A stretch of DNA of 13,305 nucleotides from Synechococcus sp. GTDB taxonomy: Bacteria; Cyanobacteriota; Cyanobacteriia; Thermostichales; PCC-7336. This document shows, piece by piece, positions 1-13,305 of this stretch. Under the pieces are notes generated by a model, which saw nothing but the letters and a program-made list of their open reading frames with translations, did no database searches and was not told where the DNA came from. Where the stretch lies: the NCBI GenBank assembly GCA_051439425.1, contig JBFRWD010000135.1:1-13305 (forward strand), given 5' to 3'. The position numbers and the translations under genes are program-made. Numbering within the stretch: the stretch's first letter is position 1; each line of letters starts with the position of its first letter.

Positions 1-1184
1 GGGGCATCGAGCCCCTGTTGGGCAGCGGCGTAAAAATTGTTTTGGGCCCGATCGAAGGAGAGATGGAATTCGGGAGGCGTTGCTTGCGTAGCCAGAGAGT
101 GAACGAGACCGAAGTAGAACGCTGCCGTAGCGATCGCGTCCGCAACACTAGTGACGGCGGGGACAACTCGGTGCTCGATGCGTAGGTGGGGACTACCGTC
201 GGAGTTAAAGCCAATCAGAGGACGGTTCCAACGCCAGATGGTGCCGTTGTGAAGGCGAAGGTGGTTGAAGCGATCGATCCCTGTTTCTAGGGTTTCGGGC
301 AGCAAGACGGAGTAGTGCTTCAGGTTTTCGAGGAAGCATTCCATCATGGATTCTTTGAGATAGCCCTGGCCGAGGGACACGCGGCTGATGGGATGGTCGA
401 GATCGGCATCGACGGGATTGTCGATGGTCATAATTTGCTCGAACAAGGGGATGCGGGTTTCACACCATAGATTTCTGCCAAACAAGTAGGGAGAGTTGGC
501 TGAGACAGCCACCATAGGAGCCGCCAAAATGGTGGAGGCATTGAAATAGCGCAGGGCGGCAGAGGGGGGAACCTGCAGGTGAATCTGGAACGATGTGGCA
601 GCGGCTTCGATCATGATGTTGGGGCTGTCGAAGCTGAAACTATCCGACGAACTGCCATGGGGGTCGGGGATGTTGATATGGATTTGCCGATCGCTTCTTC
701 GAGCGATCAAGCGCTGGTTCAATGCCCGGTAGCGAGCTCGGTCGGACATATTGCTAAGGGAAAGATGAGCGGGCCGAAGTGTAGGCAGGATGCCGATGGA
801 AAGCAGGTGGGTTTCGAGTTGTTCGGCGACTTCGGTGCAATGTTGCCAGGTCTTCTCTAAGCCAGCCTGCATCAGGCTGAGACAATTTGCTTCTAGGGGC
901 TGGGGGATCGTGTTGATCTCGACGTTAAAGCTGGCTAGTTCTTCCACCACGAGGCTGCTGTTGAGGCGGCTCAAATAAGGATGGTTGATGGCGGCGGGTT
1001 GGAACTCGCGATCGATCAAGCAGGCCTCTAACTCGAATCCGCCAACCAATTCCGAGGATTCGGGCAACGAGGGTTCGGCTCGATCGAACCACTGAGCCAG
1101 TCGGTCGGTTTCCTGACACAGGTTGTGGTGAAACCGGGCAAAGTCGGCTTCGCTGAAGCGATCGGTGGATATTTCTTGGCCCAT
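1..1184 (-). CDS. Glutamate--cysteine ligase family 2 (GCS2)-like carboxylate-amine ligase, 3'-truncated by the window edge
   Basis: Not in the ORF track because it has no stop inside the window. Manual translation from ATG at 1184 gives MGQEISTDRFSEADFARFHHNL...GFELEACLID...ELASFNVEIN...IGILPTL...MSDRARYRALN...EAAATSFQIHLQV...SANSPYLFGRNLWCETRIPLFEQ...LRLHNGTIWRWNRPLIG...PHLRIEHRVVPA. These are characteristic GCS2-type motifs, and the frame appears open to the left edge (~394 codons). Confidence 0.88.
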   Translation of the reverse strand, partial: MGQEISTDRFSEADFARFHHNLCQETDRLAQWFDRAEPSLPESSELVGGFELEACLIDREFQPAAINHPYLSRLNSSLVVEELASFNVEINTIPQPLEANCLSLMQAGLEKTWQHCTEVAEQLETHLLSIGILPTLRPAHLSLSNMSDRARYRALNQRLIARRSDRQIHINIPDPHGSSSDSFSFDSPNIMIEAAATSFQIHLQVPPSAALRYFNASTILAAPMVAVSANSPYLFGRNLWCETRIPLFEQIMTIDNPVDADLDHPISRVSLGQGYLKESMMECFLENLKHYSVLLPETLETGIDRFNHLRLHNGTIWRWNRPLIGFNSDGSPHLRIEHRVVPAVTSVADAIATAAFYFGLVHSLATQATPPEFHLSFDRAQNNFYAAAQQGLDA

Positions 1185-1403
1185 AACTCTACTTATATAG
1201 AGATGTGGTTGTGGGGTTCCCTCAAGCAAAGCACAGATTGCAGCAATATAGGCTGCACTAAAACTAGATGTTTCGATAGTAAGCAAGCCGCGAGTGGGGG
1301 GGGCGAGCTGGGACGAACTGACACCAATGTAATGTTCGGTAATCCCGCCTGACTCCAGCCTTAAAGTGCAGATTTAGCGGGAGCAACACCAAGGCTTATA
1401 AGC

Positions 1404-1409
1404 TATGAT
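1404..1409 (+). promoter_or_regulatory. Putative -10 element (TATGAT) of the ssrA promoter
   Basis: TATGAT is a 5/6 match to TATAAT, 13 nt upstream of the mature tmRNA 5' end, which fits a short RNase P-removed leader. It is preceded directly by the palindrome GCTTATAAGC (1394-1403). No clear -35. Confidence 0.4.
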
Positions 1410-1422
1410 GGATGAACTTCAC

Positions 1423-1811
1423 GGGGCTGTAACGGTTTCGACGCGTTAGCGAAAGTTCCTTTGTGATGCTGGTCGGGATTGAGCTTCTCCCGTTACCTAC
1501 AGGCTCAAGCACATTAAGTGCCAACAAAATCGTTGCTTTTTCTCGTAAACCTGCTGCAGTAGCGGTAGCTTAAGTCGAACACTTTTTCGATCGAGGACTG
1601 ATTCGGGACTCCGTTAAACGTCTCAGTCAAACCCCCAACGGATGCATCTAGCAAACTCCTCCGGTAGGTTGCTGGCCTAAGACTAAACTGGAGCATCCCA
1701 CCGTCAGGGATAAGTGACGGTTCCCGTTCCGAGGGTTAGAGGAACTAGGCCAGTGAATGAGTGAAGGGTGATTACCTAAAGCGGACACGGGTTCGACTCC
1801 CGTCAGCTCCA
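1423..1811 (+). ncRNA. ssrA: tmRNA (transfer-messenger RNA), one-piece, 389 nt
   Basis: 5' end GGGGCTGTAACGGTTTCGAC; 3' end GGACACGGGTTCGACTCCCGTCAGCTCCA with a T-loop GTTCGAC. Acceptor stem GGGGCTG/CAGCTCC has the G3:U alanine identity pair and discriminator A. An internal tag ORF is present. CCA is not encoded. Confidence 0.97.
1520..1573 (+). other. tmRNA proteolysis tag reading frame: ANKIVAFSRKPAAVAVA*
   Basis: Resume codon GCC at 1520 after TTAAGT; stop TAA at 1571-1573. Resembles cyanobacterial tags of the ANNIVxFxRxxxxVAA type. Confidence 0.92.
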
Positions 1812-1827
1812 TGCTAAAAACGTAAAA

Positions 1828-1893
1828 GCAGTCTCGCTGAAAATGTAGGGCCCCTCTTATTCCATGAGGGCAAATTTTTCATAGCGAGTTTGC
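1828..1893 (+). terminator. Long imperfect stem-loop immediately 3' of tmRNA (possible terminator or processing structure)
   Basis: GCAGTCTCGCTGAAAA (1828-1843) pairs with TTTTCATAGCGAGTTTGC (1876-1893), enclosing an inner stem GCCCCTC/GAGGGC. There is no strong U-tract afterwards. Confidence 0.4.
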
Positions 1894-2100
1894 AGCAACA
1901 ATCGTTCTCGTGGTTGAATGTGCGCATCTTGCAGGGGTACCGACAAATCACCCCTGAATGACAGACATGTGTGTCGGTATGTATTCTTGAAGCCGATATC
2001 TTACGTACCTGCGTGCCGTAGATAGAGTTATCGAAGTCACGCCCCTCGCGGAAGAGAAACTCAAGATTGTGAATGTGAGCTGTTGGGGAATACATACGCA

Positions 2101-2658
2101 ATGAGACAAAATCGGTGGAGCAGGATTCCTCGATTCACTGCAGCAAGTTTATTGTTAGTTATTGGATTCGTGACCAGTTGCAGCCAGACAGAAAACAGCG
2201 AGAGCTCAGTACCACCATCTGAATCACCATCTCCCCAATCTGAGCAGACTGAAACCGAAGCGACGCCGGTTGTTGCAAACGATCCTCTCGCTGACACGAC
2301 CTGGCGCCTCGTAGAATTCCAGTCGGCGGACGATGAAATAGGTACGCTCGAACCCGAGGACCCATCCGCCTTCATCATGCGCTTACAGAGTGACGGAACT
2401 GTAACCATGAAACTAGATTGCAATAACGCCACAGGTACCTGGTCATCCGAACCCAGTGATGACGGCCAGAGTGGTAGCTTCTCATTTGGACCGCTGGCAG
2501 TTACCCGAGCCCTTTGCGCGCCTCCCAATATCGACGAGCGCATTGCATCAGATGCCGATTTTGTTCGTTCCTACGTTTTGCAAGATGGTCGGCTCCACTT
2601 CAGCCTGATGGCTGACGGTGGCATTTATACATGGGAGCCCAACCCAGGCGAAAAGTAG
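2101..2658 (+). CDS. META (HslJ-like) domain lipoprotein
   Basis: ATG at 2101. Basic N-region, hydrophobic core and lipobox-like FVTS-C, then a Ser/Pro/Glu-rich linker. META-type motifs follow: LADTTWRLVEF, DCNNATGTW, FSFGPLAVTRALC, with the two typical cysteines. Confidence 0.85.
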   Translation: MRQNRWSRIPRFTAASLLLVIGFVTSCSQTENSESSVPPSESPSPQSEQTETEATPVVANDPLADTTWRLVEFQSADDEIGTLEPEDPSAFIMRLQSDGTVTMKLDCNNATGTWSSEPSDDGQSGSFSFGPLAVTRALCAPPNIDERIASDADFVRSYVLQDGRLHFSLMADGGIYTWEPNPGEK

Positions 2659-2817
2659 CTTCAGGCTGAAGTTGAGACTCTATCTCTGATATGGCTAGCG
2701 TAGATGCAGCCCTCAACAAGAAGCCCAAACCTACGAGGGACACTTGACTGAAAGATTTGGGGAAGACATACAGTAGAGTGCAAACCGCTATGCAGATTTC
2801 TCGAATCGACTGCCTTC

Positions 2818-2901
2818 CCTAAGATTGAGAATTTGGAAGCCTTTCGAGAGTTTGTCGCTGTTCACGGCCACCTGACCCAACAGCAAATAGTAGATTTGTG
2901 A
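2818..2901 (+). pseudogene. Short remnant of an IS630-family transposase (HTH region)
   Basis: Translates PKIENLEAFREFVAVHGHLTQQQIVDL*, matching the recalled cyanobacterial IS630 pattern PKIxDLEAFRxFxExHGxLTQxxMAxxW. The expected W codon (TGG) reads TGA. No in-frame start nearby and no DDE domain. Confidence 0.6.
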
Positions 2902-2944
2902 CCAATATTGCATCTTGTCCTTACAAAAAATAGAAGAACAGAAA

Positions 2945-3400
2945 TTAGCGGCTTAACACTTCAAAGATGGCGTCTAGCGGAGAGAGTCCTCTTTCTATGA
3001 CCGCAGAGATGGCAGGCAAATACAGATCCATGCTTTCAACGTTGCTGTAGACAACCCTCTCGATCGCGAATGCGCCCAGATCGGTACCAGGCATTTCAAT
3101 ACTCGTGCGGTAGCGAATATCGCCGTTGAGATAGTTCATCTCAAAATTCCCGAGCTGTGTCGTGTAATTGATGCGGTTCAACAACTCTACCGTTTCTGCA
3201 TAGCGTTCTGGAATCGCGCGAATAGGGCTGGAGGAATAAAACACAAACTGACGACTCTCTTCATCGGCTTGAGCCACACAGGTCCAATCGCCATTCTTTC
3301 CCTGGCATTTCATGCTGTAAGCGGTTTGACCCTCAATCTCGTGGATAGGCCAACCGTCAGCTTTGAGATAAATCGAGATAGACTCGTAAATCGTTCTCAT
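2945..3400 (-). CDS. YbjN-domain protein (type III secretion chaperone-like fold)
   Basis: 151 aa, acidic. Motifs YLKADGWP, QGKNGDWTCVA, QFVFYS, ELLNRINY...GNFEMNYLNGDIRYRTSI and YLPAISAVI...SP are typical of cyanobacterial YbjN-family proteins. Starts 5 bp after the stop of the upstream gene. Confidence 0.85.
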   Translation of the reverse strand: MRTIYESISIYLKADGWPIHEIEGQTAYSMKCQGKNGDWTCVAQADEESRQFVFYSSSPIRAIPERYAETVELLNRINYTTQLGNFEMNYLNGDIRYRTSIEMPGTDLGAFAIERVVYSNVESMDLYLPAISAVIERGLSPLDAIFEVLSR

Positions 3401-3405
3401 TGAGC

Positions 3406-5523
3406 TTATCCTTTGACCGATTTACCAAAGAAGGGGATCTTTTGACCGAAGGTCTTATCATTCTCTTTTCGTTCAAGTTTTTCCATAATAATCTTGCGTA
3501 TCACTTCCACGTCTAGAGTCTCGATGTCTTTAGCTTTCACTCCAAAGAGTTCCAGTTTCTTGATCGCAATCTTATTACCATCCTTCGCTTCGAGAATAAT
3601 CGCTGTCACTCCCCACTTGGTACTGGACTCCAACACCTTTTTAGAAGAGCCTTCAACACCAGATTCAGATTCCAGCTGAGATTCTTGAGAAAGCCCAGCG
3701 GCGTAACTAGATTCGACGGTCTCTACAACTTTCTTGGCAACCTTCAGTACCGAACCAACGGCTTTAGTGATACCGCCGTCAGCGGCAGCTACTAGCGAAC
3801 CAATTATCTTAAGGGCACTGATAATGATTTCAGCCCCCGAGCTAATGGCAAGGAATCGACTTCGCTTGGCAGTGCTTTTAAGTGCCCCAATGAGGCCAGA
3901 CTTTATAGCTTCGACCTGTTGATTGAGCTTGCCTTCTTCCACATATCGGATAACAAGCCCTGCCCCCTTAATCAGATTTTGAAAGACATTAATGACATTC
4001 GATAGAATTCCTAAAACCGGTACATTATCATCAACCATCAAATCATTGATTCGTTGCCCCAACATGGCTAGCTTTTGTTCAACCTTGAGGGCTCCTGACA
4101 GTGCTTGGTCTTCATTGTGGTTCTGTTCAGTCTCGGAGACGTCATCTTTGGTACTTTTTGAGAGTGCGGCAAATATTTCAGAAAAAGAGCTAACCACCTC
4201 TCCAATCGAGCCTACGAGATAGCCAATATCTGTATTGGTCTCGGCTAAATCTTTGCTGATAACAGACAGTTTCCCTAGCCCATCAGAGCCTCCAGCATAG
4301 ACCGATCCAGCAGTACCCACCTTATCTGTGACATCCTTAACTTGTTCAGAGGTGTCCTTACTTTTCTTCGTATTTTTTAGAGACTCTTTGAAGATTTGCA
4401 GTTTTACCTTGAGCACAACTTTTTCTTCTGGCTCTGGCGATCGCGGCCGTAGTTGAATCGGTAAGTACTGATAGGCTAACGTTGTTGCCTTGAGCGGATC
4501 GACTCCATCTTTTAGCAGATTTTTCTCTACACTCATCGCAAGTTCGACCAGTTCTGCGCTCCGCAAAACGTCATACTCGCTCACAAAGTCCATGTGAAGC
4601 GGTACAACTTTTTTGGGATAAAACTCGTTGCCAAATGTATAGTGCCAGCTTTGACTAAATCCATCCTTGAATTTTGACCAAAACGTCTTCTGCTGCTGAT
4701 TGGCTTGCTTGGCTTCAGATTCGCTTTGCTGGGGCTCTTCAGGTTGTGGAGAATCAGAGCTTATATTCTTAGTTTTTTCAATACTCGATTCAATCGATTC
4801 ATCATCTTTCCCGTTCGATTGAGTTAAAGAGGAAATATTATCTCTTTCCTCCACAACTTGATACATTAACTCTTGAAGAACTTCAATCTTTTTGGTTTCC
4901 TCTTCCGATTTACCAACAACCTCATCATTCTCGTCTCTCTTTCGGTTAGAACTTTGATACCATGCAAAAACCTTCTTCTCCAGATCGGTCAGAATACGTA
5001 ATCGCTTTGCCTTTTCATCGCACTTAACATCGCTTTCTTCTAACTTTTCATACGATTCAAGTAAGCCTAAAATATCGTCGTAACTACTTCCTCCCGAACC
5101 AATTTTAACCAGTCCCCCAAGGGCCTTAAATCCTCTGCTGAGGATATTACGTCGACTGACACCAGTCCATTCCTCCAACTTTTTACCAGTCATCAGCTTC
5201 GCTTGAAGCAAGCCGTTGGAATTGGGTTGATGCGAACCGCGATCTCCTTCCAATTCGTTTCGATTACCGGGCAGATCAATTTTCAATCGCGGTTGAATCG
5301 GATGGGGAGACTTAACGGCGCATGAGGCAAGCTTCATCTGCGAGAGACTATGCCCCACTCGCTGTTGCTGTACCGGCGTCTCTTTCTGTGTTGAGACGGT
5401 TGATTCGGAATCTAGTTTGGGTTGGGACTGAGGGGCAAAGGGTCGGGATGCTTGAAAGCTCGACTTCGCTTGAGCAGGCGATTCTGAAGAAACAGGAGTC
5501 CGCTTGAGCTTCCGAATACGCAT
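3406..5523 (-). CDS. Hypothetical 705-aa protein; putative secreted effector/toxin with DUF4157-type leader and amphipathic helical C-terminal half
   Basis: Long uninterrupted ORF; ATG at 5523 is preferred over TTG at 5529. It has a disordered S/P/Q-rich N-terminus with SRPFA, GHSLSQM, PIQPRLKIDLPGNRNELEGDR and LLQAKL motifs, a charged helical middle, and Gly/Ala/Val/Ile-rich amphipathic segments in the C-terminal half. The CDS is secure; the function is inferred. Confidence 0.75.
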   Translation of the reverse strand: MRIRKLKRTPVSSESPAQAKSSFQASRPFAPQSQPKLDSESTVSTQKETPVQQQRVGHSLSQMKLASCAVKSPHPIQPRLKIDLPGNRNELEGDRGSHQPNSNGLLQAKLMTGKKLEEWTGVSRRNILSRGFKALGGLVKIGSGGSSYDDILGLLESYEKLEESDVKCDEKAKRLRILTDLEKKVFAWYQSSNRKRDENDEVVGKSEEETKKIEVLQELMYQVVEERDNISSLTQSNGKDDESIESSIEKTKNISSDSPQPEEPQQSESEAKQANQQQKTFWSKFKDGFSQSWHYTFGNEFYPKKVVPLHMDFVSEYDVLRSAELVELAMSVEKNLLKDGVDPLKATTLAYQYLPIQLRPRSPEPEEKVVLKVKLQIFKESLKNTKKSKDTSEQVKDVTDKVGTAGSVYAGGSDGLGKLSVISKDLAETNTDIGYLVGSIGEVVSSFSEIFAALSKSTKDDVSETEQNHNEDQALSGALKVEQKLAMLGQRINDLMVDDNVPVLGILSNVINVFQNLIKGAGLVIRYVEEGKLNQQVEAIKSGLIGALKSTAKRSRFLAISSGAEIIISALKIIGSLVAAADGGITKAVGSVLKVAKKVVETVESSYAAGLSQESQLESESGVEGSSKKVLESSTKWGVTAIILEAKDGNKIAIKKLELFGVKAKDIETLDVEVIRKIIMEKLERKENDKTFGQKIPFFGKSVKG

Positions 5524-5653
5524 AGCCAACCGAGGAAAGGAAAACCAGAAATTGCTGTCGCGAAGGACGTCGCCTATCTACCAACTCAATCTTGACGACA
5601 GCTAGCCAAAAATGACTGAGTCGCATTGCACTTCATCCATAGGATATGTTTCC

Positions 5654-5693
5654 CGTTTAGCGACTTAGGAGTCCTCATCCTAAGGTCTAAATG
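5654..5693. terminator. Imperfect inverted repeat between recG and the 705-aa gene (possible recG terminator or operator)
   Basis: CGTTTAGCGACTTAGGA-GTCCTCA-TCCTAAGGTCTAAATG; core CTTAGGA/TCCTAAG is perfect. Lies ~80 bp past the recG stop. Confidence 0.35.
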
Positions 5694-5773
5694 TCACGAT
5701 TCTCGAACTCAATCATTTCACCATGTAGAGCAGAATAAAACTTAGCGCATACAGTTATGGCTTGAAGTCTTTG

Positions 5774-8218
5774 TCAAGTAAAGATCGCCCCACCCAATAG
5801 CCGGGCATATTGCTGTTTCAGACAAGAGCGAATCGCTGGATACTTCTCAAGTTTCGAGTCTTTCTCAATCAATCGTTCAGCCGCAGTCCGAGCCAGCTCT
5901 AACGTGTCTTGGTCTTCCATAAGACTTGCCAGCGCAAAATCTGGTAGCCCCGATTGCCGTGTGCCCAACACTTCCCCCGGCCCTCGCAACCGCAAATCCA
6001 TTTCAGCAATAAAGAAACCATCGTTAGACTGCTCCATCACCTTGAGTCGCTGACGAGCATTTTCCGACTTCGAATGGGTCATCAACACGCAATAGGATTG
6101 AGCCGCTCCACGTCCTACTCGACCGCGCAACTGGTGAAGTTGCGAAAGACCGAAGCGCTCTGCATGTTCGATCAGCATCAGTGATGCGTTGGGGACATCC
6201 ACACCCACTTCCACAACGGTTGTGGAAACTAGGATGTCTGTTTGACGATCGCGAAATCCCTGAATCACCGCATCTTTATCCGCAGACGACATGCGCCCGT
6301 GCAGCAGCCCTAACTTGAGATTGAGAAACACCTGTTCTTGCAAGCGCTGGTGCTCTTCTACCGCCGATCGCAAATCCAACTTCTCCGACTCCTCCACCAG
6401 CGGTAGCACGATATAGACCTGTCGCCCTTGAGCAATCTCTCGGCGTAGCAAATCATAAATCTGCGGGCGTTCGCGCGGAGATGCCACACTGGTTTTTACC
6501 GGTTTGCGTCCGGGGGGCAACTCGTCAATTTGGCTGACATCTAAGTCACCGTGCAAGGTCAGCGTTAGGGTACGGGGAATAGGCGTAGCCGTCATGGTAA
6601 GGACATCGGGGCGATCGCCTTTGGCCAACAACGCCGCCCGTTGCTGTACTCCAAACCGATGCTGTTCGTCAATAATTACCAATCCCAATCGGTTAAACAC
6701 CACTGGCTTTTGAATCAGGGCGTGGGTGCCCACCAGTAACGGTAGCTCTCCAGTCTCTAGTTGCCGCAAGATTTCCCTGCGTTTTTTCGTCGGAGTCGAA
6801 CCGGTTAACAGCTCCACTGGCAGATGTAGTTGCCCGAACCAATCGACTAATTTGCGGTAGTGCTGTTCGGCTAGCACCTCTGTCGGGGCCATCAATGCCC
6901 CTTGCCACCCTGACTGGATAGCCGCCAGCAGCGCCACTATTCCGACTACCGTTTTGCCAGATCCCACATCCCCCTGGACAAGACGGTTCATAGGGGCTGG
7001 CGATCGCAGATCCTCCAAAATATCGGTCACCACCCGCTCTTGGGCTCCAGTCAAGTCGAAAGGTAGCAACTTGTAAAACAGATCGACTAACTCCCCTTGC
7101 TCGGGGGTATAGCGCGGGGTTTCCAGCTCCTGCACTCGGTTGCGTTCTCGCCTCAACAGTAGCCCTAGTTGGAGGTAGAAAAATTCGTCGAACACTAGGC
7201 GACGGCGAGCATCTACCAGTACATCGGAGGAATTGGGGAAATGAATGTTAGCGATCGCCTGCTTCAACTCCAAAAGTCCCAGCGACTCTCGCAGCTTGAG
7301 TGGTAGAGGATCGTCCAGCAGCGCTACGGCAGGAAGCGAAGCGTTGACCGCCCGCCGAACCAAATCCGCATTGATACCTTCAGTGAGGGGATAAACAGGC
7401 AGGATTTTGCCGATCTTGAGAGAGCGAATGTCGGCACTTTCGTCCGCCAGGACTTCAATTTCGGGATTGTCTAGAGTGAGGCCATACTTCCCTTTTTTGA
7501 CCAAGCCGCTGGCCGCAACAATCGTGCCGCGCGGATACTGGCGCTTGGTCTTCTCCTGCCAGCCACGATTGCTAAACTGCTTGCCCGCATAAAACCGACT
7601 CAGCATCATCAAACCGCTGTCGTCAGCCACTTTGAGGCTAAAGATGGTCAGACTTTTGTTGCGTGGGCTGGTAAAACAAGTGCAACTGCGAACCGTTCCC
7701 ACAACGGTAATCGTTTCTCCGGGGGTGGCATTTCGAATGGTGGTTTGGGCGGAATAATTGATGTGGTCGCGGGGGAAGTAGTAAAGGGCGTCTTCAACAG
7801 TGACCAACCCCAGTAGAGCAAGCTTTGATGCCGATCGCGGCCCGATTCCTTTTAGAAACTGTAGAGGACGATCCAACGACAAATCGGTTTTGCCGAAGTA
7901 AGTCAGCTTAGGCTTCTGCTCTGGAATGGGCTCTTGTTGTTTCTTCACCCGATAGAGCCAGCGGCGAGTCTCAGCCACCAAATGCTGGCGATCGCTCAAA
8001 GCCAAGTCTGGATAATCTTTGTATCTCTGTCCCAGATCGCTCCACTTGCGACGATCTTCGGTGTCAAGCTCCAAATCCGCAGGGGGATCGGCCTGCAGCC
8101 AGTCACTCAAAAATTCTGAAAAACGAGACTGCCGCCCTTGCAAGTCGCTAAACCCGCGATCGGCTTCGATCGCTAAAGCTTTGTGAACTCTTTGGAGATG
8201 GGGGGATAGATCCGCCAC
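5774..8218 (-). CDS. recG: ATP-dependent DNA helicase RecG
   Basis: 814 aa, GTG start. LKGIGP and the wedge/OB region, ARRRLVFDEFF, MNRLVQGDVGSGKT (motif I), MAPTEVLAEQH, IIDEQHRFGV (motif II), MTATPIPRTL, QLHQLRGRVGRG and the TRG motif DLRLRGPGEVLGTRQSG. Confidence 0.99.
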   Translation of the reverse strand: MADLSPHLQRVHKALAIEADRGFSDLQGRQSRFSEFLSDWLQADPPADLELDTEDRRKWSDLGQRYKDYPDLALSDRQHLVAETRRWLYRVKKQQEPIPEQKPKLTYFGKTDLSLDRPLQFLKGIGPRSASKLALLGLVTVEDALYYFPRDHINYSAQTTIRNATPGETITVVGTVRSCTCFTSPRNKSLTIFSLKVADDSGLMMLSRFYAGKQFSNRGWQEKTKRQYPRGTIVAASGLVKKGKYGLTLDNPEIEVLADESADIRSLKIGKILPVYPLTEGINADLVRRAVNASLPAVALLDDPLPLKLRESLGLLELKQAIANIHFPNSSDVLVDARRRLVFDEFFYLQLGLLLRRERNRVQELETPRYTPEQGELVDLFYKLLPFDLTGAQERVVTDILEDLRSPAPMNRLVQGDVGSGKTVVGIVALLAAIQSGWQGALMAPTEVLAEQHYRKLVDWFGQLHLPVELLTGSTPTKKRREILRQLETGELPLLVGTHALIQKPVVFNRLGLVIIDEQHRFGVQQRAALLAKGDRPDVLTMTATPIPRTLTLTLHGDLDVSQIDELPPGRKPVKTSVASPRERPQIYDLLRREIAQGRQVYIVLPLVEESEKLDLRSAVEEHQRLQEQVFLNLKLGLLHGRMSSADKDAVIQGFRDRQTDILVSTTVVEVGVDVPNASLMLIEHAERFGLSQLHQLRGRVGRGAAQSYCVLMTHSKSENARQRLKVMEQSNDGFFIAEMDLRLRGPGEVLGTRQSGLPDFALASLMEDQDTLELARTAAERLIEKDSKLEKYPAIRSCLKQQYARLLGGAIFT

Positions 8219-8412
8219 AGCCGCTTCATATAACCACCATCCACCCAGTTTAGCGACAGCTTATGTGCTGCAAGCATCGCACTCTGTCTGGAGTGAAAAA
8301 ACGTGAAACCATTGTCATGTTTGGGGCAGGAAATTTGCTAATCAATAAACTTGCCCAGCCCGAGTCTTGGCTCGAAAACACTAGCCCAACCACCAGTTAC
8401 CACAGAAAAAAC

Positions 8413-9093
8413 TCAGTAGTCGTAATCTTCCACAAGACTGGCTTGCAATGTGTAGCCCACATTTATATCAGCAGAACCATCCACAAATGTGAGATGCTGC
8501 TCGCTGCTTTCAACCGACATCAAACCCGACGCGAGAACGGGCTCGAATAAGCTGTTCATTTCAATCCCAGCCTCCGTTACTACGTACACGCTTTGAGTGG
8601 GAGGGGGCGGGGGGACGTGAATGCAAGCTCCTACGTAGGGAACAAGCAAAAATTCGGTAACTCGATGGTTTTCGGAAAATTCTAGGGGAAGGGCATAACC
8701 AGGAATAGCAACTGATTGAGAGTCTAGAGCATCAACCATCGTGTTATCAGCGATCTCGATGCGGCGATCGATTTCTTCCTGTGCCGCCACGATGCCGTCA
8801 ATATCTATCCCATCTGCCTTCAGCGCCTCGACGTCAAAAGCAAATTGTTCGCTTAAAATCTCCGCCTCTTCAGGATGAAGGGGTGGCCCCTGTTTCTGGC
8901 GCTGGATCATCCAGTAGACAAACCCCATCTTGGACGCTTGTTCTTGACTTAGCTCTAGAAACGGGTCTGTAAACTCAACTTGCGGTGCCAAGTCTTCCCA
9001 GCCCAATTGCCTAACATTTGCCTCCAACGCAGGCATGAATAGCAGAGAGATAACAACAGCCAGTGCAACGGATATGAGTTTTAAGTACTTCAT
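8413..9093 (-). CDS. DUF3299 domain exported protein (PA4066-like, zinc operon accessory protein)
   Basis: Probable start ATG at 9093 (MKYLKLISVALAVVISLLF... signal peptide), not 9174. Motifs LGWEDLAP and IPGYALPLE...EFLLVPYVGACIHVPPPPPTQ are diagnostic. Last gene of the four-gene cluster. Confidence 0.9.
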   Translation of the reverse strand: MKYLKLISVALAVVISLLFMPALEANVRQLGWEDLAPQVEFTDPFLELSQEQASKMGFVYWMIQRQKQGPPLHPEEAEILSEQFAFDVEALKADGIDIDGIVAAQEEIDRRIEIADNTMVDALDSQSVAIPGYALPLEFSENHRVTEFLLVPYVGACIHVPPPPPTQSVYVVTEAGIEMNSLFEPVLASGLMSVESSEQHLTFVDGSADINVGYTLQASLVEDYDY

Positions 9094-9275
9094 GAGTAGA
9101 GAGAGGTAAAACACCGTTACAGGGTGGAGCGGCCAAAGAGCAAAGAGATGCCCACAGCATGGAGGCTTTAGCAATCTGGGGTAAGAGCTTGAGTTTGCTG
9201 ATGACTCAAGACCTGGATTTGCAAGGGTAAGTTATCAGGGAACTCACCATAATGGATTGCCAATCTCCATAGAGC

Positions 9276-10538
9276 CTACTGCTTGATGGACATTCCATCG
9301 ACCAGCGAGTAGCGGTAGCTGAGATAACCGGGTACCATCCCGATCGCTGTCCCAGCAGAGCATATCGCTGCTATCAAAACTAGCTCGTAACTCGATAATG
9401 CTCCAATGGCGATCGCCAATCCGAATCTAGACAGCACAATCGGCTGCGCAATCCACAGTCCTCCATAAAGAAGTAGAATTCCCGTCGCCACACCTGCAAG
9501 CGTCAACGCACAGGCTTCTCCCACAATTAGTCCAAAAATGTGAACAGGGCGGGCTCCCACCGATCGCAAAATCGCCATCTCCCGACGCCGTTCGTTCAAA
9601 CTGGTCAGCAACGCCACCAACATCCCGGACAGTCCGACCACCACCACAAACCCCGACACAACTGTCAGCGCCCGCTCCGCCACCCCAATCACCTGCCATA
9701 GCGACTGCAGCGTTACTCCCGGCAAAATGGCCAGTAATGCCTCAGATCGATAGGTATTCACGTATCGCTGCACCTCAAACGCCGCCACCCGAGAATTCAA
9801 CCCCACGAGTGCAGCAGTCACCGCCTGCGGTGTTAGCGCCACTCGTTCAGCGACCTCAGCAGATATTTCCTGACCGGGACGAGGGGGAGCACCGTCTTGC
9901 CAGTCAATATGAATAGCCTCGATACCCTCCAGACTGACATGCACCGTCTGGTCAACAGGCGTCCCCGTTTGTGCCAAGATCCCTACCACTTGAAAGGGCT
10001 TGTCATCATGCTCAATTAAATTTACGGCACCAGCACCGTGAGCAATGATAATCTCTTCGCCAAGCTCGTAACCCAACTGCTTAGCAACCTCAGAGCCCAA
10101 CACCGCATCGTAAACTCCGTCAAACCTTTCCCCTTCTGCCAGTACCAGAGGGCGATCGCGCGAGTAGCGGTAGCGATCGAAATACTCCTGAGTGGTTCCC
10201 ATCACCCGGTAGCCGCGATGGGAATCTCCTAACGAAATAGGCACTAGCCACTCGACATTGGGATGATCTTGCAACTCTTGAATGGTTTCCCACGAGACAT
10301 TGTTAGTAGCGAAACCAATGTGAAATACCGAATAGAGCAATAACTGCACCGATCCAGTACGCGCCCCCACAATCAAGTCAGTGCCCGAAATCGTGCTGGT
10401 AAAGCTGTTCTTCGCTTCCGAATTAATTCGCTGCACCCCCAGCAACATCGTCACACTAAGGCCAATCGAAAAAGCCGTCAGCCCTGCCGTAAACTTGCGA
10501 TTCCAAACGCTCTTGAGCGCCAGCTTTACGATTGACAT
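9276..10538 (-). CDS. ABC transporter permease, FtsX/MacB type (PA4065-like)
   Basis: 420 aa: N-terminal TM helix, large periplasmic domain (TISGTDLIVGARTGSVQLLLYSVFHIG, PISLGDSHRGYRVMGT), then ERRREMAILRSVGA with C-terminal TM helices. Confidence 0.93.
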   Translation of the reverse strand: MSIVKLALKSVWNRKFTAGLTAFSIGLSVTMLLGVQRINSEAKNSFTSTISGTDLIVGARTGSVQLLLYSVFHIGFATNNVSWETIQELQDHPNVEWLVPISLGDSHRGYRVMGTTQEYFDRYRYSRDRPLVLAEGERFDGVYDAVLGSEVAKQLGYELGEEIIIAHGAGAVNLIEHDDKPFQVVGILAQTGTPVDQTVHVSLEGIEAIHIDWQDGAPPRPGQEISAEVAERVALTPQAVTAALVGLNSRVAAFEVQRYVNTYRSEALLAILPGVTLQSLWQVIGVAERALTVVSGFVVVVGLSGMLVALLTSLNERRREMAILRSVGARPVHIFGLIVGEACALTLAGVATGILLLYGGLWIAQPIVLSRFGLAIAIGALSSYELVLIAAICSAGTAIGMVPGYLSYRYSLVDGMSIKQ

Positions 10539-10540
10539 GC

Positions 10541-11281
10541 CTACGCTCCTTGAGTCTGGTGCCCAACTCCAACACGGTTGATATCGCCAAGGTGAATGGT
10601 GCGGTCAAACAGGTGGGCCAAAGTGCGATCGTGACTGACAAACACGACAGTGCTACCTTCTCGTCGACATTCCGCAAACAAAAGCTTGATAAACGCTTCT
10701 CGGCGATCGAAGTCGAGTGACGACGTTGGTTCGTCCGCAATAACGATATCCGGATTGCCCATTAATGCTCTAGCAGCCGCCACCCGCTGCTGCTGCCCCA
10801 CGCTTAAATTGCTGACCGGCTGATTGTGACTGACCAGCTCGGCCATATCCAGGTGTTTGAGCAGTCGAATTGCTTCTTTTTCGACCGAGCCTGACTGAGT
10901 CACAGCCCGATCTCGGCGGCGCTTAGAAAATTGACAAGGCAAGGTTACATTCTCTACCACCGATAAGTAGGGCAGAAGATTGAACTGCTGGAAGATGAAC
11001 CCGATGGAATCTGCCCGAACGAGATCGCGCTCCGCACCACTCTTCTGTTCCAGTTGGCAACCCAGAACAGTAACTGTGCCGGAACGAGGCACCACCACAC
11101 CTGCCAAGAGGTTCAATAAAGTTGTTTTGCCGCTGCCGCTCGGCCCTTCTATAAAGACCGTCGTCCCCCTGTTTATATCGAGGCGATCGATATCCAGAAC
11201 AGGTAGACGATCGCGATGCCAACCATAGGTCAATTCCCGCAAGCAAACCGCAATATCGACAGAATCGTTGCTCAGAGCCAC
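10541..11281 (-). CDS. ABC transporter ATP-binding protein, LolD/MacB-like (PA4064-like)
   Basis: Walker A GPSGSGKT, Q-loop FQQFNLL, signature LSVGQQQRV, Walker B IVIADEPT, H-loop VSHD. Its stop is 2 bp before the permease start. Confidence 0.95.
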   Translation of the reverse strand: MALSNDSVDIAVCLRELTYGWHRDRLPVLDIDRLDINRGTTVFIEGPSGSGKTTLLNLLAGVVVPRSGTVTVLGCQLEQKSGAERDLVRADSIGFIFQQFNLLPYLSVVENVTLPCQFSKRRRDRAVTQSGSVEKEAIRLLKHLDMAELVSHNQPVSNLSVGQQQRVAAARALMGNPDIVIADEPTSSLDFDRREAFIKLLFAECRREGSTVVFVSHDRTLAHLFDRTIHLGDINRVGVGHQTQGA

Positions 11282-11340
11282 CTCCCGTGCACAGACTCAG
11301 TTCGATAACGCTTCCCAAATTTCATTTAACAGCCCAGCGA

Positions 11341-12027
11341 TTACCAAGTCAGCGTCGCATCTGCCGGAGTCAAGTCTGCCCCTACCTGTCCTGAGTCGGT
11401 TAGTGCTTGAACTTCGATTTGTTCAATGCCAGGGAAGGCATCAAATAAAGCAACCTCAACCTGGTTCAAGGCTTCAGGGTTGCCGCATTCGAATTCATAG
11501 CTAGCGGAAAACTCGCTATGAACGTCCTCGGCGTGTTCATCCCCATGTTCGTGGTCGTGGTCGTGCTCGCCTTCATGCTCTGCGTGTTCATCCCCATGGT
11601 CGTGGTCGTGGTCGTGCTCGTCTTCATGCTCTGCGTGCTCATCTCCGTGCTCGTGGTCGTGCTCGCCTTCGTGGCTCGCTTCAATGTCGGACTCAACCAC
11701 TGCACTGGCAAGGCTGCAACTAGCAGCAGTCGGAAGTCCAAACAGACTGTCACCTGCCTCCAGCACTTCAATTGCATCATCTATGGCGGCTTCCTGTTCA
11801 GCAGTGTTGGGAGCATGCTCGAATCCAACAATGTTTACCGCCGGACTAACCATTTCTACATAAAAGCGACTGCCTTCTACTGCCGCATTCAGTTCAACAA
11901 CCCCGTGAACATGCCCTCCCTCTTGCCGGATCTCCTCATCTGACGATTGCGCCCTAACAGCATTAGTCCCAAACCCAGCTACCGCCAATCCTGAAACAAT
12001 TGCCACAAATCCAGCCAGTCGCTTCAT
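11341..12027 (-). CDS. zrgA: DUF2796 / ZrgA-family periplasmic zinc-binding protein (PA4063-like)
   Basis: Probable start ATG at 12027 after AGAGGTGG, with signal peptide MKRLAGFVAIVSGLAVAGFGTNAVRA. Motifs HVHGVVELN, SPAVNIVGFEHAP, a His/Asp/Glu-rich loop, HSEFSASYEFEC and LFDAFPG. The track's N-terminal extension to 12282 is unlikely to be real. Confidence 0.9.
   Translation of the reverse strand: MKRLAGFVAIVSGLAVAGFGTNAVRAQSSDEEIRQEGGHVHGVVELNAAVEGSRFYVEMVSPAVNIVGFEHAPNTAEQEAAIDDAIEVLEAGDSLFGLPTAASCSLASAVVESDIEASHEGEHDHEHGDEHAEHEDEHDHDHDHGDEHAEHEGEHDHDHEHGDEHAEDVHSEFSASYEFECGNPEALNQVEVALFDAFPGIEQIEVQALTDSGQVGADLTPADATLTW
11528..11673 (-). repeat. Intragenic tandem repeat (two 51-bp units plus one shorter unit) encoding the His-rich loop of ZrgA
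   Basis: GCGTG(T/C)TCATC units start at 11531, 11582 and 11633 (period 51). Encodes HEGEHDHEHGDEHAE-HEDEHDHDHDHGDEHAE-HEGEHDHDHEHGDEHAE (17 His). Confidence 0.92.
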
Positions 12028-12116
12028 CACCACACCACCTCTGACAATTAGTTTCAGGAATCGCAGAGCCGGATTATTCCTTAGCCCACAGGCAATACGT
12101 ATATCCGCCGTCTGCA

Positions 12117-12137
12117 CGAGAATGATTCTAATTATCA
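12117..12137. promoter_or_regulatory. Putative Zur (FurB)/Fur-family operator, two overlapping 7-1-7 boxes
   Basis: TGATTCTAATTATCA (12123-12137) matches 12 of 14 defined positions of the cyanobacterial Zur consensus TGATAATNATTATCA. It overlaps CGAGAATGATTCTAA (12117-12131). Lies 90-110 bp upstream of zrgA and covers a minus-strand TAGAAT -10-like hexamer. Confidence 0.7.
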
Positions 12138-12311
12138 AAAATTGGATCGTCAAATTCCAGCTACACAATTCCGCAGTTGCCCGGAAGCTTCCAACGATCG
12201 CCAACAACTCCGTCTTCCGACCCTCATTATCCATACGGATAACCGGCACTGTGCTGCCAGACTTCTCAGACACCACGTACACTGAAAATAATCAGCATCG
12301 AAGCAATATCC

Positions 12312-12911
12312 ATGATCCCCACAGTTATCGAACAATCCGCCCGGGGCGAACGGGCTTTCGATATATACTCCCGCTTGCTGCGAGAGCGCATTATATTCTT
12401 GGGCACCGATGTCTCTGACGCCAGTGCAAACTTAATTGTTGCCCAGATGCTCTATCTCGAATCCGACGACCCCGAGAAAGACATCTTCTTGTACATCAAC
12501 TCTCCTGGTGGTTCTGTCTACTCCGGTATGGCAATTTACGACACCATGCAACACATTCAACCGGATGTTTCTACGATCTGCGTGGGTTTGGCAGCATCGA
12601 TGGGAGCATTCCTACTTGCTGCTGGAGCTAAAGGCAAACGCATGGCGCTCCCCCACGCTCGCATCATGATTCACCAACCACTCGGTGGTGCTCAAGGCCA
12701 AGCCACCGACATCGAGATTCAAGCGAAAGAGATTCTCTACATCAAAGACAATCTCAACCAGCTGTTGGTGGATCACACCGGTCAGCCACTAGAACGCATC
12801 GAAGAAGATACCGATCGCGACTTTTTCATGTCTCCTGACGAAGCTCGCGACTACGGCCTGGTAGACAGGGTGGTTACCAAGCGACCCAAACCCGAACTCA
12901 CAGCTGTTTAA
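12312..12911 (+). CDS. clpP: ATP-dependent Clp protease proteolytic subunit (cyanobacterial ClpP1 type)
   Basis: 199 aa: [40 protein letters not shown], catalytic Ser in GLAASMGA, His in RIMIHQP, Asp in DRDFFM. Confidence 0.98.
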
Positions 12912-12960
12912 ACAAAATATCGCCAAAACTACAGATTCCAAACTGCAAATCACGCACTGG

Positions 12961-13001
12961 CATCAAGCCCCTGTCTAAATCAGCTAGGGGCTTTTTTGAT
13001 G
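12961..13001. terminator. Rho-independent terminator, probably bidirectional
   Basis: CATCAAGCCCCT-GTCTAAATCAGCT-AGGGGCTTTTTTGATG: GC-rich stem followed by T6 on the + strand, lying between convergent genes. Confidence 0.8.
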
Positions 13002-13018
13002 CATGTGAGAAGCCGAAC

Positions 13019-13297
13019 TCATTTCTCTTCTTCCGGACAGTCATCCGACACCACAATGCATTCATCCGTTTTGGGAACAGAGGCAATCTGCTGAGAAATC
13101 GAACCGATGCTATCCAATCGAACAGATTCCTCTAGCGCAAAGATCTCTTCTTCATCCTCAATTTCGTAGCGAACGGTGACGATATCCCCTTCAATCGTTA
13201 AGATTTTGGCGCGATCGATCCATCGCATTTGATCGCGTAAAAAAATACTGACAGTGCGATTATCGCAACATAGCTGGTATATCTTGCGATCCAACAT
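13019..13297 (-). CDS. Small conserved cyanobacterial protein (DUF6679-like)
   Basis: 92 aa, MLDRKIYQLCCD...IFLRDQMRWIDRAKILTIEGDIVTVRYE...EESVRLDSIGSI. Recognised from memory as a widespread cyanobacterial hypothetical family; convergent with clpP. Confidence 0.75.
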   Translation of the reverse strand: MLDRKIYQLCCDNRTVSIFLRDQMRWIDRAKILTIEGDIVTVRYEIEDEEEIFALEESVRLDSIGSISQQIASVPKTDECIVVSDDCPEEEK

Positions 13298-13305
13298 GTG
13301 CGCGG

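Follow-up and report, generated by a model that had tools for sequence, protein, structure and literature searches.

A DUF4157-less cargo gene paired with a YbjN-family gene in Synechococcus sp.: a candidate orphan cargo–chaperone module for a contractile injection system

The window analysed, the entire 13,305-nucleotide contig of a Synechococcus sp. genome, carries between the tmRNA gene and recG a large gene encoding a putative cargo protein of 705 aa and, directly behind it, a small gene of the YbjN family (Table 1). The preliminary description had placed two co-oriented genes only 5 bp apart in this interval, considered the larger one AT-rich relative to recG and reported a window without secretion machinery, and all of these observations held. 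Both genes are on the minus strand; the GC content of the cargo gene is 0.447, versus 0.536 for recG and 0.514 for the genome, and of 4508 equally long genome windows only 4.8% are as low; and a profile scan of the 13,305-b window found no gene of a contractile injection system (CIS) or of secretion. GC3 is 0.433 for the cargo gene, 0.574 for recG and a host-like 0.559 for the YbjN gene. An alternative TTG start at 5529 would yield a cargo of 707 aa.

Together with a META-domain gene, the two genes lie on a variable 3.95-kb stretch. This stretch is missing from a genome of the same genus (G003), where the distance between recG and the tmRNA gene is 64 bp. A search at the stretch for an att-like direct repeat of the tmRNA 3′ end was negative, and none of its scanned ORFs matched an integrase in Pfam. 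Promoter and terminator counts in a scan of the locus did not exceed shuffled expectation, and among the public runs listed there was no RNA dataset containing the locus.

Table 1. Features of the window and CIS gene sets on other contigs of the host genome (aa, amino-acid positions in the cargo)
Feature	Coordinates	Strand	Basis or content
tmRNA gene	1423..1814	+	ARAGORN; Rfam RF00023 at 98 bits; left boundary of variable stretch
Variable 3.95-kb stretch	1813..5770	.	Starts exactly at tmRNA 3′ end; absent from same-genus genome
YbjN-family gene, 151 aa	2945..3400	-	PF10722; presumed cognate cargo partner (chaperone or immunity)
Spacer, cargo stop codon to YbjN start codon, 5 bp	3401..3405	-	Sequence
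Cargo gene, 705 aa (stop included)	3406..5523	-	ORF from ATG
C-terminal helical domain (aa 433-705)	3409..4227	-	Alignments A1, A5; structure models
Four-helix bundle (aa 108-238), MLD/4HBM-like	4810..5202	-	Structural superposition; weak assignment
Leader (aa 1-106), disordered, basic; presumed loading signal	5206..5523	-	pLDDT, pI and shared motif
Junction (about aa 95-100)	5224..5241	-	P0004 here has about 190 extra residues including DUF4157/eCIS core
recG	5774..8218	-	Profile scan of window ORFs
C71			Sheath, tube, baseplate, Pvc16_N, AAA+WHD ATPase, DUF4157 gene
C33			Sheath and three tube genes
C150			Pvc16_N and AAA+WHD ATPase
C153			Tube and spike

No Pfam family was assigned to the 705-aa cargo at E≤0.01, and PF13699 (DUF4157/eCIS_core, HExxH) gave no match even at E≤10. 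The only close homologue, P0004 (890 aa), carries the same leader and body plus PF13699, with 75% identity to the cargo over aa 98-705 and 47% over aa 1-99; the junction was located from BLASTP segments and from an alignment of the cargo with P0004, in which the NTD-DUF4157-CTD layout of DUF4157-class toxins is complete. On sequence grounds, the window protein is thus assigned as a putative DUF4157-class CIS effector cargo without the DUF4157 core, a natural derivative of an NTD-DUF4157-CTD cargo from which the core appears to have been removed in frame. The search of Pfam returned no housekeeping family, and the sole close homologue has the eCIS core; yet the suggestion of an undescribed class of effector modules was too strong, as the cargo falls in the known DUF4157 effector class. 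All other homologues share 16-36% identity with the cargo, and PF13699 is present in 10 of the 37 found in the representative library. The body of the cargo is rare, since a profile of its C-terminal domain (A5) matched none of the 400 other genomes examined from the host's phylum and, in the phylum of G446, 2 of 400 others.

The missing core could alternatively mark decay: having lost both the core and a place in a CIS operon, the cargo would not be loaded, the pair would be an island relic, and YbjN would be at most a general stress protein. Consistent with such decay are the absence of the core relative to P0004, a contig free of CIS genes, the lack of the stretch in the same-genus genome and the occurrence of YbjN relatives in housekeeping neighbourhoods. 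However, the 705-aa frame is intact, and in a second strain 29 of the 33 differences listed from the cargo fall at third codon positions; purifying selection on the ORF is evident from this sequence comparison. A contig from another study's run spans positions 5074-5551 gap-free, so that a related strain keeps the same DUF4157-less junction, and four further family members (P0007, P0009, L034 and L035) are likewise core-less while bearing a leader; the leader of the window cargo still matches cargos of the C33 locus. Moreover, AlgoCIS cargo needs its NTD, but not DUF4157, in order to be loaded (preprint 10.64898/2026.05.27.728243, in the part available), and the window cargo, being without the core, is a natural counterpart of the engineered ΔDUF4157 mutants. 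Decay is therefore considered improbable.

The leader is predicted to be disordered throughout (pLDDT <50 over aa 1-106 in the structure model), has a pI of 10.4 and contains the motif RPFAPQ..GHSL..MK..PIQxKLxI. It is found again on three further proteins encoded in this genome (four including the cargo), of which two are encoded inside the C33 CIS locus and one, on C24, is an RNase of the barnase type with a barstar gene behind it; it also matches proteins of same-genus genomes, DUF4157 proteins included. A disordered N-terminal presumed loading region homologous to those of other cargos, one of the features of the cargo class, is thus present. The machine itself, which the preliminary description had supposed to be encoded elsewhere, was traced by a profile search of the host contigs: the genome has at least two CIS loci, with sheath, tube, Pvc16, AAA+ and spike genes and two DUF4157 genes, all on contigs other than that of the window. 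Over its whole 13.3-kb contig the cargo gene is not within about ten genes of a CIS operon, whereas its homologues in L012 and L013 lie inside one.

The body of the cargo is all-helical in the structure model. At the N-terminal end of its folded effector part, the model of aa 108-238 superposes (VIA) on the MLD/4HBM (PF11647) of MARTX effectors and large glucosylating toxins, namely on 5uqk (Z 11.5, rmsd 2.4, 86 aa aligned, 19% identity), 5xn7 (Z 10.5, 22% identity) and 2vk9 (Z 10.5), with an rmsd of 2.4-3.8 across the three and with Z scores that are within the chance range for helical bundles. PF11647 itself gave no match in the window cargo at E≤10 and only matches below the curated cut-off of 35 bits in 3 of 39 homologues (best E 2.5e-4, 21.5 bits), and the cargo family profile searched against the PDB reached E 0.7-1.3. 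The bundle may resemble toxin membrane-localisation domains, an assignment that is weak. A helical middle part separates it from the C-terminal domain. The C-terminal domain (aa 433-705) is the most conserved part of the family (alignments A1 and A5), is modelled with pLDDT 83-97 and harbours the most hydrophobic helix of the protein (aa 557-585; KD19 maximum 1.76 at aa 563-581). Foldseek against the PDB returned no match at E≤0.001 for the whole or the C-terminal model, and VIA-align of the C-terminal model found generic four-helix bundles only (Z≤13.7). In ESM Atlas the C-terminal part approached unnamed clusters (0.90-0.91), an RTX haemolysin N-terminal cluster (0.85) and SseF (0.79), all of them leads only. 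In the module proposed below, the C-terminal bundle would be the effector, perhaps a membrane-active one.

The product of the small gene matches PF10722 at 32.7 bits (cut-off 22) over residues 6-131. An AGGA lies 9 nt ahead of its ATG, and its translation is probably coupled to that of the cargo. The proposal that YbjN genes recur beside such proteins was borne out: a YbjN gene was found directly downstream of the cargo homologue in all six loci retrieved, which come from other phyla. In L012 and L013 the pair belongs to a CIS operon, in which it precedes Pvc16, sheath and tube. P0004 and its candidate partner P0041 are recorded on one 9137-b contig, from which alone their adjacency is taken. 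The YbjN alignment (A6) has 36-79% identity and 26 invariant columns, and in the tree the window YbjN groups with those of cargo-homologue loci, its clade co-segregating with the cargo C-terminal family in four of its six rows.

With the A6 profile, this YbjN subfamily was detected in 24 of the 401 genomes examined from the host's phylum. Among 20 cyanobacterial loci retrieved, a DUF4157-core ORF adjoins YbjN in eight (seven of them upstream on the same strand), and two more have a cargo-like ORF, in one case then an AAA+WHD ATPase. Nine have unrelated neighbours, and the subfamily is not exclusive to CIS; four of these nine YbjNs form one clade behind a 200-aa ORF, and three of the four are beside PEP carboxylase. 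Genomes of the same genus encode proteins of 409-432 aa whose YbjN domain is C-terminal and which adjoin DUF4157 cargo and AAA ATPases. These long forms emerged from a genome search, while a search for fused or longer YbjN forms, which is weak evidence, yielded nothing at E≤1e-8 among 227 candidates; the N-terminal extension of one long form had no usable match in ESM Atlas. The DUF4157 cargos beside the long forms are without the C-terminal domain of the window cargo, and therefore the YbjN link is to the cargo class rather than to one toxin domain.

These neighbourhoods bear on the main rival reading, a toxin-immunity pair, where the C-terminal domain would be a CIS-delivered antibacterial (membrane-active) toxin and YbjN the immunity protein that protects the producer and its kin. 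The position immediately downstream, probably with translational coupling, is the slot taken by barstar, a genuine immunity protein, after the leader-RNase of C24, and YbjN accompanies the C-terminal domain of the window cargo in each of the six loci; the YbjNs of four such loci form one tree group (support 82/74), and the co-segregation of clade and C-terminal family suits an immunity protein too. On the other hand, the same YbjN subfamily adjoins DUF4157 cargos with unrelated C-terminal domains and directly follows L055_905, a protein that has only a leader in common with the cargo family. YbjN is also better conserved than the cargo (P0004 aside), unlike immunity proteins, which evolve fast. 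If the MLD-like bundle is real, it would point to a eukaryotic target, for which no immunity would therefore be needed. Although immunity genes have been demonstrated by experiment for some eCIS effectors (PMC8213781, in part), the immunity-domain column is 0 in the YbjN-neighbour rows of the effector table of PMC11297309, and the family of this fold is one of secretion chaperones (PMC13466201 and PMC5398634, in the parts available). Immunity is thus a less likely explanation than chaperone function.

A further possibility is that YbjN itself is injected, or is a structural accessory of the particle rather than a cytoplasmic helper. Several YbjNs were scored by a machine-learning classifier as eCIS-associated toxins, at 0.53-0.91 (PMC11297309, supplementary file 7), but the scores were built on a 'cloud domain' and neighbourhood features and not on a loading signal (PMC11297309). 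The window YbjN, which is small and acidic (pI 4.64), opens directly with its folded domain from residue 6, without a disordered basic leader, and this reading is given very little credence.

With moderate confidence, the pair is instead interpreted as an orphan cargo module with a YbjN cargo chaperone, serving a CIS encoded elsewhere in the genome. The stand-alone cassette of cargo and chaperone (or immunity) protein envisaged in the preliminary description is supported by the conserved adjacency, by the CIS of the host and by the homologue with an eCIS core; cargo loading, YbjN binding, chaperone action and target are each inferred. Under the chaperone reading, one transcript would make both cargo and YbjN, and YbjN would bind the cargo in the producer cell, where the membrane-seeking or hydrophobic parts would stay soluble and inactive. 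The leader would direct the cargo into the CIS tube: YbjN would pass the cargo to a Pvc15-like AAA+ ATPase, which would strip YbjN off and load the cargo.

Several known systems resemble parts of this arrangement. Cgo1 and Cgo2 of AlgoCIS (Algoriphagus machipongonensis) and the DUF4157-class toxins likewise begin with a disordered loading region, behind which comes a variable C-terminal effector domain; in contrast to the AlgoCIS cargos, the window cargo lacks the DUF4157 core, lies away from any CIS operon and has a YbjN neighbour. The polymorphic toxin-immunity cassette on C24 shares the leader and the order of cargo followed by a small downstream gene, yet barstar is specific to one toxin fold, while the YbjN subfamily goes with several unrelated C-terminal domains. 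In type III secretion (T3SS), a chaperone delivers its client to an ATPase that unfolds the client. The T3SS class I pairs (SycO-YopO, SycE-YopE and CesT-Tir) resemble the present one in that the gene of a small acidic protein from this fold clan adjoins that of its client; they differ in that YbjN is a separate Pfam family (PF10722), that a phage-tail-like CIS with a Pvc15-type AAA+ ATPase takes the place of the T3SS and that the YbjN gene is downstream of the putative client. Class I chaperones mask the membrane-localisation region of the client, as SycO does for the membrane-localisation domain of YopO, and YbjN is the annotation of one class I chaperone of Chlamydia (PMC13466201, in part). 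Alr3311 and Alr3312, cargo candidates of the thylakoid-anchored CIS of Anabaena (PMC8894136), represent the same effector class in cyanobacteria but are encoded beside their CIS cluster and keep DUF4157, neither of which is true of the window cargo; the host CIS may be either extracellular or thylakoid-anchored.

An association of YbjN with eCIS can be found in published surveys. Among the Pfam domains enriched in eCIS operons is YbjN (odds ratio 6.1, FDR 1.2e-5, 14 occurrences; PMC8213781, supplementary file 4, in the part available), and in six named genera it stands one gene away from a DUF4157 effector (PMC11297309, supplementary file 7). In the accessible parts of these two sources the enrichment is confined to supplementary tables and left uninterpreted, and the main texts make no mention of YbjN. 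No literature joining YbjN with contractile injection was found, and YbjN was absent among the listed literature matches combining DUF4157, PF10722 or eCIS. Both surveys, as far as available, describe most effectors as lacking immunity genes and the role of DUF4157 as unknown, and in a 2026 review YbjN is presented as 'understudied' although no other member of its fold clan is as widespread (PMC13466201, in part).

A conserved partner of chaperone fold would be a testable answer to the question of how a producer cell keeps its CIS cargo both harmless and fit for loading; YbjN may be the first dedicated helper protein for CIS cargo. The locus itself offers a natural DUF4157-less cargo in which only the leader is retained, in agreement with the engineering result (available in part) that the leader alone suffices for loading, and such cassettes could serve programmable protein delivery. 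More broadly, and as a tentative proposal that is more doubtful than secure, the YbjN family, large and little understood, may represent the missing cargo chaperones of CIS: phage-tail-like injectors would independently have taken up the T3SS-chaperone fold, membrane-seeking effectors would be held soluble and presented to the Pvc15-type AAA+ unfoldase, and cargo plus YbjN would form a two-gene cassette that, wherever it lies in the genome, can plug into the resident CIS, and that does so across phyla. If this is true, the YbjN family would gain a defined client and a client-bound function.

The cargo and YbjN genes lie on the same strand only 5 bp apart between tmRNA and recG, as the preliminary description had it, and its further statements, that the larger gene is locally AT-rich and the window free of secretion genes, were likewise borne out. 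GC content is 0.447 in the cargo gene versus 0.514 in the genome and 0.536 in recG, a value as low being found in only 4.8% of 4508 equal-length genome windows; GC3 is 0.433 in the cargo gene and a host-like 0.559 in YbjN. The YbjN protein matches its Pfam family (PF10722) at 32.7 bits (cut-off 22), and the Pfam scan assigned the cargo to no family. The window is one whole contig (C135, 13,305 b), and none of its remaining genes bears on secretion: besides clpP there are genes for a GCS2-like ligase and a META-domain protein and a zinc-uptake-like cluster; the four-gene cluster, encoding a ZrgA-family protein, an ABC ATPase, an FtsX/MacB permease and a DUF3299 protein, resembles a ZrgABCDE-type zinc-uptake system. 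A repeat of ~95 b just 3′ of the YbjN stop codon has three genome copies (contigs C135, C26 and C177; 86-87% identity) and recurs on several metagenome contigs in differing contexts, with a depth in the public sequencing run X1 of 71 versus 14 in its flanks.

Positions of the features discussed, in the window and in fetched loci (L)
Feature	Sequence	Position	Strand	Remark
tmRNA	window	1423-1814	+	flanks the pair
Strain-variable stretch	window	1813-5770
Repeat, ~95 b	window	2817-2911
YbjN ORF, 151 aa	window	2945..3400	-	5-bp spacer after cargo ORF
Cargo ORF, 705 aa	window	3406..5523	-	ATG start; upstream TTG at 5529 adds 2 residues
Leader segment, aa 50-61	window	5340-5375
recG	window	5774..8218	-	flanks the pair
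Four-gene cluster	window	8413-12282	-
clpP	window	12312-12911		Pfam scan; divergent from four-gene cluster
RelA/SpoT-domain gene, 347 aa	C33, L036	14488-15531	-
C71 protein	C71, L037	1899-2228	-	aligned with leader segment
Barstar gene	C24, L038	3431-3946	-
Leader-ribonuclease gene, 218 aa	C24, L038	4027-4683	-
Long ORF, 2078 aa	C153, L040	7871-14107	+
Second YbjN paralogue	L012	410-862	+
Second YbjN paralogue	L013	4387-4839	+
YbjN-FtsK/SpoIIIE fusion, 846 aa	G326:C67, L097	3527-6067	-

In a collection of 5.8 billion proteins, a single relative scored besides the cargo itself: P0004, an 890-aa protein with PF13699, known as the DUF4157 or ‘eCIS core' domain. By BLASTP, cargo aa 98-705 is 75% identical to P0004 aa 290-890 and cargo aa 1-99 is 47% identical to P0004 aa 1-101, while ~190 P0004 residues between the matched parts, including the HExxH-bearing core, are missing from the cargo with the frame kept. 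An exhaustive representative search with the cargo returned 37 proteins at E<=1e-3, query included; PF13699 was found in 10 of the 37 homologues scanned (36 non-query representatives plus P0004), and several further homologues, such as P0007 and P0009, lack the core and keep the leader. Contractile injection system (CIS) cargos are described as beginning with a disordered loading region and ending in a variable domain, with DUF4157 optional between them, and excerpts of the 2026 preprint 10.64898/2026.05.27.728243 report that in the AlgoCIS cargo deletion of DUF4157 left loading intact and deletion of the N-terminal region abolished it; the window cargo is a natural version of that deltaDUF4157 design. 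Judged by its sequence, the cargo is thus a core-less variant of the known class of DUF4157-type CIS effectors, so that the suggestion of a stand-alone injection cargo held and that of a possible undescribed class was too strong.

A second public run from a different study, X2, covers window positions 1398-5709 at roughly 92-96% likeness, and one of its contigs spans 5074-5551 ungapped; the DUF4157-less junction is therefore present in a second strain too. Of the differences listed between 4111 and 4825, 29 of 33 fall on third codon positions (with 242 further differences), a pattern indicating that the cargo gene is under purifying selection and not a wreck; that the pair is a decayed remnant is therefore improbable. 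In the same-genus genome G003, which has a RecG with 97% identity, a gap of 64 bp separates recG from tmRNA, and homology with the window stops exactly at the tmRNA 3′ end (~1812) and returns at the recG stop (~5770), which delimits a strain-variable stretch of 3.95 kb. The 3′ end of tmRNA is a classic island site. An att repeat was looked for in this stretch and not found, and no integrase was matched among the ORFs scanned there. Searching 400 further genomes of the phylum did not turn up the cargo body; this, together with the low GC of its gene, would fit horizontal acquisition.

An AlphaFold2 model of the cargo (mean pLDDT 71) is disordered over aa 1-106, the leader, and helical elsewhere. 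The leader is basic (pI 10.4) and bears the motif RPFAPQ ... GHSL ... MK ... PIQxKLxI, which recurs in exactly three other host proteins, one on contig C24 and two on C33, where they occupy both cargo positions of a CIS locus. The scan of the host genome proposed in the preliminary description located injection-system genes on four contigs: C71 (sheath, tube, T4-type baseplate protein, Pvc16_N, AAA+ ATPase with WHD and a 608-aa DUF4157 protein), C33 (at the contig end: sheath, three tube genes, a RelA/SpoT-domain gene, a 546-aa protein and a 448-aa DUF4157 protein), C150 (Pvc16_N and AAA+WHD ATPase) and C153 (CIS tube and VgrG-like spike). Within the host genome, the C71 DUF4157 protein is without the window leader; in the same-genus genomes G001 and G002, leaders of the window type stand on other DUF4157 proteins. 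As cargos of one system have similar N-terminal regions and those of different systems do not (excerpts of 10.64898/2026.05.27.728243), and as the cargo and the C33 proteins have a common leader, we infer that the cargo would be loaded by the CIS that includes the C33 locus.

The leader segment ‘RVGHSLSQMKL' aligns with ‘RFGHDFSQVRVH', the first strand motif of the DUF4157 core in the C71 protein, and the leader may hold a degenerate copy of the core start. The third leader-bearing protein, on C24, ends in a barnase-type ribonuclease (PF00545) and is directly followed by a barstar gene (PF01337), a second orphan cargo cassette in this genome. The RelA/SpoT-domain protein of C33, small alarmone synthetase-like and encoded between the tube and leader-bearing cargo genes, may be a toxic alarmone-synthetase effector. 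On C153, the long ORF directly 5′ of the CIS tube gene and near the VgrG-like spike gene matched no family in the Pfam scan.

In the cargo body, aa 108-238 of the model were aligned (VIA-align) with the N-terminal four-helix bundle of a large glucosylating toxin (5uqk; Z 11.5, rmsd 2.4, 86 aa, 19% identity), a MARTX effector membrane-localisation domain (5xn7; Z 10.5, rmsd 3.8, 95 aa, 22%) and C. novyi alpha-toxin (2vk9; Z 10.5, rmsd 3.3, 88 aa, 11%). The cargo family profile found the same chains in the PDB at E 0.7-1.3, and Pfam MLD (PF11647) matched 3 of 39 family members, all below cut-off. Since none of these signals by itself exceeds what helical bundles reach by chance, a membrane-localisation-type four-helix bundle is a lead only; such a bundle would hint at a eukaryotic target. 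Conservation in the family alignment is highest over the C-terminal 285 residues, which are modelled with confidence (pLDDT 83) as a long bundle of up-and-down helices and a small helical domain; structure searches with this part returned generic bundles only. The most hydrophobic helix is aa 557-585 (KD19 maximum 1.76), and our guess is that the effector part acts on membranes.

A PF10722 gene of 150-159 aa lies directly 3′ of the cargo C-terminal-domain homologue in all six fetchable loci that have one (L012, L013, L014, L015, L034 and L035). Being three pairs of close relatives, they represent three lineages in addition to that of the window, from an Anaerolineales genome and metagenome contigs; the adjacency is thus repeated in other genomes. 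In L012 and L013, Pvc16, sheath and tube genes come immediately after the pair, and L013 has an AAA ATPase 5′ of it. In both, a second YbjN paralogue, from the tree's other branch, lies just 5′ of the cargo, so that two different YbjN genes enclose the cargo in these CIS operons. The YbjNs of these loci are 36-79% identical to the window YbjN, with 26 invariant columns; the record of the nearest relative, P0041 (79%), names a single contig of 9137 b, and so does that of P0004, which suggests that their genes are neighbours. In the tree, the window YbjN pairs with that of L014 (support 100/99) within a six-row group (82/74) including L012, L034, L055 and one long-branch row; in L055, the 905-aa protein 5′ of YbjN resembles the cargo family in a leader-like N-terminus only.

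More widely, a YbjN profile found the subfamily in 24 of 401 sampled phylum genomes (20 of 156 genera, host counted). One locus each was fetched from 20 of the 23 others, leaving out the weakest matches (G120, G359 and G255); in-frame stops interrupt the best matches in G359 and G255. All five matches on contig C2 of G359 have in-frame stop codons, mostly TAG, and may be decayed copies or something else. A DUF4157-core ORF (271-2020 aa) is present in 8 of the 20 loci, 5′ of YbjN on the same strand in seven and 3′ in L086. In L105, YbjN stands after a cargo-like 727-aa ORF and before an AAA+WHD ATPase; L104 has a 1045-aa ORF, a 160-aa ORF and then a long YbjN form; and L092 ends within the YbjN ORF. 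In G001 and G002, genes for 409-432-aa proteins that end in a YbjN domain are placed between those of DUF4157 cargos and of AAA ATPases, none of these cargos matching the C-terminal profile of the window cargo. Given such varied C-terminal domains, the subfamily goes with CIS cargo of several effector domains. It also occurs outside CIS contexts: neighbours are unrelated in nine loci, four of them one clade behind a 200-aa ORF, three of these beside PEP carboxylase. In L097, an N-terminal YbjN domain is fused to an FtsK/SpoIIIE ATPase, adjoining a second YbjN protein, an AAA_16 protein and a Ser/Thr kinase-trypsin fusion.

‘YbjN' together with ‘contractile injection' was not found in the literature searched, and YbjN is absent from the main texts of the eCIS papers retrieved. 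In the supplement of PMC8213781, searched without files 3 and 13-15, an enrichment of pfam10722 in eCIS operons is given in file 4 (odds ratio 6.09, FDR 1.2e-5; 14 occurrences, 2 phyla, ‘Cloud'). File 7 of PMC11297309 mentions YbjN 12 times, placing it one gene from DUF4157 effectors in Microcoleus, Moorea, Pleurocapsa, Synechococcus, Calothrix and Solimonas. In the literature searched, the partnership is thus in print only as an uninterpreted statistical enrichment in supplementary tables. File 7 of PMC11297309 also scores some YbjN proteins as effectors themselves; that the window YbjN is co-injected is nevertheless very improbable. According to excerpts of a 2026 review (PMC13466201), no member of the type III chaperone clan is as widespread as YbjN, though it is called ‘understudied'; one class I chaperone of Chlamydia bears the annotation YbjN, and SycO masks the membrane-localisation domain of YopO.

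An immunity role for YbjN is favoured by its coupled downstream position, the same as that of barstar after the host's ribonuclease cargo, and by co-segregation of its clade with the C-terminal family of the cargo. That the subfamily tracks the cargo class and not one toxin domain argues for a chaperone or adaptor, as do the YbjN fold family, small size and acidity, the proximity of YbjN genes to Pvc15-like ATPases, and a conservation better than that of the cargo; immunity is accordingly doubtful, and a chaperone for the cargo has about an even chance. A chaperone would also suit the possible membrane-localisation bundle, which, if present, would need masking in the producer cell. The reading of an orphan cargo with a dedicated helper, serving an injection system encoded elsewhere in the genome, stands.
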